Shown here: positions 1-64,000 of the stretch, piece by piece | How positions within the stretch are numbered: the first letter of the stretch is position 1 | Layout of the letters: each line of letters opens with the position of its first letter | From: Escherichia coli 042 | Lineage (GTDB): Bacteria; Pseudomonadota; Gammaproteobacteria; Enterobacterales; Enterobacteriaceae | NCBI RefSeq assembly: GCF_000027125.1 | Contig: NC_017626.1 | Direction: 5' to 3' (one strand) | Length of the DNA stretch: 64,000 nucleotides | The notes under the pieces: generated by a model | The model's input: only the letters and a program-made list of their open reading frames with translations | Database searches by the model: none | Told to the model about the DNA's origin: nothing | Made by a program: the position numbers and the translations under genes

Positions 1-790
<790 letters not shown>

Positions 791-881
791 ACAACGCCGA
801 AGATGTTTTGGCGGATGAGAGAAGATTTTCAGCCTGATACAGATTAAATCAGAACGCAGAAGCGGTCTGATAAACAGAATT

Positions 882-1001
882 TGCCTGGCGGCCTTAGCGC
901 GGTGGTCCCACCTGACCCCATGCCGAACTCAGAAGTGAAACGCCGTAGCGCCGATGGTAGTGTGGGGTCTCCCCATGCGAGAGTAGGGAACTGCCAGGCA
1001 T
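882..1001 (+). rRNA. rrf: 5S rRNA
   Basis: 120-nt match to E. coli 5S (TGCCTGGCGGCC...GGAACTGCCAGGCAT). Confidence 0.93.
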
Positions 1002-1013
1002 CAAATTAAGCAG

Positions 1014-1041
1014 AAGGCCATCCGTCAGGATGGCCTTTTTG
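1014..1041 (+). terminator. rrn operon intrinsic terminator
   Basis: GC stem GGCCATCC/GGATGGCC with 4-nt loop followed by TTTTT, directly after 5S. Confidence 0.8.
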
Positions 1042-1101
1042 CGCTGGAGCAGAAGAAGGCCGGATGCGACGCTGGCTGCGTCTGATCCAGCCTACTCTTG
1101 C

Positions 1102-1629
1102 TTATCCGTCCTGATTTTGCATCCACTCCACCACAAAATCAGCCAGCCCCCCAACATCATTAATATCCAGTAACGCGACATCAAGATTAAGTGACACATC
1201 ACTGGCTACAGCAATAACATGTCTGTCTATCACTAATTCTTCCGGTCGATGTCCGGCTCCATCGCGAAAAAGCACAATCTTTGCGATCTCTTCATGCTTA
1301 AACCCTTCGACCAGAATCAAATCCAGCTTTGAGGTATCCATTCGACTTGCGAGAAAATGTAGATCCAGCTCTTCTTCGTCTGGTGTTTCCGTCATCAAGG
1401 CCCATCGCTGCTGGCTGGCAACGATGGTTTGTGCCGCGCCAGCCTTGCGCAGCTCATAGCTATCTTTGCCCGGTTTATCAACATCCATATCATGGTGCGT
1501 ATGCTTAATCAGCCCTGGACGGATCCCTCTGGCGCATAATGCCGGGATCAGTTTTTTCAGCAGCGTAGTTTTTCCAGTGCCGCTCCACGCGGCAAAGGCG
1601 AGTAACGGTATCATCGTTTTTCCTGCCAT
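1102..1629 (-). CDS. mobB: Molybdopterin-guanine dinucleotide biosynthesis adapter MobB
   Basis: 175-aa ORF, Walker A SGTGKTTL; overlaps mobA start. Confidence 0.9.
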
Positions 1630-2195
1630 CGGGCAAGCTCCTCTGGCGTATTCACGTTAATAAATGCATCTTTATTATCGCTGAAATCAACCGCATGACC
1701 GCCAGCCAGACGCATAAATGCCATTACCCGGCGTTCTCCTGCTTGCAGATATTCCAGTAATAAAGGCTCAATTGCGCGGTTTACCAGAGCAATAGTCGGG
1801 TGATCGCGTTCACCGTCGTGGACCCACACGACAGGTGCCTCTTTGCGCTGATGATTAAGCCGGGCTGCTAAATCAGGGGGAATGTAAGGCGTATCGCACG
1901 GACAAAACAAAAACCACTCCCCCGTTTCCTGCTGCATTACTGAAAGCATTCCTGCCAGAGGGCCTGGGTAATCCGCCAGTGAATCTTCAATCACTTTCAG
2001 ACCGCTTGCCTGATAGATTTCCTGATGACGATTGGCATTAACCACGACGTGCGAGAGCTGCGTCATAAGCGCGTCAGCGACATGTTGCCACAGCGGTTTG
2101 CCGTTTAATTCAAGCAATCCTTTATCTACGCCGCCCATTCGTCTGGCTTTACCGCCCGCCAGCACAACGCCTGTTATCGTCGTCATCAGATTCAC
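1611..2195 (-). CDS. mobA: Molybdenum cofactor guanylyltransferase MobA
   Basis: 194-aa ORF with N-terminal [11 protein letters not shown] nucleotide-binding motif. Confidence 0.9.
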
Positions 2196-2264
2196 CGATA
2201 TCGCCTCTTTTATTGTGGGATTGACCCTGCTAACGTGTCTGTCTCAAGAGTAAGGAGCATTACT

Positions 2265-2534
2265 ATGAAATGTAAACGTCTGAATGAAGTTATTGAACTC
2301 CTCCAGCCAGCCTGGCAAAAAGAGCCAGACCTTAACCTGCTGCAATTTTTGCAGAAACTGGCGAAAGAGTCAGGTTTTGACGGCGAACTGGCGGATTTGA
2401 CGGATGACATTCTGATCTATCATCTGAAAATGCGTGATTCCGCGAAAGATGCGGTGATCCCGGGTTTGCAGAAAGATTATGAAGAAGATTTCAAAACGGC
2501 GCTGTTACGCGCTCGCGGCGTAATTAAAGAGTAA
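2265..2534 (+). CDS. yihD: Small conserved protein YihD
   Basis: 89-aa product starting [16 protein letters not shown] Shine-Dalgarno 8 nt upstream; ORF-track start at 2235 judged too early. Confidence 0.8.
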
Positions 2535-2610
2535 AAGCTTGTAAGCGGCGCCACCAAAATCATCGTGAAATGATATCCTTCATCATTCGTAATGTTTTCC
2601 GGATGATGGG

Positions 2611-3597
2611 ATGAACAACAGCGCTTTTACTTTCCAGACACTACACCCGGATACCATCATGGATGCTCTATTTGAGCAAGGGATCCGGGTGGATTCCGGT
2701 CTTACCCCGCTTAACAGCTATGAAAACCGTGTCTATCAATTTCAGGACGAAGATCGTCGACGTTTTGTCGTCAAATTTTATCGCCCTGAACGTTGGACAG
2801 CCGATCAAATCCTCGAAGAACATCAATTTGCGTTGCAGTTGGTAAATGATGAAGTTCCGGTCGCAGCACCTGTGGCCTTTAACGGTCAGACTTTATTGAA
2901 TCATCAGGGATTTTATTTCGCTGTTTTTCCAAGCGTCGGTGGTCGCCAGTTCGAAGCTGATAATATCGATCAGATGGAAGCGGTTGGGCGTTATTTAGGG
3001 CGTATGCACCAGACGGGGCGCAAACAGCTTTTTATCCATCGCCCGACCATCGGTCTGAATGAATATCTCATTGAGCCTCGCAAGCTGTTTGAGGACGCTA
3101 CACTGATACCTTCCGGGTTGAAAGCGGCATTTCTGAAAGCGACAGATGAGCTGATCGCCGCCGTTACAGCACACTGGCGGGAAGATTTCACCGTTCTGCG
3201 GCTACATGGAGACTGCCACGCTGGGAATATTCTCTGGCGCGATGGTCCAATGTTTGTTGATCTGGATGATGCACGTAATGGTCCGGCTATTCAGGATTTG
3301 TGGATGTTGCTCAATGGCGATAAAGCCGAGCAGCGGATGCAACTGGAAACTATTATTGAAGCTTATGAAGAATTTAGCGAGTTCGACACCGCTGAAATCG
3401 GACTGATTGAACCTTTACGCGCCATGCGTTTGGTTTATTATCTTGCCTGGCTAATGCGGCGTTGGGCTGATCCCGCGTTCCCGAAAAATTTCCCGTGGTT
3501 AACCGGGGAAGATTACTGGCTGCGACAGACGGCGACTTTTATAGAACAGGCAAAAGTTCTACAAGAACCCCCTTTGCAATTAACACCTATGTATTAA
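2611..3597 (+). CDS. srkA: Stress-response Ser/Thr kinase SrkA (RdoA)
   Basis: 328-aa ORF; kinase-like HGDCHAGNILW and DLDD motifs. Confidence 0.88.
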   Translation: MNNSAFTFQTLHPDTIMDALFEQGIRVDSGLTPLNSYENRVYQFQDEDRRRFVVKFYRPERWTADQILEEHQFALQLVNDEVPVAAPVAFNGQTLLNHQGFYFAVFPSVGGRQFEADNIDQMEAVGRYLGRMHQTGRKQLFIHRPTIGLNEYLIEPRKLFEDATLIPSGLKAAFLKATDELIAAVTAHWREDFTVLRLHGDCHAGNILWRDGPMFVDLDDARNGPAIQDLWMLLNGDKAEQRMQLETIIEAYEEFSEFDTAEIGLIEPLRAMRLVYYLAWLMRRWADPAFPKNFPWLTGEDYWLRQTATFIEQAKVLQEPPLQLTPMY

Positions 3598-3613
3598 TCG
3601 GAGAGAGTAGATC

Positions 3614-4240
3614 ATGAAAAAGATTTGGCTGGCGCTGGCTGGTTTAGTTTTAGCGTTTAGCGCATCGGCGGCGCAGTATGAAGATGGTAAACAGTACACT
3701 ACCCTGGAAAAACCGGTAGCTGGCGCGCCGCAAGTGCTGGAGTTTTTCTCTTTCTTCTGCCCGCACTGCTATCAGTTTGAAGAAGTTCTGCATATTTCTG
3801 ATAACGTGAAGAAAAAACTGCCGGAAGGCGTGAAGATGACTAAATACCACGTCAACTTCATGGGTGGTGACCTGGGCAAAGATCTGACTCAGGCATGGGC
3901 AGTGGCGATGGCACTGGGCGTGGAAGACAAAGTCACTGTTCCGCTGTTTGAAGGCGTACAGAAAACCCAGACCATTCGTTCAGCATCTGATATCCGCGAT
4001 GTATTTATCAACGCAGGTATTAAAGGTGAAGAGTACGACGCGGCGTGGAACAGCTTCGTGGTGAAATCCCTGGTCGCTCAGCAGGAAAAAGCTGCAGCTG
4101 ACGTGCAATTGCGTGGCGTTCCGGCGATGTTTGTTAACGGTAAATATCAGCTGAATCCGCAGGGTATGGATACCAGCAATATGGATGTTTTTGTTCAGCA
4201 GTATGCTGATACGGTGAAATATCTGTCCGAGAAAAAATAA
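3614..4240 (+). CDS. dsbA: Periplasmic thiol:disulfide oxidoreductase DsbA
   Basis: 208-aa ORF, signal peptide, CPHC active site (FFCPHCYQF). Confidence 0.95.
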
Positions 4241-4257
4241 TTCAATGTAAATTACAT

Positions 4258-4288
4258 AAAGCCCGTGAATATTCACGGGCTTTTTTTA
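4258..4288 (+). terminator. dsbA intrinsic terminator
   Basis: Hairpin GCCCGTGAATATTCACGGGC followed by T-run. Confidence 0.8.
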
Positions 4289-4394
4289 TTATTTAATAAA
4301 TATAAATACATTCTGATAATGCGTCCTGCCGCTGGACATTATTTCAGCATAAGTGGATATTCAAAGTTTTGCTGTTTTATCAGGGAATATTTAT

Positions 4395-5825
4395 ATGATA
4401 CGTAAGTCAGCTACAGGTGTTATTGTTGCGTTAGTCGTAATCTGGGGTGGTGGCACATGGTACACAGGTACGCAAATTCAGCCTGGTGTCGAAAAGTTTA
4501 TTAAAGATTTTAACGATGCTAAAAAGAAAGGTGAACATGCCTACGATATGACGTTAAGTTATAAAAACTTTGACAAAGGCTTTTTTAATTCTCATTTTCA
4601 AATGCAAATAACATTTGATAACGGTGCACCCGATCTCAATATCAAGCCAGGCCAGAAAGTTGCATTTGAAGTGGATGTTGAGCACGGTCCGTTGCCCATC
4701 ACAATGTTAATGCGTGGTAATGTCATCCCCGCACTGGCAGTGGCAAAAGTGAACTTAGTGAATAATGAACTGACACAACCGCTATTTATCGCCGCAAAAA
4801 ATAAATCGCCCTTGGAAGCGACATTGCGATTCGCGTTTGGTGGCTCATTCTCCACGACATTAGATGTTGCCCCTGCAAAATATGGAAAGTTTTCTTTTGG
4901 TGAGGGCCAGTTTACTTTTAATGGTGATGGTAGTTCATTATCTAACCTGGATATTGAAGGCAAAGTCGAAGATATTGTTTTGGAATTATCGCCATTGAAC
5001 AAAGTAACGGCGAAAAGTTTTACCATTGATTCTCTAACGCGATTAGAAGAAAAGAAATTTCCGGTTGGCGAAAGCGAGTCGAAATTTAACCAGATTAACA
5101 TTATCAATCACGGGGAAGACGTTGCCCAAATCGATGCTTTCGTTGCAAAAACCAGGCTGGATCGCGTTAAAGACAAAGATTATATCAATGTCAATCTGAC
5201 CTACGAACTTGATAAGTTAACAAAAGGGAATCAGCAACTCGGTAGTGGTGAGTGGTCATTGATTGCTGAATCTATTGATCCCTCAGCGGTGCGCCAATTT
5301 GTCATCCAGTATAACATTGCGATGCAGAAGCAGCTTGCTGCACACCCTGAGTTAGCAAACGATGAAGTTGCTCTGCAAGAAGTGAATGCTGCATTGTTCA
5401 AAGAGTATTTACCGTTATTACAAAAAAGTGAGCCGACCATTAAACAACCGGTAAGATGGAAGAATGCACTCGGCGAACTAAATGCCAATCTGGATATCAG
5501 TATTGCCGACCCAGCCAAATCCTCATCATCCACAAACAAAGATATTAAATCGCTCAATTTTGATGTGAAGTTACCGCTTAATGTCGTCACAGAAACCGCA
5601 AAACAGCTTAATTTATCTGAAGGAATGGATGCTGAAAAAGCGCAAAAGCGGGCTGATAAACAAATCAGCGGGATGATGACATTAGGTCAGATGTTTCAGT
5701 TAATCACGATTGACAACAATACCGCCTCGCTGCAACTGCGTTATACACCGGGTAAAGTTGTTTTTAACGGACAGGAAATGAGCGAAGAAGAATTTATGTC
5801 TCGTGCCGGACGTTTTGTTCATTAA
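4395..5825 (+). CDS. yihF: DUF945-family secreted/periplasmic protein YihF
   Basis: Product starts MIRKSATGVIVALVVIWGG (signal/anchor); ORF-track start at 4353 trimmed to internal ATG. Confidence 0.8.
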   Translation: MIRKSATGVIVALVVIWGGGTWYTGTQIQPGVEKFIKDFNDAKKKGEHAYDMTLSYKNFDKGFFNSHFQMQITFDNGAPDLNIKPGQKVAFEVDVEHGPLPITMLMRGNVIPALAVAKVNLVNNELTQPLFIAAKNKSPLEATLRFAFGGSFSTTLDVAPAKYGKFSFGEGQFTFNGDGSSLSNLDIEGKVEDIVLELSPLNKVTAKSFTIDSLTRLEEKKFPVGESESKFNQINIINHGEDVAQIDAFVAKTRLDRVKDKDYINVNLTYELDKLTKGNQQLGSGEWSLIAESIDPSAVRQFVIQYNIAMQKQLAAHPELANDEVALQEVNAALFKEYLPLLQKSEPTIKQPVRWKNALGELNANLDISIADPAKSSSSTNKDIKSLNFDVKLPLNVVTETAKQLNLSEGMDAEKAQKRADKQISGMMTLGQMFQLITIDNNTASLQLRYTPGKVVFNGQEMSEEEFMSRAGRFVH

Positions 5826-5831
5826 AATACT

Positions 5832-5860
5832 CACTCGCCTCTGCTCATTCAGAGGCGAGT
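5832..5860. terminator. Bidirectional terminator between convergent yihF and yihG
   Basis: Palindrome ACTCGCCTCTG...CAGAGGCGAGT. Confidence 0.7.
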
Positions 5861-5865
5861 AAAAC

Positions 5866-6798
5866 TTACTTATTCTGACGCTGTGATGACATCAACGACG
5901 TCAGAAGTCGGTCTTTTTCCTGCCACAGTGAGTTCAGCCATTGCTGAAAATGGCGCTTAAAGCTTTTGTCATTGATGTAGTCGCCATGTAACTCATCGGC
6001 AATAGGCTGTAAATCCACATGTACGACAATTCGCGTCAGTTTACCGCTTAACATATCGAAGAACGGCTGACGGTTATTGTCCGGATAACATAGCGTAACA
6101 TTAAGCAGTTTATCGAATTGTTTACCCAGTACATTTAGCGCCATCGCAATGCCTGCCGCCTTTGGTGGCAACAAGTTTTGAAAAGTGGAGTGCGTTTGCT
6201 GATGTTTTTCTTGCGTGAAACGGGAGCCTTCAACGAAATTAACAATGGTGGTGGGATGCAGGCGAAACTTTTCACAAGAACGCCGAGTAGTTTCAACATC
6301 TTTACCACGTCTCTCCGGATGACGTAATAAATAAGCGCGGGAATAACGCTTCATAAACGGCATATCCAGCGCCCAGCATGCCAGGCCAAGAAAAGGCACC
6401 CAGGCCAGCTGCTGCTTGAGGAAATATTTATTCATCGGAATGTGCTTACGAAACAGCACGCACAGTACGACAATATCTGCCCAACTACGGTGGTTACAAA
6501 TAAGCAGATACCAGTTTTTCTTACTTAACCCTTCCAGCCCGTGAACTTCCCATTGCAGGTGTGGGTTCAAATGCAGTAATACCGCCAGACCTTCACACCA
6601 GCAATACATCATAAAATCACAAAAACGCGAAACCTTTCGCCAAATGACTGGCACAGGAAGCAATAGTTTTACAATCCCGGCAATGATGATCGGGACGGAG
6701 CAAAAAATAGTGACCAAAATGGTCAATACGATACTCAGCAAAAGGGTTATCGCAGCGAGTATTCTCGTCATAATGAATTTATTCAAAAAGTTAGCCAT
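5866..6798 (-). CDS. yihG: Membrane acyltransferase YihG (PlsC-like)
   Basis: 310-aa product from [16 protein letters not shown] acyltransferase motif; N-terminal TM segments. Confidence 0.85.
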
Positions 6799-7161
6799 AG
6801 ACAGTGCGCTAAAGAAGCGCAAGGCGCAGATTTTAGCAGAAAACGACCCAAATAACGGATGATCCTTAAGGAGAAAAATAATTCATATCTATCCACATTA
6901 GAAAAAATCCCATTATCTCAATTATTAGGGATGGTCTTATTTTTAACTTCATGAAAAACAAAGACAAACATCATGCTGTAAAAAGCATGATAATAAATTA
7001 AAAGCGATGTAAATAATTTATGCACAAAGTTATCCACATGACGATTTGCGAGCGATCCAGAAGATCTACAAAAGATTTTCACGAAAAGCGGTGAAAAACT
7101 CATGTTTTCATCCTGTCTGTGGCATCCTTTACCCATAATCTGATAAACAGGCACGGACATT

Positions 7162-9948
7162 ATGGTTCAGATCCCCCAAAATCCACTTATCCTTGTAGAT
7201 GGTTCATCTTATCTTTATCGCGCATATCACGCGTTTCCCCCGCTGACTAACAGCGCAGGCGAGCCGACCGGTGCGATGTATGGTGTCCTCAACATGCTGC
7301 GCAGTCTGATCATGCAATATAAACCGACGCATGCAGCGGTGGTCTTTGACGCCAAGGGAAAAACCTTTCGTGATGAACTGTTTGAACATTACAAATCACA
7401 TCGCCCGCCAATGCCGGACGATCTGCGTGCACAAATCGAACCCTTGCACGCGATGGTTAAAGCGATGGGACTGCCGCTGCTGGCGGTTTCTGGCGTAGAA
7501 GCGGACGACGTTATCGGTACTCTGGCGCGGGAAGCCGAAAAAGCCGGGCGTCCGGTGCTGATCAGCACTGGCGATAAAGATATGGCGCAGCTGGTGACGC
7601 CAAATATTACGCTTATCAATACCATGACGAATACCATCCTCGGACCGGAAGAGGTGGTGAATAAGTACGGCGTGCCGCCAGAACTGATCATCGACTTCCT
7701 GGCGCTGATGGGTGACTCCTCTGATAACATCCCTGGCGTACCGGGCGTCGGTGAAAAAACCGCGCAGGCATTGCTGCAAGGTCTTGGCGGGCTGGATACG
7801 CTGTATGCCGAGCCAGAAAAAATTGCTGGGTTGAGCTTCCGTGGCGCGAAAACAATGGCAGCGAAGCTCGAGCAAAACAAAGAAGTTGCTTATCTCTCAT
7901 ACCAGCTGGCGACGATTAAAACCGACGTTGAACTGGAGCTGACCTGTGAACAACTGGAAGTGCAGCAACCGGCGGCGGAAGAGTTGTTGGGGCTGTTCAA
8001 AAAGTATGAGTTCAAACGCTGGACTGCTGATGTCGAAGCGGGCAAATGGTTACAGGCTAAAGGGGCGAAACCCGCAGCCAGGCCGCAGGAAACCAGTGTT
8101 GCAGACGAAGCGCCAGAAGTGACGGCAACGGTGATTTCTTATGACAACTACGTCACCATCCTTGATGAAGAAACACTGAAAGCGTGGATTGCGAAGCTGG
8201 AAAAAGCGCCGGTATTTGCATTTGATACCGAAACCGACAGCCTCGATAACATCTCTGCCAACCTGGTCGGGCTTTCTTTTGCTATCGAGCCAAGCGTAGC
8301 GGCATATATTCCGGTTGCTCATGATTATCTTGATGCGCCCGATCAAATCTCTCGCGAGCGTGCACTCGAGTTGCTAAAACCGCTGCTGGAAGATGAAAAG
8401 GCGCTGAAGGTCGGGCAAAACCTGAAATACGATCGCGGTATTCTGGCGAATTACGGCATTGAGCTGCGTGGGATTGCGTTTGATACCATGCTGGAGTCCT
8501 ACATTCTCAATAGCGTTGCCGGGCGTCACGATATGGACAGCCTCGCGGAACGTTGGTTGAAGCACAAAACCATCACTTTTGAAGAGATTGCGGGTAAAGG
8601 CAAAAATCAACTGACCTTTAACCAGATTGCCCTCGAAGAGGCCGGACGTTACGCCGCCGAAGATGCGGATGTCACCTTGCAGTTGCATCTGAAAATGTGG
8701 CCGGATCTGCAAAAACACAAAGGGCCGTTGAACGTCTTCGAGAATATCGAAATGCCGCTGGTGCCGGTGCTTTCACGCATTGAACGTAACGGTGTGAAGA
8801 TCGATCCGAAAGTGCTGCACAATCATTCTGAAGAGCTCACTCTTCGTCTGGCTGAGCTGGAAAAGAAAGCGCATGAAATTGCAGGTGAGGAGTTTAACCT
8901 TTCCTCCACCAAGCAGTTGCAAACCATTCTGTTTGAAAAACAGGGAATTAAACCGCTGAAGAAAACGCCGGGTGGCGCGCCGTCAACGTCGGAAGAGGTA
9001 CTGGAAGAACTGGCGCTGGACTATCCGTTGCCAAAAGTGATTCTGGAGTATCGTGGTCTGGCGAAGCTGAAATCGACCTACACCGACAAGCTGCCGCTGA
9101 TGATCAACCCGAAAACCGGGCGTGTACATACCTCTTATCACCAGGCAGTAACTGCAACGGGACGTTTATCGTCAACCGATCCTAACCTGCAAAACATTCC
9201 GGTGCGTAACGAAGAAGGTCGTCGTATCCGCCAGGCGTTTATTGGGCCAGAGGATTATGTGATTGTCTCGGCGGACTACTCGCAGATTGAACTGCGCATT
9301 ATGGCGCATCTCTCGCGTGACAAAGGCTTGCTGACCGCATTCGCGGAAGGAAAAGATATCCACCGGGCTACGGCGGCAGAAGTGTTTGGTTTGCCACTGG
9401 AAACCGTCACCAGCGAGCAACGCCGTAGCGCGAAAGCGATCAACTTTGGTCTGATTTATGGCATGAGTGCTTTCGGTCTGGCGCGGCAATTGAACATTCC
9501 ACGTAAAGAAGCGCAGAAGTACATGGACCTTTACTTCGAACGCTACCCTGGCGTGCTGGAGTATATGGAACGCACCCGTGCTCAGGCGAAAGAGCAGGGC
9601 TACGTTGAAACACTGGACGGACGCCGTCTGTATCTGCCGGATATCAAATCCAGCAATGGTGCTCGTCGTGCAGCGGCTGAACGTGCAGCCATTAACGCGC
9701 CAATGCAGGGAACCGCCGCCGACATTATCAAACGGGCGATGATTGCCGTTGATGCGTGGCTACAGGCTGAGCAACCGCGTGTGCGTATGATCATGCAGGT
9801 ACACGATGAACTGGTATTTGAAGTTCATAAAGATGATGTCGATGCCGTCGCGAAGCAGATTCATCAACTGATGGAAAACTGTACCCGTCTGGATGTGCCG
9901 TTGCTGGTGGAAGTGGGGAGTGGCGAAAACTGGGATCAGGCGCACTAA
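7162..9948 (+). CDS. polA: DNA polymerase I
   Basis: 928-aa ORF; 5'-3' exonuclease, 3'-5' exonuclease and polymerase ([23 protein letters not shown]) motifs. Confidence 0.97.
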
Positions 9949-10095
9949 GATTCGCCTGAACATGCCCTTTTTTCGTAAGTAAGCAACATAAGCTGTCACG
10001 TTTTGTGATGGCTATTAGAAATTCCTATGCAACAACTGAAAAAAAATTACAAAAAGTGCTTTCTGAACTGAACAAAAAAGAGTAAAGTTAGTCGC

Positions 10096-10204
10096 GTAGG
10101 GTACAGAGGTAAGATGTTCTATCTTTCAGACCTTTTACTTCACGTAATCGGATTTGGCTGAATATTTTAGCCGCCCCAGTCAGTAATGACTGGGGCGTTT
10201 TTTA
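10096..10204 (+). ncRNA. spf: Spot 42 sRNA
   Basis: Recognised GTAGGGTACAGAGGTAAGATGTTCTATCTTTCAGACC... ending in hairpin CCCCAGTCAGTAATGACTGGGG plus T-run. Confidence 0.85.
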
Positions 10205-10227
10205 TTGGGCGAAAGAAAAGCTCCGTA

Positions 10228-10312
10228 ATGCCTGATGCGCCCTGTTTATCAGGCCAACGGTAGAAGTGTAATCTATTGAATTTACGGACCGGATACGCCA
10301 CATCCGGCACAA
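10228..10312. repeat. REP/BIME palindromic elements
   Basis: GCCTGATGCGCC...TATCAGGCC and CCGGATACGCCACATCCGGCA units. Confidence 0.7.
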
Positions 10313-10329
10313 GCATTAAGGCAAGAAAA

Positions 10330-10962
10330 TTATTCGCCGTCCTGCGTTTCTTCTACAGGCTGCATCTCGCTAAACCAGGTATCCAGTTTCTGCCGCAGCT
10401 TGTCCACGCCTTGTTTCTTCAGTGAAGAGAACGTTTCAACCTGCACATCACCGTTAAACGCCAGCACCGCTTCACGCACCATATTCAATTGCGCTTTACG
10501 TGCGCCGCTTGCCAGTTTGTCCGCTTTGGTCAGCAGCACCAGCACGGCGATATTGCTGTCTACCGCCCACTCAATCATCTGCTGATCCAAATCTTTCAGC
10601 GGATGGCGAATATCCATTAGCACCACCAGACCTTGCAGGCTCTGACGTTTTTCGAGGTATTCGCCGAGCGCGCGCTGCCATTTGCGCTTCATCTCTTCCG
10701 GGACTTCCGCGTAGCCATAGCCGGGCAAGTCAACCAGACGCTTGCCGTCAGCCACTTCAAACAGGTTGATAAGCTGGGTGCGCCCTGGGGTTTTTGAGGT
10801 CCGCGCCAGGCTTTTCTGGTTAGTCAGCGTGTTCAGCGCGCTGGATTTACCTGCGTTGGAACGGCCTGCAAAAGCCACTTCAATTCCGGTATCGGAAGGT
10901 AAGTGGCGAATATCAGGCGCACTCATCACAAAATGCGTCTGTTGATAATTCAAATTAGTCAA
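10330..10962 (-). CDS. engB: Ribosome-biogenesis GTPase EngB (YihA)
   Basis: 210-aa ORF; G1 motif [10 protein letters not shown]3 DLPGYG, G4 TKADK. Confidence 0.92.
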
Positions 10963-11232
10963 AGCGGTCGTCTCCGTCAGTCAAAGCTTTGCGGCGATTA
11001 TACCTGAACCATAATAAAAGGCGGATTTTTCGGCGTGAGCGTTGTAAGTAAAAGCCATACGCTTTGTGAGACATTGCCGATAGTCTTTATGCGAAATAGC
11101 AGAGAAAATTCTGCGATGCATGTCAAATAAGCTATATAAATCAGTTAATTGCTTTTATATAAAACTCTGAAAATGTGCAAATACTGATGGCGGTTGATTG
11201 TTTGTTTAAAGCAAAGGCGTAAAGTAGCACCC

Positions 11233-11477
11233 ATAGAGCGAGGACGCTAACAGGAACAATGACTCAGGATGAGGGTCAGGAGCGCCAGGAGGCGAAGACA
11301 GAGGATTGTCAGGAAGACAAACGTCCGGAGACGTAATTAAACGGAAATGGAATCAACACGGATTGTTCCGGCTAATGGAAAAACAGGGTGTGTTGGCGGC
11401 CTGCAAGGATTGTAAGACCCGTTAAGGGTTATGAGTCAGGAAAAAAGGCGACAGAGTAATCTGTCGCCTTTTTTCTT
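11233..11477 (+). ncRNA. csrC: CsrC sRNA (CsrA-sequestering)
   Basis: About 245 nt dense in GGA/AGGA motifs (AGGACGC, CAGGATGA, CAGGAGCG, CAGGAAGA...), ending in hairpin GGCGACAGAGTAATCTGTCGCC plus T-run. Confidence 0.8.
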
Positions 11478-11543
11478 TGCTTGCTTTCTGTTAGATTCCG
11501 CCGCAAATCTATACTGAATAAAACGGCTAAAAGACGAACCATT

Positions 11544-12053
11544 ATGAAACCATCATCTTCAAACTCACGCAGCAAAGGTCATGCAAAAGCGCGTCGAAAA
11601 ACACGCGAGGAGCTGGATCAGGAAGCTCGTGACCGTAAGCGTCAGAAAAAACGTCGTGGTCATGCGCCGGGCAGCCGCGCAGCGGGCGGTAACACCACGT
11701 CAGGCAGCAAAGGCCAGAACGCACCGAAAGATCCACGTATTGGCAGTAAAACCCCTATTCCATTGAGCGTGACTGAAAAAGTCACCAAACAGCACAAACC
11801 GAAGAGTGAGAAACCTATGCTTTCACCGCAGGCGGAGTTGGAATTACTGGAAACGGATGAGCGTCTGGATGCGCTGCTGGAACGTCTGGAAGCAGGCGAA
11901 ACCCTGAGTGCCGAAGAGCAATCCTGGGTGGATGCCAAACTGGATCGTATTGATGAGTTGATGCAGAAACTCGGCCTCTCTTATGACGATGACGAAGAAG
12001 AGGAAGAAGACGAGAAGCAAGAAGACATGATGCGTCTGCTGCGGGGCAACTAA
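11544..12053 (+). CDS. yihI: Der GTPase-activating protein YihI
   Basis: 169-aa product starting [19 protein letters not shown]; basic N-terminus, acidic C-terminus. Confidence 0.85.
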
Positions 12054-12241
12054 CGGATTGCCGCCGTGGGCCTTCCCGTTCTGCTGATAACCCTTCCGGT
12101 TATATGTTATCTGGTGTGGTTATTCGTTAAACTACAGCGGTTGTCGCGGCGACAAAAGTGGCTGCGCAACCGGCTGATGACCCGAAACGGGCATCCGCCG
12201 GTACGCCGTAGCCGCCAGAGACGCCATCGGAAGGAGTGAGC

Positions 12242-13615
12242 ATGTCTGTACAGCAAATCGACTGGGATCTGGCCCTGATCCAGAAATATAACTATTCCGG
12301 GCCACGATACACCTCGTACCCGACCGCGCTGGAGTTTTCAGAAGACTTCGGCGAACAGGCGTTTTTACAAGCCGTGGCGCGCTATCCTGAGCGTCCATTA
12401 TCTCTCTACGTACATATTCCGTTCTGCCATAAGCTTTGTTACTTCTGCGGTTGCAATAAGATTGTTACTCGCCAGCAGCACAAGGCCGATCAGTATCTGG
12501 ACGCGCTGGAGCAAGAAATCGTCCATCGTGCACCGCTGTTCGCCGGGCGTCACGTCAGCCAATTGCACTGGGGCGGTGGTACGCCGACGTATCTGAACAA
12601 AGCGCAAATCAGCCGTCTGATGAAGCTGCTGCGCGAAAACTTCCAGTTCAATGCCGATGCGGAGATTTCGATCGAAGTCGATCCGCGTGAAATCGAACTG
12701 GATGTACTCGATCATTTACGCGCCGAGGGCTTTAATCGCCTGAGCATGGGCGTGCAGGACTTCAACAAAGAAGTGCAACGTCTGGTTAACCGCGAGCAGG
12801 ATGAAGAGTTCATCTTTGCACTGCTTAACCATGCGCGTGAGATTGGTTTTACCTCCACCAACATCGACCTGATTTACGGCCTGCCGAAACAGACGCCGGA
12901 GAGTTTCGCCTTTACCCTGAAACGCGTGGCGGAGCTGAACCCCGATCGTCTGAGTGTCTTCAACTACGCGCATCTGCCGACCATTTTTGCTGCTCAGCGC
13001 AAAATCAAAGATGCTGACTTGCCGAGTCCGCAGCAAAAACTCGATATCCTGCAGGAAACCATCGCCTTCCTGACGCAATCGGGCTATCAGTTTATCGGTA
13101 TGGATCACTTTGCTCGCCCGGATGACGAGCTGGCGGTGGCCCAGCGTGAAGGCGTGCTGCATCGTAACTTCCAGGGCTACACCACTCAGGGCGATACCGA
13201 TCTGCTGGGGATGGGCGTTTCCGCCATCAGCATGATTGGCGACTGCTACGCGCAGAACCAGAAAGAGTTGAAGCAGTACTATCAGCAAGTGGATGAACAA
13301 GGCAATGCGCTGTGGCGTGGTATTGCGCTAACGCGTGATGACTGTATTCGCCGCGATGTGATTAAGTCGCTCATCTGCAACTTCCGTCTGGATTTCGCCC
13401 CCATTGAGCAACAGTGGGATTTGCACTTCCCTGATTACTTTGCCGAAGATCTCAAGCTGCTCGCCCCGTTAGCAAAAGATGGGCTGGTGGATGTGGATGA
13501 GAAGGGGATTCAGGTGACGGCGAAAGGTCGCCTGCTTATCCGCAACATTTGCATGTGCTTTGATACCTATCTGCGCCAGAAAGCGCGGATGCAGCAGTTC
13601 TCTCGGGTGATTTAA
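12242..13615 (+). CDS. hemN: Oxygen-independent coproporphyrinogen III oxidase (radical SAM)
   Basis: 457-aa product; radical-SAM CxxxCxxC (CHKLCYFCGC). Confidence 0.93.
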   Translation: MSVQQIDWDLALIQKYNYSGPRYTSYPTALEFSEDFGEQAFLQAVARYPERPLSLYVHIPFCHKLCYFCGCNKIVTRQQHKADQYLDALEQEIVHRAPLFAGRHVSQLHWGGGTPTYLNKAQISRLMKLLRENFQFNADAEISIEVDPREIELDVLDHLRAEGFNRLSMGVQDFNKEVQRLVNREQDEEFIFALLNHAREIGFTSTNIDLIYGLPKQTPESFAFTLKRVAELNPDRLSVFNYAHLPTIFAAQRKIKDADLPSPQQKLDILQETIAFLTQSGYQFIGMDHFARPDDELAVAQREGVLHRNFQGYTTQGDTDLLGMGVSAISMIGDCYAQNQKELKQYYQQVDEQGNALWRGIALTRDDCIRRDVIKSLICNFRLDFAPIEQQWDLHFPDYFAEDLKLLAPLAKDGLVDVDEKGIQVTAKGRLLIRNICMCFDTYLRQKARMQQFSRVI

Positions 13616-13682
13616 ATAGTGAATGGCGCTTCGTTTACAAAGTAGAAAACGAAAGCGCCATCAATGTGCTGAGAACAAGATT

Positions 13683-13773
13683 GCCTGATGCGCTACGCTT
13701 ATCAGGCCTACAAAACCTGTTGAAAATATTGCTTTTGTAGGCCGGATAAGGCGTTCACGCCGCATCCGGCATG
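13683..13773. repeat. REP/BIME palindromic elements
   Basis: GCCTGATGCGCTACGCTTATCAGGCC and GCCGGATAAGGCGTTCACGCCGCATCCGGC. Confidence 0.7.
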
Positions 13774-13804
13774 AACAAAGAGCACTTCATCAGCAATCTG
13801 AAAC

Positions 13805-13915
13805 TCAACTAAACAGCCCAATCATTGCGGCACACAGCACGGCAGCAACGGCAGTTTGCGGTGTGTGGCTGTCAACTGCGCCACTCGATACCAGATTAAT
13901 TATTGATTCCAGCAT
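13805..13915 (-). CDS. yshB: Small membrane protein YshB (36 aa)
   Basis: Minus-strand ORF MLESIINLVSSGAVDSHTPQTAVAAVLCAAMIGLFS read directly from sequence; absent from ORF track because under its size cutoff. Confidence 0.55.
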   Translation of the reverse strand: MLESIINLVSSGAVDSHTPQTAVAAVLCAAMIGLFS

Positions 13916-14026
13916 AATGACTCTCCCCGTTTTCCGGGCAAGATCATACTGAACTTATCGGAACAGTAAAGCGCAAAATACCAGCAATTTGCGCTCAATA
14001 ATCAATCTTTACACACAAGCCGTGAA

Positions 14027-15436
14027 TCACTCCATCCCCAGCTCTTTTAACTTACGCGTCAGAGTGTTGCGGCCCCAGCCGAGTAGCCGCGCCGCTTCCT
14101 GTTTATGCCCCTGCGTATGTCGCAATGCGGTTGTCAGTAAAGTCCGCTCCAGCTCAGGCTGCGCTTCGGAAAGCAGATTTTGATGACCGGAACGCAGCGC
14201 CCTGTCTGCCCACTGCGCTAACAGCGTCGCCCAACTGTCCGGTTGCATATGCGAAGTACTCTCCGCAACCGTTGACTCAAACAGTTCGCTGGGCAAATCC
14301 TGAATCAACACTTCCTGTCCGGCAGCCATCACCGTTAGCCAGCGACAGGTGTTTTCCAGCTGGCGTACGTTACCCGGCCATGCCAGACGCGTCAGCGCGG
14401 CTTCGGTTTCCGGATGCAGCAACTTCGCTTCTACGCCCAGCTCGCGCGCGGCAACCTGTAAAAAATGACGTGCCAGACGGGGAATATCTTCCCGACGCTC
14501 ACGCAGTGGCGGCAGATGAACGCGGATGACGTTCAGGCGGTGGAACAGATCCTCACGGAACTTACCTTCCTGCACCCGCTGTTCAAGATTCTGGTGAGTG
14601 GCAGCGATAATCCGCACATCCACTTTCACCGGCGCATAGCCGCCAACGCGATAAAACTGACCGTCTGCCAGCACGCGCAGCAAACGCGTCTGCACATCCA
14701 GCGGCATATCACCAATTTCGTCGAGAAATAACGTGCCGCCATCGGCCTGTTCAAAACGCCCCTGACGAATGGTGTTCGCGCCAGTAAACGCGCCTTTCTC
14801 GTGACCAAACAGTTCTGATTCGATCAAATCCTTCGGGATAGCCGCCATATTCAGCGCGATAAATGGCGCTTTGGCTCGCGGACTGTGGCGATGCAGGGCA
14901 TGAGCGACCAGTTCTTTACCGGTGCCGGATTCGCCGTTAATCAGCACGCTAATAGAAGAACGCGAAAGCCGACCGATAATACGGAACACGTCCTGCATGG
15001 CTGGCGCTTCGCCGATGATATCGGTCGTTGGGCCGTTAAGCTGAACATTACGCGGCTGCTGCTGTTCCTGGTAATGACTGATGGCGCGCTCAACCAGCGC
15101 GACGGCTTCGTCGATATCAAACGGTTTGGGCAGATAATCAAACGCCCCTTGTTGATAGGCGCTGACGGCAGCATCCAGATCGGAATGTGCGGTCATAATG
15201 ATGACCGGAAGCATCGGATGGCGCTGTTTAATCTGCTTGAGCAGCGCCAGCCCGTCCATTCCCGGCATACGGATATCTGAAAGCAGCACATCCGGCGTTT
15301 TGCTCGCCAGCGCCTCCAGTACCTCCGCGCCGTTCTCAAATGTCGTACAGGTTAAACCCGCTCCAGCGAGCGCACGTTCAAGCACCCAACGGATGGAACT
15401 ATCGTCATCGACTACCCAGACTATCCCTCGTTGCAT
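14027..15436 (-). CDS. glnG: Nitrogen regulation response regulator NtrC (sigma54 activator)
   Basis: 469-aa product from [12 protein letters not shown]; receiver domain, AAA+ GESGTGKE, C-terminal HTH. Confidence 0.95.
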
Positions 15437-15447
15437 AAACGTCACCT

Positions 15448-16497
15448 TTATTTCCTGATAGGCAGGTAAACCGAGAACTCGGTATGACCTGGCCAACTGG
15501 TAAATTCAATTTTGCCTGAATGCTGATCAATCAAATTACGGGCGATGGATAAGCCAAGCCCGGTGCCACCTTCGCGGCCGCTGACCATCGGGTAAAACAG
15601 CGTATCCTGCAAATGAGGCGGAATACCTGGCCCGTTATCTTCCACATCAATTCGCGCCGCCAGCCGATAACGCTCGCCGTGTAAGGTCAGTTGGAAAGCT
15701 GTGCGGGTACGCAGAATGATTTCACCACCCTCTGGCCCCAGCGCCTGTAGCGCATTGCGCACAATATTCAGGAGCACTTGCTCAATTTGATCCGGGTCGT
15801 GCGCCAGTTCCGGCAGGCTGGGGTCGTAATCACGAATCAACCGCACGTTGTCCGGCAGTTCCATCGACACCAGCGTCACCACGCGTTCAGCCACTTTATG
15901 AATACTTTCGGTAACGCGCGTACCGGGCAGTTGCGGTCCCAACAGACGGTCGACCAGATTTCGCAGCCGGTCCGCCTGTTCGATAATAACTTTGGTATAT
16001 TCGAGTAGTGACGGGTCAGGTAATGCTTTGCTGAGCAGCTGCGCCGCGCCACGTAAACCGCCAAGCGGATTTTTAATCTCATGTGCCAGGCCGCGCACTA
16101 AATCACGGGCAGCAACCTGCTGGGCGTGCTGTAGCTGTTCCTGACTTAAGCGGCGCTGGTTATCCATCGGTGCCATCTCCAGCAGGATCATGCCGTCCGG
16201 CATACGCTGGGCCGTCACAGAAAGGATATGCGAGCGCCCGTCGATGACCAGCGTCACTTCGTTATCGGTAAAACCTTGCCCCGCCTCCAGACTTTCTTGC
16301 ATCAGCTCGATATTTAATGAGAAGTAGCTCAACAGTTCCGGTAACGGTGTACCAAACAATTTGCGGGAGCTTTGGGCGAGCAGTTGTTGCGCGGCGGGGT
16401 TGGCGTAATGGATCGCCAGGTTGTCATCGATTAACAAAATACTGTTAATCAGCGAGTTGAGGATCTGCCCAGCATCGGGCTGCGTGCCTGTTGCCAT
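15448..16497 (-). CDS. glnL: Nitrogen regulation sensor kinase NtrB
   Basis: 349-aa ORF; H-box HEIKNPL, ATP-binding G-boxes. Confidence 0.93.
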
Positions 16498-16670
16498 AAA
16501 GCAGTCTCCTGAACAGGTTGCACCATTTTAGTGCATTATAGCTTTTTACGGATAAAAAGCGCGAAGCATCAGAGAATTGACGGAGAAAAAAGCCCATGCA
16601 GAGATGGGCTGAAAGTTTCCACGGCAACTAAATCCCGGCGTTGTTGCGCCGGGTAGTACAACTTCAACTA

Positions 16671-18080
16671 TTAGACGCTGTAGTACAGCTCAAACTCTAC
16701 CGGATGCGGAGTCATACGCACGCGGTCATCTTCTTCGCGACGCAGAGCGATGTACGCATCGATCGCTTCATCAGTGAACACGCCACCGGCTTTCAGGAAC
16801 TCGCGGTCCAGATCCAGTTCGTTCAGTGCTTCTTCCAGAGAGCCTGCAACTTGTGGGATCTCTTTCGCTTCTTCTGGCGGCAGGTCATACAGGTTTTTGT
16901 CCATGGCTTCGCCCGGATGGATCTTGTTCTTGATACCATCAAGACCGGCCATCAGCAGGGCAGCAAAGCACAGGTACGGGTTAGCCGCCGGATCCGGGAA
17001 ACGTACTTCGATACGACGTGCTTTCGGAGAAGAAACCACCGGAATACGGATAGACGCAGAACGGTTGCGTGCAGAGTAAGCCAGCATTACCGGTGCTTCG
17101 TAGCCCGGGACCAGACGCTTATAAGAGTTGGTGGTCGGGTTTGCCAGGGCGTTAATCGCTTTAGCGTGTTTGATTACGCCGCCAATGTAGTACAGCGCCT
17201 GCTCAGACAGACCTGCGTATTTGTCGCCTGCGAACAGGTTAACGCCGTTTTTAGACAGAGACATGTGGCAGTGCATACCGGAGCCGTTATCACCGAACAT
17301 CGGTTTTGGCATAAAGGTCGCGGTTTTACCGAAGCGGTGCGCTACGTTGTGCACAACATATTTGTAGATCTGAATTTCGTCAGCTTTTTTGGTCATGGTA
17401 TTGAAGCGGGTAGCCACTTCGTTCTGACCAGCAGTCGCTACTTCGTGGTGATGGGCTTCAACCACCAGACCCATCTGTTCCATCACCAGACACATTTCAG
17501 AACGAATATCCTGAGCAGAGTCTACCGGCGGAACCGGGAAGTAACCGCCTTTCACTGCCGGACGGTGACCTTTGTTACCACCTTCGTATTGGGTGGAGGA
17601 GTTCCATGCGCCTTCGATATCGTCGATAGCAACGTGGGAACCGGAGATAGAAGATCCGAAACGGATGTCATCGAACAGGAAGAATTCAGGTTCTGGCCCG
17701 AACAGTACGGTGTCGGCAATGCCAGTGGAACGCAGGTAATCTTCGGCGCGCTTCGCAATAGAGCGCGGGTCACGGTCATAGCCTTGCAGGGTGCCAGGTT
17801 CAAGGATGTCGCAACGGATAATCAGGGTAGAATCGGCGAAGAACGGGTCAATCACTGCGGTGGACGCGTCTGGCATCAGCACCATGTCGGATTCGTTAAT
17901 GCCTTTCCAGCCGCCAATCGAGGAGCCGTCAAACATTTTGCCTTCTTCGAAGAATTCAGCATTCACCTGATGAGCAGGGATAGTGACGTGCTGTTCTTTA
18001 CCTTTGGTATCGGTGAAGCGCAAATCAACAAACTTCACTTCGTGCTCGTTCAGCATCGTCAGTACGTGTTCAGCGGACAT
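16671..18080 (-). CDS. glnA: Glutamine synthetase
   Basis: 469-aa [31 protein letters not shown]...; adenylylation-site region NPYL. Confidence 0.97.
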
Positions 18081-18159
18081 ACTTTAACTCTCCTGGATTG
18101 GTCATGGTCGTCGTGGTAACGAAATCTGCAATTATTTTGGCCGTGTCGCCGTAAAAAAG

Positions 18160-18185
18160 ATAAAGCGAAATCTGTGCCAACTTTT
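18160..18185 (-). promoter_or_regulatory. glnAp2 sigma54 promoter
   Basis: Minus-strand TTGGCACAGATTTCGCT matches TGGCAC-N5-TTGC(A/T) -24/-12 consensus. Confidence 0.8.
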
Positions 18186-18249
18186 AAATTGCCCCTAAAA
18201 GGCGTTATCATGCTTAACATCGTGCAAAAGGGCTGCACCATGATGTGAA

Positions 18250-18305
18250 TGTTGCACCAATATAGTGCTTCAATGGAAACATTAAGCACCATATTGGTGC
18301 AATGA
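18250..18305 (-). promoter_or_regulatory. NtrC enhancer binding sites upstream of glnA
   Basis: Two TGCACCA-N-GGTGCA-like palindromes (TGCACCAATATAGTGC, GCACCATATTGGTGCA). Confidence 0.7.
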
Positions 18306-18452
18306 CCTTTGGATAACCCTTTTTATGCTCCGTGAAAGCGATCACAAAGGGACTCTGCAATACTTGTTTGCGGAGGATGTTTGTGATCCTGTTTTGTAGT
18401 GCGATTAATCCGTGTACAATAACGCGCTATTTCTAATGCCTGAGGCAAAGTT

Positions 18453-20276
18453 GTGATCGAAAAATTGCGTAATATCGCCATCATCGCGCACGTAGACCAT
18501 GGTAAAACCACCCTGGTAGACAAGCTGCTCCAACAATCCGGTACGTTCGACTCTCGTGCCGAAACCCAAGAGCGCGTGATGGACTCCAACGATTTGGAGA
18601 AAGAGCGTGGGATTACCATCCTCGCGAAAAACACCGCTATCAAATGGAATGATTACCGTATCAACATCGTTGATACCCCGGGGCACGCCGACTTCGGTGG
18701 TGAAGTTGAACGTGTAATGTCCATGGTAGACTCAGTGCTGCTGGTGGTTGACGCATTTGACGGCCCGATGCCGCAAACGCGCTTCGTAACCAAAAAAGCG
18801 TTTGCTTACGGCCTGAAGCCGATTGTTGTTATCAACAAAGTTGACCGCCCTGGCGCGCGTCCTGATTGGGTTGTGGATCAGGTATTCGATCTGTTCGTTA
18901 ACCTCGACGCGACCGACGAGCAGCTGGACTTCCCGATCGTTTACGCTTCTGCGCTGAACGGTATCGCGGGTCTGGACCACGAAGATATGGCGGAAGACAT
19001 GACCCCGCTGTATCAGGCGATTGTTGACCACGTTCCTGCGCCGGACGTTGACCTTGACGGTCCGTTCCAGATGCAGATTTCTCAGCTCGATTACAACAGC
19101 TATGTTGGCGTTATCGGCATTGGCCGCATCAAGCGCGGTAAAGTGAAGCCGAACCAGCAGGTCACTATCATCGATAGCGAAGGCAAAACCCGTAACGCGA
19201 AAGTCGGTAAAGTGCTGGGCCACCTCGGTCTGGAACGTATTGAAACCGATCTGGCGGAAGCTGGCGATATCGTGGCGATCACGGGCCTGGGCGAACTGAA
19301 CATTTCTGACACCGTTTGCGACACGCAAAACGTTGAAGCGCTGCCGGCACTCTCCGTTGATGAGCCGACCGTTTCTATGTTCTTCTGCGTTAACACCTCG
19401 CCGTTCTGCGGTAAAGAAGGTAAGTTCGTAACGTCTCGTCAGATCCTGGATCGTCTGAACAAAGAACTGGTACACAACGTTGCGCTGCGCGTAGAAGAAA
19501 CCGAAGACGCCGATGCGTTCCGCGTTTCTGGTCGTGGCGAACTGCACCTGTCTGTTCTTATCGAAAACATGCGTCGTGAAGGTTTCGAACTGGCGGTATC
19601 CCGTCCGAAAGTAATCTTCCGTGAAATCGACGGTCGTAAACAAGAGCCGTATGAAAACGTGACGCTGGACGTTGAAGAACAGCATCAGGGTTCTGTGATG
19701 CAGGCGCTGGGCGAACGTAAAGGCGACCTGAAAAACATGAATCCAGACGGTAAAGGCCGCGTACGTCTCGACTACGTGATCCCAAGCCGTGGTCTGATTG
19801 GCTTCCGTTCTGAGTTCATGACCATGACTTCCGGTACTGGTCTGCTGTACTCCACCTTCAGCCACTACGACGACGTACGTCCGGGTGAAGTGGGTCAGCG
19901 TCAGAACGGCGTACTGATCTCTAACGGTCAGGGTAAAGCGGTAGCGTTCGCGCTGTTCGGTCTGCAGGATCGCGGTAAGCTGTTCCTCGGTCACGGTGCA
20001 GAAGTTTACGAAGGTCAGATTATCGGTATTCACAGCCGCTCTAACGACCTGACTGTAAACTGCCTGACCGGTAAGAAACTGACCAACATGCGTGCTTCCG
20101 GTACTGACGAAGCCGTTGTTCTGGTTCCGCCTATCCGCATGACTCTGGAACAAGCTCTGGAGTTCATCGATGATGACGAACTGGTAGAAGTGACTCCAAC
20201 CTCTATCCGTATTCGTAAACGTCACCTGACGGAAAACGATCGTCGCCGTGCCAACCGCGCACCGAAAGACGATTAA
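18453..20276 (+). CDS. typA: Ribosome-associated translational GTPase BipA/TypA
   Basis: 607-aa ORF, GTG start; [10 protein letters not shown]1 motif; EF-G-like. Confidence 0.95.
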
Positions 20277-20294
20277 TTTCGTTTTTCAGTCATA

Positions 20295-20326
20295 AAAAAC
20301 CTGCCATTGCTGGCAGGTTTTTTTTT
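20295..20326 (+). terminator. typA intrinsic terminator
   Basis: Hairpin CCTGCCATTGCTGGCAGG followed by T9. Confidence 0.8.
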
Positions 20327-20492
20327 ACCTGTCGTGAGCGCACACCAATGCGAGTATCTCCCTTATAAGTCTGTGATTACGTCAATAGAGAGCTTTGTCA
20401 CAATTATCTGCAAAGTCATACACCGTTAATTGCTTTCTTTTTTGGCGTAAGCGTAAGATGCTTCATCTGGTTTAAACCAAAAGGATTAAACA

Positions 20493-21203
20493 ATGGCGGA
20501 GAATCAATCCACCGTAGAAAATGCAAAAGAGAAACTGGATCGGTGGTTGAAAGATGGCATCACCACGCCGGGTGGAAAACTCCCTTCAGAAAGAGAGCTG
20601 GGAGAACTGCTGGGCATTAAACGTATGACGCTGCGCCAGGCGTTGTTGAACCTCGAGGCAGAATCCAAAATCTTCCGTAAGGATCGTAAGGGGTGGTTCG
20701 TGACCCAGCCGCGATTTAATTACAGTCCGGAGCTGTCAGCGAGCTTTCAGCGGGCCGCAATTGAGCAAGGACGAGAGCCTTCCTGGGGGTTTACCGAGAA
20801 AAACCGTACCAGCGATATTCCCGAGACGCTCGCGCCACTGATTGCAGTGACACCATCAACTGAACTCTATCGCATCACCGGCTGGGGGGCGCTGGAAGGA
20901 CATAAAGTTTTCTATCACGAAACATATATTAATCCTGAAGTTGCTCCGGGTTTTATTGAACAACTTGAAAACCACTCATTTTCTGCAGTCTGGGAAAAGT
21001 GCTACCAAAAAGAGACGGTAGTAAAAAAATTGATTTTCAAACCCGTCAGAATGCCGGGCGATATCAGCAAGTATCTTGGCGGTTCTGTGGGTATGCCAGC
21101 GATCTTAATTGAAAAGCATCGCGCCGACCAGCAAGGCAATATTGTCCAGATAGATATTGAATATTGGCGATTTGAGGCCGTAGACCTCATCATTAATCTG
21201 TAG
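20493..21203 (+). CDS. yihL: GntR-family transcriptional regulator YihL
   Basis: 236-aa ORF; N-terminal HTH-like region then effector-binding domain. Confidence 0.8.
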   Translation: MAENQSTVENAKEKLDRWLKDGITTPGGKLPSERELGELLGIKRMTLRQALLNLEAESKIFRKDRKGWFVTQPRFNYSPELSASFQRAAIEQGREPSWGFTEKNRTSDIPETLAPLIAVTPSTELYRITGWGALEGHKVFYHETYINPEVAPGFIEQLENHSFSAVWEKCYQKETVVKKLIFKPVRMPGDISKYLGGSVGMPAILIEKHRADQQGNIVQIDIEYWRFEAVDLIINL

Positions 21204-21210
21204 GTGTTTT

Positions 21211-22191
21211 ATGGTGACAATAAATAACGCAAGAAAGATTCTACAACGTGTCGACACTCTTCCTCTTTATTTACATGCTTATGCCTTTCATTTAAATATG
21301 CGGCTGGAAAGAGTGTTGCCTGCTGATTTACTTGATATCGCAAGTGAAAATAATCTACGTGGCGTCAAAATCCATGTTCTGGATGGCGAGCGTTTTTCTC
21401 TTGGTAATATGGACGATAAAGAACTCTCTGCCTTTGGGGATAAAGCCCGCCGTCTGAACCTTGATATTCATATTGAAACCAGCGCTTCAGATAAGGCATC
21501 TATTGACGAAGCCGTCGCCATTGCGTTGAAAACTGGGGCATCGTCCGTACGTTTTTATCCACGTTATGAAGGTAATTTGCGCGACGTATTATCGATCATC
21601 GCTAACGACATTGCCTATGTACGGGAAACGTATCAGGACAGCGGCCTGACTTTTACGATCGAACAGCATGAAGATTTAAAAAGCCATGAGCTGGTGTCGC
21701 TGGTCAAAGAAAGTGAGATGGAATCTCTTTCCTTACTGTTTGATTTTGCGAACATGATCAATGCAAATGAGCATCCCATCGACGCTTTAAAAACGATGGC
21801 ACCGCATATTACCCAGGTCCATATCAAAGATGCCTTGATCGTTAAAGAAGAGGGTGGCCTGGGTCATAAAGCCTGTATTTCAGGTCAGGGTGATATGCCG
21901 TTCAAAGCGTTATTAACGCACCTTATATGCCTGGGTGATGATGAGCCGCAGGTGACGGCATATGGCCTGGAAGAAGAGGTTGATTACTATGCGCCGGCGT
22001 TCCGCTTTGAAGACGAAGATGATAATCCGTGGATCCCTTATCGCCAGATGAGTGAAACACCATTGCCAGAAAATCATTTACTGGATGCGCGGTTACGTAA
22101 AGAAAAAGAAGATGCAATTAATCAGATAAATCATGTCCGTAACGTACTACAACAAATCAAACAAGAGGCAAACCATCTTCTGAACCACTAA
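21211..22191 (+). CDS. yihM: Sugar-phosphate isomerase/epimerase-like (TIM barrel) YihM
   Basis: 326-aa ORF in conserved position. Confidence 0.78.
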   Translation: MVTINNARKILQRVDTLPLYLHAYAFHLNMRLERVLPADLLDIASENNLRGVKIHVLDGERFSLGNMDDKELSAFGDKARRLNLDIHIETSASDKASIDEAVAIALKTGASSVRFYPRYEGNLRDVLSIIANDIAYVRETYQDSGLTFTIEQHEDLKSHELVSLVKESEMESLSLLFDFANMINANEHPIDALKTMAPHITQVHIKDALIVKEEGGLGHKACISGQGDMPFKALLTHLICLGDDEPQVTAYGLEEEVDYYAPAFRFEDEDDNPWIPYRQMSETPLPENHLLDARLRKEKEDAINQINHVRNVLQQIKQEANHLLNH

Positions 22192-22292
22192 TAAGTTTTA
22201 ACTCATACGCAGTTAATAAAACCATTCGATATGAATGGTCGGTATCTTATTGCCTTTAAAACAGTGATTTTAAAAATCGCTTAGGGGATGTT

Positions 22293-23558
22293 ATGCTCAC
22301 GAAAAAGAAATGGGCGTTATTTAGTCTATTAACATTGTGTGGCGGTACAATTTATAAATTACCGTCGCTGAAAGATGCGTTTTATATCCCGATGCAGGAA
22401 TATTTCCATTTGACCAATGGTCAAATTGGTAATGCTATGTCGGTAAACTCATTTGTCACGACAGTGGGCTTTTTTCTGTCTATTTATTTTGCCGATAAAC
22501 TACCGCGCAGATACACCATGTCATTCTCACTCATTGCGACAGGATTACTGGGTGTTTATTTGACGACAATGCCGGGATATTGGGGCATCCTCTTTGTCTG
22601 GGCGCTATTTGGCGTTACTTGCGACATGATGAACTGGCCGGTCTTGCTCAAGTCGGTAAGTCGATTGGGCAATAGCGAACAACAAGGTCGGTTGTTTGGC
22701 TTCTTCGAAACAGGGCGTGGCATTGTCGATACCGTGGTGGCATTTTCTGCGTTGGCAGTATTTACCTGGTTTGGCAGTGGCTTATTGGGTTTTAAAGCAG
22801 GCATCTGGTTCTATTCCCTTATTGTGATTGCCGTAGGCATTATCATTTTCTTTGTTCTGAATGACAAAGAAGAGGCACCGTCCGTTGAGGTGAAAAAAGA
22901 AGACGGAGCATCGAAAAACACCAGTATGACCTCGGTGCTGAAAGACAAAACTATCTGGCTTATCGCTTTCAACGTCTTCTTCGTTTACGCGGTTTACTGT
23001 GGCCTGACATTCTTCATTCCATTCCTGAAAAACATCTATCTATTGCCCGTTGCGCTGGTGGGGGCTTACGGCATCATTAACCAATACTGTCTGAAAATGA
23101 TTGGTGGACCGATTGGTGGCATGATTTCAGATAAGATCCTGAAATCGCCGAGTAAATATCTATGCTACACCTTTATCATCAGTACCGCTGCGCTCGTACT
23201 GTTGATTATGCTGCCGCACGAAAGTATGCCGGTATATTTAGGGATGGCATGTACGCTGGGCTTTGGCGCGATAGTCTTTACACAGCGAGCCGTATTTTTT
23301 GCACCTATCGGCGAAGCAAAAATTGCTGAAAATAAAACAGGCGCGGCGATGGCGTTGGGTAGCTTTATTGGTTACGCCCCGGCGATGTTCTGCTTCAGTC
23401 TGTATGGCTACATTCTGGATTTAAATCCGGGGATTATTGGCTACAAAATCGTGTTTGGCATTATGGCCTGCTTCGCATTCTGTGGTGCGGTGGTTTCCGT
23501 AATGCTGGTTAAGCGTATTAGCCAACGTAAGAAAGAGATGCTGGCGGCTGAAGCTTGA
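22293..23558 (+). CDS. yihN: MFS-type transporter YihN
   Basis: 421-aa ORF, about 12 predicted TM helices. Confidence 0.82.
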   Translation: MLTKKKWALFSLLTLCGGTIYKLPSLKDAFYIPMQEYFHLTNGQIGNAMSVNSFVTTVGFFLSIYFADKLPRRYTMSFSLIATGLLGVYLTTMPGYWGILFVWALFGVTCDMMNWPVLLKSVSRLGNSEQQGRLFGFFETGRGIVDTVVAFSALAVFTWFGSGLLGFKAGIWFYSLIVIAVGIIIFFVLNDKEEAPSVEVKKEDGASKNTSMTSVLKDKTIWLIAFNVFFVYAVYCGLTFFIPFLKNIYLLPVALVGAYGIINQYCLKMIGGPIGGMISDKILKSPSKYLCYTFIISTAALVLLIMLPHESMPVYLGMACTLGFGAIVFTQRAVFFAPIGEAKIAENKTGAAMALGSFIGYAPAMFCFSLYGYILDLNPGIIGYKIVFGIMACFAFCGAVVSVMLVKRISQRKKEMLAAEA

Positions 23559-23562
23559 TTAA

Positions 23563-23642
23563 TGGCCGGATGTGGCTTAATCCGGCCAACGGAAACCGTA
23601 TCAACCGTAGGCCGGATAAGGCGTTTTCGCCGCATCCGGCAG
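23563..23642. repeat. REP/BIME palindromic elements
   Basis: GGCCGGATGTGGCTTAATCCGGCC and GCCGGATAAGGCGTTTTCGCCGCATCCGGC. Confidence 0.7.
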
Positions 23643-23649
23643 TTTTACA

Positions 23650-24342
23650 TCAGAAGAAATACTTCGTCCCGATACGAATCTGGTTTTGCTCGCGGTGGTA
23701 CGGTTCGACATTACGATCTAACCAGCGTAATTCGAAATAAGGGAGCCAGTGTTCATTAATGCGATAACGGAAGGTGTTAGTGATTTCCCAGTGATGATCT
23801 TTTCCATTGCTGCTATTAAAGTCATTTACTCGCATGAAGTAATGTGGTTCAAATGTATAGGAGAATTTCTCGGTGATTTTAAAATTCCAGTAGGTGCCAA
23901 CTTCATAGGTGTCGTTATTATCCAATTCGCCGTTCAAATCTGTAGAGCTGTAATTATTATGGTTATAGCGATTACGCACCGTCAGGTTAAACCACGGAGT
24001 AAATTTGTAGTTAACATCCAGATAAACGGCACCACCCGAACCGATACTCTTGTCATTAATTAAGCCACCGGGCTGGATGGTTAATTTATCGGTTGGTTTA
24101 AATAAAGGATACCAACCTTCAATTTCATTATAGCCATGTTTGAGTTCATCTTCTCGCTGAAAGGTGTAGGTATTGGTTAACATAATACCCGCGCCCATAT
24201 CGAAGTTATAACCCACGCGTAGCATAACTTCGCCCTGATCGGAGGCGAGATTATATGCCTCCCTGTTTTCGACGTATGCGCCAGCAAATACCGAGGCAGA
24301 GGTCAGAGAGGATAATAGAATTATTGCATTAATCTTTTTCAT
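23650..24342 (-). CDS. ompL: Outer-membrane porin OmpL
   Basis: 230-aa product from MKKINAIILLSSLTSASVFA (signal peptide); C-terminal ...GTKYFF beta-barrel signature. Confidence 0.85.
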   Translation of the reverse strand: MKKINAIILLSSLTSASVFAGAYVENREAYNLASDQGEVMLRVGYNFDMGAGIMLTNTYTFQREDELKHGYNEIEGWYPLFKPTDKLTIQPGGLINDKSIGSGGAVYLDVNYKFTPWFNLTVRNRYNHNNYSSTDLNGELDNNDTYEVGTYWNFKITEKFSYTFEPHYFMRVNDFNSSNGKDHHWEITNTFRYRINEHWLPYFELRWLDRNVEPYHREQNQIRIGTKYFF

Positions 24343-24408
24343 AATAAGTCCATTTTTAAACGTAGGGAGGCCGCCACCCACCAGGATGGAAATAGCGGCT
24401 ATTGACAT

Positions 24409-25812
24409 TTATAACGTTACGGAAGCCGTTTTTTCTTCTGTCGCCATCTCTTTATTTTTGCGTTGGTTGATTTCCTCAATAATCAATGCAAACCGTTTTT
24501 CATTGAGTGTGTAAAAGAATCCCATCGTTAATGCAGCAATAATTGCCAGCGCACAAGGCCAGATAAAAATGAGCTGACGCAAACCCTGTAATGTCGCATC
24601 ACTTTGCGCGATGTTGGGAACATAACCGATTTGCGTCAGCATAATGCCTGGCAAGAAGCCAGCAAGTGCGGCAGAAATTTTACGAAAGAAGGTATAACCG
24701 GTATAAACAGAACCTTCGGCACGAATACCGGTTTTCCATTCACCGTAATCTACGGTATCTGGTACCAGCGCCCAGTTCAGGCTGTTCACAAAGGCCGTGC
24801 CAAAAAAGGCGACACAAGAGAACATGACAAAAGTGAAAGAGTTACTTCCCCAGAAATAATTCAGGATATCACCAACCGCCCATAGCACCATGCCAGCTAA
24901 ATAAACCTGTTTTTTACCAAAACATTTTACAGTTAATGGCACCAGTAATACGCCGACGAGGATACATCCCATACTGAAAAATCCCATCCACGACAATAAA
25001 TTAATATCATTCAGCACATATTGGGTGTAATAGACCTGAATCGCCAGTTTGATATTAAATGCCGCCAGGGTACACAGGTTAGCAATGCACAAAACCAGCA
25101 ATGGCGGATTACGAAATATCGCGCAAAAAGATTTGAGAATACTGGCTTTATGTCCGGTTGGCGCTGTGTCCACATAATGCTCTTTGACGCCTCTGTAGCA
25201 CAGCATCATAAAAATAAAGCCACCAATGGAGAACATCAGTGCCGCGCAGGCATAACCGACGGTGGAGTCAGAAAAAAGCGACTGCAACGGAATAAACGCC
25301 ACGGTACAAATCAATAGCCCTATGGTTGCACCACCCTGGCGGTAAGCCGCGAGCTGCGCGCGCTCATTCGGGTTTTTGGTAATGGCCGGGATCATCGCGC
25401 CATACGAGCAGTTCATCAGACTGTATGAAAGCCCAAACATCATAAACAGTGCTGTGGCAATCGTCGTTTTAACCGGCAAACTAAAAGTGGTGGCGATAAA
25501 CTGGAGCGTTGCAATTAACGCCGCCGGAACCGCTGCGTATAAAATAAACGGCCTGAACTTTCCTTTAGGCCCAATATTTTTCCGCGAATCGAGTAAAAAT
25601 CCGGTGAGCATATCGGTAAACGCGGTAAAAAACTTCGCCACCAGAAAGATAATCCCGCCATAGTAAGCAGGCATCCCTAATTCATCGGTATAAAATTTGA
25701 GGAGATACAGAGTGCCGATGCTAAGCATTAAATTCGAACCGACGTCGCCCATGCCATAGGCGATTTTTTCCCGCAGATTCAGTTTTAATGTCAGTGGATT
25801 ATGGTCAGACAT
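24409..25812 (-). CDS. yihO: GPH-family sugar:cation symporter YihO (sulfoquinovose cluster)
   Basis: 467-aa product MSDHNPLTLKLNLREKIAYG...; paralogous to yihP. Confidence 0.88.
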   Translation of the reverse strand: MSDHNPLTLKLNLREKIAYGMGDVGSNLMLSIGTLYLLKFYTDELGMPAYYGGIIFLVAKFFTAFTDMLTGFLLDSRKNIGPKGKFRPFILYAAVPAALIATLQFIATTFSLPVKTTIATALFMMFGLSYSLMNCSYGAMIPAITKNPNERAQLAAYRQGGATIGLLICTVAFIPLQSLFSDSTVGYACAALMFSIGGFIFMMLCYRGVKEHYVDTAPTGHKASILKSFCAIFRNPPLLVLCIANLCTLAAFNIKLAIQVYYTQYVLNDINLLSWMGFFSMGCILVGVLLVPLTVKCFGKKQVYLAGMVLWAVGDILNYFWGSNSFTFVMFSCVAFFGTAFVNSLNWALVPDTVDYGEWKTGIRAEGSVYTGYTFFRKISAALAGFLPGIMLTQIGYVPNIAQSDATLQGLRQLIFIWPCALAIIAALTMGFFYTLNEKRFALIIEEINQRKNKEMATEEKTASVTL

Positions 25813-25852
25813 AATCACTCCTTATAACGCCCCGCAGGGCGTTGTTTATTAT

Positions 25853-27238
25853 TTATTCCGTGCGTTTACGGGCTTCTATTTCTTCAACAATGCGGACGTA
25901 CATTTTCTCGTTCAGACTGTAGAAACAACCCATCGCAACAATGGTGACTACCGCCAGTGCGCTTGGGTAGATGAAGATCAGCTGGCGTAAACCTTCGATG
26001 GTATGGTCAGCCTGGGCGACGTTTGGCACATAGCCGATTTGCGTCAGCATCCAGCCTGGGAAGAAACCTGCCAGCGCCTGAGATACTTTGCGAAAGAAGG
26101 TGAAGCCGGTGTAGACCGTACCTTCCGAACGCACACCGGTGCGCCACTCGCCGTACTCGACGGTGTCGGAAACCAGCGCCCAGTTCAGGCTGTTAACAAA
26201 CGCCGAGCCGAAGAATGCCAGGCAGGAGAACGCCACAAAGCTGACCGAGCCGCCGCCGAAGAAATAGTTGAGCAGATCGCCCAGCACCCAAATCAGCAGG
26301 CCGCCGATATAGACCTTCTTCTTACCAAAACGTCTGACTGCGCCAGGCATCAGGAACACGCCGATGAAAATACAGCCCATGCTGAAAAATCCCATATACG
26401 ACAACAGGATGGGATCGTTAAGTACGTACTGGGTGTAATAGACCTGGATGGCGAGCTTGACGTTAAACGCCCCTAAAGTGCAGAGGTTGGCAATGCACAG
26501 AATGAACAGCGGGCGGTTACCGGCAATTGCGCGGAAAGATTGCAACAGGCCTGGCTTTTGCGCCGGATTGGTAGGTTGGGTTTCGACATAACGCTCTTTC
26601 ACGCCCGAGTAGCAGATCCACATAAACAGCAGGCCGAACAGTGAAAACAGCGTGGCAGCGAAGATATAGCCAATTTGCTGATTACCTTCGATAAGATTCA
26701 TAACCGGCACGAATCCCACCGTACACAGCAGTAAGCCCAATGTAGCGCCACCCTGACGCCATGCTGCCAGCGATGCGCGTTCGTTGGGGTTTTTGGTAAT
26801 AGCGGGGACCATTGCGCCGTAGGAGCAGTTCATCATGCTGAAAAACAGCCCGTAGAGCATAAACAGAATAGTGGCCATCACCGTTTTACCGGTGACATCA
26901 AACGGTGTGCCGACAAAGTTGGCGATCGCCAGCAGAGTGACCGGGAATGATGCATACAGAATAAAAGGGCGGAATTTGCCTTTTGGACCGATCTTGCGCC
27001 GGGAATCGAGCATGATGCCGGTACCCATATCGGTAAAGGCGGTAAAGAATTTCGAGATCAAAAAGATAATGCCGCCATAGGTGCCGGGCAGCCCCAGAAC
27101 GTCGGTATAAAACTTCAAAAGATAAAGCGTGCCGATATCCAGCAGGATGTTAGAGGCCAGATCGCCGATACCGTAAGAGAGTTTCTCTTTAAAGGGCAGA
27201 CGTAAAGTAGCCGGATCTTCCGTTGTGATGTGACTCAT
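25853..27238 (-). CDS. yihP: GPH-family sugar:cation symporter YihP (sulfoquinovose cluster)
   Basis: Product from MSHITTEDPATLRLPFKEKLSYG; paralog of yihO. Confidence 0.88.
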   Translation of the reverse strand: MSHITTEDPATLRLPFKEKLSYGIGDLASNILLDIGTLYLLKFYTDVLGLPGTYGGIIFLISKFFTAFTDMGTGIMLDSRRKIGPKGKFRPFILYASFPVTLLAIANFVGTPFDVTGKTVMATILFMLYGLFFSMMNCSYGAMVPAITKNPNERASLAAWRQGGATLGLLLCTVGFVPVMNLIEGNQQIGYIFAATLFSLFGLLFMWICYSGVKERYVETQPTNPAQKPGLLQSFRAIAGNRPLFILCIANLCTLGAFNVKLAIQVYYTQYVLNDPILLSYMGFFSMGCIFIGVFLMPGAVRRFGKKKVYIGGLLIWVLGDLLNYFFGGGSVSFVAFSCLAFFGSAFVNSLNWALVSDTVEYGEWRTGVRSEGTVYTGFTFFRKVSQALAGFFPGWMLTQIGYVPNVAQADHTIEGLRQLIFIYPSALAVVTIVAMGCFYSLNEKMYVRIVEEIEARKRTE

Positions 27239-27283
27239 CGTTGTTCTCCCTTTGCCCGTGAGTTTCCCCACGGGCGGACGTGA

Positions 27284-29320
27284 TTAGATGCTTTTTAACG
27301 ACGCGAACAGTGCCGCCCATTCGCTATCGGCGCGATAAAAGACCGGCGGTTTACCGATGGGCGCATTAACGGTCACTTCCCCGCCCCGGAACGCTTCACC
27401 TGTCCAGGCGTGGACCCAGTTATCCTCCGGAAGATAGAGCGTCCAGTCGCTACGGCCTTGTTCATGCACCGGAGCGACCAGAATGTCGCGGCCTAACAGG
27501 TACTGATATTTCAGGGTGTAGGTCTGCGCATCGTCTTCGTAATGCAGGAACAGCGGGCGCATAACCGGCAGGCCGGACTTCGCATTCAGCGCGACGGCCT
27601 CTTTCAGGTAAGGTTTCAGGGTGGTGAAGACGGTGGTCATACGGGCAAAATGGGCAATAGTTTCCGCGTCGCCGTCAAACTGCCAGTTGTCGCCCGGGCG
27701 GTTGCCTTCGTGGGTGCGCATCATCGGCGTGAAGGCGCTGAAATCACACCAGCGCAGCAGCAGCTCTTTGCTACGCTTCATCTCAAACAGGGTGGTATAA
27801 CCGCCAATGTCACTGTGATGCAAACCATGTCCGGTCATTGCCAGCGACAGCGCTGCCGGGACGACCGACGCCAGGCCATCGTCGAGACTCCAGTCGACGT
27901 TCTGGTCGCCCGCCCACATCATAGTGGAGTATTTCTGGCTATCGGTAGAACCGGCGCGCATAAAGAAAAGGATCTCGCCAAGCTTGTCCGTTTCTTCAAG
28001 GGCTTCGTAGTTACATTTCGCCCACAGTGCGGGCCAGGCGTTATGCATAATTTCCGCGCTGACGCCGTTATGCAGGTAAGTGTCGGTGGGCAGATACTCG
28101 CCGAAGTCAGCCATCCAGCCGCCGCAGCCGAGTTCAATCATGTTCTTTTTGATCACTTCCTTGAACCAGGCGTAGGCTTCCGGATTAGTGAGATCGACAA
28201 CGCCGCCGTAAAACTCGCCAAACTCCACCAGATAGTCACCGCCAGAGGCATCTTTTGCCAGATAGCCGTGTTGTGCCGCTTCTTCGCAGAGATCTTTATC
28301 GCTGGCGACATATGGGTTGATATAGGCCAGGAACTGAACGCCCTCTTTGTTCCACTGCTTAATACGTGAGTCCAGTTGCGGATAGTTTTCGCTGTTCCAC
28401 TTCCAGTTCCACATTACGCGTTTGCCAAAAGAGGTCATACGGATCCCGGACCAGTCCTGCGCCCAGATACCGTTAACCTTCACACCCGCGTTACGCATGG
28501 TGTCCAGTTTCTTCTGACACACTTCCGTCCCACCCTGAATGCCGAGCGTTACCCCGTCATAAATCCAGTCGGGCAGTTCTGGCTGGCGTCCCAGCAGGGC
28601 AGTTAATTTTTCCAGCAGGGAGATGTATGTGTCAGCACATTCAAAACGTAGCGTAGCTTTGTCTTCCCACAGCGCCAGTTCATGGTATTCCGGGGCGCTA
28701 AAGTCGAAGTTCATGTAGCAACTGTTATCAACATGGCAGTAATACTTCTGCGTGCTGACAAACGTAGGCTGTGGGAAGAAAGTCCAGTAATAGTCGCCGC
28801 CCGCATTTTCTTTGCAGTCGGCCTGCCAGGTGACATAGGTTTGTTTGTTGCGACCAACGCCTTGTTCACTGGTCCATAGCGGGAACGGTTTGCCGCGCAG
28901 ATCGAAGTAGGAAAACTGTTCGCCGCAGCCGTAGATATGGTCCTCTGGTTGAGCGGCAAGGCGCAGCCAGATGCGGTTGTGGTTAAGGTTGTCGTTTTGT
29001 AGTTCCAGCAATAAACGGCCCTGATCGTCAGCAGAGATACGCAGCGTGGCGCTAATGTCAGAACCACGGCTGAAATGGATTAACCAACCATCCGGTGACT
29101 GGCTGACGATGGCGTCGGTAAGCGCAATTTTCTCCTGTAGTTTATCTTTAATGCTGAAATTGCCGCGGAACATATCGATATCCGCAATACCTGAACCAAT
29201 CCATAAACAAGGATTATCTTTGCTATGGGTTAAAATAAGACGCTGTTGAAAATGTAGGGTAAAACTGTCGTTATTCTGATGAAACTGAAAATCTGGTAAT
29301 TGTGGGCGTGGCGTATCCAT
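27284..29320 (-). CDS. yihQ: Sulfoquinovosidase (GH31 alpha-glycosidase) YihQ
   Basis: 678-aa ORF with GH31-like WAQDWSG/WMADFGE motifs. Confidence 0.9.
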   Translation of the reverse strand: MDTPRPQLPDFQFHQNNDSFTLHFQQRLILTHSKDNPCLWIGSGIADIDMFRGNFSIKDKLQEKIALTDAIVSQSPDGWLIHFSRGSDISATLRISADDQGRLLLELQNDNLNHNRIWLRLAAQPEDHIYGCGEQFSYFDLRGKPFPLWTSEQGVGRNKQTYVTWQADCKENAGGDYYWTFFPQPTFVSTQKYYCHVDNSCYMNFDFSAPEYHELALWEDKATLRFECADTYISLLEKLTALLGRQPELPDWIYDGVTLGIQGGTEVCQKKLDTMRNAGVKVNGIWAQDWSGIRMTSFGKRVMWNWKWNSENYPQLDSRIKQWNKEGVQFLAYINPYVASDKDLCEEAAQHGYLAKDASGGDYLVEFGEFYGGVVDLTNPEAYAWFKEVIKKNMIELGCGGWMADFGEYLPTDTYLHNGVSAEIMHNAWPALWAKCNYEALEETDKLGEILFFMRAGSTDSQKYSTMMWAGDQNVDWSLDDGLASVVPAALSLAMTGHGLHHSDIGGYTTLFEMKRSKELLLRWCDFSAFTPMMRTHEGNRPGDNWQFDGDAETIAHFARMTTVFTTLKPYLKEAVALNAKSGLPVMRPLFLHYEDDAQTYTLKYQYLLGRDILVAPVHEQGRSDWTLYLPEDNWVHAWTGEAFRGGEVTVNAPIGKPPVFYRADSEWAALFASLKSI

Positions 29321-29427
29321 AAATAATCTCCATAGAGTATAAAGCTAATATTTCATGCCATCCTGTTGTTACAGGTTTCATTAATTAAAGAATGTGTGCG
29401 GGTATAAATTAAAACCCGCATAAGTGA

Positions 29428-30303
29428 TTATTTACTTTCTTCAGCCCGGCGGATTGCCGCCACTTTTTTACCAAATGCCAGTTGCAGTATAACTAACAAG
29501 GTAAACGGAGGCAGAAGTGCGGCAGCGGCGGGAATTCCCAGTGCGCCTTTTATCAACATAGAACCGGAGGCAATCAGCAACAAAAAGACCATCACACGGA
29601 ACACTTTGACTGAAATGCGTTTATGCACATATTGTCCAACCAGTGAACCGAGGATCATGGTGGGAATACAAAACAGCACCAGTTTAAAGATAGAAACAGT
29701 CAAAATTCCGCTGGTCGCCAGCCCGCCGATCACCGCGATGTTGTTTGCGGTGAAGAAAGCGTTCAGAGTGCCACGAAATGCCGCCGGGCCTAAGTTACGC
29801 AGCATACCGTAGATAACCATCGGCGGTCCGTTGGTTGAGAACGCCGCGCCTAATGCGCCAGCTACTGCGCCGATAGGTGCGGCGATCCAGTTACGGTCAT
29901 AAATCGGCAGGCGAGGAATAAACATGCTGTAAAACGAGTAAAGGATAAGGAATCCGCCTAAGCCCACTTTCATAAAATGGTCGGGTAAATACGACAGCGC
30001 ATATAAACCGACGGGTATTCCCAGAAACGAGAAAATAATCAGTACCATTGCCGATCGCCAATCCGTTTCTTTACGTGACAGCCAGGTGGCGTACAAGGCG
30101 GTCGCGGTGCCGACAATCACCGAGAGCGGAGTTGCCATTTTTACGGGGAGCATTAACGTGACGAGCGGCATAGTGGTTAAACCACCGCCAAATCCCGCGC
30201 ATATCCCCACAAAGGTATAAAGAAACATTAACGCGATAACGATACATACCACGCTTGTTTCCACCATGGCCCCATCCGGCGAAAATAACGTAAAAAAGTC
30301 CAT
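29428..30303 (-). CDS. TSUP (TauE/SafE, DUF81)-family anion permease; candidate sulfonate/sulfite exporter
   Basis: 291-aa polytopic membrane protein with two glycine-rich TSUP repeats (AGFGGGLTTMPL; GAVAGALGAAFSTNGPPM); co-directional between yihQ and yihR. Confidence 0.7.
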   Translation of the reverse strand: MDFFTLFSPDGAMVETSVVCIVIALMFLYTFVGICAGFGGGLTTMPLVTLMLPVKMATPLSVIVGTATALYATWLSRKETDWRSAMVLIIFSFLGIPVGLYALSYLPDHFMKVGLGGFLILYSFYSMFIPRLPIYDRNWIAAPIGAVAGALGAAFSTNGPPMVIYGMLRNLGPAAFRGTLNAFFTANNIAVIGGLATSGILTVSIFKLVLFCIPTMILGSLVGQYVHKRISVKVFRVMVFLLLIASGSMLIKGALGIPAAAALLPPFTLLVILQLAFGKKVAAIRRAEESK

Positions 30304-30363
30304 AATATTTCCTGTTGTGTAAATACAACCCTAAACAATGATCTCGTTCTTTTCTTAATAAAA

Positions 30364-31275
30364 TTAATTGTGCTGCCCGTGAATATTAAAAAACAGGCGG
30401 TGCGTTTTTCCTGGTTCCAGTAATAATAAGTCGATACCTGAATTAAAGGCGTTAGGCGGGCAACTCATAGGTTCAACTGCCAGTCCCTGACGCTGTAATT
30501 TTTCACCGCTATAAACCTGCACCCAGGGTTGATCGGAACAGAGGCTCACCGAAAGCGCCTGTTGTGGATGGGTAATGGTTATTTCCCACAGATCATTAGC
30601 GGTTTTAAAGGTATGGTCTATTTTTGTCGCGGCTATTTTTGTCGCCCGCGTGAAATTTAAATTCAGCTCATCAACGTGGTGAAGCGTTGTCGGATTTGCG
30701 TGCTCATCGACGGCATAAACCTGTTCTGCCGGAAGCTGGAAAAGATAGTCATCAACAGATGTTAAGTTGCAGGTTAAATAAGGATGAATACCCACACCAT
30801 AAGGTGCGGTCACAGTACCAATATTCTGGCTTGCGATCTCAACGGAAAGGCCCGTGCGAGCGTTGAGCGAATAAACAACCTGCGAAGCCAGCATAAACGG
30901 ATAGCCGTAACTGGGCGGCAGAAAAGCTGTCAGGGTAACGCTGGTGGCGGTTAATTCGCTAATTTGCCAGTCACGCCAGGCAAGCAGCCCGTGAATAGCG
31001 GCTTTTGAACTATGTTCATTAATGGGTAACTGATAGTCCTGCCCCTGATAGCGGTAACAGCCGTTGGCGATCCGGTTCGGCCACGGAATAAGCACTTTAC
31101 CCAGATGCGCCAGCGGCATCTCTTCGGGTTTGTGCGGGATGACTAAATGACAACCCTGAAAGGTTAATTCAGCCAGACCAGCACCAACCGTCACGATAGT
31201 CGCGTGATAATCCCCCGCGGCAAGTGAAACGGTTTGTCCACTGCAATGCATGTTGGTGATTTGCATACGAGGCAC
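30364..31275 (-). CDS. yihR: Aldose-1-epimerase-family mutarotase YihR
   Basis: 303-aa ORF in expected position. Confidence 0.85.
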   Translation of the reverse strand: MPRMQITNMHCSGQTVSLAAGDYHATIVTVGAGLAELTFQGCHLVIPHKPEEMPLAHLGKVLIPWPNRIANGCYRYQGQDYQLPINEHSSKAAIHGLLAWRDWQISELTATSVTLTAFLPPSYGYPFMLASQVVYSLNARTGLSVEIASQNIGTVTAPYGVGIHPYLTCNLTSVDDYLFQLPAEQVYAVDEHANPTTLHHVDELNLNFTRATKIAATKIDHTFKTANDLWEITITHPQQALSVSLCSDQPWVQVYSGEKLQRQGLAVEPMSCPPNAFNSGIDLLLLEPGKTHRLFFNIHGQHN

Positions 31276-31333
31276 CTTTATTGAATAACGACATACCCGG
31301 CATGTAGCCTGATATGCCGTTATTTCAGCTCAG

Positions 31334-32575
31334 TTATTTCGCGTTAATGTCCAGCAGGCCTGCGGCAACAGCCGGTGCCAGACCAGGGGCTAACGGGATA
31401 CGCGGGATCACCAGGCAATGCAGCAGGTGATAAATATCCTGTTTGCCGTCCCAGACTTTCGTGGTGACTTTATTGTCCGCATCCAGCTCCTGCCACCAGG
31501 AACCATTTTCATAGTCCATCAGGTACTTAATGCAGTAGTCCCACCATGTCTGATACCAGGTTTCATACTGGCGATCGCCGGTGACGGTGTAGAGCGCGTA
31601 AGCCGTACCCATCGCTTCGACGATAGGCCAACGCACACGTTCGCGAACCACCGGTTTGCCTTCCCAGTCAACGGTATAAACAATCCCGTCCGCGCCATCG
31701 GGTGCCCAGGCATCGCGCACGGTGGCGTTAAATAGACCTTTGGCATCTTCTAGCAGCCAGGCAGGCGGCTGTTCACAACGGGCTTCCAGGGCCGCGTGGA
31801 TGTGCAGCATTAAACGGCCCCATTCGATCCAGTGGCCCGGCGTGCCACCGAATGCGCGGAAGCGGTGCGCCGGGTTATCTTTGTTGTAATCCGGCAGCGG
31901 ATTCCACTGGGTATCGAAGTGCTCGTTAACGCGATAATGATTATTTCTGGCGACGTCGTGGATAATCACGGAAGCCACGCGAATCGCGCGATCCAGCCAT
32001 TTTTTGTCGTGCGTTACGTCATAAACAATCAGGAAGGCTTCCACCGCGTGCATGTTGGCATTGCCGCCGCGGTACTCTTCGGTTTTGCTGAAGGCTTCGT
32101 CCCACGACTCCAGGCACATCTGCTCTTCTTCACTCCAGAAATATTTTTCAATAATTTCAATGGTGTAATCGAGCAGCTTGCGTGCTTCCGGGTGACCGGT
32201 AGTGACGGCACTGGCGGCACCCAGCAGAGCAAAGAAGTGTTGATAGCCTTGTTTGGAGGCATCCACCACGCCCTCGTCATTCACGCAGGCATACCAGCCG
32301 CCATATTTTTTATCGCGCAGTGCGCCATTCATGGCTTTGATACCGTGATCAACCAACGAGTAAGCGCCAGGGCGGCCCATCGCCGCAGCAACGGAATAAA
32401 CGTGCAGCATACGGGCGGTGATCCACAGATGCGTGCCCATCTCTTCTTTGATTTGCCCTTTATTGCCCAGCCAGCCAAAGCCAGTCGGCACTACGGCATT
32501 CTTACCAAAATCAAAGATGCGATCGGTTTCCTGTTCCAGCCAGCGGTTGTGACTTAAGGTGTTAAACCATTTCAT
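31334..32575 (-). CDS. yihS: Sulfoquinovose isomerase YihS
   Basis: 413-aa ORF; N-acylglucosamine 2-epimerase-like fold. Confidence 0.9.
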
Positions 32576-32590
32576 TTTTGTATCCCCATC

Positions 32591-33469
32591 TTAACGGCGT
32601 TTAGCCATCATTTCGTCGACGATATCGCCAAGTTGTTGTAATTTCGGTGCGCAAACGTCACGCAGCATCAGCTCGTTGTCTGGTAAACCGACAACCGATG
32701 CCCAGACGGCACGACCAGCCAGGAAGCCCGATGCACCCGCTGTCATTGCCACGCGTACGGCACGCGGGAACAGTTTTTCGTCGACACCGGAAGAAAGTAT
32801 CACCCACGGCATATTGATATGGTCATTCAGACGTTGTGAAGCACTGAGAAGCTCTTGTTGCGGACCTTTACCGTAAAGCGGCATTTCAACTTTGTAGAGG
32901 TCAGCGCCACTGTCGCCCAGCTCTTTGGCAGCATCGATGATCGCTTGTTCGCGATCGAATTTATCGCCACGACGTGGTGGGCGGACGACTGGCTCAATAA
33001 TGCTTACCAGGCCGTGTGAGTGGCACAGTTCGTTAAACTCTTTCACCATATCCAGACGTTGCTGCGCATCTTCATCACTACGCCACAGCACCAGCAGTTT
33101 TAAGGCTTTGCCACCGTCTTGTTTGATTTGTAGCGGATTGATTTTGCGGTCAATGACCACGCTATCTACCGGAATACCGTTGCCAGGAATGAACTCATCG
33201 GCGGCGACAATCATGGCGCAACTTTTGGCAATCGCGTTTTGCTCAACCACCTGGCGGTAACAGAATTGTTGATCTACCAGAATCGCCGAGGCATAAGGCG
33301 AGAGGGTCTTCGCCGCGTTAACTTTGAAATCAGTTAAAACGCTATCGGCTACCGGAGCGGGTGCGCCAGCCGCAGCAAACATCATGCGCATGGCTTCGCG
33401 CTGATCGACCGCCAGCATGGCAAAACCGCCCGATGCGCGCGTAATGTCGTTGATGGTGTACTTATTCAT
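32591..33469 (-). CDS. yihT: 6-deoxy-6-sulfofructose-1-phosphate aldolase YihT
   Basis: 292-aa ORF; class I aldolase-like. Confidence 0.9.
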
Positions 33470-33492
33470 TCATTTATTCCTTTATCCAGTCG

Positions 33493-34389
33493 TTACATTT
33501 TTACTTTGGCAGTCATCCCGGCACTGACACGGACCTGTTCCAGAATGGCGGACCAGTCCTGGCGACCGCGACCCGCTGCGCGCGCCTGGCTATAAACCTC
33601 CCGTGAGGCGGCCCCCAGCGGCATTGGCACATGCAGCTGGTTGGCGACATCAAGGGCGATACCAAGATCCTTATGGGCAAGATCGATCATGAAGGCGGGA
33701 GAAAGATCCCCGCTGAGGACTTTGTTTGGCCAGGAAGTGGTGAAGTGGCCTTTACCGGCGGCGGTGCCGCTCATCACCTTGACGGCAACATCGAAGGGAA
33801 GATTCAGGGCTTCGCACAAAACGGCGGCTTCTGCCGAAAGCGCATTGAGCGCGATGCTCATGTAGTTGTTGATGAGCTTAACGCGGATCCCCATGCCCGG
33901 GCCGCCCGCGTTGATCAACTCACTGCCCATCGCCATCAGGATCGGTGTGGCGCGTTCAACTTGTTCAGCGGTGCCGCCAGCCAGCAGTAACAGAGTACCG
34001 GTAATGGCATTGGCGGAAGTACGGCCTACCGGAACATCCATCATGCTGAAGCCTTTGGCTTGCATATCGGCAATCAATTTATCGGTTTGCAGCGGATGGA
34101 TGGTCGACATATCGATGACCAGCGCATCGGTAGATAAGCTTTCGCAAACGCCGTTTTCACCGAACAACACGCTGCGCACCAGATCGCCATTCGGCAACAT
34201 GGTAATGATAAATTCGGCATCTTTAGCGGCCTGCGCCGGGTTGGCGGCGGGAGTCGCACCTTTGTCTACCAGATGCCGCACAGCTTCGGCGTTCACATCA
34301 AAGACGCGAAGTTGATGCCCTTGCTGCAATAAATTGCTCGCCATTGGCGAACCCATTTGTCCTAAACCGATAAACGCGATTGCTGCCAT
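33493..34389 (-). CDS. yihU: 3-sulfolactaldehyde reductase YihU
   Basis: 298-aa ORF; N-terminal Rossmann motif [10 protein letters not shown]. Confidence 0.9.
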
Positions 34390-34556
34390 AACCCTCTCCT
34401 GAATACAGTGATGTCACTTTTTGTCATTTATGACATGCTTTGCTTGTCTGTTTTTGATCGTATTTGTAATTTATCGTCAAAAAATTGACAGCCGTCACTT
34501 TTTAAACAATTGGTAAAATTAAAATGAACGCATCCCAAAATGCTTAAGGAATGACC

Positions 34557-44761: not shown

Positions 44762-45660
44762 TTGCGCTCCTCGTCTTTCTCTTCGTGCAGATTATTCTCT
44801 TCCTCATCCGCACGGTTCGGACCGACACCCACGTAGTGGAAGATACTGGCTGCGAAGGTAGCCGCAAAGCCAACGGCTGCGAGCGGTTTCCAGATGCCTT
44901 TCCAGAATTTCACGGTTTCGCTGATTTCCGGGTTCTCCGGCAAGCCATGATACAGATTTGGCTTGTCAGCATGGTGCAGCACGTACATGACGTGTGTACC
45001 ACCAACGCCTGCCGGATCGTACAGACCCGCATTGTCGTAACCGCGGGTTTTCAGCTCAGCAACGCGCTCGCTCGCCAGCGTTTTCATCGACTCTTTCGTA
45101 CCGAAGTGAATCGCGCCCGTTGGGCAGGTCTTCACGCAGGCTGGTTCTTGCCCAACCACCACGCGGTCAACGCACAGCGTACATTTGTAGACGCGGTTGT
45201 CTTCCGGGTTGAGGCGCGGAATGTCGAACGGACAGCCCGCAATGCAATAACCGCAGCCAATGCACTGCTCGGACTGGAAGTCGACGATACCGTTGGCATA
45301 CTGAATAATTGCACCTTCCGCCGGGCACGCTTTCAGGCAGCCTGGATCGGAACAGTGCATACAGCCGTCTTTGCGGATCAGCCATTCCAGTTTGTCGTTC
45401 TGCTCCACTTCCGAGAAGCGCATTACCGTCCACGATTTGGCGCTTAAATCATTGGGGTTGTCGTACACCCCAATGTTATTGCCGACGGTATCGCGAATGT
45501 CGTTCCACTCTGAACACGCCACCTGACAGGCTTTACAGCCGATACAGGTGGTGACGTCGATGAGTTTCGCCACTTCTTCCTGGAAGTCCCGCGCCTGAGG
45601 CGCGGGGGTCAGACCGTTAGTCGCGGAACGACGAATGATATCTTGAGATTGATAAGCCAT
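44758..45660 (-). CDS. fdoH: Formate dehydrogenase-O iron-sulfur subunit
   Basis: 300-aa ORF with multiple CxxCxxCxxxCP ferredoxin motifs. Confidence 0.93.
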
Positions 45661-45672
45661 ATGTCGTCTCCG

Positions 45673-48600
45673 TTACACCTTTTCCACATTCACAAGGAAG
45701 GACTTAAACTCCGGCGTCTGCGTGTTCGCATCACCAACGAAAGGCGTTAACGTATTGGCAATAAAGCCTTTTTTAGCTACGCCTTCATAGCCCCAGTGAA
45801 TCGGAATACCGATGGTATCGATATCTTTGCCGTTCGCTTTCAGCGTGCGAATACGTTTGGTCACCACCGCTTTGGCTTTGATATAGCCACGGTTGGAGGA
45901 GACTTTCACGGTATCGCCCTGGGCAATGCCAAGTTTATTCGCCAGCGACTCCCCGATTTCCACAAACTGCTCTGGTTGCAAAATCGCGTTCAACAGCGCG
46001 TGTTTGGTCCAGTAGTGGAAGTGCTCGGTCAGACGATAGGTGGTTCCGACATACGGGAACTTATCGGCTTTACCCAACGCTTCGGCGTCGTCTTTAAAGA
46101 TACGCGCAGCCGGGTTCGAGATAACGTTTGGATGCAGCGGGTTAGTTCCCAGCGGCGTTTCAAACGGCTCGTAGTGTTCCGGGAACGGACCTTCCGCCAT
46201 CTTATCAAGGGCAAACAGACGTCCCATGCCTTCCTGCTGCATGATAAACGGCCCTACGCCGCTGCCCGGAGGCGCTGCGCTGTAGTCCGGAATATCCCAG
46301 CCGGTCCACTTAGTGCCGTCCCATTTCAGCAACTGACGCTTCGGATCCCACGGGTTACCCTGCGGATCTGCGGAGGCGCGGTTATACAGGATGCGGCGAT
46401 TAAGCGGCCATGCCCATGCCCAGCCCAGCGTGTTACCGAGGCCAGACGGATCGGCGTTATCACGGCGTGCCATCTGGTTACCTTCTGGCGTCCAGCTACC
46501 GGCGAAAATCCAGCAGCCACAGGAGGTGGTACCGTCATCGCGCAGTTGGGCGAACGAGCTAAGTTGTTGGCCTTTCTTGACGATAACCGCACCGGTTGCC
46601 GGATCGGTAATATCGGCCAGCGCCTTACCGTTGCTCTCCATCGCTACTTCTTCCGACTTCGGCTCATGCGGGATAGCGTAGTTCCAGGTCATGTTCAGCA
46701 CCTGGTCCGGGTTCGCGCCACCCTGTTCGGCATACATCTTGCGCAAGCGCAGGAAGATACCGGAGAGGATCTCGCCATCAGTCAGCGCAATCCCCGGGGC
46801 GTCCGCACCTTTCCAGTGCCACTGCAACCAGCGACCGGAGTTAACGATTGAACCGTTCTCTTCCGCGAAGCAGGTCGATGGCAGACGGAACACTTCGGTC
46901 TGGATCTTCGACGAGTCAACTTCGTTCAGCTCACCGTGGTTCTGCCAGAAGTTAGAGGTTTCAGTGTTCAGCGGGTCGATGGTGACGAGGAACTTCAGTT
47001 TCGACAGACAACCGATCACTTTGTTTTTGTTCGGGAATGAGGCAACAGGGTTAAAGCCCTGGCAGATATAGCCATTGACCTTGCCTTCTTTCATCATCTC
47101 GAAGTATTGCAGGACGTCGTAGCCTTTATCCCACTTCGGCAACCAGTCAAAGCCCCAGCTATTTTCCGCCGTCGCTTTATCACCAAAGAAGGCCTTCATC
47201 ATAGAGACGAAGAATTTCGGGTAGTTGCCCCAGTAGTTTACCTGGCCTTCCAGCAGCGGTTTTGGCGTGTTGGCGGTAAGGTAGGTTTGCAGATCGGTCT
47301 GCTTCTCGCTCGGCAGCGTCATGTAACCCGGCAGGCTCTGCGACAGCAGCCCCAGGTCCGTCAGCCCCTGAATATTGGAGTGACCGCGCAGGGCGTTAAC
47401 GCCGCCGCCTGCCATCCCCATATTGCCGAGCAGCAGCTGGATCATCGCCATCGTACGAATGTTTTGCGCACCAACAGAGTGTTGCGTCCAGCCGAGGGCA
47501 TACAGGAACGAGGCAGTTTTATCGTGAGCACTGGTTTCGGCGATGTATTCGCAGACTTTCAGGAACGCGTCTTTTGGCGTACCACAGATGTTTTCAACCA
47601 CATCTGGCGTGTAGCGGGAAACGTGCTGTTTCAGCAAGTTCCACACGCAGCGCGGATGTTGCAGCGTGGTATCGCGTTTGGCGAAGCCGTTTTCGTCCAG
47701 TTCGTAAGTCCAGGAGGATTTATCGTACTTGCGTTTTTCCGCGTCATAGCCGGTGAACAGGCCATCTTCAAAGCCGTAATCCTCACGCACGATCAGGCTG
47801 GCGTTGGTATAGGCTTCGGTGTATTCGCGGTTGAATTTTTCATTGTTCAGCAGGTACAGCAATACGCCTGACAGGAAAGCAATGTCAGTACCGGAACGAA
47901 TAGGGGCATAGTAGTCAGCCACCGCCGCCGTACGCGTAAAGCGAGGATCGATCACAATCAGCTTCGCGCCATTGTGAATTTTGGCTTCCATCGCCCAGCG
48001 GAATCCGACCGGGTGAGCTTCAGCGGCGTTACCGCCCATCACCACGACGAGGTTGGCGTTCTTGATGTCGACCCAGTGGTTGGTCATCGCACCGCGACCA
48101 AATGTTGGAGCAAGACTTGCTACCGTTGGTCCGTGTCAGACACGCGCCTGGTTGTCGACCGCGAGCATACCCAGCGCGCGGGAGAATTTTTGCGTTAAAT
48201 AGCCGGTTTCGTTACTCGACGCGGAAGCACACAGCATCCCGGTGGAGAGCCAGCGGTTAACGGTCACGCCTTCGGCGTTTTGCGCAATGTAGTTAGCATC
48301 GCGGTCTTCTTTCATCAGTTTGGCGATGCGATCAAACGCCTCTTCCCAACTGATTTGCTGCCATTTATCAGAACCTGGCGCACGGTATTCCGGAAACTTC
48401 AGACGGCTTTCGGAGTGGATGAAATCCACCAGGCCAGCGCCTTTCGGACAAAGTGCACCGCGGTTGACCGGGTGATCCGGATCGCCTTCGATATGGAAGA
48501 TAGATGCTTTGGCGTTTTTTGCTCCGTCACCGAGGCTGTACATCAACAGCCCACAGCCTACGGAACAATAGGTGCAGGTATTACGGGTTTCGCGGGTGCG

Positions 48601-48723
48601 CAGCAGTTTATACTGCCGGGTTTCCGCGAGCGCTACGCTGGGGGCAAAACCCAGTGCCGCTGCCGTGGTGCCTGCCATACCGCCAGCGCAGATCTTAAAG
48701 AACTGCCTTCTGCTGACCTGCAT
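45673..48723 (-). CDS. fdoG: Formate dehydrogenase-O catalytic subunit (selenoprotein; in-frame UGA = Sec)
   Basis: Two same-frame ORFs (45673-48087 and 48136-48723) separated only by an in-frame TGA at 48136-48138; Tat signal MQVSRRQFFK; molybdopterin oxidoreductase motifs. Confidence 0.93.
48085..48135 (-). promoter_or_regulatory. SECIS-like stem-loop immediately 3' of the fdoG UGA
   Basis: Self-complementary mRNA segment CACGGACCAACGGUAGCAAGUCUUGCUCCAACAUUUGGUCGCGGUG directly after the UGA. Confidence 0.6.
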
Positions 48724-48916
48724 GGATTGCTCCTTGTTTCGACATTGTCACGTCCCATTTACATTCGCTTGCTGCGTGTGCAGGGAGTGGGAGTTATTTT
48801 TCTTTGCGGAAGGGGCCGCAAAGGTCCAGAATTGGCTCAATTTCCCTCCATCCAGGAAGGGTTTGTAACAGAATACCATAATGTTGGTGTGTGTGTTCTT
48901 ATCTGGTTAAGAGAAA

Positions 48917-49750
48917 GTGAAAAAAACACAGCAAAAAGAAATCGAAAATGTGACAAATGTCACAGGTGTTCGTCAAGTTGAGTTATGGCGGCGTGATGAT
49001 TTACAACACCCACGGTTAGATGAGGTGGCGGAAGAGGTTCCCGTTGCGCTGGTCTACAACGGCATTTCGCATGTAGTGATGATGGCGTCACCCAAAGACC
49101 TTGAGTACTTTGCGCTCGGTTTTTCGCTTTCCGAGGGGATTATCGAAAGTCCACGCGATATCTTCGGTATGGATGTCGTTCCTTCCTGTAATGGTCTGGA
49201 AGTGCAAATTGAGCTTTCCAGCCGCCGCTTTATGGGGTTGAAGGAGCGTCGCCGGGCACTGGCGGGACGTACGGGATGTGGCGTGTGCGGCGTGGAGCAA
49301 CTTAATGACATCGGAAAACCGGTGCAGCCGCTACCGTTCACCCAGACGTTTGATCTCAACAAACTGGATGATGCATTACGTCATCTCAATGATTTCCAGC
49401 CAGTGGGGCAACTGACCGGTTGTACTCACGCCGCCGCCTGGATGTTGCCATCTGGCGAACTGGTCGGCGGGCATGAAGACGTGGGTCGCCATGTGGCGCT
49501 GGACAAACTGTTAGGCCGCCGGTCACAAGAAGGGGAAAGCTGGCAGCAAGGTGCGGTACTGGTTTCCAGTCGTGCCAGTTATGAAATGGTGCAAAAGTCG
49601 GCGATGTGCGGCGTAGAGATTTTGTTTGCGGTGTCTGCCGCGACCACGCTTGCTGTAGAAGTGGCTGAACGCTGTAATTTGACGCTGGTGGGCTTTTGTA
49701 AACCGGGTCGGGCAACGGTTTATACCCATCCGCAGCGTTTGAGCAATTAA
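48917..49750 (+). CDS. fdhD: Formate dehydrogenase accessory sulfurtransferase FdhD
   Basis: 277-aa [25 protein letters not shown]... Confidence 0.93.
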
Positions 49751-49754
49751 TTAA

Positions 49755-49793
49755 AATAAGTCCTGCGATATATATTAAATTGCAGGACTTATT
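49755..49793 (+). terminator. fdhD intrinsic terminator
   Basis: Hairpin AAGTCCTGCGATATATATTAAATTGCAGGACTT followed by T-rich run. Confidence 0.7.
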
Positions 49794-49799
49794 CATTTC

Positions 49800-50461
49800 G
49801 TGAATTTTATTATTTTATTTATAAACAAAACGCGTGTAGTGGCGTTAACGCCTGCGCTGCAACCTATTGATGGCGTGGCGGTGAGTTATATTGATGCTGC
49901 CGTGGCGTTGGGTAATACCATTAACGAAATGGATAAATATTACACCCAGGAAAATTATAAAGACGATGCGTTTGCGAAAGGGAAAACGCTGCACCAGACA
50001 TTCTTAAAAATCTTGAAGCCTTTGAACCTGTAGCAGAATCTTATCATGCGGCGATTCAGGAAATTAACGATAAGCGCCAGCTTGCGGAATTGAAAAATAT
50101 TGAAGAAAGAGAAGGGGAAACATTCCACTACTACTCTCTGGCAGTCATGATTTCAGCGAAACAAATTAATAACCTGATATCGCAAAATAAGTTTGATACA
50201 GAAGCGGCAATGAAGAAAGTGTCTGAACTGGAAACGCTGGTGGCGCAAGCCAAAGAAGCGGATAAAAGCGGCATGAATTTCTCGTTTATTAATTCGGCAG
50301 GCCAGTATCAACTCGAGGCTAAAAAATACGTTCGCCGCATCAGAGATAAAGTCCTGTACTCTGACTGGGATAAAGAGCAACTTCAGGACGCAAACTCAAT
50401 CTGGATGGCCGAAGACTCATTTCCCGAGAGCATTATGCGAGTACAACGAAATGGTCGATGA
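49800..50461 (+). pseudogene. Frameshifted, probably 5'-truncated gene remnant in the position where I expect yiiG
   Basis: Two overlapping open frames (49800-50033; ~49963-50461) consistent with one ancestral ORF split by a frameshift near 49960-50035; no plausible N-terminus or RBS. Confidence 0.4.
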
Positions 50462-50881
50462 AATATTTCAGTCAATTGTAATCGCGGGGCGGGTTTGTGA
50501 TGAGCGCGGATATGTCACGAAGTCGTGACAATATAAAGCAGAGTGAAGGATAAATTTTGTGAATAAAGTATCATTATTTAATGATTTTGTGAATGTTTAA
50601 ATGTCTCAGATAATTTGTTTAAGCGTTATTTATATTTGTGGCTTATGAGTCAGCGTGAATCATATCTAATATTTTTTACGATATTTAGTTAAAAACGGCA
50701 CTATTGTTATATTCCTCACGTTCCAGGAAATCAGCGGATTTACTCATATTATATGGCGGGATACTATCCATCGGCCTGCTGAAGTTGGATTAAAAATTCG
50801 AAAGTGCACACCTTATATTTCTCTATATACGTATTCCTTTTGGAAAGCGTAGGGTCTCTTTTATTTCAGGGAACGTAAATA

Positions 50882-52276
50882 ATGAAAAAATCGACATTAT
50901 CTTTAGCCATCGGTTTATTATTGGCATGTAGTACCGGATTGGCAAAAACACAGCATTTAACGCTGGAACAACGCATGGCATTGCTGGAAGAACGCCTGGA
51001 AGCGGCAGAAATGCGGGCAGCAAAAGCAGAGAGCCAGGTTAAACAGCTGCAGACACAACAAGCCGCTGAGATCCGCGAAATTAAGGCTGCCCAGGGCAAT
51101 ACGCCGGTAAATGGACAGGCAACGGCGGAATCTGCAAAGAAAAATTCCACCTCACCTAATCTTTTGCTCTCAGGTTATGGCGATTTAAAAATCTACGGCG
51201 ACGTAGAATTTAATATGGATGCGGAAAGTAATCATGGCCTGCTGGCAATGACCAACGCTGATGTGAATAGCGATCCCACTAATGAACAGTGGAATCTCAA
51301 TGGTCGTATTCTGTTAGGTTTTGATGGTATGCGAAAACTGGATAATGGTTATTTCGCCGGGTTCTCCGCACAACCGCTGGGGGACATGCACGGTTCAGTA
51401 AATATCGATGATGCGGTATTCTTCTTTGGCAAAGAAAACGACTGGAAGGTCAAAGTAGGCCGTTTTGAAGCCTACGATATGTTCCCGCTGAATCAGGATA
51501 CCTTTGTTGAACATTCCGGTAATACTGCGAACGATCTTTATGACGATGGCAGCGGTTATATCTATATGATGAAAGAGGGCCGCGGGCGCTCTAACGCTGG
51601 CGGTAATTTCCTCGTCAGCAAACAACTTGATAACTGGTATTTTGAATTAAACACGTTACTTGAAGACGGAACATCTTTATATAATGACGGTAATTATCAT
51701 GGACGCGATATGGAGCAGCAGAAAAATGTTGCTTATCTGCGTCCAGTAATTGCCTGGTCGCCGACGGAAGAATTCACCGTTTCCGCAGCGATGGAAGCGA
51801 ACGTAGTAAATAATGCTTATGGTTATACCGATAGCAAGGGTAATTTTGTCGATCAGTCCGATCGTACCGGCTATGGTATGAGCATGACCTGGAATGGCCT
51901 GAAAACGGATCCGGAAAATGGCGTCGTGGTTAATCTTAATACCGCCTATTTAGATGCTAATAATGAGAAAGATTTCACTGCCGGGATTAACGCGCTGTGG
52001 AAACGTTTCGAGCTGGGTTATATCTACGCGCACAATAAGATTGATGAATTCAGCGGTGTAGTTTGTGATAACGACTGCTGGATTGATGATGAAGGGACGT
52101 ACACCATTCACACCATTCATGCGTCTTATCAGTTCGCTAATGTGATGGATATGGAGAACTTTAATATTTACCTCGGGACGTATTACTCCATTCTGGATAG
52201 CGACGGTGATAAAAAACACGGTGATGATACTGATGACCGTTACGGGGCACGCGTTCGCTTTAAATACTTCTTCTGA
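50882..52276 (+). CDS. Outer-membrane beta-barrel, carbohydrate-selective porin-like (OprB/ScrY-type) with N-terminal coiled coil
   Basis: 464-aa ORF; signal peptide MKKSTLSLAIGLLLACSTGLA; heptad-like LEQRMALLEERLEAAEMRAAKAESQVKQLQ; C-terminal ...VRFKYFF. Confidence 0.65.
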   Translation: MKKSTLSLAIGLLLACSTGLAKTQHLTLEQRMALLEERLEAAEMRAAKAESQVKQLQTQQAAEIREIKAAQGNTPVNGQATAESAKKNSTSPNLLLSGYGDLKIYGDVEFNMDAESNHGLLAMTNADVNSDPTNEQWNLNGRILLGFDGMRKLDNGYFAGFSAQPLGDMHGSVNIDDAVFFFGKENDWKVKVGRFEAYDMFPLNQDTFVEHSGNTANDLYDDGSGYIYMMKEGRGRSNAGGNFLVSKQLDNWYFELNTLLEDGTSLYNDGNYHGRDMEQQKNVAYLRPVIAWSPTEEFTVSAAMEANVVNNAYGYTDSKGNFVDQSDRTGYGMSMTWNGLKTDPENGVVVNLNTAYLDANNEKDFTAGINALWKRFELGYIYAHNKIDEFSGVVCDNDCWIDDEGTYTIHTIHASYQFANVMDMENFNIYLGTYYSILDSDGDKKHGDDTDDRYGARVRFKYFF

Positions 52277-52316
52277 TGAAGGCGCGGTGCTGGATATTTT
52301 CCGGCACCGCAACTCA

Positions 52317-52631
52317 TTAAGGCAGGTAAAACACTTCTTGCAGCTCGCTACTGACTGGGCTGTTATCCGGGTTAGCTGGCATAACGTCGGTCATATATTT
52401 CCACCAACGTTGGCAAACATCAGTACTGGCTACCGCATTCCACCGTTCTTCAGATTCAATCTCTACCGTGGCAAACAGCAGATTACGCGCTTTGTCGAGG
52501 TAAATGGCGTAGTTATGCGCACCGTGAGATTTCAACACTGCTTCCAGTTCCGGCCAGATTGGATTATGCCGACGCTGATACTCTTCGTGGGCGTCGGGGT
52601 TAACCTGCATGACAAAGGCTTTGCGGATCAT
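52317..52631 (-). CDS. rhaM: L-rhamnose mutarotase
   Basis: 104-aa [25 protein letters not shown]... Confidence 0.92.
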
Positions 52632-52640
52632 GTTTGCTCC

Positions 52641-53465
52641 TTACAGCGCCAGCGCACTGGCGAGTGGTGTAACGCCGAAACGCTGGCCGAGCGCTATCAG
52701 CTCTTCACGGCTGATGGTCTGTTTCATGCCGCCCATCGAATAAACCTTCACTAATACTTGTGCTGATTTTTCTGCGGTGTCGATTAAACCGAATGTTTCA
52801 TCCAGTGTCGGACCGCTGCCGAAGACGCCGTGGAAGGGCCACAACACCAGCGAATGTTTTTGCATTTCCTGTGCGGTCGCCTGGCCGATTTCGTCGGTGC
52901 CGGGCACCATCCACGGCAGAATGCCAACGCCATCCGGGAACACTACCAGACACTCAGTGCTGCCTTCCCACAGTTGGCGAGTGAAGACCGCGGTGTCGTT
53001 TTCCAGTACGTAGGTAAGGGCGATCAGGTTGGTGGCATGGCAGTGCATGATCACCCGATCTTTACCGTTGGTGGCTTTAATGCGTTCGCAATGAGAGAGG
53101 AAGTGCGCCGGAAGTTCAGAGGTTGGAACGGCTTCGTGAGTTAGCCCCCAGAGAATATGGTAGCCCGCGCCGTCGCTGTCGACTTTTACGACGCCTAAGT
53201 TAGCCGCAGGATCAAGCTGGACGTTGCGGAAGAATTTGCCGGAGCCGGTGACAATAAACGGTGTATTTGCCAGTAAAGGCATGGGCTGGCTGAGCGGGAT
53301 ATAGCGCGGTTGTTGGTGGAAGTTGTCGTGATACGGTGCGATATCGGCGTCATCCAGGCGCAGTGTCAGGTTACCACCATTGCGCTCGTCCCAGCCTTTC
53401 AGCCAGGCGTCGGTGGTGGCTTTGATCATTCCCTGGACAAACCAGGACTGGGTAATGTTTTGCAT
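52641..53465 (-). CDS. rhaD: Rhamnulose-1-phosphate aldolase
   Basis: 274-aa product from [20 protein letters not shown]-track start at 53555 runs into the upstream REP and is judged too long. Confidence 0.92.
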
Positions 53466-53494
53466 GTTCTGTGTTCCTGTAAATTCGGTGTTGT

Positions 53495-53545
53495 CGGATG
53501 CACGACCCGTAGGCCGGATAAGGCGCTCGCGCCGCATCCGGCAGT
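53495..53545. repeat. REP palindromic element between rhaA and rhaD
   Basis: GTAGGCCGGATAAGGCGCTCGCGCCGCATCCGGC. Confidence 0.7.
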
Positions 53546-53547
53546 GT

Positions 53548-56560
<3,013 letters not shown>

Positions 56561-57397
56561 ATGACCGTATTACATAGTGTGGATTTTTTTCCGTCTGGTA
56601 ACGCGTCCGTGGCGATAGAACCCCGGCTCCCGCAGGCGGATTTTCCTGAACATCATCATGATTTTCATGAAATTGTGATTGTCGAACATGGCACGGGTAT
56701 TCATGTGTTTAATGGACAGCCCTATACCATCACCGGTGGGACGGTCTGTTTCGTACGCGATCATGATCGGCATCTGTATGAACATACCGATAATCTGTGT
56801 CTGACCAATGTGCTGTATCGCTCGCCGGATCGATTTCAGTTTCTCGCCGGGCTGAATCAGTTGCTGCCACAAGAGCAGGACGGACAGTATCCTTCCCACT
56901 GGCGCGTTAACCACAGCGTGTTGCAGCAGGTGCGACAGCTGGTTGCACAGATGGAACAGCAGGAAGGGGAAAATGATTTACCCTCGACCGCCAGTCGCGA
57001 GATCTTGTTTATGCAATTACTGCTCTTGCTGCGTAAAAGCAGTTTGCAGGAGAACCTGGAAAACAGCGCATCACGTCTCAACTTGCTTCTGGCCTGGCTG
57101 GAGGACCATTTTGCCGATGAGGTAAATTGGGATGCCGTGGCGGATCAATTTTCTCTTTCGCTGCGTACGCTACATCGGCAGCTTAAGCAGAAAACGGGAC
57201 TGACGCCTCAGCGTTACCTGAACCGCCTGCGACTGATGAAAGCCCGACATCTGCTACGCCACAGCGAGGCCAGCGTTACTGACATCGCCTATCGCTGCGG
57301 ATTCAGCGACAGTAACCACTTTTCGACGCTTTTTCGCCGAGAGTTTAACTGGTCACCGCGTGATATTCGTCAGGGACGGGATGGTTTTCTGCAATAA
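56561..57397 (+). CDS. rhaS: AraC-family activator RhaS
   Basis: 278-aa ORF; C-terminal AraC HTH. Confidence 0.93.
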
Positions 57398-57470
57398 CGC
57401 GAATCTTCTCAACGTATTTGTACGCCATATTGCGAATAATCAACTTCGTTCTCTGGCCGAGGTAGCCACG

Positions 57471-58319
57471 GTGGCGCATCAGTTAAAACTTCTCAAAGAT
57501 GATTTTTTTGCCAGCGACCAGCAGGCAGTCGCTGTGGCTGACCGTTATCCGCAAGATGTCTTTGCTGAACATACACATGATTTTTGTGAGCTGGTAATTG
57601 TCTGGCGCGGTAATGGTCTGCATGTACTTAACGATCGCCCTTATCGCATTACCCGTGGCGATCTCTTTTACATTCATGCTGACGATAAACACTCCTACGC
57701 TTCCGTTAACGATCTGGTTTTGCAGAATATTATTTATTGCCCGGAGCGGCTGAAGCTGAATCTTGACTGGCAGGGGGCGATTCCGGGATTTAGTGCCAGC
57801 GCAGGGCAACCACACTGGCGCTTAGGTAGCGTGGGGATGGCGCAGGCGCGGCAGGTTATCGGTCAACTTGAGCATGAAAGTAGTCAGCATGTGCCGTTTG
57901 CTAACGAAATGGCAGAGTTGCTGTTCGGGCAGTTGGTGATGTTGCTGAATCGCCATCGTTACACCAGCGATTCGTTGCCGCCAACATCCAGCGAAACGTT
58001 GCTGGATAAGCTGATTACCCGGCTGGCGGCCAGCCTGAAAAGTCCCTTTGCGCTGGATAACTTTTGTGATGAGGCATCGTGCAGTGAGCGCGTTTTGCGT
58101 CAGCAATTTCGCCAGCAGACTGGCATGACCATCAATCAATATCTGCGGCAGGTCAGAGTGTGTCATGCGCAATATCTTCTCCAGCATAGCCGCCTGTTAA
58201 TCAGTGATATTTCAACCGAATGTGGCTTTGAAGATAGTAACTATTTTTCGGTGGTGTTTACCCGGGAAACCGGGATGACGCCCAGCCAGTGGCGTCATCT
58301 CAATTCGCAGAAAGATTAA
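57471..58319 (+). CDS. rhaR: AraC-family activator RhaR
   Basis: 282-aa product from GTG at 57471 ([11 protein letters not shown]); a longer in-frame ORF from 57360/57381 overlaps rhaS. Confidence 0.85.
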
Positions 58320-59350
58320 TTCGCCATGCCCATGCCGACGATGTTGGCGGCAACAATAATCACCACACAACCGAGGCTCAACACCGTTACCGGACGGCGA
58401 CCTGCATTGTTCCACTCTTTCAGCACCAGCCCGACGATACCGCCGCACAATACATAGAAGCTCATATGCAGCATCCAGCTGATGTAGTCATACTGCGCCG
58501 GAATACGCGCGTGGCCCCAAGCATAGAAAAAGAATTGCAGATACCACATCAACCCGCCCAGTGCTGAGAGTAACACATTGTGAATGATCAGCGGTTTTGC
58601 CAGCGAGAAGTCGGCTTTTAGCGACAAATCCTTCACTTTTGCCAGACGAATGAAGCAGAAACCGAGGTTGATGATCGCGCCGCCGCCCATGATGACAACA
58701 TAGCTTGGCAGAGCGACATACAGTGGATCGACGCCCAGTGCGGCAGCGGCTTCATGCATCGGTTTTGCGGCGTTCATCGCAAAGGACATCCCGGCAGAGA
58801 AAATGCCGCACATCACCGCCAGCACCAGCCCTTTTTTCAGGTTGAACTCTTCGGCTTTAATGCCCATCTTGCGCTCTTTCAACTGCCCGGCGCGAGTTAC
58901 AATCCCTACGCCAATCAGCGCCACCAGAACGCCGAGCAACGTCATGCGTCCGCCTTCGGTATTAATCAGAACATCGAAATTGCCGTTGATAATTGGCGTC
59001 ATCAGCGTACCGACAATCAACGTAATGCCAATGGCGATGCCAATTCCCATCGACATGCCGAGATAACGCATGGTCAGGCCGTAGTTGATATTACCGATCC
59101 CCCACATTGCGCCGAACAGAAAAACAGGCAGCAGCGTAGAGAGACTAAACGAGCTGTAATACGCCCAGAAATTCGGCAGTAACAGGGCGCTGATGGCCCA
59201 CGGCAGAATAATCCACGAAACAATCCCACCAACTGACCACATGGTTTCCCATGACCATTTTTTTACTTTTTTGAACGGAGCGTAAAAACAGGCTGCACTG
59301 GCCGCGCCGATCAAATGCCAAAATATCCCCATCGTAATCGCGTTACTCAT
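58316..59350 (-). CDS. rhaT: L-rhamnose:H+ symporter
   Basis: 344-aa ORF, 10 TM helices. Confidence 0.93.
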
Positions 59351-59540
59351 CTTCTTATCCTCATCATTTTTCGTCGCGTCACATCTCCGACGAGATGAGT
59401 GTAAAAATCGTGCTGTCGATTAACCTTTCGCCTGTTGCCGCCGTTGTCGATTTACTGGCAATCACGGCATTAAGTGGGTGATTTGCTTCACATCTCGGGC
59501 ATTTTCCTGCAAAACCATACCCTTACGAAAAGTACGGCAT

Positions 59541-59578
59541 TGATAATCATTTTCAATATCATTTAATTAACTATAATG
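59541..59578 (+). promoter_or_regulatory. sodA promoter with Fur box
   Basis: TGATAATCATTTTCAATATCATT (Fur-box-like) overlapping -10 TATAAT at 59573-59578. Confidence 0.65.
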
Positions 59579-59634
59579 AACCAACTGCTTACGCGGCATT
59601 AACAATCGGCCGCCCGACAATACTGGAGATGAAT

Positions 59635-60255
59635 ATGAGCTATACCCTGCCATCCCTGCCGTATGCTTACGATGCCCTGGAACCGCACTTCGATAAGCAG
59701 ACCATGGAAATCCACCACACCAAACACCATCAGACCTACGTCAACAACGCCAACGCGGCGCTGGAAAGCCTGCCAGAATTTGCCAACCTGCCGGTTGAAG
59801 AGCTGATCACCAAACTGGACCAGCTGCCAGCAGACAAGAAAACCGTACTGCGCAACAACGCTGGCGGTCACGCCAACCACAGCCTGTTCTGGAAAGGTCT
59901 GAAAAAAGGCACCACCTTACAGGGTGACCTGAAAGCGGCTATCGAACGTGACTTCGGCTCCGTTGATAACTTCAAAGCAGAATTTGAGAAAGCGGCAGCT
60001 TCCCGCTTTGGTTCCGGCTGGGCATGGCTGGTGCTGAAAGGCGATAAACTGGCGGTGGTTTCTACTGCTAACCAGGATTCCCCGCTGATGGGTGAAGCTA
60101 TTTCTGGCGCTTCCGGCTTCCCGATTCTGGGCCTGGATGTGTGGGAACATGCTTACTACCTGAAATTCCAGAACCGCCGTCCGGACTACATCAAAGAGTT
60201 CTGGAACGTGGTGAACTGGGACGAAGCAGCGGCACGTTTCGCGGCGAAAAAATAA
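59635..60255 (+). CDS. sodA: Manganese superoxide dismutase
   Basis: 206-aa product [36 protein letters not shown]. Confidence 0.97.
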
Positions 60256-60514
60256 TCATTTGCCGCCTGCTGCAATGAGGCGTTAACGCCGCATATCAGC
60301 GTAAAAAATGAACCATCGCCAACGGCGGTGGTTTTTTTGTGATCAATTTCAAAATAAAAACAATGATCCGATAAAAATAAAATAGCGTTTCAATCGATGT
60401 GGTTTTGATCACTTTTATTGATTAAATGAATGTCTATCTTCGTTTCCATCAACACTGATGCTCCATTGAGGAATTACGCATCAGCCCTTAAAAATATGCC
60501 GACAGGTGATGGAA

Positions 60515-61498
60515 ATGCAGATAAAACGCTCGATTGAGAAAATCCCGGGGGGGATGATGCTCGTCCCGCTATTCCTTGGCGCACTGTGCCACACCTTCTC
60601 GCCGGAGGCGGGGAAATATTTTGGATCATTCACCAACGGGATGATTACCGGTACGGTGCCCATTCTGGCGGTGTGGTTTTTTTGCATGGGGGCGTCAATA
60701 AAATTAAGCGCGACGGGAACGGTACTGCGTAAATCCGGTACGCTGGTGGTAACTAAAATTGCCGTCGCGTGGGTGGTTGCGGCAATTGCCTCGCGCATTA
60801 TTCCGGAACATGGTGTTGAAGTGGGATTCTTTGCTGGACTTTCAACGCTGGCGCTGGTGGCGGCGATGGATATGACCAACGGCGGACTTTACGCTTCCAT
60901 CATGCAGCAGTACGGCACAAAAGAAGAAGCTGGGGCATTTGTGTTGATGTCATTGGAGTCCGGGCCGCTCATGACGATGATTATTCTGGGCACTGCCGGG
61001 ATTGCCTCGTTTGAACCGCATGTTTTCGTCGGCGCAGTATTACCGTTCCTGGTGGGCTTTGCCCTTGGGAACCTTGACCCTGAATTACGAGAATTTTTCA
61101 GCAAAGCGGTGCAGACGCTGATTCCATTCTTTGCCTTCGCGCTGGGCAATACCATTGATTTGACTGTAATTGCCCAGACAGGTTTGCTGGGGATCCTGTT
61201 GGGTGTGGCAGTAATTATCGTGACCGGTATTCCGTTGATTATCGCCGATAAATTGATTGGCGGTGGCGATGGCACTGCCGGAATTGCCGCTTCCAGTTCC
61301 GCAGGGGCCGCGGTAGCGACACCTGTGCTGATTGCTGAAATGGTGCCTGCGTTTAAACCGATGGCTCCGGCAGCAACTTCGCTGGTAGCGACGGCGGTCA
61401 TTGTGACTTCGATTCTGGTGCCAATTCTTACCTCTATCTGGTCACGTAAAGTCAAAGCCAGAGCGGCGAAAATCGAAATTTTAGGTACGGTGAAATAA
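60515..61498 (+). CDS. kdgT: 2-keto-3-deoxygluconate permease
   Basis: 327-aa product from [23 protein letters not shown]. Confidence 0.92.
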
Positions 61499-61646
61499 AC
61501 CTGCTTCCTTAATCCCCACAGCCGGATGAACTAACGTTCGTCCGGTTTGCTATTGAGTTCTTGCCTGGATACTTACCGCGAAAACAGCACGCCTGACATA
61601 AAATAAATATGGTCTAATGGGGAAATTTCTCGTGGAGAGGGAACAG

Positions 61647-62321
61647 ATGCGATATCCGGTTGATGTATACACAGGCAAGATTCAGGCTTATCCCGAAGGC
61701 AAACCCAGCGCAATTGCTAAAATCCAGGTTGATGGTGAGTTGATGCTGACGGAGCTGGGGCTGGAAGGTGACGAGCAGGCGGAGAAGAAGGTTCACGGCG
61801 GGCCAGACAGAGCGCTGTGTCATTATCCTCGTGAGCATTATCTCTACTGGGCGCGGGAATTTCCGGAACAGGCGGAGTTGTTTGTTGCGCCTGCGTTTGG
61901 CGAAAATCTCTCAACCGACGGTCTGACGGAAAGTAATGTTTATATGGGCGATATTTTCCGCTGGGGAGAGGCATTAATTCAGGTCAGCCAGCCACGCTCA
62001 CCTTGCTATAAACTCAATTACCATTTTGATATCAGCGATATAGCGCAGTTGATGCAAAACACAGGTAAAGTGGGGTGGTTGTATAGCGTGATAGCGCCAG
62101 GGTTGGTATCTGCTGATGCGCCGCTGGAGTTGGTTTCCCGTGTCAGTGATGTGACCGTGCAGGAGGCTGCCGCCATCGCATGGCATATGCCGTTTGATGA
62201 CGAGCAGTATCACCGTTTACTCTCCGCCGCCGGGTTATCGAAAAGCTGGACGCGGACGATGCAAAAGCGCCGACTGAGCGGCAAGATCGAAGATTTTTCC
62301 CGCCGGTTGTGGGGAAAATAA
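61647..62321 (+). CDS. yiiM: MOSC-domain protein YiiM (N-hydroxylated base analogue detoxification)
   Basis: 224-aa product from MRYPVDVYTGKIQAYPEG. Confidence 0.88.
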   Translation: MRYPVDVYTGKIQAYPEGKPSAIAKIQVDGELMLTELGLEGDEQAEKKVHGGPDRALCHYPREHYLYWAREFPEQAELFVAPAFGENLSTDGLTESNVYMGDIFRWGEALIQVSQPRSPCYKLNYHFDISDIAQLMQNTGKVGWLYSVIAPGLVSADAPLELVSRVSDVTVQEAAAIAWHMPFDDEQYHRLLSAAGLSKSWTRTMQKRRLSGKIEDFSRRLWGK

Positions 62322-62863
62322 CCCCCGGAGTGTAGGCCTGATAAGACGCTATCAGCGTCGCATCAGGCATCCTGCTCAAATGCCGGATGCGGCGTAAACT
62401 GAACTGCACCCCAAATGTTGGACATAATCTGACATCTGAAGGTGCAGTTTATGAAACATTCATTTGAAGTAAAACTTGCCGCTGTAAATCATTACCTGGC
62501 TGGTCATGCAGGCATCATTTCTACGGCAAAACTCTTTCAACTTTCTCACACCAGCCTCTCACACTGGATTAATCTTTTTCTTCTTCACGGTCCTCGGGCA
62601 CTGGATTGCAGACACAAGCGTAGCTATTCTCCTGAAGATAAACTTTGCGTGGTTCTTTATGCTCTCGGGCATTCTGAGTCTCTACCCCGGGTAGCTGCCC
62701 GGTTTAACATTCCCAGCCACAACACGGTTAAAAACTGGATAAAAGGCTACCGCAAATCTGGTAATGAGGCCTTTATCAGGCGCAGGAAGGAGAAAAGCAT
62801 GACCCGTTCTGATGATACCCATGAAAACGAGGCAAACATGACGCCGGAAGAGATGAAGAATGA

Positions 62864-63831
<968 letters not shown>

Positions 63832-63861
63832 AAACGCCTTATCCTGCCTACAATGCGGAGT

Positions 63862-64000
63862 TTAACTCCGCTTATACAGCGGCAACCAAATCACCAGCCG
63901 TAAACCGCCAAGCGGGCTGTCTTCTGCCTTCACCCAGCCACGATGCTGCTGGATGGCGGTTTCAACAATCGCCAGCCCCAAACCTGTACCGCCAGATTCA
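63862..64000 (-). CDS. cpxA: Envelope-stress sensor kinase CpxA, 3' end (partial)
   Basis: Minus-strand reading ends ...LYKRS-stop at 63862-63864; continues beyond window. Confidence 0.6.
   Translation of the reverse strand, partial: ESGGTGLGLAIVETAIQQHRGWVKAEDSPLGGLRLVIWLPLYKRS

Follow-up and report, generated by a model that had tools for sequence, protein, structure and literature searches.

Identity, structure and conservation of the csrC small RNA locus between yihA and yihI of Escherichia coli

Introduction

What is encoded in the 581-bp gap between yihA and yihI in a 64-kb window of E. coli DNA (the whole stretch analysed here, 64,000 nucleotides)? The initial annotation, made from the sequence letters, had read positions 11233–11477 as CsrC, an RNA rich in GGA motifs that acts as a decoy for the protein CsrA. 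The characterisation of CsrC dates back to 2003, and it is a textbook example of a small RNA that acts by sequestering a protein. Both CsrC and CsrB carry multiple high-affinity GGA sites by which they sequester CsrA from its mRNA targets (PMC7652899), and the location between yihA and yihI is a hallmark of csrC (PMC1488887). The same stretch could also be read as a leader of yihI, as a degraded protein-coding gene or as purine-rich intergenic DNA in which GGA clusters by chance. Here we examine the locus for its identity, conservation, fold and control elements and weigh these readings.

Results

The locus coincides with csrC of K-12

The whole window was scanned with Rfam 15, and a match to RF00084 (CsrC) was obtained at 11233–11486 on the plus strand, covering model positions 1–255 of 255 and scoring 277.9 bits against a gathering score of 61 (E = 1.2e-87). 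The covariance-model search that had been proposed as a check was therefore positive over the full length. The curated record of K-12 MG1655 lists the ncRNA csrC (b4457, "small regulatory RNA CsrC") at 4051036–4051281, and this gene aligned to window positions 11233–11478 (+), 246 nt, with a single mismatch (245/246 identical). The Rfam match extends to 11486 because the model takes in conserved bases past the terminator. The gene was placed as follows.

11233–11478, plus strand: csrC gene, full-length RF00084 match coinciding with K-12 b4457

The csrC gene sits inside the gap between yihA (= engB; 10330–10962, minus strand, 210 aa) and yihI (11544–12053, plus strand, 169 aa), divergent from the former and co-directional with the latter; the neighbours named initially were confirmed by both open reading frames (ORFs) and annotation. 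Membership of the CsrB family (RF00018) was considered and rejected, as the top-scoring model of clan CL00106 (CsrB/Rsm) at the locus was CsrC, the neighbours are yihA and yihI, and the RNA has 246 nt and 14 GGA. We conclude with near certainty that 11233–11478 (+) is E. coli csrC, the gene of a CsrA-sequestering ncRNA. The interval first given for it was right to one base, and so was the statement that it is not novel: CsrC is already known as an annotated K-12 gene, from which this copy differs by 1 base in 246, and nothing at the locus is new.

The lone difference within the RNA is at 11376, where the window has T and K-12 has A, giving AUGGA in place of AAGGA. T at this position also occurs in three other Escherichia representatives that were fetched (L015, L033 and L042). 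Among species, this flanking base varies freely (A, G, C or T), and the adjoining GGA is identical in 64/65 homologs. That the AAGGA/AUGGA polymorphism slightly tunes CsrA occupancy between strains is a smaller possibility. Upstream of the RNA, two more substitutions separate the window from K-12, at 10992 and 11146.

csrC is conserved in sequence and gene order across Enterobacteriaceae

The 246-nt csrC was found with at least 95% identity in 5424 of 5426 complete E. coli genomes; the copies were at least 99% identical in 5359 records and 95–99% identical in the other 65. Species-representative genomes were further scanned with the pattern AGCGCCAGGAGGCGAA-N3-8-AGGA-N3-8-AGGA, which returned 66 loci, and 65 of them held a CsrC homolog according to nhmmer. 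The remaining locus, in Frankia (L032), was a chance pattern match carrying no CsrC homolog. The homologs belong to 65 other Enterobacteriaceae species of about 20 genera, including Escherichia, Salmonella, Citrobacter, Enterobacter, Klebsiella, Kosakonia, Leclercia, Lelliottia, Kluyvera, Trabulsiella, Yokenella and Phytobacter. The order yihA-csrC-yihI, with yihA divergent upstream and yihI co-directional downstream, was kept in all 59 loci showing both sides, a count from which 6 truncated loci of the 65 were left out.

In the alignment of 66 sequences, the mean column identity was 77% and indels of 1–2 nt were frequent. Thirteen of the 14 GGA had a counterpart no more than a few columns away in at least 61 of the 65 homologs, and each homolog carried 12–17 GGA on the sense strand and 0–2 on the antisense strand.

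Two records met during these searches have unusual labels. A contig labelled Chryseobacterium sp. 18061 (Bacteroidota; CACSKA010000012.1, L026) holds an Enterobacteriaceae-type yihA-csrC-yihI locus, with a yihA about 90% identical to that of E. coli, and the locus is near-identical to that of 'Citrobacter sp. 18056' from the same study; the contig likely reflects contamination or a mislabelled assembly. The 169-kb 'plasmid unnamed02' (NZ_CP170376.1, L071) carries the chromosomal block polA-spf-yihA-csrC-yihI-hemN-glnG; it is probably a piece of chromosome that received the wrong label in a hybrid assembly, not a mobile copy of csrC.

Most GGA motifs lie in hairpin loops or linkers

The plus strand of 11233–11477 contains 14 GGA and the antisense strand 2. 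Nine of the sense motifs are AGGA, namely six CAGGA, one AAGGA and two GAGGA. The earlier count of at least nine (A/C)AGGA-type motifs holds when the two GAGGA are included; taken strictly, (A/C)AGGA occurs seven times in the window and eight times in K-12, which has AAGGA where the window has ATGGA (11375–11379).

The RNA folded far more stably than its shuffled versions, with a minimum free energy of −87.4 kcal/mol (z = −6.8). Of the 14 GGA, the Rfam consensus structure places six in hairpin loops (11242, 11267, 11288, 11303, 11327 and 11407), five in single-stranded linkers (11253, 11279, 11312, 11343 and 11349), and three in or adjoining stems (11360, 11377 and 11439), the last at the foot of the terminator. 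By partition-function folding, the unpaired probability was about 0.6 at GGA (the average of 14 per-motif values) versus 0.40 for the whole RNA. The initial annotation had suggested that several GGA could sit in hairpin loops and had named RNA folding as a check; with 6 of the 14 in loops and 5 in linkers, this was borne out. The elements of the fold are listed below.

11237–11248, plus strand: hairpin 1, AGCG-AGGA-CGCU, GGA in the tetraloop (Rfam consensus structure)
11260–11278, plus strand: hairpin 2, UGACUC-AGGAUGA-GGGUCA, GGA in a 7-nt loop (Rfam structure and folding)
11283–11294, plus strand: hairpin 3, CGCC-AGGA-GGCG (Rfam structure; unpaired probability of GGA 1.0)
11297–11310, plus strand: hairpin 4, GACA-GAGGAU-UGUC, GGA in the loop (Rfam structure; 84.8% of cells paired)
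11321–11334, plus strand: hairpin 5, ACGUC-CGGA-GACGU, GGA in the tetraloop (Rfam structure; 97.4% of cells paired)
11354–11395, plus strand: hairpin 6, long and imperfect, with two GGA (11360 and 11377) bulged or in the stem (Rfam structure)
11403–11429, plus strand: small hairpins GC-AAGGAUU-GU (GGA in the loop) and ACCC-GUUAA-GGGU (Rfam structure; 98.5% of cells paired in each)
11438–11477, plus strand: Rho-independent terminator with a stem of 16–18 bp, a GUAA loop and a U6CU3 tail (terminator scan and Rfam helix)

When the Rfam structure was laid on the 66 sequences, 86.4% of the pair cells held standard pairs, compared to 40–48% in a control in which the 3ʹ partners were slid by 1–3 columns. 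Compensatory double changes were seen in four helices (1, 5, 6 and 10). Helices 2, 6 and 7 were paired in 65–74% of cells on the MAFFT alignment, which is low partly because MAFFT visibly misaligns the Enterobacter-type hairpin 2. In hairpin 1, the outer pair switches between G-C and A-U in 25/66 sequences, and the GGA occupies the same columns in 57/65 homologs; the GGA of hairpin 2 is kept in 64/65 homologs and that at 11407 in 65/65. Hairpin 3 is 100% paired and invariant in 66/66 sequences, partly because its stretch served as the search pattern. Hairpin 5 shows a compensatory U-A/C-G switch in 20 sequences. Of the whole fold, hairpin 6 is held with the least certainty; the MAFFT alignment showed pairing in 67–74% of its cells, and 19–21 sequences switched between C-G and A-U.

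The strong intrinsic terminator noticed at the end of the RNA was recovered by a terminator scan at 11438–11477; its stem counts 18 pairs, including 7 G-C, closes on a 4-nt loop and runs into TTTTTTCTTT. It is nearly invariant: its helix in the Rfam structure is 98.9% paired across the 66 species, with an A-U/U-A double change in 3 sequences.

A putative weak promoter and a UvrY site precede csrC

A strict sigma-70 scan upstream of csrC returned no promoter at the set threshold; a poor match to the promoter consensus is expected, since the csrC promoter is known to be activator-dependent. In an alignment of 63 upstream sequences, GTAAAGT at 11219–11225 was nearly invariant, TTG at 11198–11200 was invariant, and T at 11201 was about 90% conserved. 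By conservation and position, these blocks would represent a weak −35/−10 pair, correctly spaced for a start at 11233. The putative promoter elements and the upstream sites are as follows.

11198–11203, plus strand: putative −35 element TTGTTT, with a 16-bp spacer to the −10 element (conservation; poor consensus match)
11220–11225, plus strand: putative −10 element TAAAGT, at −13 to −8 from the RNA 5ʹ end at 11233 (conservation and position)
11065–11082, unstranded: UvrY (BarA-UvrY) site, imperfect 18-nt inverted repeat TGTGAGACATTGCCGATA, at −168 to −151 (exact match to the published site)
11043–11048, unstranded: TGTAAG half-site, 16 bp upstream of the UvrY repeat (sequence fits the description in PMC4682653)

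The UvrY repeat of csrC was mapped in E. coli by ChIP-exo and DNase I footprinting by Zere et al. (PMC4682653). Within the upstream alignment, TGTGAGACATTG was strongly conserved across genera, and the TGTAAG half-site was conserved at 70–90% or more per position. In Salmonella csrC, the second half of the inverted repeat differs, reading ...TTGACCATT (PMC4682653). A loose UvrY consensus allowing 3 mismatches gave 35 matches in the 64-kb window versus 57 expected, showing no enrichment. Taken alone, the loose consensus is uninformative; the site is accepted solely because its sequence is identical to the footprinted one.

Nearer to yihA, a further conserved block, GATTATACCTGAAC...AAAAGGC, spans 10996–11022. 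ATTATA at 10997–11002, which reads TATAAT on the minus strand, is likely the −10 element of yihA.

The junction with yihI

As csrC and yihI lie on the same strand, separated by a gap of 66 nt whose length is conserved (a median of 58 nt from the end of the nhmmer match across species, range 54–88), the element might act chiefly in cis, as a leader or upstream transcript that controls yihI by read-through. However, a very strong, nearly invariant terminator stands between the two genes. Moreover, the 30 nt past the CsrC terminator (11486–11516, TTTCTGnTAGATTCCGCCGCAAnTCTATACT) are almost invariant in 66 Enterobacteriaceae species of about 20 genera and surpass much of CsrC in conservation. Their last letters are TCTATACT, which leaves about 28 nt to the start codon of yihI. 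This stretch is probably the yihI promoter, with TCTATACT as an apparent −10 element of yihI's own, and we take it to resemble a sigma-S-type extended −10. Published work, too, has CsrC acting in trans on CsrA, and we regard a role mainly as a yihI leader as very improbable.

Since the 30 nt past the terminator are almost invariant, the csrC terminator and the yihI promoter may form a tightly packed module, in which CsrC transcription or read-through could modulate YihI, the GTPase-activating protein of Der. We consider such modulation unlikely; if true, it would tie the Csr system to the control of ribosome assembly.

A pseudogene is annotated over csrC in RefSeq

To what extent csrC is visible in current annotation was assessed in 40 evenly sampled RefSeq records of E. 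coli. In all 40, the only feature listed where CsrC matches is a 'hypothetical protein'; an ncRNA is absent. Four records inspected closely, including that of a K-12 derivative (NZ_AP018488.1, NZ_CP009789.1, NZ_CP024717.1 and NZ_CP170376.1), carry a pseudo-CDS flagged 'frameshifted; internal stop', which corresponds to CsrC positions 27–193, equivalent to window positions 11259–11425. Among the records examined, csrC is named only in the curated MG1655 record. The remark that ORF-based annotation easily misses this gene was correct and in fact fell short, as the gene is mis-annotated beyond being missed.

Taken at face value, the pseudo-CDS produced by PGAP would make the region a degraded protein-coding gene, and the plus strand over csrC does hold five ORFs of at least 20 aa (22–39 aa). 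When these were traced across 62 non-Escherichia homologs, however, none was conserved: the ATG at 11259 was kept in 2/62, and ORF lengths from the aligned starts ranged from 2 to 60 codons. The frequent indels of 1–2 nt also speak against a reading frame, the conserved GGA triplets and the stems with compensatory changes are the signature of an RNA, and the curated K-12 annotation is an ncRNA. A degraded gene is thus scarcely credible here. Because no ORF overlapping csrC is conserved, the PGAP pseudo-CDS is, judged by these alignments, a systematic annotation artefact.

The last reading, by which the GGA cluster is a chance feature of purine-rich intergenic DNA, finds some ground in the moderate enrichment of GGA alone over local dinucleotide shuffles (14 observed versus a mean of 8.9, with at least 14 in 54/5000) and can be dismissed, given that seven MAGGA were attained in 1/5000 shuffles, that in sliding 245-nt windows over the 64 kb the maxima of 14 GGA (mean 3.4, sd 1.9) and seven MAGGA (mean 0.49) were unique to csrC, that the strand bias is 14 to 2, that the motifs are conserved position by position over about 20 genera, and that the covariance-model E value is 1e-87.

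Spot 42 and other Rfam matches in the window

The Spot 42 sRNA gene (spf) lies between polA and yihA at 10086–10204 (+), where RF00021 scored 122.8 bits; K-12 annotates a small protein, SpfP, within spf. Spot 42, about 1 kb from csrC here, was reported in 2020 to raise CsrC levels in Salmonella (PMC7591399). Direct pairing between Spot 42 and CsrC was examined with RNAduplex and rejected: 249 of 300 shuffled CsrC sequences paired at least as stably as the full RNA, and for the first 60 nt of CsrC this was so for 242/300 shuffles. The published effect of Spot 42 on CsrC is exerted on a transcriptional fusion and need not involve pairing.

Further matches of the Rfam scan are as follows.

1–999, plus strand: tail of an rrn operon that precedes polA, with the 3ʹ part of a 23S rRNA gene, truncated at the window edge, and a 5S rRNA gene
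18264–18371, plus strand: ES222 sRNA family, little studied, full length, 133 bits
42954–42996, plus strand: ES036/CssrF, a little-studied E. coli sRNA family, 45.8 bits against a gathering score of 37.6
48083–48141, minus strand: SECIS_3 selenocysteine insertion element, 84.3 bits

Judging from the corresponding position in K-12, the SECIS_3 element presumably lies within fdoG (formate dehydrogenase-O).

Discussion

The GGA sites, structure, terminator and UvrY box described above all fit the mechanism established for CsrC in the literature, as far as can be read from the sequence. According to this mechanism, csrC would be transcribed from its own activator-dependent promoter into an ncRNA of roughly 245 nt that ends at a strong intrinsic terminator and exposes some twelve GGA motifs, most of them in the loops of short hairpins or the intervening linkers. 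Each GGA motif would bind one face of a CsrA dimer, so that one CsrC could hold several dimers; CsrA would be kept off lower-affinity mRNA sites, and genes such as those for glycogen synthesis and biofilms would be freed from translational repression. Phosphorylated UvrY, bound about 160 bp upstream, would switch csrC synthesis on, CsrD would render CsrC accessible to RNase E for removal, and CsrC would act beside its larger paralogous sponge CsrB.

The transcription of csrC, the binding of CsrA and the regulation by UvrY, CRP and CsrD are taken here from published work, in which expression and CsrA antagonism refer to the K-12 allele. Transcription of csrC is activated by phosphorylated UvrY of the BarA-UvrY system (PMC4682653). 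In E. coli, cAMP-CRP is reported to repress csrC in competition with UvrY, in the account of Pannuri et al. (2016) given in PMC7591399. Both CsrD and RNase E are needed for the decay of CsrC, a process that unphosphorylated EIIA-Glc stimulates (PMC5027483).

For the scanning of genomes, csrC serves as a positive control, being a real non-coding RNA that is recognisable from raw sequence. The pass of a PGAP-style pipeline leaves this global regulator unnamed, which calls for caution when annotations are mined for pseudogenes or regulatory RNAs.

The closest known system is CsrC of K-12 (b4457; Weilbacher et al. 2003, cited in PMC7652899), which is like the RNA described here in locus, neighbours, length and ends. 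Its hairpins, terminator, UvrY site and promoter region are the same, and within the RNA it differs at 11376 only. CsrC of Salmonella enterica and other Enterobacteriaceae is orthologous, with yihA and yihI as flanks, 12–17 GGA, like hairpins and terminator, and a conserved upstream SirA/UvrY site (PMC4682653, PMC7591399), whereas its linkers and long central hairpin have diverged. More distantly, CsrB (RF00018, clan CL00106) and RsmX, RsmY and RsmZ of Pseudomonas likewise sequester CsrA or RsmA by multiple GGA hairpins. Sequence searches started from CsrC fail to find CsrB (PMC1488887), which differs in being longer (about 360 nt), in carrying 22 GGA and in its locus near syd; it also needs IHF for activation, which csrC does not (PMC4682653). 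CsrB and RsmX/Y/Z are activated by BarA-UvrY or GacS-GacA, with decay in E. coli proceeding through CsrD and RNase E.

Follow-up and report, generated by a model that had tools for sequence, protein, structure and literature searches.

A GlnZ small RNA of the O157 type and the NtrC operator of the glnL promoter in the glnA-glnL spacer of Escherichia coli

The spacer studied here lies between glnA and glnL on the minus strand of a 64,000-nt stretch of Escherichia coli DNA (hereafter the window). The glnA coding sequence (469 aa; glutamate--ammonia ligase) occupies positions 16671..18080 and ends with the TAA stop codon at 16673..16671, while glnL (ntrB; 349 aa) occupies 15448..16497, with its ATG at 16497..16495 preceded by the Shine-Dalgarno sequence AGGAG at 16510..16506. 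Both genes were taken from the open reading frame list and from the RefSeq annotation of identical E. coli DNA. The 173 nt between them, read along the minus strand from the end of glnA, comprise a 5' hairpin, a single-stranded stretch (AUUUAG, UUGCCGUGGAAA, CUUUC), a terminator hairpin and six U residues, followed after 45 nt by TATAAT, the dyad TGCACTAAAATGGTGCA and the AGGAG motif. The complete 85-nt glnA 3'UTR, from the first base past the stop codon (16670) to the sixth U of the terminator tail (16586), coincides with the sRNA GlnZ of the O157 type or Class I, also named EsrF, for which the glnA transcript is the parental mRNA. Other known RNAs are found in the window at 1..999 (the end of the 23S rRNA and the 5S rRNA), 10086..10204 (Spot 42), 11233..11486 (CsrC), 42954..42996 (ES036) and 48083..48141 (a SECIS element, minus strand), a set that fits the rrnA-polA-glnALG region of the E. 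coli chromosome.

The Rho-independent terminator (16586..16610, minus strand) consists of the stem AGCCCAT/ATGGGCT, the loop CUCUGC and a U6 tail, and constitutes the 3' end and presumably the Hfq-binding module of the sRNA. The first-pass annotation of this DNA had noted a terminator hairpin downstream of glnA, and the sequence it gave, AGCCCATCTCTGCATGGGCT, is present exactly at 16610..16591 of the minus strand, followed by TTTTT; the U-run (16591..16586) numbers six if the last base of the stem is counted. A second hairpin, CCCGGCG-CAACAA-CGCCGGG, lies upstream at 16634..16653 of the minus strand (sRNA nt 18-37) and was recovered, with its seven GC pairs, in the scan for terminator-like structures. 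That scan, which covered both strands of 16300..16900, returned three terminator-like sites where 0.5 would be expected, the two minus-strand hairpins among them. A 93-nt stretch folds at -28.7 kcal/mol (z = -2.29; 2 of 200 shuffled sequences folded equally well), and the 5' hairpin appears in both the MFE and the centroid structures. In the alignment of the E. coli alleles discussed below the terminator is identical in the O157, O111 and K-12 forms, whereas the 5' hairpin is specific to the O157- and O111-type alleles and missing from that of K-12.

Between the two hairpins lies the sequence UUGCCGUGGAAA (16616..16627, minus strand; sRNA nt 44-55), which in the 5' to 3' direction is the one named as the conserved GlnZ seed (PMC9731577). 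It occurs exactly and only once in the window, with zero occurrences expected by chance, at 43 nt from the stop codon and with a linker of 6 nt to the terminator. The initial feature list was correct in its terminator and its palindrome, and overlooked the seed at 16627..16616 and the 5' hairpin at 16653..16634. All 221 aligned bases of the glnA-glnL spacer region are identical to the E. coli O157:H7 allele. With 16670 numbered as base 1, position 41 is a U (U41) and the sixth U falls on base 85. The earlier suggestion that this glnA 3'UTR gives rise to GlnZ is therefore borne out by the O157:H7 identity, the defining seed and the common terminator. An alignment to published GlnZ had been proposed as a check, with lack of similarity to count against the idea; once run, it revealed similarity over the whole length for the O157 type and, against K-12 GlnZ, in the seed and terminator only, because the K-12 allele carries a REP-containing insertion. 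Judged by its sequence, the 3'UTR is the already known GlnZ/EsrF RNA in its short, 85-nt O157-type form.

The RNA encoded by this allele has been characterized by three groups. Jia et al. (2021), who named it EsrF, determined a length of 85 nt by RACE at both ends in strain EDL933 and by Northern blot, with the 5' end at the T following the stop codon, and found that it is lost in an hfq mutant, i.e. that Hfq is needed (PMC8092317). Miyakoshi et al. (2022) distinguished three types of E. coli glnA 3'UTR, those of K-12 (197 nt), O157 (85 nt) and O111 (230 nt), detected the O157 RNA and processed species and their induction on glutamine, and showed that O157-type GlnZ swapped into K-12 represses sucA and that U41 matters for aceE (PMC9731577). 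Walling et al. (2022) assigned the allele to Class I, reported induction of the RNA by nitrogen deprivation in EDL933, and demonstrated that Class I GlnZ represses glnP, sucA and aceE by way of its seed, with a compensatory mutant in the case of glnP (bioRxiv 10.1101/2022.04.01.486790). The public annotation is sparser: the GlnZ family is absent from Rfam 15, a search of which returned only a sub-threshold Ysr49 match and chance matches, and the RefSeq records that carry this allele have no feature annotated under the 85-nt RNA.

A 401-nt query across the spacer matched 5,425 of 5,426 complete E. coli genomes, and the matches fall into three length classes. With diagnostic probes, the short junction of the O157-type allele found in the window was assigned to 2,829 of the 5,426 genomes (about 52%), the K-12-specific junction to 1,571 (29%) and the long O111-type insertion to 993 (18%); together the probes account for 5,393 of the 5,425 matched genomes, leaving 32 without any probe match. 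Two of the matches lie in records that are designated plasmids. Pathogens are not the only carriers of the short allele, which is also present in Nissle 1917. Relative to published O157-type GlnZ (Class I, EsrF), the RNA of the window has the same 85 nt, the same seed at nt 44-55, the same U41 and terminator and the same position after the glnA stop codon; there is no detectable difference and the allele is the same. GlnZ of the K-12 type (Class III, 194-197 nt) has in common with it the locus, the seed with its UUUAG prefix, the terminator, the downstream glnLp and, according to the papers, the targets (PMC9731577; bioRxiv 10.1101/2022.04.01.486790). It differs in that the seed lies 8 nt past the stop codon, in about 110-112 extra nucleotides, REP-containing, between seed and terminator, and in lacking both the 5' hairpin and the motif GGGAUUUAG considered below. 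The O111 type (230 nt; strain L725) retains the O157-type backbone with its seed and terminator and is distinguished by 145 extra nucleotides between 5' hairpin and seed and by one C fewer in the seed-terminator linker. This extra stretch (L002:470-570 in strain L725) is present as a single copy in each of the 993 carriers and hence does not behave as a multicopy repeat within E. coli.

Two further ideas about the alleles were rejected. An origin of the K-12 allele by duplication of the seed-terminator module found no support, a second seed copy being undetectable (794 of 1000 shuffles scored as well). The K-12 sequence (L001:431-490) does contain a hairpin, GCCUGUC-UCU-GGCAGGC, directly after the seed and spaced like the terminator of the short allele; its likeness to the terminator is marginal (52 of 1000 shuffles as good). 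An apparent fourth allele in E. coli AMSHJX01 (NZ_CP030939.1) proved to be a rearranged and frameshift-rich locus that probably reflects a poor assembly: upstream of the terminator, glnA is replaced by fragments of a frameshifted clsB and of ybhQ, and glnL is frameshifted as well.

Beyond E. coli, a pattern consisting of the seed, a short gap, a GCCC...GGGC stem and a T-run was searched in one genome per species and returned at least 120 loci, which, going by their record titles, are all from Enterobacterales apart from one oddly named record. Among the matches listed, 117 of 117 loci with an intact upstream flank have the C-terminus of GlnA before the module and on its strand (three others being cut at a sequence edge), and GlnL follows the module in 113 of 113 loci with an intact downstream flank (seven others being cut). 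For the 117 species among these matches in which it is measurable, the distance from stop codon to seed lies between 8 and 320 nt, compared with 43 nt in the window, while the distance from terminator to glnL clusters at 80-92 nt (about 89 nt in the window). As both the seed and the outer stem are fixed by the search pattern, their invariance is no evidence of conservation. The pattern left room for variation in the inner stem, the U6 tail and the CUUU-type linker, yet these are nearly constant among the matches listed, with TTTTTT as the tail in all 121 sequences compared. The terminator of E. coli has a 7-bp stem with the loop CUCUGC (16598..16603); in most other genera the stem is 8 bp long and is capped by a tetraloop of the UUCG or UCCG type, e.g. 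AGCCCAUC-UUCG-GAUGGGCU. The oddly named record, L083, is titled Martelella alba BGMRC 2031, an alphaproteobacterial genus name, and contains a typical enterobacterial glnA-GlnZ-glnL locus very like those of Acerihabitans (L008) and of L103, so that either the name or the assembly looks misassigned.

The sub-threshold Rfam match concerns an orthologue filed under another name. Family RF02766, Ysr49 (Yersinia sRNA 49), covers the entire glnA 3'UTR of Yersinia and has the same seed-linker-terminator end, whereas its length is 124 nt and its 5' portion is unrelated to the RNA of the window. The window scores 34.1 bits (E = 8.8e-05) against this model, short of the gathering score of 95 bits, and is therefore not a formal member of RF02766. 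In Yersinia similis (L060:5303-5426) a Ysr49 match of 151 bits begins at the first base past the glnA stop (TAC AGC GTT TAA), and its 3' end is formed by the GlnZ seed-terminator module; the one biological paper found to mention Ysr49 does not name GlnZ. More distant counterparts are SroC (from gltI), CpxQ (cpxP) and SdhX (sucD), 3'UTR-derived Hfq sRNAs that are released by RNase E and act in the pathway of the encoded protein (PMC9731577); there too the mRNA terminator doubles as the 3' end of the sRNA, while loci, seeds and targets differ.

Downstream of the sRNA, the dyad TGCACTAAAATGGTGCA (TGCAC-N7-GTGCA) at 16519..16535 corresponds to the NtrC operator over the -10 box and start region of glnLp. 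The palindrome had been read from the plus strand as TGCACCATTTTAGTGCA, which is exact at 16519..16535, and was interpreted as an NtrC site in front of glnL, a reading upheld by the uniqueness of the dyad, its conservation together with the -10 box and the published repression of glnLp by NtrC (PMC9731577). It is the sole exact match to TGCAC-N7-GTGCA in the 64 kb, with 0.08 expected, and the only two one-mismatch matches in the window are the glnA enhancer sites. Its placement had to be corrected: rather than within 16560..16670, the palindrome lies 25 nt beyond that interval and 50 nt past the U-run, so the RNA and the glnL promoter do not overlap as had been supposed. The dyad instead overlaps TATAAT (16535..16540, minus strand; read from the sequence), the -10 box of the sigma-70 promoter glnLp. 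Box and dyad have one T in common, the first of the dyad, and the box stands 21 nt before the ribosome-binding region of glnL. Our sigma-70 promoter scan of 16300..16900 reported no site, there being no recognisable -35 hexamer at a spacing of 16-18 nt; glnLp was missed for want of an acceptable -35, but as its existence is known from experiment, a weak -35 is no argument against it. Among the matches listed, the exact dyad was found in 80 of 116 testable species loci, and most of the sequences printed for the remaining 36 have, in the corresponding position, a variant with one mismatch. The hexamer that ends on the first T of the dyad reads TATAAT in 40, TATACT in 22, TACAAT in 5 and TAAAAT in 5 of these 80 exact-dyad species. 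According to Ueno-Nishio (1984), as cited in PMC9731577, glnLp is an NtrC-repressed sigma-70 promoter located downstream of a terminator of moderate strength, and the citing passage speaks of two sigma-70 promoters under NtrC repression. The glnL promoter and its operator, described in 1984, are textbook knowledge.

The elements expected to drive the parental transcript are likewise in place upstream of glnA. The sequence contains a sigma-54 promoter, TGGCACAGATTTCGCT, at 18164..18179 of the minus strand, and two NtrC enhancer palindromes, TGCACCAATATGGTGCT and AGCACTATATTGGTGCA (minus strand), within 18253..18301. We identify the element at 18179..18164 as glnAp2 on the basis of what is established about the control region of glnA in E. 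coli, together with PMC9731577. Across the whole window, matches to the sigma-54 and NtrC consensus sequences with mismatches allowed total no more than chance, and only their locations are informative. For the identical allele, induction of GlnZ by nitrogen limitation has been published, with one contrary report (PMC8092317). The divergent glnA/typA control region also contains a match to the Rfam sRNA ES222 (133 bits; 18264..18371, plus strand), on the strand opposite glnA and overlapping the NtrC palindromes at 18253..18301.

For the K-12 and Salmonella alleles, RNase E has been shown to free GlnZ from its mRNA (PMC9731577), and the same enzyme would presumably release the RNA of the O157-type allele. 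Motifs that fit the RNase E consensus RN↓WUU (arrow, cut) occur at sRNA nt 37/38 and 38/39 (GGA↓UU and GA↓UUU), and others lie at nt 56/57, where cleavage would leave the RNA inactive, and 24 nt into the coding sequence. Cleavage at nt 37/38 or 38/39 would yield an RNA of 47-48 nt with UUUAG, seed and terminator retained, in analogy to the Salmonella GlnZ2 of about 50 nt. The mean predicted probability that the seed is unpaired is 0.40 for a 115-nt precursor, 0.61 for the 85-nt RNA and 0.70 for a 47-nt form; this rise would fit the idea that release helps, the differences being small and purely predicted. Within glnA, the Ser468 codon (16677..16679) is AGC in 111 of 111 species compared; the preceding TAC is nearly fixed and the neighbouring codons vary freely. 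The invariant AGC may be part of a conserved upstream RNase E site, which is mentioned in PMC9731577, or may reflect codon bias.

Pairing with the published targets was predicted against the K-12 leader sequences of sucA, glnP and aceE, with only sRNA nt 37-62 allowed to pair and 300 shuffled controls for each comparison. Prediction with the full-length RNAs was discarded: it gave end-to-end duplexes that were no better than shuffles and are meaningless because intramolecular structure is ignored. For sucA, a duplex of 10 bp (UUGCCGUGGA / UCCACGGCGA) forms 25 nt upstream of the ATG at -23.0 kcal/mol, with 7 of 300 shuffles as good. For aceE, 13 contiguous base pairs that include the UUUAG before the seed form 89 nt upstream of the ATG at -20.8 kcal/mol (6 of 300 as good). 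For glnP, 10 contiguous base pairs (GUUGCCGUGG / CCACGGUAAC) form just upstream of the Shine-Dalgarno sequence, 10 nt upstream of the ATG, at -18.8 kcal/mol; this energy is no better than that of the shuffled controls (51 of 300 as good), and the site coincides with its placement in the papers. The seed is thus complementary to all three leaders at the published kind of position. The sucA site, the one target site checked beyond K-12, is 100% identical in the O157:H7 genome NZ_AP018488.1, which also carries the short allele.

A different account of the same RNA accompanies the name EsrF. There the 85-nt species is an independent primary transcript whose promoter lies within the terminal part of glnA; it is repressed by NtrC and builds up when ammonium is high, and its chief mode of action is to pair, through GGGAUUUAG, with the flhB 5'UTR, which relieves Rho termination and thereby raises motility and virulence of EHEC. 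In support of it, 5' RACE placed the start of the RNA at the T immediately following the stop codon, the RNA resisted TEX, its level was unchanged in a glnA-promoter mutant, it was expressed from a promoter-less plasmid and induced by high ammonium, and both EMSA with compensatory flhB mutants and a colonisation defect were reported (PMC8092317). The reported pairing motif, GGGAUUUAG, is indeed present in the window at 16628..16636 of the minus strand (sRNA nt 35-43), in the allele-specific 5' part that is missing from the K-12 allele, and it is the same segment that holds the GGA↓UU and GA↓UUU sites. However, two later studies of the same O157 RNA and strain observed induction by nitrogen limitation, and both note the contradiction explicitly (PMC9731577; bioRxiv 10.1101/2022.04.01.486790). 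The DNA gives this promoter little room: over the final 90 nt of glnA no sigma-70-like pair of hexamers exceeds 6 of 12 matches, none is placed for a start at 16670, and the standard promoter scan is empty across 16300..16900. This check is purely sequence-based, and a non-canonical start is possible. Nor do the codons betray an overlapping signal, the synonymous-codon entropy over the last 20 glnA codons (0.52-0.64) lying within that of the preceding 100 (0.30-0.66; 111 species); the sole exception to ordinary synonymous variation is the invariant AGC serine, two codons before the stop. In the predicted MFE fold of the 85-nt RNA, moreover, six of the nine motif bases (GGGAUU) are paired, the three G as part of the 5' hairpin and AUU within the extension of that hairpin. 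The sequence therefore leans towards processing over an own promoter, a matter contested in the literature, as is the activation of flhB, and we regard the account as a whole as improbable. The flhB motif has no counterpart in the K-12 allele and is disrupted by the O111 insertion; as it lies in the allele-specific 5' portion, regulation of flhB, if real, would be allele-specific.

That the region is only the glnA terminator with an mRNA-stabilising 3' hairpin, and its RNA a decay product devoid of any trans role, could draw on the terminator common to all alleles and on the slight reduction of GlnA upon terminator deletion (PMC9731577), from which a cis role does follow, but it is scarcely credible given a 12-nt single-stranded seed that stays invariant while insertions rebuild the surrounding 3'UTR in three E. 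coli alleles, a stop-to-seed distance that drifts over 8-320 nt in 117 species among the matches listed, and the published seed-dependent repression, with compensatory mutations, by this very allele (PMC9731577; bioRxiv 10.1101/2022.04.01.486790).

We conclude that the region very probably encodes O157-type GlnZ followed by the NtrC-repressed sigma-70 promoter of glnLG. Under nitrogen scarcity, the sigma-54 promoter glnAp2 (18179..18164) would be activated by phosphorylated NtrC sitting on its sites at 18253..18301, and the intrinsic terminator at 16610..16586 would stop most glnA transcripts. An RNase E cut around the stop codon would free the 85-nt RNA (16670..16586), and a further cut at GGGA↓UUU would probably generate a form of about 47 nt. 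With its terminator and U-tail bound by Hfq, the RNA would pair through the single-stranded seed UUGCCGUGGAAA with the leaders of sucA, glnP and aceE and repress them, which would divert 2-oxoglutarate out of the TCA cycle and into making glutamate and glutamine and limit the import of glutamine. NtrC on the dyad 16535..16519 would at the same time cover the -10 region of glnLp, such that basal glnLG transcription would be autoregulated. The positions, the identity to a characterized allele, the conservation and the pairing potential were all obtained here from sequence comparison, and for the identical sequence the size and ends of the RNA, its dependence on Hfq, its induction at low nitrogen and its seed-dependent repression of targets with compensatory mutants have been published (PMC8092317; PMC9731577; bioRxiv 10.1101/2022.04.01.486790). 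Nothing in the sequence contradicts the GlnZ explanation.

As GlnZ, the locus couples nitrogen assimilation to carbon flux: one mRNA gives rise both to glutamine synthetase and to a regulatory RNA by which 2-oxoglutarate dehydrogenase, pyruvate dehydrogenase and the import of glutamine are lowered. For this very sequence all of it is already in print, so that nothing new about the biology comes from the window, and the value of the finding is one of annotation: the RefSeq feature is missing, Rfam has no GlnZ family, and Ysr49, the name under which Rfam lists the Yersinia orthologue, is unrelated. A more speculative thought, which we hold to be unlikely, is that carriers of the O157-type allele could have extra targets (flhB, motility) by way of the hairpin at 16653..16634 and GGGAUUUAG at 16636..16628, and that the three-allele polymorphism is functionally meaningful; if true, one nitrogen signal would be wired to different outputs in different lineages of E. 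coli.

What the first reader, a model, noticed from the sequence alone, without database searches (positions are those of the whole stretch)
29428..30303. TSUP/TauE-SafE-family permease embedded in the sulfoquinovose (yih) catabolic cluster
Seen in sequence: a 291-aa polytopic membrane protein with the duplicated glycine-rich motifs typical of the TSUP/DUF81 family lies co-directionally between yihQ (sulfoquinovosidase) and yihR (mutarotase). Established knowledge: TSUP/TauE members export sulfite or small organosulfonates in other sulfonate pathways, and the sulfo-EMP pathway excretes 2,3-dihydroxypropane sulfonate (DHPS). Inference: this is a candidate DHPS (or sulfolactate/sulfite) exporter. 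To my recollection the K-12 cluster runs yihO-yihP-yihQ-yihR with no gene here, so this may be a strain-variable accessory gene; that recollection is not verified.
Basis: partly seen in the sequence, partly recalled or inferred. Interest (0 to 1): 0.5.

Follow-up and report, generated by a model that had tools for sequence, protein, structure and literature searches.

The report
Overlooked sulfonate exporter gene in yih cluster
A real, conserved TauE/TSUP-family membrane transporter gene sits inside the sulfoquinovose-degradation operon of about a quarter of E. coli strains and of Salmonella. It is missing from K-12, and it is most likely the exporter for the pathway's waste product DHPS, so it is a useful but unsurprising addition to a known pathway.

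Summary
Window 29428-30303 (- strand) is an intact 291-aa ORF matching Pfam TauE (E 4.7e-35), lying co-directionally between yihR and yihQ.

RefSeq already annotates it as "sulfite exporter TauE/SafE family protein". K-12 lacks it and has an unrelated 198-bp spacer instead. Among 5426 complete E. coli genomes:
- 1295 carry the gene.
- 2634 carry the K-12-type spacer.
- About 1450 lack this junction altogether.

The gene is probably ancestral rather than acquired. Salmonella and E. whittamii have it at the same position, with divergence typical of the other yih genes, and it is under purifying selection (dN/dS 0.03-0.11).

Its orthologues (77-99% identical; next relatives ≤38%) sat in sulfoquinovose clusters in all 13 taxa examined: sulfo-EMP clusters in 5 and sulfo-ED-type clusters in 8. 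Every cluster has a YihU-type reductase and none has an aldehyde dehydrogenase. The pathway's shared end product, 2,3-dihydroxypropanesulfonate (DHPS), is therefore the best-guess substrate. Transport is untested, and K-12 excretes DHPS without this gene.

The searchable sulfoglycolysis literature never mentions the gene. I rate it a new member of a known kind, of modest interest.

The parts
29428..30303 (-). tauE-like gene (TSUP / TauE-SafE family permease, 291 aa), the finding itself
   Evidence: ORF. Pfam PF01925 E 4.7e-35. RefSeq CDS WP_000345433.1 at identical coordinates. AlphaFold pLDDT 92.7 with two five-helix halves plus an extra C-terminal helix at residues 259-290. dN/dS 0.03-0.11.
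30304..30363 (-). yihR-tauE spacer (60 bp) with Shine-Dalgarno AGGA at 30310-30313
   Evidence: Sequence. No sigma-70-like promoter or terminator consensus on the - strand. No AAAAAGTGAC box.
29321..29427 (-). tauE-yihQ spacer (107 bp). It holds the hairpin GCGGGT/ACCCGC (29398-29419) and the palindrome CCTGTTGTTACAGG (29362-29375). The yihQ-proximal ~55 bp is shared with the K-12 allele.
   Evidence: Fold -22.8 kcal/mol, z -2.3. Palindrome listed and retained in the K-12, MEI003 and B-strain spacers. No canonical terminator on the - strand.
27284..29320 (-). yihQ, sulfoquinovosidase (downstream neighbour)
   Evidence: RefSeq annotation of the 100%-identical strain; 99.0% aa identity to K-12 YihQ.
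30364..31266 (-). yihR, sulfoquinovose mutarotase (upstream neighbour)
   Evidence: RefSeq annotation; 95.6% aa identity to K-12 YihR.
31334..34389 (-). yihS (31334-32575), yihT (32591-33469) and yihU (33493-34389): isomerase, aldolase and SLA reductase, the promoter-proximal part of the same-strand gene string
23650..27238 (-). ompL (23650-24342), yihO (24409-25812) and yihP (25853-27238): a porin and two GPH/MFS_2 symporter-family transporters, the distal part of the gene string
   Evidence: Pfam MFS_2 assignments for the Salmonella orthologues.
34390..34556 (.). Divergent yihU/yihV control region with two exact AAAAAGTGAC boxes (34413-34422 and 34494-34503, - strand); the presumed source of transcription reaching tauE
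   Evidence: The motif occurs exactly 3 times in the 64 kb, all in the regions reported to bind CsqR (the reported binding regions are in PMC12608037).
34557..36272 (+). yihV (34557-35453) and csqR/yihW (35487-36272): kinase and DeoR-type repressor, with a third AAAAAGTGAC box at 35438-35447

Best explanation
The gene encodes an inner-membrane TSUP/TauE-family permease that is an integral, ancestral member of the enterobacterial sulfoquinovose operon. It most likely exports the pathway's sulfonated C3 end product, 2,3-dihydroxypropanesulfonate (DHPS), made by the YihU reductase.

It has no recognisable promoter of its own. It is probably transcribed as part of the long yihU-T-S-R-tauE-Q-P-O-ompL message from the CsqR-repressed yihU promoter, and so would be induced by sulfoquinovose.

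K-12-type strains carry a derived allele in which the gene is replaced by about 145 bp of unrelated AT-rich sequence. They must export DHPS by another route (YihP/YihO or an unlinked carrier).

- Shown: the gene, its family, its fold prediction, its position, its population distribution, its conservation and its genomic associations.
- Inferred: substrate, direction of transport, co-transcription and regulation.
For: Family and fold:
- Pfam TauE E 4.7e-35.
- Confident AF2 model of a polytopic, internally duplicated membrane protein.

Position:
- Co-directional with its neighbours, with 60-bp and 107-bp spacers.
- No - strand promoter or terminator consensus and no CsqR-like box next to it.
- In Salmonella the equivalent string is treated as one operon driven from the yihU promoter and is derepressed about 100-fold in a yihW mutant (PMC7922415).
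- In K-12 all flanking genes, including yihR and yihQ, are induced on sulfoquinovose (PMC12608037).

Ancestry:
- Same position in Salmonella enterica and E. whittamii.
- E. coli-Salmonella identity of 86.3% sits within the 84-89% range of most of the other yih proteins.
- GC content is 49.8% against a window average of 50.0%.
- dN/dS is 0.03-0.11.
- The K-12 spacer allele is single-copy and very uniform (2361 of 2634 genomes ≥99% identical), whereas tauE alleles are more diverse.

Substrate:
- The orthologue group forms one isolated cluster at 50% identity; the next relatives are ≤38% identical and sit in unrelated contexts.
- In 13 of 13 taxa examined the gene lies in a sulfoquinovose cluster.
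- Five are sulfo-EMP clusters: E. coli, E. whittamii, Salmonella, Enterobacteriaceae RIT691 and Klebsiella quasipneumoniae.
- Eight are sulfo-ED-type clusters: Hafnia, Kluyvera, Mixta, Leminorella, Edwardsiella, Vibrio owensii, Enterobacter kobei and Pantoea.
- Both cluster types contain a beta-hydroxyacid-dehydrogenase-type reductase and no aldehyde dehydrogenase.
- TauE is the only closely orthologous protein (about 81%) shared by the two types.
- The sulfo-ED clusters and the Klebsiella cluster contain only one other transporter, a sugar-type symporter (SSF or MFS_2). That leaves TauE as the only candidate exporter.
- TauE-type proteins are the predicted sulfolactate/DHPS/isethionate exporters of other sulfoglycolysis clusters.
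Against: - No transport, expression or mutant data exist for this protein.
- Per, TSUP proteins as a family are 'poorly characterized'.
- K-12 lacks the gene yet excretes DHPS (citing Denger 2014), so the gene is not required for export. A 2026 review attributes export to YihP.
- The family name includes an uptake permease, so the direction of transport is not fixed by homology.
- The reductase in the sulfo-ED-type clusters is only about 29% identical to YihU and scores below every NCBIfam equivalog cut-off. DHPS as their product is therefore itself an inference.
- The K-12 spacer shows no clean deletion scar, so the direction of the change rests on outgroups only.
Confidence: 0.55

Rival explanations
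1. It is a broader C3-sulfonate or 'safety-valve' exporter. It would handle sulfolactate, DHPS or the reactive intermediate sulfolactaldehyde, rather than being DHPS-specific.
For: TauE-type proteins are proposed sulfolactate exporters elsewhere, and SftE is annotated as a 'predicted SL/DHPS exporter'. The specificity of TSUP proteins is essentially unknown.
Against: All 13 contexts have a reductase and none has an SLA dehydrogenase. The clade is ≤38% identical to all other TauE proteins, which therefore includes any in sulfolactate-producing clusters. Family-conserved positions are replaced in the clade: W171 to L, Q181 to N, H195 to L, N156 to S.
Confidence: 0.17
2. It is an importer of sulfoquinovose, sulfoquinovosyl glycerol or another sulfonate, as the 'uptake permease' in the TSUP name allows.
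For: Sulfoquinovose is the other compound common to both cluster types. Direction of transport cannot be read from sequence.
Against: Every cluster already carries a sugar-type symporter: YihO/YihP (MFS_2) or an SSF protein. K-12 grows on sulfoquinovose without the gene. Published proposals for TauE proteins in sulfoglycolysis clusters are all for export.
Confidence: 0.12
3. It is a sulfite exporter, as the RefSeq product name literally says.
For: The Pfam and RefSeq family name.
Against: Neither the sulfo-EMP nor the sulfo-ED-type clusters contain a C-S-cleaving enzyme. The pathways excrete the intact sulfonate and release no sulfite. The product name is a family label, and no NCBIfam equivalog model matches.
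Confidence: 0.05
4. It is a dispensable, decaying passenger gene with no current role.
For: It has been lost in about half of E. coli genomes and hit by IS1 in some strains. K-12 functions without it.
Against: The ORF is annotated as a full-length CDS in every full-length match listed. dN/dS is 0.03-0.11 within E. coli and against E. whittamii. It is 77-86% conserved out to Salmonella, Hafnia and Vibrio.
Confidence: 0.04

Closest known systems
TauE/SafE-type predicted organosulfonate exporters of other sulfoglycolysis clusters (SftE of the sulfo-TAL pathway, SqwE of sulfo-TK, TauE of Arthrobacter sulfo-EMP)
   Same: Same Pfam family (PF01925). Same genomic logic: a small TSUP permease encoded with the enzymes that generate a C2/C3 sulfonate destined for excretion.
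   Different: All other TauE-family proteins in a library of 1.84 billion proteins are ≤38% identical, so this is a separate clade. It has an extra C-terminal helix (residues 259-290) and replaces several family-conserved residues. It is restricted to Enterobacterales and Vibrio and to reductase-containing clusters, which are presumed to produce DHPS.
YihP and YihO of the E. coli K-12 yih cluster, the currently cited SQ importer and DHPS exporter
   Same: Same operon and the same proposed job. DHPS export is attributed to YihP in a 2026 review, and both are called 'putative'.
   Different: YihO and YihP are MFS_2/GPH-type symporter homologues, unrelated to TSUP. The sulfo-ED-type clusters and the Klebsiella cluster manage with one sugar symporter plus TauE. 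This suggests TauE, not a second GPH protein, is the conserved exporter.
[quoted passage not shown] 2025, PMC12608037)
   Same: Same locus and the same theme of structural polymorphism. Their short cassette (yihTUVW) probably accounts for the ~1450 genomes without this junction.
   Different: That paper never mentions TauE or TSUP (0 occurrences). The long cassette in fact exists in two forms: with tauE (1295 genomes) and with the K-12 spacer (2634 genomes).

Membership tests
TSUP / TauE-SafE family (Pfam PF01925) | Significant match to the family profile over most of its length | tested here: met
   E 4.7e-35, residues 23-248 against model positions 2-235 of 237.
TSUP / TauE-SafE family (Pfam PF01925) | Polytopic membrane protein built from two homologous halves | tested here: met
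   The AF2 model (pLDDT 92.7) has helices 16-36/40-49, 54-75, 82-105, 108-128 and then 138-155/159-168, 173-198, 203-227, 232-255, plus an extra helix at 259-290. Sequence-level half-against-half alignment is not significant (z -0.15).
TSUP / TauE-SafE family (Pfam PF01925) | Conserved glycine-rich motif at the break of the first helix of each half | tested here: met
   GFGGG at 37-41 and G145, G149, G159-P160. G37, F38, G39 and P160 are invariant in 75 sequences.
TSUP / TauE-SafE family (Pfam PF01925) | Transport of sulfite or an organosulfonate | not testable with these tools
   No assay is possible. No solved structure of the family was found by sequence or by fold at E ≤ 0.001.
Sulfo-EMP (yih) operon of Enterobacteriaceae | Encoded within the cluster, on the same strand as the catabolic genes, with conserved synteny in other genera | tested here: met
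   It lies between yihR and yihQ in E. coli, E. whittamii and Salmonella, and after yihQ in Klebsiella and RIT691.
Sulfo-EMP (yih) operon of Enterobacteriaceae | Co-transcription with the operon and induction by sulfoquinovose through CsqR | not testable with these tools
   Indirect evidence only: no own promoter, terminator or CsqR-like box, and neighbouring genes are induced in K-12 and derepressed in Salmonella yihW mutants.
Dedicated DHPS exporter (functional class) | Consistent genomic linkage to a sulfolactaldehyde-reducing step in independent pathway contexts | tested here: met
   13 of 13 taxa, across two pathway types, always with a beta-hydroxyacid-dehydrogenase-type reductase and never with an aldehyde dehydrogenase. 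The identity of the sulfo-ED-type reductase is itself inferred.
Dedicated DHPS exporter (functional class) | DHPS efflux depends on the protein | not testable with these tools
   K-12 excretes DHPS without it, so redundancy is expected.
Strain-variable (non-core) E. coli gene | Present in some and absent from other complete genomes at the same locus | tested here: met
   1295 of 5426 genomes carry tauE, always chromosomal and essentially single-copy. 2634 carry the K-12 spacer. K-12 MG1655 lacks the gene.

The most novel reading that the evidence does not exclude
This isolated TauE clade may be the original, dedicated DHPS exporter of enterobacterial sulfoglycolysis, in both the sulfo-EMP and the reductive sulfo-ED variants. 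On that reading the textbook K-12 cluster is a degenerate deletion allele. The customary assignment of YihP as the DHPS exporter would then be wrong or secondary, with YihO and YihP both acting as importers of sulfoquinovose and its glycosides. tauE+ lineages (O157:H7, Salmonella) would differ measurably from K-12-type strains in DHPS release, and hence in cross-feeding of sulfonate-respiring, H2S-producing gut bacteria.
Probability: 0.3. Interest if true: 0.5.

Novelty: new member of a known kind. Interest (0 to 1): 0.33.

Why it matters
Sulfoquinovose breakdown by Enterobacteriaceae feeds DHPS to sulfonate-respiring gut bacteria that make H2S, and the export step is the least-characterised part of the pathway.

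The model strain K-12, on which the pathway was defined, turns out to carry a derived allele that lacks a conserved transporter. That transporter is present in O157:H7-type E. coli, in Salmonella, and (as an 81% orthologue) in every reductive sulfo-ED cluster examined.

This gives a concrete, cheap experimental handle on DHPS export. It also adds a third structural class to the recently described long/short yih cassette polymorphism.

It does not reveal a new kind of system. TauE-type exporters are already the standard prediction for sulfonate efflux in other sulfoglycolysis clusters.

Tried and rejected
- **Internal repeat by sequence.** Aligning residues 1-140 against 141-291 gave z -0.15. 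The duplication is visible only in the motifs and the predicted structure.
- **Deletion scar in K-12.** Global, local and short-word alignments find significant similarity only in the ~55 bp next to yihQ. There is also a weak, non-significant resemblance around the tauE ribosome-binding site and ATG. The remaining ~145 bp is unrelated, so I do not claim a simple internal deletion. It is not a repeated element in E. coli.
- **Own promoter, terminator or CsqR box at tauE.** None was found on the - strand. The one-mismatch AAAAAGTGGC at 29459-29468 lies inside the CDS and I treat it as chance. The hairpin after the stop codon does not meet terminator criteria.
- **NCBIfam.** No family matched.
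- **PDB by sequence.** No hit at E ≤ 1.
- **PDB by fold.** Nothing at E ≤ 0.001. The best match is BacA/UppP with TM 0.46-0.50, which is not used as evidence.
- **Genome-contig scan.** It returned only 5 loci because the exact peptide patterns were too strict. I supplemented it with exact-protein look-ups.
- **Recent horizontal acquisition.** Rejected, because GC content is average and divergence from Salmonella matches the neighbouring genes.
- **Tying the cassette's high divergence to tauE presence.** Rejected, because the window, K-12 and O157 haplotypes are all mutually 4-6% diverged.
- **Primary papers.** Denger 2014 and Felux 2015 could not be retrieved. I therefore cannot exclude that their figures or supplements show this gene.

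Full report
**1. The observation**

The window is E. coli chromosome, 100% identical over the queried interval to strain CFSAN061763. It contains the whole sulfoquinovose (yih) cluster.
- On the - strand: ompL 23650-24342, yihO 24409-25812, yihP 25853-27238, yihQ 27284-29320, the ORF in question 29428-30303, yihR 30364-31266, yihS 31334-32575, yihT 32591-33469 and yihU 33493-34389.
- On the + strand: yihV 34557-35453 and csqR 35487-36272.

It is 291 codons, ATG to TAA, with AGGA 6 nt upstream of the start. It matches Pfam PF01925 (TauE) at E 4.7e-35 over residues 23-248. RefSeq already annotates it at the same coordinates as "sulfite exporter TauE/SafE family protein", WP_000345433.1.

An AlphaFold2 model built on a 75-sequence alignment is confident (pLDDT 92.7, pTM 0.88).
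- It shows two equivalent five-helix halves. The first helix of each half is broken at a glycine-rich motif: GFGGG at 37-41, and NGPP at 158-161 preceded by G145 and G149.
- G37, F38, G39 and P160 are invariant in the alignment.
- An eleventh helix (259-290) lies beyond the Pfam domain.
- The duplication is not detectable by simple sequence alignment of the two halves (z -0.15).

**2. K-12 and the E. coli population**

MG1655 has no gene between yihQ and yihR, only a 198-bp spacer where this window has 1043 bp. Counts among 5426 complete E. coli genomes:
- 1295 contain the tauE sequence, 1287 of them at ≥80% coverage. It is always chromosomal, never on a plasmid, and essentially single-copy.
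- 2634 contain the K-12-specific part of the spacer.
- About 40 have the flanks but other rearrangements.
- About 1450 have no match to this junction at all. This fits the "short" yihTUVW cassette described by Kaznadzey et al. 2025 (PMC12608037).

That paper, which is devoted to structural variation of this cassette, never mentions TauE or TSUP. So the "long" cassette really comes in two forms.

Sporadic further losses exist:
- IS1 replaces most of tauE and adjoining DNA in strain BE2-5.
- IS1 replaces the yihQ 5' end, tauE and the yihR 3' end in CFSAN064036.
- In the B-strain derivative NEBExpress, the K-12-type spacer is shortened and yihQ lacks its 5' end.

**3. Gain or loss?**

The gene lies in the same position (yihR-tauE-yihQ) in Salmonella enterica and in Escherichia whittamii. 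It lies one gene further along (yihQ-tauE-MFS_2) in Klebsiella quasipneumoniae and in an unnamed Enterobacteriaceae isolate.

Several measures argue against recent acquisition and for selection:
- E. coli-Salmonella protein identity is 86.3%, inside the 84-89% range of YihO, P, Q, T, U, V and CsqR.
- GC content is 49.8%, against 50.0% for the window.
- dN/dS is 0.05-0.11 between E. coli alleles and 0.03 against E. whittamii.
- The K-12-type spacer is strikingly uniform (2361 of 2634 genomes ≥99% identical). tauE alleles are more diverse relative to the window allele (339 at ≥99%, 955 at 95-99%).

All of this favours an ancestral gene and a single, younger, widely spread loss allele.

There is a caveat. 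The K-12 spacer shares significant similarity with the tauE+ interval only in the ~55 bp next to yihQ, including the palindrome CCTGTTRTTACAGG. There is also a weak resemblance around the tauE ribosome-binding site and ATG. About 145 bp is unrelated. The event was therefore not a clean internal deletion, and its direction rests on the outgroups.

**4. What the protein does**

An exhaustive HMMER search of 1.84 billion representative proteins shows that the orthologues form a single cluster at 50% identity. The next relatives are ≤38% identical and about 240 aa long. Two of those relatives that I looked up sit in unrelated neighbourhoods.

Members of the clade (77-99% identical) were examined in 13 taxa, and every one lies in a sulfoquinovose-catabolic cluster.
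- **Sulfo-EMP clusters (5 taxa):** E. coli, E. whittamii, Salmonella, RIT691 and Klebsiella.
- **A fixed nine-gene cluster (8 taxa):** Hafnia, Kluyvera, Mixta, Leminorella, Edwardsiella, Vibrio owensii, Enterobacter kobei and Pantoea. Its gene order is LacI regulator, SSF symporter, IlvD/Edd-type dehydratase, HpcH/HpaI aldolase, aldose epimerase, SGL lactonase, beta-hydroxyacid dehydrogenase, SDR dehydrogenase, TauE.

The second cluster has the enzyme families of the published sulfo-ED pathway (PF00920 dehydratase, PF03328 aldolase). Sulfo-ED clusters have been noted in Hafnia and Leminorella. In place of the sulfolactaldehyde dehydrogenase, however, it has a reductase-type protein. That protein is about 29% identical to YihU. 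Its best matches are tartronate-semialdehyde, 3-hydroxyisobutyrate and sulfolactaldehyde reductases, all below the equivalog cut-offs.

TauE is the only protein shared as a close orthologue (about 81%) between the two cluster types. What the two pathways have in common is the substrate, sulfoquinovose, and (by inference) the product, DHPS.

Each cluster already has a sugar-type symporter. The sulfo-ED-type and Klebsiella clusters have no other transporter. TauE-type proteins are the standard predicted exporters of sulfolactate, DHPS or isethionate in other sulfoglycolysis clusters. DHPS export is therefore the best-supported function, at about 0.55.

A literal sulfite exporter is unlikely, because neither pathway cleaves the C-S bond.

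**5. Regulation (inferred)**

No sigma-70-like promoter or intrinsic terminator is predicted on the - strand around the gene.

The motif AAAAAGTGAC occurs exactly three times in the 64 kb. All three are in the yihU/V and yihV/csqR spacers, which are the regions reported to bind CsqR. None lies near tauE.

In Salmonella the string is treated as one operon from the yihU promoter and is derepressed about 100-fold without YihW. In K-12, yihR and yihQ are both induced on sulfoquinovose. Co-transcription and sulfoquinovose induction of tauE are therefore likely but unshown.

**6. Against the hypothesis**

- K-12 excretes DHPS without this gene, and reviews attribute export to YihP. TauE is thus at most redundant in E. 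coli, and a single knockout may be silent.
- No TSUP protein has a solved structure that I could find, and the family is described as poorly characterised.
- Direction of transport cannot be read from sequence.

**7. Comparison and novelty**

This is a bona fide TSUP/TauE family member, with all testable membership features met. Functionally it parallels SftE, SqwE and TauE of other sulfoglycolysis clusters.

It differs from them in four ways:
- It is an isolated clade, ≤38% identical to all others.
- It has an added C-terminal helix.
- Several family-conserved residues are replaced: W171 to L, Q181 to N, H195 to L, N156 to S.
- It is confined to reductase-containing clusters of Enterobacterales and Vibrio.

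The gene is already annotated in more than a thousand genomes, and the concept is established. What is new is the following recognition, which is absent from the searchable literature (Denger 2014 and Felux 2015 could not be read):
- The reference K-12 cluster lacks a conserved pathway transporter.
- E. coli long cassettes are dimorphic for it.
- The same orthologue serves both sulfo-EMP and reductive sulfo-ED clusters.

**8. Verdict**

I rate it a new member of a known kind, with an interest score of about 0.33.

Noticed in passing
window 23500-33300 (ompL to yihT): The yih cassette is 4-8% nucleotide-diverged between this strain and K-12, while the flanking genes (yihM/N, yihX/Y, dtd) differ by about 1%. 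O157:H7, K-12 and the window haplotypes are all mutually 4-6% diverged in yihP/Q/R/S, so the locus holds several old haplotypes regardless of tauE status.
   Followed up: partly
L023 9906-11146 (E. coli O157:H7 Rafaela_II): yihS (sulfoquinovose isomerase) is annotated as a frameshifted pseudogene in this O157:H7 genome, although tauE and the rest of the cluster are intact. I did not check whether this is lineage-wide or an assembly error.
   Followed up: no
L015 (BE2-5), L027 (CFSAN064036), L025 (NEBExpress); equivalent to window ~29000-31000: The yihQ-yihR junction is a rearrangement hot spot. IS1 insertions with adjacent deletions remove tauE plus parts of its neighbours in two strains. The B-strain derivative NEBExpress has a yihQ lacking its 5' end, so B-type laboratory strains may lack sulfoquinovosidase.
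   Followed up: partly
window 34413-34422, 34494-34503, 35438-35447 (- strand): The 10-mer AAAAAGTGAC occurs exactly three times in the 64 kb, all within the yihU/yihV and yihV/csqR spacers. It is a candidate core of the CsqR operator. I did not compare it with published footprints.
   Followed up: partly
window 29362-29375: The perfect-stem palindrome CCTGTTGTTACAGG lies about 45 bp upstream of yihQ. It is retained (as CCTGTTATTACAGG) in the K-12, MEI003 and B-strain spacers even though everything further upstream is replaced. It is absent from the Salmonella spacer. It may be a yihQ-specific regulatory or RNA element.
   Followed up: no
L021 1-18876 (Enterobacter kobei contig): A sulfo-ED-type cluster ending in tauE lies only about 1.4 kb from a sulfo-EMP cluster (csqR-yihV / yihU-T-S-Q-MFS_2) that lacks yihR and tauE. 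One genome thus carries both sulfoquinovose pathways side by side with a single tauE and a single mutarotase.
   Followed up: no
L005-L009, L012-L014, L021, L022 (sulfo-ED-type clusters): The enterobacterial and Vibrio sulfo-ED-type clusters carry a beta-hydroxyacid-dehydrogenase-type reductase (about 29% identical to YihU) instead of the sulfolactaldehyde dehydrogenase of the published Pseudomonas pathway. This implies a DHPS-producing 'reductive sulfo-ED' variant. In Kluyvera it sits next to bipA-glnA, the same chromosomal neighbourhood as the Salmonella yih cluster.
   Followed up: partly
window 31267-31333 versus L002 9323-9459: The yihR-yihS spacer is 67 bp here but 137 bp in K-12, so a second indel difference between the two long-cassette haplotypes lies next to the tauE polymorphism. 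A GC-rich hairpin (CGGCATGTAGCCTGATATGCCG, 31298-31319) lies in this spacer.
   Followed up: no
tauE protein residues 252-291 (window 29431-29550): The clade has an extra C-terminal hydrophobic helix (residues 259-290) ending in a basic tail (KKVAAIRRAEESK). The ~240-aa TauE relatives lack it. Its role (topology change, oligomerisation or regulation) is unknown.
   Followed up: partly

Follow-up and report, generated by a model that had tools for sequence, protein, structure and literature searches.

The fdo locus and its interrupted reading frame

The window analysed here, a 64-kb stretch of DNA from Escherichia coli 042, contains a block of four minus-strand genes for the subunits of formate dehydrogenase-O (FDH-O) and an accessory protein, with the gene of a second accessory protein lying divergently upstream. 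The features of this locus, with the matches that identify them, are as follows.

43200–44129, minus strand: fdhE, formate dehydrogenase accessory protein (NF002925, 604.5 bits)
44126–44761, minus strand: fdoI, FDH-O cytochrome b556 subunit (NF007924, 453.3 bits, cutoff 341)
44758–45660, minus strand: fdoH, FDH-O beta, iron-sulfur subunit (TIGR01582, 478.7 bits; matching the RefSeq locus annotation)
45673–48723, minus strand: fdoG coding sequence, FDH-O catalytic (alpha) subunit (1016 codons plus stop; TIGR01553 matched by both halves)
48136–48138, minus strand: in-frame UGA, codon 196 of fdoG, almost certainly read as selenocysteine (skipped profile position 195; FdnG residue 196 in 1KQF)
48917–49750, plus strand: fdhD, accessory sulfurtransferase, divergent from fdoG (TIGR00129, 340 bits; annotation)

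Translated in one frame, the minus strand from 45673 to 48723 comprises 1017 codons including the terminator, and specifies a 1016-residue product. There is a normal terminator at the end, and the lone internal stop is the TGA at 48138–48136, codon 196; the frame is open from 48135 on, directly 3′ of this triplet. The first-pass annotation had described two minus-strand ORFs in one frame, split only by the TGA at 48136–48138, and had placed the latter at about residue 196 of a combined 1016-residue product. The translation bears out the first statement, and the second is exact. In the mechanical ORF list, the two minus-strand frames are given as 48136–48723 (195 aa) and 45673–48087 (804 aa). 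The 804 residues start at the first ATG to follow the TGA, a codon that lies 16 codons downstream and within a conserved domain; the portion of the fdoG product after the TGA amounts to 820 residues. The minus-strand text here (from the segment 47950–48250) reads GCG CGT GTC TGA CAC GGA CCA ACG GTA GCA AGT CTT GCT CCA ACA TTT GGT CGC GGT GCG ATG. Its translation runs QARV, stop, HGPTVA, so that a selenocysteine codon at this point opens a U-H-G-P motif, an instance of the UHxP motif given for TIGR01553 selenoproteins (PMC13188914, Table 1). A twin-arginine motif, SRRQFFK, is visible near the N-terminus of FdoG.

Comparison with protein families and structures shows what lies on either side of the TGA. 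The N-terminal 195 residues match positions 1–194 of the formate dehydrogenase alpha model TIGR01553 from NCBIfam with 271.4 bits, and the part after the TGA matches positions 196–1009 with 1278 bits, against a cutoff of 814.2 for full-length membership. A single model position, 195, is left between the two halves for the residue encoded by the TGA. A sequence search of the PDB aligned the halves to residues 1–195 and 197–1014 of chain A of 1KQF, and likewise to 1KQG, both being E. coli FdnG, from formate dehydrogenase-N (FDH-N). FdnG scores 1508.6 bits with the C-terminal part and 369.7 bits with the N-terminal part, and no other solved protein comes closer; that search brought up no PDB entry for FdoG. 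Residue 196 of FdnG falls where the TGA leaves a gap. Between the FDH-O protein and FdnG, about 23% of residues are different. The alignment called for by the first-pass annotation thus reveals the flanking frames to be a single FdoG-type protein, continuous on both TIGR01553 and 1KQF with one residue missing at the TGA. FdoG is, moreover, without a single amino acid difference over 1016 positions from RefSeq WP_011310337.1 of E. coli GN25, which is annotated as a single CDS at the fdo locus of that strain; the two coding sequences differ at 21 nucleotides.

The paralogue to be distinguished from fdoG is fdnG. The gene order fdoG-fdoH-fdoI-fdhE with fdhD divergent upstream, shared with RefSeq loci of the same synteny, is that of FDH-O rather than FDH-N, and true fdnG of strain K-12 adjoins yddG and narU. 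On the FdoI model NF007924 the gamma subunit scores above the cutoff, whereas its score on the FdnI model NF007558, 243.6 bits, lies under the cutoff of 339. Since the profiles, the fdo synteny, the FdoI model, the identity to the GN25 protein and the distance from FdnG all agree, we conclude that the gene is fdoG, encoding the FDH-O catalytic subunit, as the first-pass annotation had named it. Upstream of fdoG, a candidate match to the FdoG-1 5′ UTR thermometer was rejected, as its 32 bits fall short of the gathering score, 50; its good alignment consists mostly of the Shine–Dalgarno sequence and the first codons.

The TGA might nevertheless be taken at face value, as a genuine stop that has left either a pseudogene or two genes for proteins of 195 and about 804 residues. 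This is how the ORF list presents it, and generic gene callers yield exactly these two products: in the public collection, at least 1000 contigs carry the exact 195-aa fragment as a separate protein, and at least 1000 the exact 804-aa one, some of the N-terminal fragments under the misnomer 'sulfate ABC transporter substrate-binding protein'. The earlier remark that gene callers split fdoG is correct for this reason, and RefSeq/PGAP joins the parts, annotating fdoG as a single CDS between fdoH and fdhD. The two halves, however, are contiguous on one profile and in one crystal structure, with a gap of one residue at the catalytic selenocysteine, and the first ATG available to a separate downstream gene would begin the protein inside a conserved domain. 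The locus is present in 5425 of 5426 complete E. coli genomes (megablast), and in 5425 of the 5426 the TGA is kept together with its context, as it is at more than 100 loci across the Proteobacteria. It is also followed by a selenocysteine insertion sequence (see below). For the FDH-O of E. coli, full-length FdoG of 110 kDa labelled with selenium is reported to have been detected. A genuine stop is therefore an extremely improbable reading of this site, and we treat the TGA in what follows as a recoded codon of one gene.

The hairpin following the UGA

Searching the window with Rfam models at their gathering thresholds gave a sole SECIS match, which covers the UGA and the segment 3′ of it on the minus strand. 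Within this match, the following parts can be delineated; numbering in the hairpin takes the U of the UGA as 1, and the counts refer to the homologues described below.

48083–48141, minus strand: selenocysteine insertion sequence, full SECIS_3 match, 59 nt including the UGA (Rfam)
48126–48135, minus strand: lower stem, 5′ arm (SECIS_3 match and MFE fold)
48107–48124, minus strand: upper stem-loop, the putative SelB-binding minimal hairpin, GG-U(bulge)-AGCAA-(GUC)-UUGCU-CC, 11 nt past the UGA
48122, minus strand: bulged U, U17 (unpaired in the Rfam consensus and the MFE fold; invariant, 65/65)
48115–48116, minus strand: apical-loop G23 (48116) and U24 (48115) (invariant, 65/65)
48093–48101, minus strand: lower stem, 3′ arm (SECIS_3 match, homologue pairing and MFE fold)

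The match to SECIS_3 (RF01989) spans model positions 1–59 of 59, and its 84.3 bits exceed the gathering score of 63 (E = 1.8e-19). The UGA falls at model positions 4–6, which places the element immediately 3′ of the in-frame UGA at codon 196 of the 1016-codon frame. Written from the UGA, the element is UGA-CACGGACCAAC-GG-U17-AGCAA-G23U24C-UUGCU-CC, in which CACGGACCAAC is 11 nt long. The minimal hairpin bound by SelB has been described as an upper stem-loop 11 nt past the UGA with a bulged U17 and an apical G23/U24, the role of U17 being contact with SelB (PMC8659212). The fdoG element conforms to these rules in its spacing, its U17 and its G23/U24. More generally, bacterial SECIS elements have a loop of 3–9 nt, an upper stem of 4–16 bp, a G in loop positions 1–2 and 16–37 nt between the UGA and the loop (PMC13188914). 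The corresponding values in fdoG all lie within these limits, with a 3-nt loop, GUC, in which G is first, a 7-bp upper stem with one bulge and 19 nt from the UGA to the loop. A self-complementary segment suited to a bacterial SECIS, as had been noticed at first reading, is thus present here, with the model score, the spacing and the key bases in agreement.

The first-pass annotation had called for comparison with the fdnG and fdhF elements. The element of K-12 fdnG, which itself belongs to SECIS_3 (RF01989), is 100% identical to that of fdoG over the 59 nt, and over 71 nt in all; the UGA is again codon 196 and the structure is the same. The two differ in their setting, the fdnG element being situated in fdnGHI and the fdoG element in the paralogue at the fdoGHI-fdhE locus. 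In the nitrate-inducible formate dehydrogenase (fdn), UGA reportedly requires an mRNA stem-loop to be decoded as selenocysteine (Berg, Baron and Stewart, 1991). The fdhF element, the reference bacterial SECIS (RF01988, SECIS_2), shares with fdoG a hairpin immediately after the UGA, the 11-nt spacing, and the distances of U17 and G23/U24, and the first 8 nt past the UGA are alike (CACGG.CC). Its upper stem-loop is 17 nt with the loop GGUC, compared with 18 nt and the loop GUC (or AGUCU) in fdoG, and its lower stem and internal loop are unlike those of fdoG. The K-12 fdhF element scores 87.1 bits on SECIS_2 and 35.8 bits on SECIS_3. Membership of SECIS_2 was rejected for the fdoG element, which reaches 28.1 bits on that model where the gathering score is 70; the architecture is shared, but the element therefore belongs to the fdnG-type family, SECIS_3, and not to the fdhF type.

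The stability of the hairpin was assessed by comparing folding energies with those of shuffled sequences. The MFE fold of 48093–48138 (46 nt) is the bulged hairpin, at −12.7 kcal/mol and a z-score of −1.37, and a 57-nt segment folds at −17.4 kcal/mol with a z-score of −1.06. Between 21 and 36 of 200 shuffles folded as well as the fdoG segments, and the stability of the hairpin in the 57-nt and 46-nt folds is accordingly not significantly better than that of shuffled sequence (z −1.06 to −1.37). The upper stem-loop alone reaches −6.0 kcal/mol and a z-score of −2.61. The validated fdhF SECIS gives a z-score of −1.06 as well, so the energy z-score has no power in this instance, and we reject it as evidence against the hairpin. 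As for the stable hairpin called for at first reading, a bulged hairpin does fold at the right spacing; its energy is not significantly better than that of shuffles, and stability is on its own a weak test. An outer helix around the UGA in the MFE fold (columns 1–3 and 6–7 with 50–56) was discarded, as 309 of 500 shuffles reach its covariation score and half of the cells are unpaired at its two variable pairs.

Compensatory change and synonymous freeze

To follow the element beyond E. coli, we searched a single genome of each species for the degenerate pattern GTNTGACAYGGNCCNACNGTNGC and retrieved 120 loci in the Proteobacteria and beyond. One of these, in Streptomyces (L052), has no formate dehydrogenase context downstream and was excluded as a chance match. 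The 120 loci reduce to 65 distinct 59-nt segments from Gamma-, Beta- and Alphaproteobacteria and others. The pattern fixes most of columns 1–23, leaving the 5′ side free only at third codon positions and the 3′ half wholly free.

Across the 65 distinct segments, the upper helix is paired in 99.3% of cells. Two of its pairs vary. Columns 24 and 30 form AU in 45 segments, CG in 18 and GC in 2, and columns 21 and 33 form GC in 51, AU in 8 and GU in 6, with zero unpaired cells at either pair (n = 65). Double changes at these two pairs account for 28 cells, and all four columns are third codon positions. The changes are compensatory, the covariation score of 0.191 being reached by none of 500 shuffles and lying above the slid controls (0.038–0.084). 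When the partner is slid by 1–3 columns, pairing falls from 92% to 26–50%. U17, G23 and U24 are invariant in 65/65. The last of these is a third codon position, in Ser AGU or Gly GGU, and no other synonymous codon is ever used.

The lower stem is paired at 86% across the homologues, more weakly than the upper, and appears in two alternative registers according to lineage. The Rfam register leaves A12·G44 and A8·C48 of the E. coli sequence unpaired, whereas shifting by one position lets A12 pair with U45. Among the homologues, the bases in columns 12 and 45 are correlated (C/C in 35, A/U in 16). The Rfam register suits sequences of the GGC...GGC type, while those of the E. coli type, GGA...GGU, pair better one position over. 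We have therefore not adopted the Rfam register as the one for the E. coli sequence, and both are retained as lineage-specific alternatives.

These observations bear on whether the complementarity is simply a by-product of the conserved peptide HGPTVASLAPTFGRG, devoid of RNA function, with the UGA decoded by some other route. The peptide is highly conserved, and the folding energy is, as described above, not significantly better than that of shuffles, as such an account would have it. Constraint at the level of the protein, however, cannot give rise to the covariation between synonymous third positions seen at pairs 24–30 and 21–33, to a third-position U24 unchanged in 65 distinct sequences, or to a synonymous freeze limited to this segment (see below). 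The account fails for these reasons, and we accord it next to no probability. The compensatory changes and the frozen synonymous sites show that selection acts on the RNA structure itself.

The synonymous freeze can be seen when fdoG is set beside K-12 fdnG, with which it has one long stretch in common.

48071–48141, minus strand: 71-nt run identical to K-12 fdnG (codons 195–217 and the first two bases of codon 218)

This run, which begins three bases 5′ of the UGA, is the longest identical stretch between two genes that are 74.8% identical in nucleotides and 77% in amino acids over their whole length. Among the informative codons of the 71-nt region, 18 of 19 are the same as in fdnG, compared with 57.6% gene-wide. 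Similarly, when 31 distinct enterobacterial segments, fdoG-type and fdnG-type together, are compared, conserved residues keep the same codon in a fraction of 0.97–0.99 at codons 195–217 and of 0.55 in the flanks. What little variation the frozen segment shows is confined to the internal loop and the lower stem.

The 71-nt identity might be maintained mainly by gene conversion from one paralogue to the other, and not so much by purifying selection acting separately on the two RNAs. Several enterobacterial genomes have the same sequence in both paralogues, and the identical run continues past the hairpin for some 18 nt on its 3′ side, reaching codon 217, though this extension is based on just four informative codons. 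But the same sequence is found in 31 of 31 distinct enterobacterial segments with constant boundaries and with flanks that are only about 55% same-codon, and selection is a more parsimonious explanation than conversion recurring over the identical short tract in every lineage. Compensatory substitutions, the signature of selection, are furthermore seen outside the Enterobacterales. On balance, we consider gene conversion an unlikely main cause, and favour purifying selection on each RNA.

The freeze common to fdoG and fdnG, about 69 nt in codons 195–217, itself runs some 18 nt past the 3′ end of the hairpin, an extension that rests on four informative codons. It is improbable, to a slightly greater degree than the foregoing, that this marks either an extra functional segment, for example one setting the unwinding by the ribosome of SelB-bound mRNA, or recurrent short-tract gene conversion. 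Gene conversion or chance may account for the freeze past the hairpin.

Proposed decoding of codon 196

Taken together, the TGA at 48136–48138 and the hairpin that follows it are almost certainly the selenocysteine recoding site (Sec196) of fdoG, the gene of the aerobic formate dehydrogenase-O. This feature is not new: it is known both as Rfam SECIS_3 and as Sec196 of fdoG, and is ordinary textbook biology. The selenopolypeptides of E. coli number exactly three, FdnG, FdoG and FdhF (PMC4009273). Of 5433 E. coli records, 5432 have the 59-nt element at 99% identity or more.

The identity to the fdnG element, together with established knowledge, points to SelB binding and selenocysteine insertion at the fdoG UGA. 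With a ribosome at UGA196, the mRNA just downstream would fold as the bulged hairpin. The C-terminal domain of SelB, which would carry Sec-tRNA(Sec) and GTP, is expected to bind the upper stem-loop, and the complex tethered in this manner would compete with release factor 2 for the A site and supply selenocysteine there. The product would be a single polypeptide of 1016 residues, in which Sec196, on the same grounds, probably ligates the molybdenum of the bis-MGD cofactor. The genes selA, selB, selC and selD are absent from the 64-kb window, as are tRNA genes. We take selA, selB, selC and selD to be present elsewhere in the source genome, as an assumption from E. coli biology.

The fdoG site illustrates that a genuine SECIS can be missed by folding z-scores and yet be detected by covariance models, covariation and frozen synonymous sites. 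For annotation, its value is that fdoG should be joined across the TGA as one 1016-residue product with Sec196, thousands of the split fragments being still public.

Conserved sequence beyond the SECIS hairpin

The stretch that is identical in fdoG and its paralogue fdnG, and in which synonymous sites are frozen across Enterobacterales, continues for approximately 18–20 nt past the SECIS hairpin on its 3′ side, reaching codon 217; support for this extension comes from four informative codons only.

48071–48092, minus strand: fdoG/fdnG-identical extension past the hairpin

No structure that would account for the freeze was found in this segment.

The region upstream of fdoG and other RNA genes

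An Rfam search of the window returned a sub-threshold match to the FdoG-1 5′ UTR thermometer (RF02778), which scored 32 bits (E = 5e-5) against a gathering score of 50. The good alignment lies mostly over the Shine–Dalgarno sequence and the first fdoG codons, and the upstream helices are poorly aligned.

48694–48892, minus strand: RF02778 match

No tRNA genes were found by ARAGORN in the 64-kb window. The other RNA genes identified with Rfam are as follows.

1–999: 3′ end of 23S rRNA, and 5S rRNA
10086–10204: Spot 42
11233–11486: CsrC
18264–18371: ES222
42954–42996: ES036 (CssrF), directly downstream of fdhE

Gene names at the fdo locus

At the fdo locus, RefSeq/PGAP gives the alpha subunit the name 'fdnG, formate dehydrogenase-N subunit alpha', a naming artefact that arises because one alpha-subunit model (TIGR01553) spans both paralogues. 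The adjacent fdoH and fdoI are correctly named. The splitting of fdoG at the UGA has led to a misannotation: some of the 195-aa N-terminal fragments that are called as separate proteins in Cronobacter and Hafnia records are named 'sulfate ABC transporter substrate-binding protein'.

45673–48723, minus strand: fdo alpha-subunit gene (6001–9051 and 9517–12567 in the matching E. coli loci L001 and L124, respectively)
48139–48723, minus strand: segment whose homologues include the mis-named N-terminal fragments P0003 and P0004

Relation to other E. coli genomes

Among 5,426 complete E. coli genomes, the closest to the 24 kb spanning 36000–60000 shows 98.3% identity and none reaches 99%; for fdoG alone the best value is 99.3%. 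The source may belong to an Escherichia/Shigella lineage absent from this set of genomes. The gene layout of this region matches that of strains without the frv operon, in which a carbohydrate porin gene lies between yiiG and rhaM in its place. Upstream of the fdo operon in the matching E. coli loci, the interval from fabY to yiiE contains a truncated hypothetical gene as well as a transposase.

L124 3673–5487 (position corresponding to approximately 39700–41500 of the window): truncated hypothetical gene and transposase

Follow-up and report, generated by a model that had tools for sequence, protein, structure and literature searches.

We found that the fdhD–rhaM interval of Escherichia coli 042 most probably (at roughly 80%) represents a deletion allele of a variable, ancient enterobacterial locus, in which the surviving gene, an ortholog of the glycoporin RafY, would act as a CRP-activated oligosaccharide channel. 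The porin is not a relic of the frv operon. The interval itself is a common and already annotated E. coli variant, ordinary and not a new system. In other strains with this arrangement, RefSeq records list a 'YiiG family protein, frameshifted; incomplete' and next to it a 'carbohydrate porin'. It was analysed as part of a 64-kb stretch of the chromosome (hereafter, the window), and every element that an earlier note had placed there was recovered: a decayed ORF after fdhD, an AT-rich spacer of about 420 bp, an intact gene of 464 codons and then rhaM. The features are as follows.

48917–49750, plus strand: fdhD, the intact left flank (ORF list and RefSeq annotation of a 99.3%-identical locus).
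49839–50461, plus strand: pseudogene of yiiG (DUF3829 lipoprotein), 623 bp (Pfam DUF3829 and nucleotide alignment to EDL933 and K-12 yiiG).
49839–49846: deletion junction 1, the single remaining copy of an 8-bp microhomology, GTGGCGTT (blastn coordinates and junction sequences).
50458–50461: deletion junction 2, microhomology ATGA (blastn coordinates and junction sequences).
50462–50881: spacer, the former divergent intergenic region between frvA and the porin gene, 420 bp, AT-rich.
50705–50720, plus strand: candidate CRP site, TGTTATATTCCTCACG, an 8/10 match to TGTGA-N6-TCACA.
50739–50767, plus strand: candidate sigma-70 promoter, -35 TTTACT at 50739–50744, 17-nt spacer, -10 TACTAT at 50762–50767.
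50882–52276, plus strand: porin gene (rafY-like glycoporin), 464 aa, convergent with rhaM.
52284–52310: GC-rich hairpin within the 40 bp that separate the porin gene from the convergent rhaM.
52317–52631, minus strand: rhaM, the intact right flank and last gene of the rhaBADM operon (ORF list and RefSeq annotation).

The remnant behind fdhD, which had been described as frameshifted coding sequence, was recognised as decayed yiiG. Two ORF fragments, at 49800–50033 and 50090–50461, both match the Pfam DUF3829 (YiiG family) profile (E = 1e-22 and 9e-28), and no intact frame with a signal/lipobox region accompanies them. Alignment placed the remnant across codons 139–345 of 351, with the start codon and signal/lipobox region gone and the last 6 codons deleted at the 3' end. 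In between lie a -1 frameshift, where a run of six A residues has become five (near 50006–50010), and a +1 insertion near 50416. The decayed ORF is a yiiG pseudogene.

Comparison with EDL933 by blastn and junction sequences identified three deletions in the window, of 470 bp, 4,791 bp and 38 bp, of which the first two are flanked by microhomology. At junction 1, the 470 bp absent (L002 3117–3586 in EDL933) correspond to the yiiG promoter region and codons 1–138. E. coli 536 and ECA64, the two strains for which sharing was established by alignment, have exactly this junction. At junction 2, the 4,791 bp absent (L002 4210–9000) comprise the last 19 bp of yiiG, frvR, frvX, frvB, frvA and 18 bp upstream of frvA, and the junction is identical in 536 (B2). 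A 140-bp probe across this junction, for which a contiguous match was required, detected the contiguous frv deletion in 1,161 of 5,426 complete E. coli genomes. The 38-bp deletion lies near 50559 in the spacer, of which the left ~100 bp are the frvA-proximal remnant.

Next, the arrangement was compared across E. coli. In EDL933 (O157:H7) and IAI39 the order is fdhD-yiiG-frvRXBA-porin-rhaM, with frvA and the porin gene divergent, and 536 and ECA64 match the window. K-12 carries yiiG-frvRXBA and lacks the porin; the cross-strain comparison confirmed the earlier statement that yiiG and the frv PTS operon occupy this site in K-12, and that the arrangement in the window differs. The porin is present in 2,557 of the 5,426 complete genomes (~47%), and its carriers include B2 strains (536, Nissle 1917, ST131) and O157:H7. 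A K-12-specific 168-bp filler is found in 2,828 (52%), and this filler has no homology to the porin region by blastn (word size 7, E ≤ 10). Loss of frv in ST131 has already been published (PMC9205054).

The earlier note had proposed a replacement or a deletion at this locus, and only the deletion stands, given the junctions against EDL933. Replacement of yiiG-frvRXBA by a horizontally acquired porin cassette would agree with the base composition (34% GC in the spacer and 45% in the porin gene, both below the 50% of the whole window), with the absence of the porin from K-12 and with the occurrence of related porins on plasmids. However, the porin and frvRXBA occur together in EDL933 and IAI39, and, as far as the deletion junction, the window spacer and the EDL933 frvA-porin spacer are collinear. 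The porin also adjoins rhaM in at least 8 enterobacterial genera, and no mobile-element genes or repeats were seen flanking the porin gene. We consider a cassette replacement exceedingly unlikely.

To place the porin gene in a wider context, we examined its neighbourhood in other genera. The porin adjoins rhaM convergently in Citrobacter, C. rodentium, Klebsiella, Kluyvera, Pseudocitrobacter, Superficieibacter and two more Enterobacteriaceae, at a distance of about 40–110 bp. Because the porin coexists with frvRXBA in EDL933 and IAI39 and keeps its place beside rhaM across genera, we regard it as an old resident of the locus. This cross-genus synteny, from a sample without E. albertii and E. 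fergusonii, suggests that the porin is ancestral and that the K-12 allele has lost it.

The cross-genus comparison also linked the porin to raffinose genes. In Klebsiella (Klebsiella sp. B345 and K. spallanzanii), the porin ortholog at the same locus is immediately preceded by rafR-rafA-rafB, and in Superficieibacter rafRAB lie ~5 kb upstream. Enterobacter sp. ENT03 has frvRXBA directly upstream of the porin, divergent from it at frvA, and rafRAB downstream. The interval of the window holds no raf genes. Since the catabolic genes found near the Klebsiella and Enterobacter orthologs are absent from the E. coli locus, the E. coli porin can be called an 'orphan'. The earlier statement that no cognate catabolic genes accompany the porin was accurate for the window, but such genes do stand upstream of the Klebsiella ortholog.

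These neighbourhoods bear on two further explanations for the position of the gene. As an outer-membrane partner of the Frv PTS, expressed from a shared divergent control region, the porin would have become a functionless relic once frv was lost. Its divergent orientation from frvA in EDL933, IAI39 and Enterobacter sp. ENT03 would suit such a partnership. However, the ORF is intact with a dN/dS of 0.036 between two frv-deleted lineages, the frv-less arrangement recurs in 1,161 genomes, no frv genes adjoin the porin in Citrobacter, Klebsiella or Pseudocitrobacter, and K-12 has frv without the porin. A Frv-dependent role is very improbable. The porin could instead serve rhamnose metabolism, for example by uptake of rhamnose-containing oligosaccharides, which would explain its place beside rhaM, the conserved convergent adjacency and the hairpin that the two genes share. 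This hairpin folds at -28.1 kcal/mol (z = -5.7) on the plus strand and -21.5 kcal/mol (z = -3.7) on the minus strand, is kept in EDL933 and lacks a U-tract; it is likely a common 3'-end or terminator structure for the porin gene and rhaM. Since the genes are convergent they are not co-transcribed, and a conserved putative promoter region precedes the porin gene. Moreover, family members elsewhere are grouped with raf (GH36 and a LacY-type permease) or with MFS and GH32 clusters, not with rha genes, and 52% of E. coli genomes, K-12 included, have the rha operon without the porin. A dedicated rhamnose function appears quite improbable.

We then assigned the protein to a family. A profile search, as the earlier note had recommended, identified an outer-membrane family: the porin matches Pfam PF16966 (Porin_8, RafY) at 513.9 bits against a cutoff of 25 (E = 3.1e-154), with residues 104–464 aligned to the full length of the profile (positions 1–372 of 372). 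It is 78–79% identical at the amino acid level to the plasmid porin that follows rafR-rafA-rafB-rafD on E. coli IncF plasmids, and in a neighbour-joining tree the two are sister branches. By profile and phylogeny, the porin is the chromosomal ortholog of the plasmid glycoporin RafY. A signal peptide (aa 1–21) is predicted with the N-terminus MKKSTLSLAIGLLLACSTGLA|KTQ, followed by a predicted helical segment at residues 28–73, corresponding to a periplasmic coiled coil at aa ~28–73, and the protein ends in ...RFKYFF. The 'LLAC' within the signal peptide was not accepted as a lipoprotein feature, since orthologs do not conserve the Cys and have the consensus AN there. Values of dN/dS were 0.036 against 536, 0.076 against EDL933 and about 0.05 against other genera (range 0.03–0.08), which argues that the porin has been kept functional.

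The predicted structure is that of an outer-membrane barrel. AlphaFold2 (AF2) modelled a 16-strand OmpF-class barrel at aa ~101–463. It resembles the 16-stranded OmpF-class porins most and the 18-stranded ScrY/LamB less, and it does not reproduce the strand number of the latter. Strand count and pore geometry are provisional, as these are moderate-confidence models (pLDDT 62 in the first run and 71 with a more diverse alignment). A long L3-like loop between strands 5 and 6 (aa 195–240) is the most conserved part and is poorly modelled. With the signal peptide, the predicted barrel and the C-terminal aromatic residue, the gene encodes the intact beta-barrel protein with an N-terminal coiled coil that had been proposed for it.

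The same evidence weighs on the type of channel. The porin had been called an 'OprB/ScrY-like' carbohydrate channel; the carbohydrate porin and the ScrY-like coiled coil held up and the family did not, the protein belonging to RafY/PF16966. A substrate-specific LamB/ScrY- or OprB-type channel with a saturable binding site would be expected to resemble those families, but neither PF02264 (LamB) nor PF04966 (OprB) matches at E ≤ 1, and the closest folds are the OmpF-class porins. The profile for the N-terminal extension, PF11471, scored 15.4 bits, under its threshold of 25.7. According to work cited in PMC4809568 and PMC4827864, RafY passes maltose, sucrose and raffinose and behaves as a general diffusion pore; Andersen 1998, as cited in PMC4827864, reported that it has no carbohydrate-binding site. 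A specific channel is in our view very unlikely.

To characterize the control region, we compared the spacer across orthologs. Across the 64 kb of the window the candidate CRP motif occurs only once, where 0.11 occurrences would be expected, and it is centred at about -61.5 from the predicted transcription start. The same motif recurs 161–239 nt ahead of the porin ATG, both at the E. coli loci and in 10 of the 11 chromosomal orthologs from outside E. coli, although flanks have diverged and upstream genes differ. These data suggest that 50705–50720 is a CRP site. As it matches only 8/10 core positions, with the same two mismatches conserved, another regulator could recognise it. The motif is followed after 18 nt by a TTTACN-like hexamer, then after 16–17 nt by TAnnnn, a spacing kept in E. 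coli and in 9 of 11 non-E. coli orthologs. A generic consensus scan for sigma-70 promoters and terminators returned nothing above shuffled expectation, and the putative sigma-70 promoter at 50739–50767 was therefore proposed from phylogenetic footprinting. It would start transcription at about 50774 and leave a 5' UTR of about 107 nt, which showed no significant predicted fold (z = 0.12). An Rfam scan of 49700–52700 gave no matches at E ≤ 1.

Taken together, these observations suggest a history and a function for the deletion allele. The fuller E. coli order is fdhD-yiiG-frvRXBA, then the divergent porin and the convergent rhaM. In the lineage of the window, two deletions between short direct repeats (the 8-bp repeat of junction 1, and ATGA) took away the 5' third of yiiG and the entire frv PTS operon, and frameshifts later completed the decay of yiiG. 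The porin would be exported by Sec, with its coiled coil in the periplasm and its 16-strand barrel in the outer membrane. Like RafY, which is said to give non-saturable channels on about the nS scale, it would most likely form a trimeric, wide, non-saturable channel. Through it, di- to oligosaccharides (raffinose-family sugars, sucrose, maltodextrins) would reach the periplasm faster, from where whichever inner-membrane permease is present might take them up. Activation of its own promoter by cAMP-CRP at about -61.5 would mean that it is made without glucose. Function and regulation are inferred here, with function transferred from the 78%-identical paralog.

The porin and RafY (encoded on the raffinose plasmid pRSD2; TCDB 1.B.15) share the Pfam family, a length of 464 aa and the same architecture of signal peptide, coiled coil, barrel and ...FKYFF end. 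Unlike RafY, the porin is chromosomal, occupies a fixed site beside rhaM and in E. coli has no adjoining rafRABD. Its conserved upstream region has a CRP-like site, whereas the IS1-disrupted plasmid rafY copy that we examined has none. ScrY/LamB (PF02264; TCDB 1.B.3) are also outer-membrane oligosaccharide channels, ScrY with an N-terminal periplasmic coiled coil, and their substrate range overlaps according to the literature on RafY. A search of PDB sequences with the porin found no relative. DcaP of Acinetobacter baumannii differs in its substrates, which are dicarboxylates and sulbactam. DcaP (PDB 6eus) and the OmpF-class trimeric porins are only about 12% identical in sequence to the porin.

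The gene has been met before. It is the 'rafY2' of O157:H7 (PMC4809568; RefSeq 'carbohydrate porin'), and the EDL933 protein is 98% identical and encoded at the same site, although frvRXBA and intact yiiG still stand upstream there and are deleted or decayed in the window. Thousands of genomes bear the annotation 'carbohydrate porin' for it, and public databases already contain the exact protein. What the cross-genus comparison contributes is a tie between this orphan porin and raf clusters, and the suggestion of a CRP-dependent promoter. K-12 is atypical for the porin, so that lists of porins drawn up from K-12 omit a channel that about 47% of complete E. coli genomes encode.

In K. pneumoniae, the RafY-family porin GlyP is an alternative large channel whose up-regulation compensates for loss of OmpK35/36 (bioRxiv 10.64898/2026.03.29.715108), and such compensation may hold in porin-deficient clinical E. 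coli too. GlyP belongs to a LacI-regulated permease-hydrolase-porin operon, whereas the E. coli porin stands alone with no adjacent repressor. Tentatively, and as a possibility we still doubt, the rhaM-side site may be the ancestral chromosomal home of raf in the Enterobacteriaceae and the source of plasmid rafY, with the E. coli porin left as a lone CRP-controlled 'hunger' channel for large solutes. If this is true, oligosaccharides, and perhaps also bulky antibiotics, could enter cells of clinical lineages through the porin by a route that has been overlooked, as they do through GlyP in K. pneumoniae.

We observed that the fdhD-rhaM interval of the E. coli 042 window is organized as the earlier note had described it. 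The note's coordinates were accurate, and fdhD, a decayed ORF, a 420-bp spacer, a 464-aa ORF and rhaM were all found.

Features of the fdhD-rhaM interval in the window
49750: end of fdhD
49800-50033 and 50090-50461: two short ORFs matching Pfam DUF3829 (YiiG family; E=1e-22 and 9e-28)
50462-50881: spacer, 420 bp, 34% GC vs 50% in the window
50739-50744 and 50762-50767: candidate promoter hexamers, TTTACT and TACTAT
50882-52276: intact porin ORF, 464 aa
52284-52310: hairpin filling the porin-rhaM gap (-28.1 kcal/mol, z=-5.7)
52317-52631, minus strand: rhaM, convergent with the porin gene, 40 bp between stop codons

The hairpin may form the 3' end of both the porin and rhaM transcripts. Elsewhere in the window, the formate dehydrogenase alpha subunit gene (45673-48723, minus strand) appears as two ORFs divided by an in-frame TGA (48136-48138). 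The two add up to 3,051 bp (1,016 codons), in agreement with the annotated length; the TGA is the expected selenocysteine codon and the gene is no pseudogene.

In Pfam, the porin aligned along the full length of PF16966 ('Porin-like glycoporin RafY'; 513.9 bits, E=3e-154). At E<=1 neither a LamB nor an OprB profile matched, and the sole related profile to appear, PF11471 (ScrY-type N-terminal extension), was below threshold. The suggested OprB/ScrY-like assignment was therefore not upheld. The exact protein is already public as a 'carbohydrate porin' (CBG37098.1 / D3H529_ECO44, EAEC strain 042), and the O157:H7 copy has already been named rafY2 (PMC4809568). About 170 E. coli plasmids bear a copy at ~79% amino acid identity to the chromosomal porin. 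On the IncF plasmid examined, this copy lies downstream of rafR-rafA-rafB-rafD and is thus RafY itself. The chromosomal porin and plasmid RafY were sisters in a neighbour-joining tree.

Comparison of the locus across E. coli revealed three arrangements.

Arrangements of the locus in E. coli
K-12 type: fdhD-yiiG-frvRXBA-rhaM, without the porin
O157:H7 EDL933 and IAI39: fdhD-yiiG-frvRXBA, the porin divergent from frvA, then rhaM
Window, B2 strain 536 and strain ECA64: fdhD, yiiG remnant, porin, rhaM

The K-12 arrangement is the one that the earlier note gave for K-12. That note had proposed a replacement or deletion; the deletion is evident against EDL933, but replacement does not hold, since the porin coexists with frv in EDL933 and IAI39. 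The porin predates the deletion, and K-12 carries an allele without it. In the K-12-type locus (L003 15158-15324), an AT-rich, unrelated 168-bp filler with its own hairpin at the end occupies the position of the 1.78 kb porin promoter and gene of other strains; no homology of this filler to the porin region was detectable.

Deletions in the window were defined by alignment to the EDL933 locus (L002). The first removed 470 bp (L002 3117-3586) and left a single copy of the 8-bp repeat GTGGCGTT at 49839-49846. The second, of 4,791 bp (L002 4210-9000; junction within ATGA, 50458-50461), took out the final 19 bp of yiiG, the frvR, frvX, frvB and frvA genes in full, and 18 bp preceding frvA. An additional 38 bp were lost inside the spacer. 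The yiiG remnant comprises codons 139-345; a -1 frameshift in its A-run is common to the window and ECA64 and absent from 536, and a +1 insertion near its end is common to the window and 536. Both large junctions match base for base in 536, so each represents a single old event. Among 5,426 complete RefSeq E. coli genomes, 2,557 carry the porin gene at >=80% coverage and 2,828 the K-12-type filler in its place. The frv-deletion junction was a single contiguous match in 1,161, consistent with the 1,166 genomes showing >=80% coverage of the whole interval. That ST131 has lost the frv cluster is already published (PMC9205054).

Across window positions 40001-64000 (24 kb), identity to the complete RefSeq E. 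coli genomes of the collection reaches at most ~98%, whereas the 2.7-kb interval is 99.3% identical to ECA64. This probably means that the source strain is absent from that collection; otherwise the region would be mosaic. In IAI39, IS1397 is inserted between rhaD and rhaA (L066 6679-8027); rhaT of EDL933 (L002 16986-18020) carries an internal stop and bears a pseudogene annotation.

The dN/dS of the porin was 0.036 against 536, likewise frv-deleted, 0.076 against EDL933 and ~0.05 against Citrobacter rodentium and Kluyvera. These low values, including that against frv-deleted 536, indicate purifying selection independent of frv. Orthologs convergent with rhaM (68-85% identity) occur in Citrobacter spp., C. 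rodentium, Klebsiella sp. B345, K. spallanzanii, Kluyvera, Pseudocitrobacter, Superficieibacter and two other Enterobacteriaceae; the porin is an old resident at the rhaM site. The upstream region varies by genus: in Citrobacter it holds azlDC and an HTH regulator, in Enterobacter sp. ENT03, like EDL933, frvRXBA, and in Klebsiella, at the same fdhD-rhaM locus, rafR-rafA-rafB (LacI repressor, GH36 alpha-galactosidase, LacY-type permease). Remoter paralogs (~60% identity) adjoin MFS and GH32 pairs or PTS genes. The cognate catabolic genes that the earlier note missed at this locus thus occur in other genera, and the chromosomal porin of E. coli is an orphan. In K. spallanzanii SB6411, four RafY-family paralogs occupy differing contexts in one genome (L014, L020, L022, L029): the first lies beside rhaM together with rafRAB, another accompanies an MFS and GH32 pair, and there are two more. 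In some species the family has branched into several copies linked to substrates.

Cross-genus alignment of the upstream regions, mostly diverged, showed a single outstanding block, TGTTAnnnnnnTCACG, found once in the 64-kb window (50705-50720; 0.11 expected by chance). The block agrees with the CRP core TGTGA-N6-TCACA at 8/10 positions. It precedes the ATG by 161-239 nt in the E. coli loci and 10/11 non-E. coli chromosomal orthologs. In E. coli and 9/11 other orthologs it is followed by exactly 18 nt, a TTTACN-like hexamer, 16-17 nt and TAnnnn. In the window, the hexamer positions place the CRP-like site at ~-61.5, as in a class I CRP promoter, and predict a transcription start near 50774 with a 5' UTR of ~107 nt. 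The predicted 5' UTR had no significant fold, and no Rfam match fell within the interval. Since the hits of a generic promoter scan did not exceed chance, the promoter is proposed from conservation alone. Upstream of the CRP-like site, at a distance of 14 nt, there is a second conserved block (50673-50690), TTTTTACGAT(A/T)TTT(A/C)GTT, which is common to Escherichia and Citrobacter only and could bind a regulator. On the IncI-gamma/K1 conjugative plasmid CP057400, a 2.75-kb chromosomal piece (L005 6840-9589, window 50721-53470) carrying the porin core promoter, porin (99.8% amino acid identity), rhaM and rhaD is joined downstream of an MFS transporter and GH32 hydrolase pair. Its breakpoint falls directly after the CRP-like motif, so this copy is without the site.

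No sequence-related solved structure was found. AlphaFold2, run on an alignment of 50 sequences, gave a model (pLDDT 71, pTM 0.66) with a signal-peptide helix, a second, long helix spanning residues 28-73, and 16 membrane strands, along with a short hairpin (313-324) that we read as part of a loop. A long loop at residues 195-240 (nt 51464-51601) links predicted strands 5 and 6, where OmpF-class porins have constriction loop L3. It contains the family's densest run of invariant residues, FEAYDMFPLNQDTFVE.SGNTANDLY.DG.GYIYMMKEGRGRS, and was modelled poorly, at low confidence. This loop probably constricts the pore and is worth structural attention.

In conclusion, the feature is an ordinary one, a member of a known gene family in a common, published strain-variable arrangement; the observation in the earlier note is confirmed and its interpretation partly supported. 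Export of the porin would run through the Sec pathway and its insertion through BAM; it would probably trimerise as its structural neighbours do, with the coiled coil on the periplasmic side. An apparent-Km shift for raffinose transport with RafY was reportedly described by Ulmke in 1997. RafY lets through maltose, sucrose and raffinose, according to PMC4809568. The porin would form a wide channel, produced under catabolite de-repression, that would lower the outer-membrane barrier to di- to oligosaccharides and may supply whichever inner-membrane permease the strain possesses. In K. pneumoniae, a de-repressed RafY-family porin suffices to restore the fitness of OmpK35/36 mutants (bioRxiv 10.64898/2026.03.29.715108), and thus channels of this type are able to serve as alternative general porins.

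Follow-up and report, generated by a model that had tools for sequence, protein, structure and literature searches.

Probable stepwise decay of yiiG, a predicted lipoprotein gene downstream of fdhD, in Escherichia coli 042

Introduction

In Escherichia coli K-12 the gene that follows fdhD is yiiG, which encodes a 351-aa protein of the YiiG family (WP_001295677.1; Pfam DUF3829, PF12889). The K-12 protein matches positions 2-285 of the 285 positions of the DUF3829 profile (E 3e-103), and its N-terminus, MKRNLLSSAIIVAIMSLGLTGC, reads in sequence as a lipoprotein signal peptide that includes a lipobox. Members of the family were described as predicted lipoproteins of unknown function in a paper on a Stenotrophomonas homologue (PMC11047544). 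Our literature search returned no study of YiiG function in E. coli, the gene name alone being swamped by unrelated matches; the DUF3829 literature that was found held nothing on E. coli, and a search for solved structures with sequence similarity to YiiG gave none.

Inactive forms of the gene have also been recorded. The NCBI PGAP annotation of the orthologous locus in ECA64, UM146, NMBU-W13E19 and 2012C-4502 gives a pseudogene, 'YiiG family protein; frameshifted; incomplete; missing N-terminus', and the form with an extra 135-bp deletion, found in strain 8178, is labelled "DUF3829 domain-containing protein; incomplete". A yiiG pseudogene between fdhD and a porin gene is thus ordinary and already known from this annotation. 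As for the way in which such alleles arise, a deletion between short direct repeats classically leaves a single copy of the repeat as its footprint.

Here we describe the corresponding locus of E. coli 042 in a stretch of 64,000 nucleotides of contig NC_017626.1, which is called the window throughout. A preliminary description had taken positions 49800-50461 of the window for a probable pseudogene, frameshifted and without a credible 5' end. The lesion map against K-12 presented below agrees with this, and so does the PGAP call on the orthologous locus. We conclude that 49800-50461 is almost certainly a non-functional, decaying yiiG remnant, and that both small open reading frames in it are by-products of the lesions.

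Results

Identity and position of the remnant

The gene order in the window is a formate dehydrogenase gene of the fdoG/fdnG type on the minus strand, fdhD (48917-49750, stop codon at 49748-49750), the yiiG remnant, a porin gene, and rhaM and rhaD on the minus strand. The remnant shares with K-12 yiiG its chromosomal position downstream of fdhD, and the fdhD-yiiG synteny with K-12, EDL933 and others marks this position as orthologous. Its identity, which the preliminary description had proposed as YiiG, was verified by tblastn of the K-12 protein against the window: two segments in different frames were matched (E 3e-109), the first to YiiG residues 138-198 (58/61 identical) and the second to residues 194-337 (134/144 identical). 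In the retained segments the DNA identity to K-12 is 96.6-98.8%, and 192/205 residues are identical when the ancestral frames are read.

Both pieces are DUF3829 sequences and both score above the PF12889 gathering cut-off of 26.8 bits, the first covering profile positions 64-124 of 285 (E 1.4e-22, 81.1 bits) and the second positions 151-271 (E 9e-28, 98.1 bits). The window contains no complete DUF3829 domain in one frame, only internal parts of it split over two frames, and no lipoprotein signal peptide or lipobox cysteine, codons 1-138 being deleted. The remnant differs from the K-12 gene in lacking yiiG nt -63 to +414 and the last 6 codons and in having two frameshifts, one of -1 and one of +1, and it cannot encode YiiG. 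The span had also been considered too short for a gene of about 350 aa, an expectation that fits the 351 aa of K-12 YiiG.

Anatomy of the lesions

The lesions were located by a base-by-base comparison with the intact K-12 yiiG; all positions given for the remnant itself are on the plus strand. MAFFT placed the 5' gap ambiguously, the upstream sequence that is retained being similar to the coding sequence around the repeat described below; the placement was settled by a pairwise alignment favouring long gaps together with a base-by-base map of matches on the left and right. Four lesions were found: a 478-bp deletion, a -1 frameshift, a +1 insertion and a 3' truncation. Codons 1-138 were removed by the deletion together with the ATG, the ribosome-binding region and the lipoprotein signal peptide. 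At the junction (49839-49846) lies the 8-bp repeat GTGGCGTT, which is present twice in K-12, upstream of yiiG and at codons 136-138, and once in the window.

Downstream of the junction the first piece of yiiG, ancestral codons ~139-194, occupies 49839-50005 in window frame 3 and is 98.8% identical to K-12 at the DNA level. It is followed by the -1 frameshift at 50006-50010, where the A6 of K-12 (yiiG nt 577-582) is reduced to A5, the shift falling at nt 582 in codon 194; past this point frame 3 ends at the TAG 50031-50033. The second piece, ancestral codons ~195-332, lies at 50006-50418 in window frame 2 with 96.6% DNA identity. A single A inserted at 50419, after yiiG nt 995 in codon 332 and not within a homopolymer, returns the ancestral frame to window frame 3, in which the third piece, ancestral codons ~333-346 (PRALCEYNEMVD), is found at 50420-50460. 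Beyond about 50460 (codon 346) there is no further homology to yiiG, and neither the last 6 codons nor the stop codon is present. Frame 2 itself continues past 50419 with ESIMRVQRNGR up to the TGA 50459-50461, and because of the shift these last 11 residues of its open reading frame are nonsense. We also considered the two indels as mutual compensation and rejected it: the ancestral frame is regained after 50419, yet nothing is rescued, since frame 3 has already ended at 50033 and the intervening 138 codons are read out of register.

The open reading frames that result correspond closely to those noticed before. Frame 3 is open from stop to stop over 49779-50033, and its first start codon, GTG 49800, opens 77 codons that run to the stop at 50033, as had been stated. 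Frame 2, which is -1 relative to frame 3, is open over 49961-50461 and holds an open reading frame of 123 codons; the frame and its end had been given correctly, while its start is 49961 rather than about 49963 and the overlap of the two frames is 73 nt rather than about 70. The earlier explanation of the overlap by a single indel stands for the A5 frameshift, which splits the remnant into two frames, but is incomplete, since there are also a second indel (the A at 50419), a deletion of 478 bp and a truncation at the 3' end. The tblastn search with intact YiiG that the preliminary description had recommended shows the gene to be truncated at codon 138 and frameshifted at codon 194. No single correction restores an intact reading frame, given the two indels and the loss of 478 bp and of the last 6 codons.

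The start region

The fdhD stop codon is followed by an intrinsic terminator on the plus strand (49755-49793), which consists of a hairpin with a 15-bp stem and a U-rich tail. The hairpin has a folding energy of -19.9 kcal/mol (z -6.97), and none of 200 shuffled sequences was as stable. Thus GTG 49800 sits right behind the fdhD terminator, as the preliminary description had it. The terminator stretch is 98.6% identical to the fdhD-yiiG intergenic sequence of K-12, and the predicted terminator is retained intact from the ancestral intergenic region, directly upstream of the remnant.

The first 13 codons of the 77-codon frame, MNFIILFINKTRV (49800-49838), align to positions 1601-1639 of the K-12 locus, where the yiiG ATG is at 1704, that is, to sequence upstream of yiiG. 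Judging from this alignment, they are former fdhD-yiiG intergenic DNA that would stand in frame by chance through the 478-bp deletion, and not ancestral coding sequence. The N-terminus of the 77-codon frame has this intergenic origin and no lipobox. The reported lack of a ribosome-binding site was confirmed as well: no Shine-Dalgarno-like motif precedes any start codon in either frame, with the sole exception of an AGGA inside the terminator stem. A consensus promoter scan of the plus strand gave no promoter-like site ahead of either the remnant or K-12 yiiG, and since the native yiiG promoter was not picked up in K-12 either, the scan is silent on promoter loss. The one terminator-like site that the scan gave, on the minus strand (49846-49829) at the deletion junction, was dismissed as chance level (1 found, 1.0 expected).

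The 3' breakpoint

In K-12 the frvRXBA operon (4.8 kb) lies between yiiG and rhaM. It is absent from 50461-52316 of the window, which contains instead the gene of a RafY-like glycoporin (50882-52276, 464 aa; PF16966, E 3e-154); this arrangement with the porin in place of frv is common to about 1166 of the 5426 complete E. coli genomes. A stretch of 85 bp on the plus strand (50463-50547) is 73% identical to K-12 sequence just upstream of frvA (blastn E 1.2e-8), from which it follows that the frvRXBA block is absent and that its near breakpoint clipped the 3' end of yiiG. The stretch itself is a putative relic marking the far side of the missing block. Among strains that retain frv, frvR is annotated as frameshifted in some, namely SW4848 (locus positions 3277-5024) and ET565 (locus positions 1834-2365), which suggests that the whole neighbourhood is under weak selection.

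Spread of the lesions among E. coli genomes

Each lesion was searched for in 5426 complete E. coli genomes with short queries designed to seed a megablast match only when the lesion is present. The exact junction of the 478-bp deletion (46-mer) was found in 1460 of them, including ATCC 25922, ST131, UM146 and several APEC strains, while the 5' yiiG segment that is missing from the window is kept in 3916. The diagnostic 49-mer of the A5 frameshift matched at least 211 genomes and the 45-mer of the inserted A at least 315. The lesions are therefore population alleles and not assembly errors.

The lesions occur in different combinations. SW4848, NMBU_W05E18 and 4069 carry the 478-bp deletion only, without either frameshift, and keep frvR and the native 3' end; the remnant of the SW4848 type is one unbroken frame of about 213 codons. 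The 3' clip accompanies the deletion in the other truncated alleles, together with the inserted A and no A5 in 2012C-4502 and NMBU-W13E19, with A5 and no inserted A in UM146, with both in the window and in ECA64, and with an additional 135-bp deletion, spanning the frameshift site, in 8178. The PGAP pseudogenes of ECA64 (ACZ0L9_RS07680) and UM146 (UM146_RS28210) share with the window the identical junction and a downstream context of the porin type; the former shares all four lesions and is the closest relative of the remnant (99.6% identical over 711 bp). The window has a few substitutions of its own, for example A259T, and S326I is found otherwise in SW4848 only. Since the lesion sets differ by lineage, the two small frames are not conserved as units, which answers the question whether they might be independently conserved.

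The 478-bp junction stands on differing downstream haplotypes in an identical form, K-12/SW4848-like in some genomes and EDL933-like in NMBU_W05E18 and 4069. A junction shared by diverged haplotypes points either to recombination between backgrounds or to recurrence at the 8-bp repeat.

The strain 2017-03-3CC (locus positions 3211-3987) has a 777-bp IS1 at nt 498 of an otherwise full-length yiiG, and ISVsa5 between yiiG and frvR; the IS1 insertion is an independent inactivation of the gene. A full-length allele with a DNA identity of only about 83% to the common type was seen in 147 complete genomes, for example in Z135-1 (locus positions 2643-3686), where a 2.3-kb hypothetical gene and a gene for an ATP-binding protein lie directly upstream of yiiG in place of fdhD. 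Strain 702/18, whose yiiG is of the common type, likewise has a hypothetical-protein gene in the fdhD position. This upstream content points to an insertion or to the import of a segment.

Selection on the remnant

Variants were compared over the retained codons 139-345, the intact control being small (6 alleles). Those private to truncated alleles were 13 nonsynonymous and 5 synonymous, compared with 3 and 13 for those private to intact alleles (Fisher p=0.0026), and the changes in truncated alleles include P>L, R>C and G>S. The predominance of nonsynonymous private variants in the truncated alleles shows relaxed selection. Among the five closely related intact alleles the pairwise pN/pS was 0.05-0.16; it was 0.25-0.28 for intact pairs that include the divergent Z135-1 allele, and mostly 0.1-0.5, still below 1, among truncated alleles. 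Judging by shared polymorphism, the values below 1 are probably due to truncated alleles being mosaics that share variants with functional alleles by recombination, and they may also be compatible with residual constraint.

Discussion

The remnant combines homology to yiiG at the orthologous position, disabling lesions, relaxed selection and heterogeneous decay among its carriers, and no protein product is expected from it. We propose that the primary inactivation was the 478-bp deletion between the two copies of GTGGCGTT, which took away the 63 nt before the gene together with the start codon, the lipobox-bearing signal peptide and codons 1-138. The junction sequence points to replication slippage or microhomology-mediated deletion as the mechanism. 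With microhomology-mediated (slipped-strand) deletions the locus has in common that a perfect 8-bp direct repeat flanks the segment and that one copy is kept; it differs in that here the mechanism is deduced from the junction sequence. In the alignment the 135-bp deletion of strain 8178 also begins and ends at similar strings, GGGAAAAC. The existence of SW4848, NMBU_W05E18 and 4069 with the deletion only indicates that it is independent of the other lesions and probably came first. Once selection was gone, a -1 slip in the A6 run, the inserted A and the 3' loss would have followed, the last 6 codons probably being lost together with the adjacent frvRXBA operon.

One might argue that the loss of YiiG was selected in the carrier lineages instead of being neutral decay. 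In Stenotrophomonas maltophilia frameshifts in a YiiG-family lipoprotein are reported to have been selected in an antibiotic experimental evolution (PMC11047544), so that the loss of a YiiG-type protein can be advantageous in some settings. Under adaptive loss, the 478-bp junction might have spread by recombination between diverged haplotypes or have arisen repeatedly at GTGGCGTT. We consider adaptive loss improbable in E. coli, and the present evidence favours neither recombination over recurrence nor a selected loss of YiiG.

A second explanation is that one or two shortened but functional proteins, C-terminal DUF3829 parts read from an internal or new start, are still produced from the remnant, which would in effect be a new short gene. 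Two sizeable frames (77 and 123 codons) do remain, each scoring as DUF3829, the SW4848-type strains have a single long frame, and pN/pS among truncated alleles is below 1. However, the signal peptide and lipobox needed for lipoprotein export are gone, the starts have no Shine-Dalgarno motif and a strong terminator directly upstream, the boundaries of the frames vary between lineages, the private variants are mainly nonsynonymous, and of the 285 positions of the DUF3829 profile only 64-124 and 151-271 are covered. This makes a functional short protein very unlikely, and a decaying remnant remains our reading.

Even less can be said for an artefact of sequencing or assembly, in which yiiG would be intact in the organism and the frameshift a homopolymer miscall. 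The -1 lesion does lie in a run of A, a typical place for indel errors of long reads, but errors of base calling cannot yield a 478-bp deletion or a 3' truncation. Moreover, the junction and both indels recur in independent complete genomes at the counts given above, ECA64 carries all three together, and the inserted A is outside a homopolymer, which leaves practically no room for this explanation. The reverse direction of change, a short ancestral form in which an insertion gave K-12-type strains the 5' part of yiiG (and also frvRXBA), is just as hard to credit. For the frv and porin regions, which are alternative gene contents, either direction of change may hold. For yiiG itself, this explanation is refuted by the K-12 protein, which spans DUF3829 end to end while the window has internal parts only; besides, the highly diverged Z135-1 allele is full length too, the segment present only in the long form is bounded by an 8-bp direct repeat, which is a deletion signature, and the short form has neither start codon nor signal peptide.

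The decay of yiiG also shows that about 27% of sequenced E. coli can do without YiiG, which is a conserved lipoprotein. Its exact anatomy, with a deletion between 8-bp repeats, independent frameshifts and a 3' clip at the loss of frvRXBA, is that of a textbook stepwise gene decay, and the lesions could serve as convenient lineage markers. The value of these findings is modest; the pseudogene call is correct, and the standard NCBI annotation had already made it for more than a thousand E. coli genomes.

Two observations concern the surroundings of the remnant. Over 49000-52700 of the window (3.7 kb) the best of the 5426 complete genomes is 98.9% identical, and compared with the 99.6% identity of the remnant alone to ECA64 the region looks mosaic in the alignments. 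Further upstream, fdoG (named fdnG by PGAP; 45673-48723, minus strand) appears as two open reading frames of 195 and 804 aa split by a TGA at 48136-48138 (...NQARV*HGPTVASL). We rejected fdoG as a second pseudogene, because this in-frame TGA is the selenocysteine codon known from the formate dehydrogenase alpha-subunit family.

Follow-up and report, generated by a model that had tools for sequence, protein, structure and literature searches.

The lac promoter lacP1 is a class I, cAMP–CRP-dependent promoter, in which the CRP site is centred at −61.5. In the mRNA of ompA, which encodes an outer-membrane protein, stabilising stem-loops in the 5′ untranslated region (5′ UTR) lie ahead of a ribosome-binding region that is U-rich and single-stranded. 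The leader of the chitoporin gene chiP (ybfM) is silenced by the small RNA (sRNA) ChiX, and silencing by H-NS is experimentally established for bgl, a locus that combines, in the bgl operon and bglH, a sugar-specific porin, AT-rich upstream DNA and an adjoining cryptic PTS operon. Porins of the RafY family are encoded on plasmids of the pRSD2 type, in which rafY lies downstream of rafR-rafA-rafB-rafD and in the same orientation. In Klebsiella pneumoniae, the RafY-family porin GlyP belongs to a permease/hydrolase/glycoporin operon controlled by glyR, within a carbohydrate regulon (bioRxiv 10.64898/2026.03.29.715108).

Here we analyse the DNA upstream of a chromosomal RafY-type porin gene in Escherichia coli 042, using a 64-kb stretch of its genome (hereafter referred to as the window). 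The local gene order is fdoG, fdhD, a decayed yiiG, an AT-rich region and the porin gene, followed by rhaM-rhaD-rhaA-rhaB on the opposite strand. The AT-rich region (positions 50462–50881) exactly fills the gap that separates the open reading frame (ORF) remaining of yiiG (50090–50461, stop codon included) from the ATG of the porin gene. It is a previously unannotated, ordinary regulatory region of a RafY-type porin gene, and exemplifies known kinds of element (Table 1). The explanation that we favour, with a probability of about 0.6, is that the gap is the remnant of a divergent frvA/glycoporin control region, with a lacP1-like, activator-dependent σ70 promoter for the porin gene and a conserved stem-loop in the leader of its mRNA.

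Table 1 Features in and around the region upstream of the glycoporin gene (window coordinates).
Feature	Position	Strand	Remarks
yiiG (DUF3829 lipoprotein) pseudogene remnant	49839–50461	+	Borders the region on the left
Junction of the ~4.8-kb deletion	50458–50463		ATGA microhomology at both parental sites
Orphaned frvA −10 element, TTACAATT	50474–50481	−	Conserved columns; predicted function
Inverted repeat ATATGTC-N10-GACAATAT	50509–50533	−	Just upstream of the frvA core promoter; TGTCA...GACATAT invariant
Site of the 38-bp deletion	50559–50560		Specific to the frv-less allele; flanking repeats ATAAATTTTG / ATAAATCTTG
AT-rich inter-promoter spacer	50560–50704		24.8% GC; left side varies between E. 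coli alleles
Conserved 16-mer TGTTATATTCCTCACG (TGTTA-N6-TCACG)	50705–50720	+	CRP-like; proposed site for an activator of porin transcription
Predicted −35 element TTTACT of the distal porin promoter	50739–50744	+	18 nt after the 16-mer
Predicted −10 element TACTAT	50762–50767	+	17-bp spacer; conserved GCCTG follows the predicted start
Alternative proximal σ70-like promoter TTAAAA-18-TATATT	50790–50819	+	Consensus scan, 9/12; predicted start ~50826
Leader stem-loop UACGUAUUCC-UUUU-GGAAAGCGUA	50828–50851	+	−9.1 kcal/mol; ends 30 nt before the ATG
U-rich block and Shine–Dalgarno sequence CTCTTTTATTTCAGGGAACGTAAATA	50856–50881	+	Consensus TCTTTATTTCAAGGAAAG-AATA, up to the ATG
RafY-family glycoporin gene	50882–52276	+	464 aa; gene controlled by the region

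Among the described systems, the nearest models, by analogy, would be lacP1 for the porin promoter and an ompA-type structured leader for the mRNA. Like lacP1, the predicted porin promoter consists of a 16-bp CRP-type site, an interval of 17–18 nt, a TTTAC(A/T) −35 element, a spacer of 17–18 bp and a weak −10 element, and the distance from the site centre to the −10 element is that of the lac sequence. The right half-site of lacP1, GCTCAC, is also the form found in the commonest version of the porin motif (TGTTATCTCGCTCACG), with CCTCAC in E. coli; unlike lacP1, the porin promoter has TGTTA instead of TGTGA as its left half-site, and no repressor operator is evident. The porin leader shares with the ompA 5′ UTR its order of elements ahead of an outer-membrane protein gene, and in both, conservation of structure exceeds that of sequence. 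However, the two have no sequence homology, and the porin hairpin would be 5′-terminal, as in ompA, only if the proximal start discussed below were used. For the U-rich/Shine–Dalgarno block, chiP offers a plausible model, as a case in which the leader and ribosome-binding site of a sugar porin are the point of post-transcriptional control, although the porin leader shows no homology to that of chiP and no sRNA partner was identified. The locus resembles bgl in its sugar porin, AT-rich upstream DNA and, ancestrally, an adjoining PTS operon; unlike bgl, it has no RAT/terminator antitermination elements, and the case for H-NS is one of composition only. Plasmid rafY encodes a protein of the same family and is ~81% identical in nucleotide sequence over the coding region, but its position in the raf gene cluster is unlike that of the chromosomal gene, and its upstream DNA has neither a comparable hairpin nor the 16-mer, since the BLAST matches begin, on the 5′ side, within the coding region. 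The GlyP arrangement, an operon under a LacI-family repressor, also differs from the E. coli porin promoter; Klebsiella orthologues of the porin gene follow MFS, GH32 and β-helix genes, and at one such locus (L020) the upstream genes are co-directional.

The porin matches the Pfam family PF16966 (Porin_8) with E = 3.1 × 10−154, its residues 104–464 corresponding to profile positions 1–372 of 372, and RefSeq labels the gene 'carbohydrate porin'. The O157 Sakai counterpart is ECs_4827 in the Sakai annotation, for which the name rafY2 has been used in one paper (PMC4809568). Orthologues with at least 67% identity adjoin rhaM in many genera of Enterobacteriaceae, and this synteny argues against a recent foreign insertion. 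Their upstream neighbours vary, and include frvABXR, azlCD-like genes with an XRE/cupin regulator, and others.

In E. coli O157:H7 and strain Ch1, the DNA of the gap is a 477-bp divergent intergenic region between the porin gene and frvA, which opens the frvABXR PTS operon. Alignment of the window to locus L002 paired window positions 49839–50461 with L002 positions 3587–4209, and 50461–52699 with 9001–11277. The matches thus end 19 nt before the yiiG stop codon and resume 18 nt before the frvA ATG, from which we infer that ~4.8 kb was lost in this lineage, comprising the 3′-terminal 19 nt of yiiG, the genes frvR-frvX-frvB-frvA and the 18-nt stretch ahead of the frvA start codon, within which the frvA Shine–Dalgarno sequence lay. 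The remaining part of yiiG matches the O157 and K-12 gene at 95–97%; it has itself lost ~470 bp, including the start codon, between GTGGCGTT repeats, and RefSeq describes the equivalent yiiG as frameshifted, with its N terminus missing. A further deletion removed a 38-bp block that is present in O157, Ch1 and K-12 and missing from the window and ST131, and with it TGTGn-N6-nCACA, the CRP-like site that is conserved in the frvA promoter. The 420 bp are the remains of a divergent frvA/glycoporin control region after the loss of frvABXR in this lineage.

The frv-less arrangement is shared by 1166 of 5426 complete E. coli genomes, and ST131 has it as well. Beyond these 1166, ~1380 genomes carry the region at 80–95% identity, which brings the total with the region to 2546 of the 5426; the two of the ~1380 that were examined, O157:H7 and Ch1, have both frv and the porin gene. 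K-12 has kept frv and is missing the porin gene and most of the region. The region occurs at a median of one place per genome, and this single-copy state rules out an origin from a repeat or mobile element.

An earlier note on this DNA had described the gap as a leader of the porin gene, ~420 bp of very AT-rich DNA with multiple A/T tracts, and had taken it for a likely silenced or tightly regulated promoter region, with binding of the H-NS type and possibly a small regulatory element. The composition was described correctly: the GC content is 34.3%, against 50.0% for the whole window, and 18 of the A/T runs are 6 nt or longer. The GC content is uneven along the gap, at 41.8% in 50462–50559, 24.8% in the spacer and 36.1% in 50774–50881. 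Segments of 420 nt that are as AT-rich or more so make up 0.56% of those in the window, and comparable AT-richness is found at six other spots in it, so that the composition is typical of promoter-bearing intergenic DNA in E. coli rather than exceptional.

This composition bears on the proposal that the promoter is bound and silenced by H-NS, with AT-rich, curved DNA nucleating filaments that would keep the porin off until an anti-silencer acts. The low GC content (34% overall and 25% over 145 bp) is what such silencing would call for, and the porin gene, which only some E. coli carry, lies below the window in GC content, at 44.9%. A weak hint comes from K-12, in which frvA was found among mostly prophage and cryptic genes in an rpoZ (ω-subunit) ChIP–chip study (PMC5811629). 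However, the high-affinity H-NS nucleation motif TCGATAAATT has just two matches with two mismatches, one at 50455–50464, which straddles the left boundary, and one at 50547–50556, and this is hardly above the rate in the window (95 such matches in 64 kb, or ~0.6 per 420 bp). Moreover, the locus is ancestral and syntenic by rhaM in many genera rather than recently imported, and the six other spots are equally AT-rich. A search of the accessible literature found no reports of H-NS occupancy or of hns mutants for the porin locus, nor regulatory data linking frv, RafY/rafY2 or ECs4827 to H-NS or CRP, and it yielded no mapped transcription start, expression measurements or binding data for the porin gene. 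We regard silencing by H-NS as conceivable, with the balance somewhat against it. It could coexist with the divergent-promoter explanation that we favour: H-NS binding is possible and compatible with that explanation, especially over 50560–50704, and this spacer may be the best candidate substrate for nucleoid proteins.

To characterize the left part of the gap, we aligned 12 regions upstream of frvA from at least six genera. On the frvA strand, the invariant columns comprise the CRP-like TGTGn-N6-nCACA, TGTCA...GACATAT, CTCA, the −10 element and GGAG, followed by the ATG. In the −10 hexamer of these 12 regions, the first two bases and the last (TA...T) are invariant, TACAAT, the E. coli sequence, is the commonest form, and the element stands at a fixed distance (~27–30 nt) from the GGAG Shine–Dalgarno sequence of frvA. 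The window has kept the −10 element, the CTCATCAC block and the inverted repeat, whereas the Shine–Dalgarno sequence, the gene and the CRP-like site are gone; AATTGTAA is invariant in five E. coli alleles, including that of K-12. The left ~100 bp of the gap is homologous to the frvA-proximal half of the divergent region and retains promoter-like elements that have no gene to drive. FrvR is a regulator with a helix-turn-helix (HTH) and an EIIA domain, and the inverted repeat is a candidate FrvR operator, which would have no operon left to control. The frvA half of the region is more variable between E. coli alleles (73–89% identity), a pattern that fits relaxed constraint. Further right, ATTTTGTGAAT occurs twice in or near the spacer (50554–50564 and 50584–50594), and on the right side of the spacer a TTTTTAYGATATTT-GTT block is conserved in Escherichia and Citrobacter.

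Decay of this kind over 50462–50600, with an orphaned promoter, the 38-bp deletion and the divergence between alleles, is also what would be seen if the AT-richness and the motifs were neutral leftovers without function beyond a minimal promoter. For 50705–50881, this is contradicted by the order and spacing of elements across many genera and by covariation in the leader stem, and as an account of the region we give neutrality almost no weight.

The right ~180 bp is nearly invariant in E. coli, and many genera have its blocks, at fixed spacing, ahead of the orthologous porin gene. When 80 loci encoding relatives of the porin were searched by BLAST with the region, a block at ~50655–50743 proved to be conserved in Citrobacter. 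In an exact search, 32 of 36 orthologous loci had TGTTA-N6-TCAC at 177–242 nt before the ATG, whereas its background frequency in all of the fetched DNA was 0.016 per kb; the four exceptions, from Klebsiella and Raoultella, have no such motif within 400 nt upstream. The half-sites of this 16-mer are invariant, while the central N6 varies (TATTCC, GATTCC, TATCCC, TCTTGC, TCTCGC, CCTCGC and others). We also considered TGTTATATT as an extended −10 element and rejected it, as substitutions between genera break TATATT and keep TGTTA...TCAC.

Exactly 18 nt of non-conserved sequence separate the 16-mer from TTTAC in Escherichia, most Citrobacter, Kluyvera, Pseudocitrobacter, two of three Enterobacter loci and Superficieibacter. 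In C. braakii and C. amalonaticus S646, the position of TTTAC differs by about one base, and a clear TTTAC is absent at some loci (L016, L028, L031–L033 and L036). Farther downstream, the TA.TA and GCCTG columns were invariant or nearly so in one alignment, with TAGTGT and GCCTG as the Kluyvera equivalents. From this geometry, transcription of the porin gene is predicted to start at ~50774, which would give a leader of ~108 nt and place the centre of the 16-mer at −61.5.

In E. coli, TGTTATATTCCTCACG differs from TGTGA-N6-TCACA by two mismatches, agreeing at 8 of 10 half-site positions. The window contains 29 matches to the CRP pattern at this two-mismatch level, against 26.5 expected, and in the absence of enrichment the assignment to CRP is drawn from conservation and geometry only. 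The left half-site, TGTTA, is without the second G of TGTGA in every genus, and CRP normally contacts this G; TGTTA is thus odd for CRP, and another factor could bind. The 16-mer might accordingly serve a different protein as its operator, for example a dedicated, sugar-responsive regulator whose gene lies elsewhere, in which case the porin would respond to a specific inducer only. The invariance of TGTTA and CTCACG in a barely palindromic site, and the unexceptional statistics of the degenerate CRP pattern, are compatible with such a factor. However, the 16-mer is kept despite differing flanks (the frv operon, azlCD with an XRE regulator, or neither), its spacing to the −35 and −10 elements equals that of a class I CRP promoter, and its right half in the form GCTCAC is that of the lac CRP site. 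Its retention in genera without an adjacent frv operon argues for a global rather than a frv-specific factor, and we consider a dedicated regulator rather unlikely.

A second question is which core promoter is used. In promoter prediction, which the earlier note had named as a check, the consensus scan returned four sites against 2.5 expected, with the proximal TTAAAA-18-TATATT as the best consensus match in the region, and it missed the distal TTTACT/TACTAT, which matches 8 of 12 consensus positions. Were the proximal sequence the working promoter, the leader would be ~56 nt long and would begin with the stem-loop, which would then be a 5′-terminal stabiliser of the ompA hairpin 1 type, and the 16-mer would act from a distance or for a second promoter. 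In Escherichia, Citrobacter and Kluyvera, the hairpin is indeed preceded, at ~7–15 nt, by a TATAT-like element, and the proximal promoter is retained by plasmid copies that start at window position 50721. On the other hand, neither Kluyvera nor Citrobacter conserves the −35 region of this promoter, chance −10 matches are common in A/T-rich DNA, and the 16-mer, −35 and −10 of the distal promoter, with their fixed spacing, are much better conserved. We therefore lean against the proximal promoter and retain the distal, activator-dependent one as the preferred reading.

These results confirm that the gap is a regulatory region of the porin gene, as the earlier note had held, since conserved elements are found upstream of orthologous porin genes. 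The term leader applies to a part of it: only ~108 nt, or ~56 nt from the proximal promoter, would be transcribed, and the remainder is the orphaned frvA promoter and the inter-promoter spacer. The conserved elements also agree with tight regulation, and the mechanism to which they point is an activator-dependent (CRP-type) promoter with a structured leader.

The 70 nt before the ATG contain, across 34 loci, a hairpin whose stem differs in sequence between genera. When sequences were folded one by one, 25 of 30 non-redundant loci had a hairpin of −5.9 to −16 kcal/mol that ends 24–32 nt before the ATG, compared with 5% of shuffled sequences. A covariance model of the hairpin, built from Escherichia and Citrobacter and run over 1.2 Mb of loci, found essentially porin leaders only, with one exception at E = 0.86. 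In the alignment fitted to this model, 90.4% of cells pair, against 67.5% after shuffling (none of 500 shuffles reached the observed value), and double changes occur at all 10 stem pairs; when the pairing partner is slid by 1–3 columns, pairing falls to 28–57%. RNAalifold recovered the same helix from plain MAFFT alignments, independently in Kluyvera and in Citrobacter/Escherichia; a first run, on a mixed-genus MAFFT alignment, had missed it because the stems were out of register. The leader stem-loop is a conserved cis-acting RNA structure, in which pairing is kept by compensatory substitutions at a fixed position. Frequent G–U pairs place this structure in the sense-strand RNA rather than in the DNA, and the hairpin most likely acts on the mRNA, through its stability, its processing or the organization of the ribosome-binding site. 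Beyond the hairpin, the leader as a whole folds no more stably than shuffled sequences (z = −0.36 and −1.2).

The U-rich/Shine–Dalgarno block that follows is nearly invariant across Escherichia, Citrobacter, Kluyvera and other genera. The predicted accessibility of the Shine–Dalgarno sequence, by contrast, ranges from 0.01 to 0.99 among orthologues, with unpaired probabilities of 0.15–0.26 in Escherichia and two Citrobacter and 0.7–0.99 in most others, and this difference between genera means that no single translational mechanism is supported. For the same reason, a conserved switch based on pairing between the Shine–Dalgarno sequence and the hairpin's 5′ arm is not supported; this pairing appears in the 133-nt minimum free energy (MFE) structure of E. 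coli but is not conserved. Pairing with the sRNA MicA was dropped as a chance match, the complementarity being confined to the E. coli variant CAGGGA, where other genera have CAAGGA.

A transcriptional role for the hairpin, as an attenuator or terminator or as the 3′ end of a small leader-derived RNA, would make read-through the determinant of porin level. A T-run directly follows the hairpin in four loci (L028, L032, L033 and L036), and the Klebsiella hairpin lies between co-directional genes, as would suit an attenuator. In E. coli and most genera, however, 7–8 non-U nucleotides stand between the stem and the U-run; in E. coli these are the 7 nt GGGTCTC ahead of TTTTATTT, so that the hairpin is not a canonical terminator there. 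The terminator scan returned no terminator on the + strand, and no conserved anti-terminator pairing was found. Attenuation thus appears quite improbable, and action on the mRNA remains the preferred role of the stem-loop.

A more far-reaching view of the same elements is that the stem-loop and the U-rich/Shine–Dalgarno block together (~50828–50881) constitute an undescribed cis-regulatory RNA, absent from Rfam and characteristic of chromosomal RafY-type leaders in the Enterobacteriaceae, which works as a post-transcriptional switch. Such an element might be the target of an sRNA, Hfq or CsrA, or might tune the access of ribosomes or decay by RNase E; through it, the permeability of the outer membrane to oligosaccharides would be set independently of the promoter. 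We hold this view to be doubtful. A scan of 48500–53000 against Rfam 15 at E ≤ 1 gave no match in 50462–50881; the sole match in the scanned interval was a sub-threshold FdoG thermometer at 48694–48892.

Small ORFs in the region do not appear to encode proteins. On the minus strand, two overlap the start of the porin gene, at 50823–51023 (66 aa) and 50866–51150 (94 aa), and both had been called spurious in the earlier note. Other alleles bear this out: the 94-aa ORF is already interrupted by stop codons in other E. coli alleles and in those of Kluyvera, and the 66-aa ORF has stop codons in two of three Kluyvera alleles. A third minus-strand ORF, of 28 aa (50685–50771), spans the conserved block; its ATG is not kept in Citrobacter, and its conservation lacks codon periodicity.

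Together, the elements suggest the following mechanism. An activator of the cAMP–CRP type, bound at the 16-mer, would drive transcription from the weak −35 and −10 elements of the distal promoter and so produce the ~108-nt leader. Given a promoter that depends on a CRP-type activator, the porin would probably be made when preferred sugars are absent. In the mRNA, the stem-loop 30 nt before the ATG and the U-rich/Shine–Dalgarno block after it would exert their effect, and the very AT-rich middle would be a spacer between the two promoters that may also bind nucleoid proteins. The region would work like two divergent sugar promoters under catabolite control.

Nothing in the locus should surprise a specialist, and mild novelty attaches only to the stem-loop that leaders share across the family and that is absent from Rfam. 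The locus cleanly illustrates reciprocal gene loss, as well as the decay of a promoter once its operon has been deleted. An unannotated gap becomes a testable map, with a leader hairpin that is conserved and two divergent promoters, probably sugar-responsive, of which one has lost its genes. The glycoporin gene is carried by about half of the sequenced E. coli, K-12 being without it, and RafY-type porins affect the uptake of oligosaccharides. In Klebsiella, upregulation of a RafY-type porin reportedly gave a porin-mutant, carbapenem-resistant strain a competitive fitness advantage (bioRxiv 10.64898/2026.03.29.715108), which makes the switch that controls the E. coli glycoporin of practical interest.

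Alignment of window 49800-52300 with four E. coli loci (L002, which is O157, L003, L004 and L005) revealed three arrangements across E. coli genomes. Both the frvABXR phosphotransferase operon and the RafY-family porin gene are present in O157:H7 and Ch1; frv is deleted and the porin stands alone in this window and in ST131, an arrangement found in 1166 of 5426 genomes; and the porin is deleted and frv stands alone in K-12. This distribution looks like the outcome of reciprocal loss from an ancestor that carried both. Upstream of the AT-rich porin control region, yiiG is a pseudogene that contains a frameshift. Its start is gone, together with ~470 bp deleted between GTGGCGTT repeats, and the frv deletion also took its final 19 nt.

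The control region has a third allele in E. coli E69, which is more divergent (79% identity). The leader of this allele has 14 extra nt and its hairpin is weaker (-7.4 kcal/mol); neither frv nor yiiG was detected within 7 kb upstream in E69.

In the window, the AT-rich spacer contains two copies of the direct repeat ATTTTGTGAAT, spaced 30 bp apart. The first copy overlaps a CRP-like pattern with two mismatches, which is not conserved in the O157 allele. A GC content of 35% or less, comparable to that of the region, also occurs in six other 420-nt segments of the window.

Coordinates of the features discussed in the text
Feature	Sequence	Position
Upstream of fdoG, FdoG-1 5′ UTR thermometer match	window	48694-48892 (-)
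Palindrome TGTGACAAATGTCACA	window	48949-48964
yiiG pseudogene	window	49800-50461
ATTTTGTGAAT copies	window	50554-50564; 50584-50594
CRP-like pattern, 2 mismatches	window	50558-50573
rhaB-rhaS CRP-pattern matches	window	56382-56397; 56417-56432
Other low-GC 420-nt segments	window	~4200; ~6700; ~22070; ~39330; ~39980; ~41870
Third allele, E. coli E69	L007	6655-7000
Porin segment on IncI-gamma/K1 plasmid CP057400.1 (= window 50721-53555)	L086	4474-7745
Klebsiella michiganensis porin cluster	L020	2329-8380
Citrobacter insertion	L009	5023-6654
Citrobacter insertion	L019	5032-6664

Two matches to the CRP pattern lie in the divergent region between rhaB and rhaS. They were anticipated from what is known of the rha regulon and provided an informal positive control for the pattern search. 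About 30 nt into the annotated reading frame of fdhD, and facing the fdoG-fdhD divergent region, is a perfect palindrome, TGTGACAAATGTCACA, that matches the CRP core pattern exactly. The FdoG-1 thermometer match (RF02778) is sub-threshold: its score is 32 bits (E = 2.9e-5), and the gathering score of the family is 50.

The chromosomal segment beginning at 50721 is duplicated, with 99.2% identity, on several conjugative plasmids. The plasmid segment spans the porin, rhaM and rhaD and starts just 3′ of the 16-mer proposed as a CRP-like activator site; the predicted core promoters and the leader hairpin are retained, and the CRP-like site is absent. Genes for an MFS transporter and a GH32 hydrolase lie upstream of it.

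Citrobacter carries an insertion of azlC/azlD-like genes and a gene for an XRE-HTH/cupin regulator, with frvA (or fdhD) on one side and the porin promoter block, which is retained, downstream. In Klebsiella michiganensis, the genes that precede the orthologous porin gene encode a sugar transporter (MFS_2), a GH32 enzyme and a beta-helix protein; this last protein matches the Pfam inulin-fructotransferase beta-helix repeat below threshold. Taken with the fructose-type Frv phosphotransferase system of E. coli, these Klebsiella neighbours hint at a role for the porin in the uptake of fructans or fructo-oligosaccharides.
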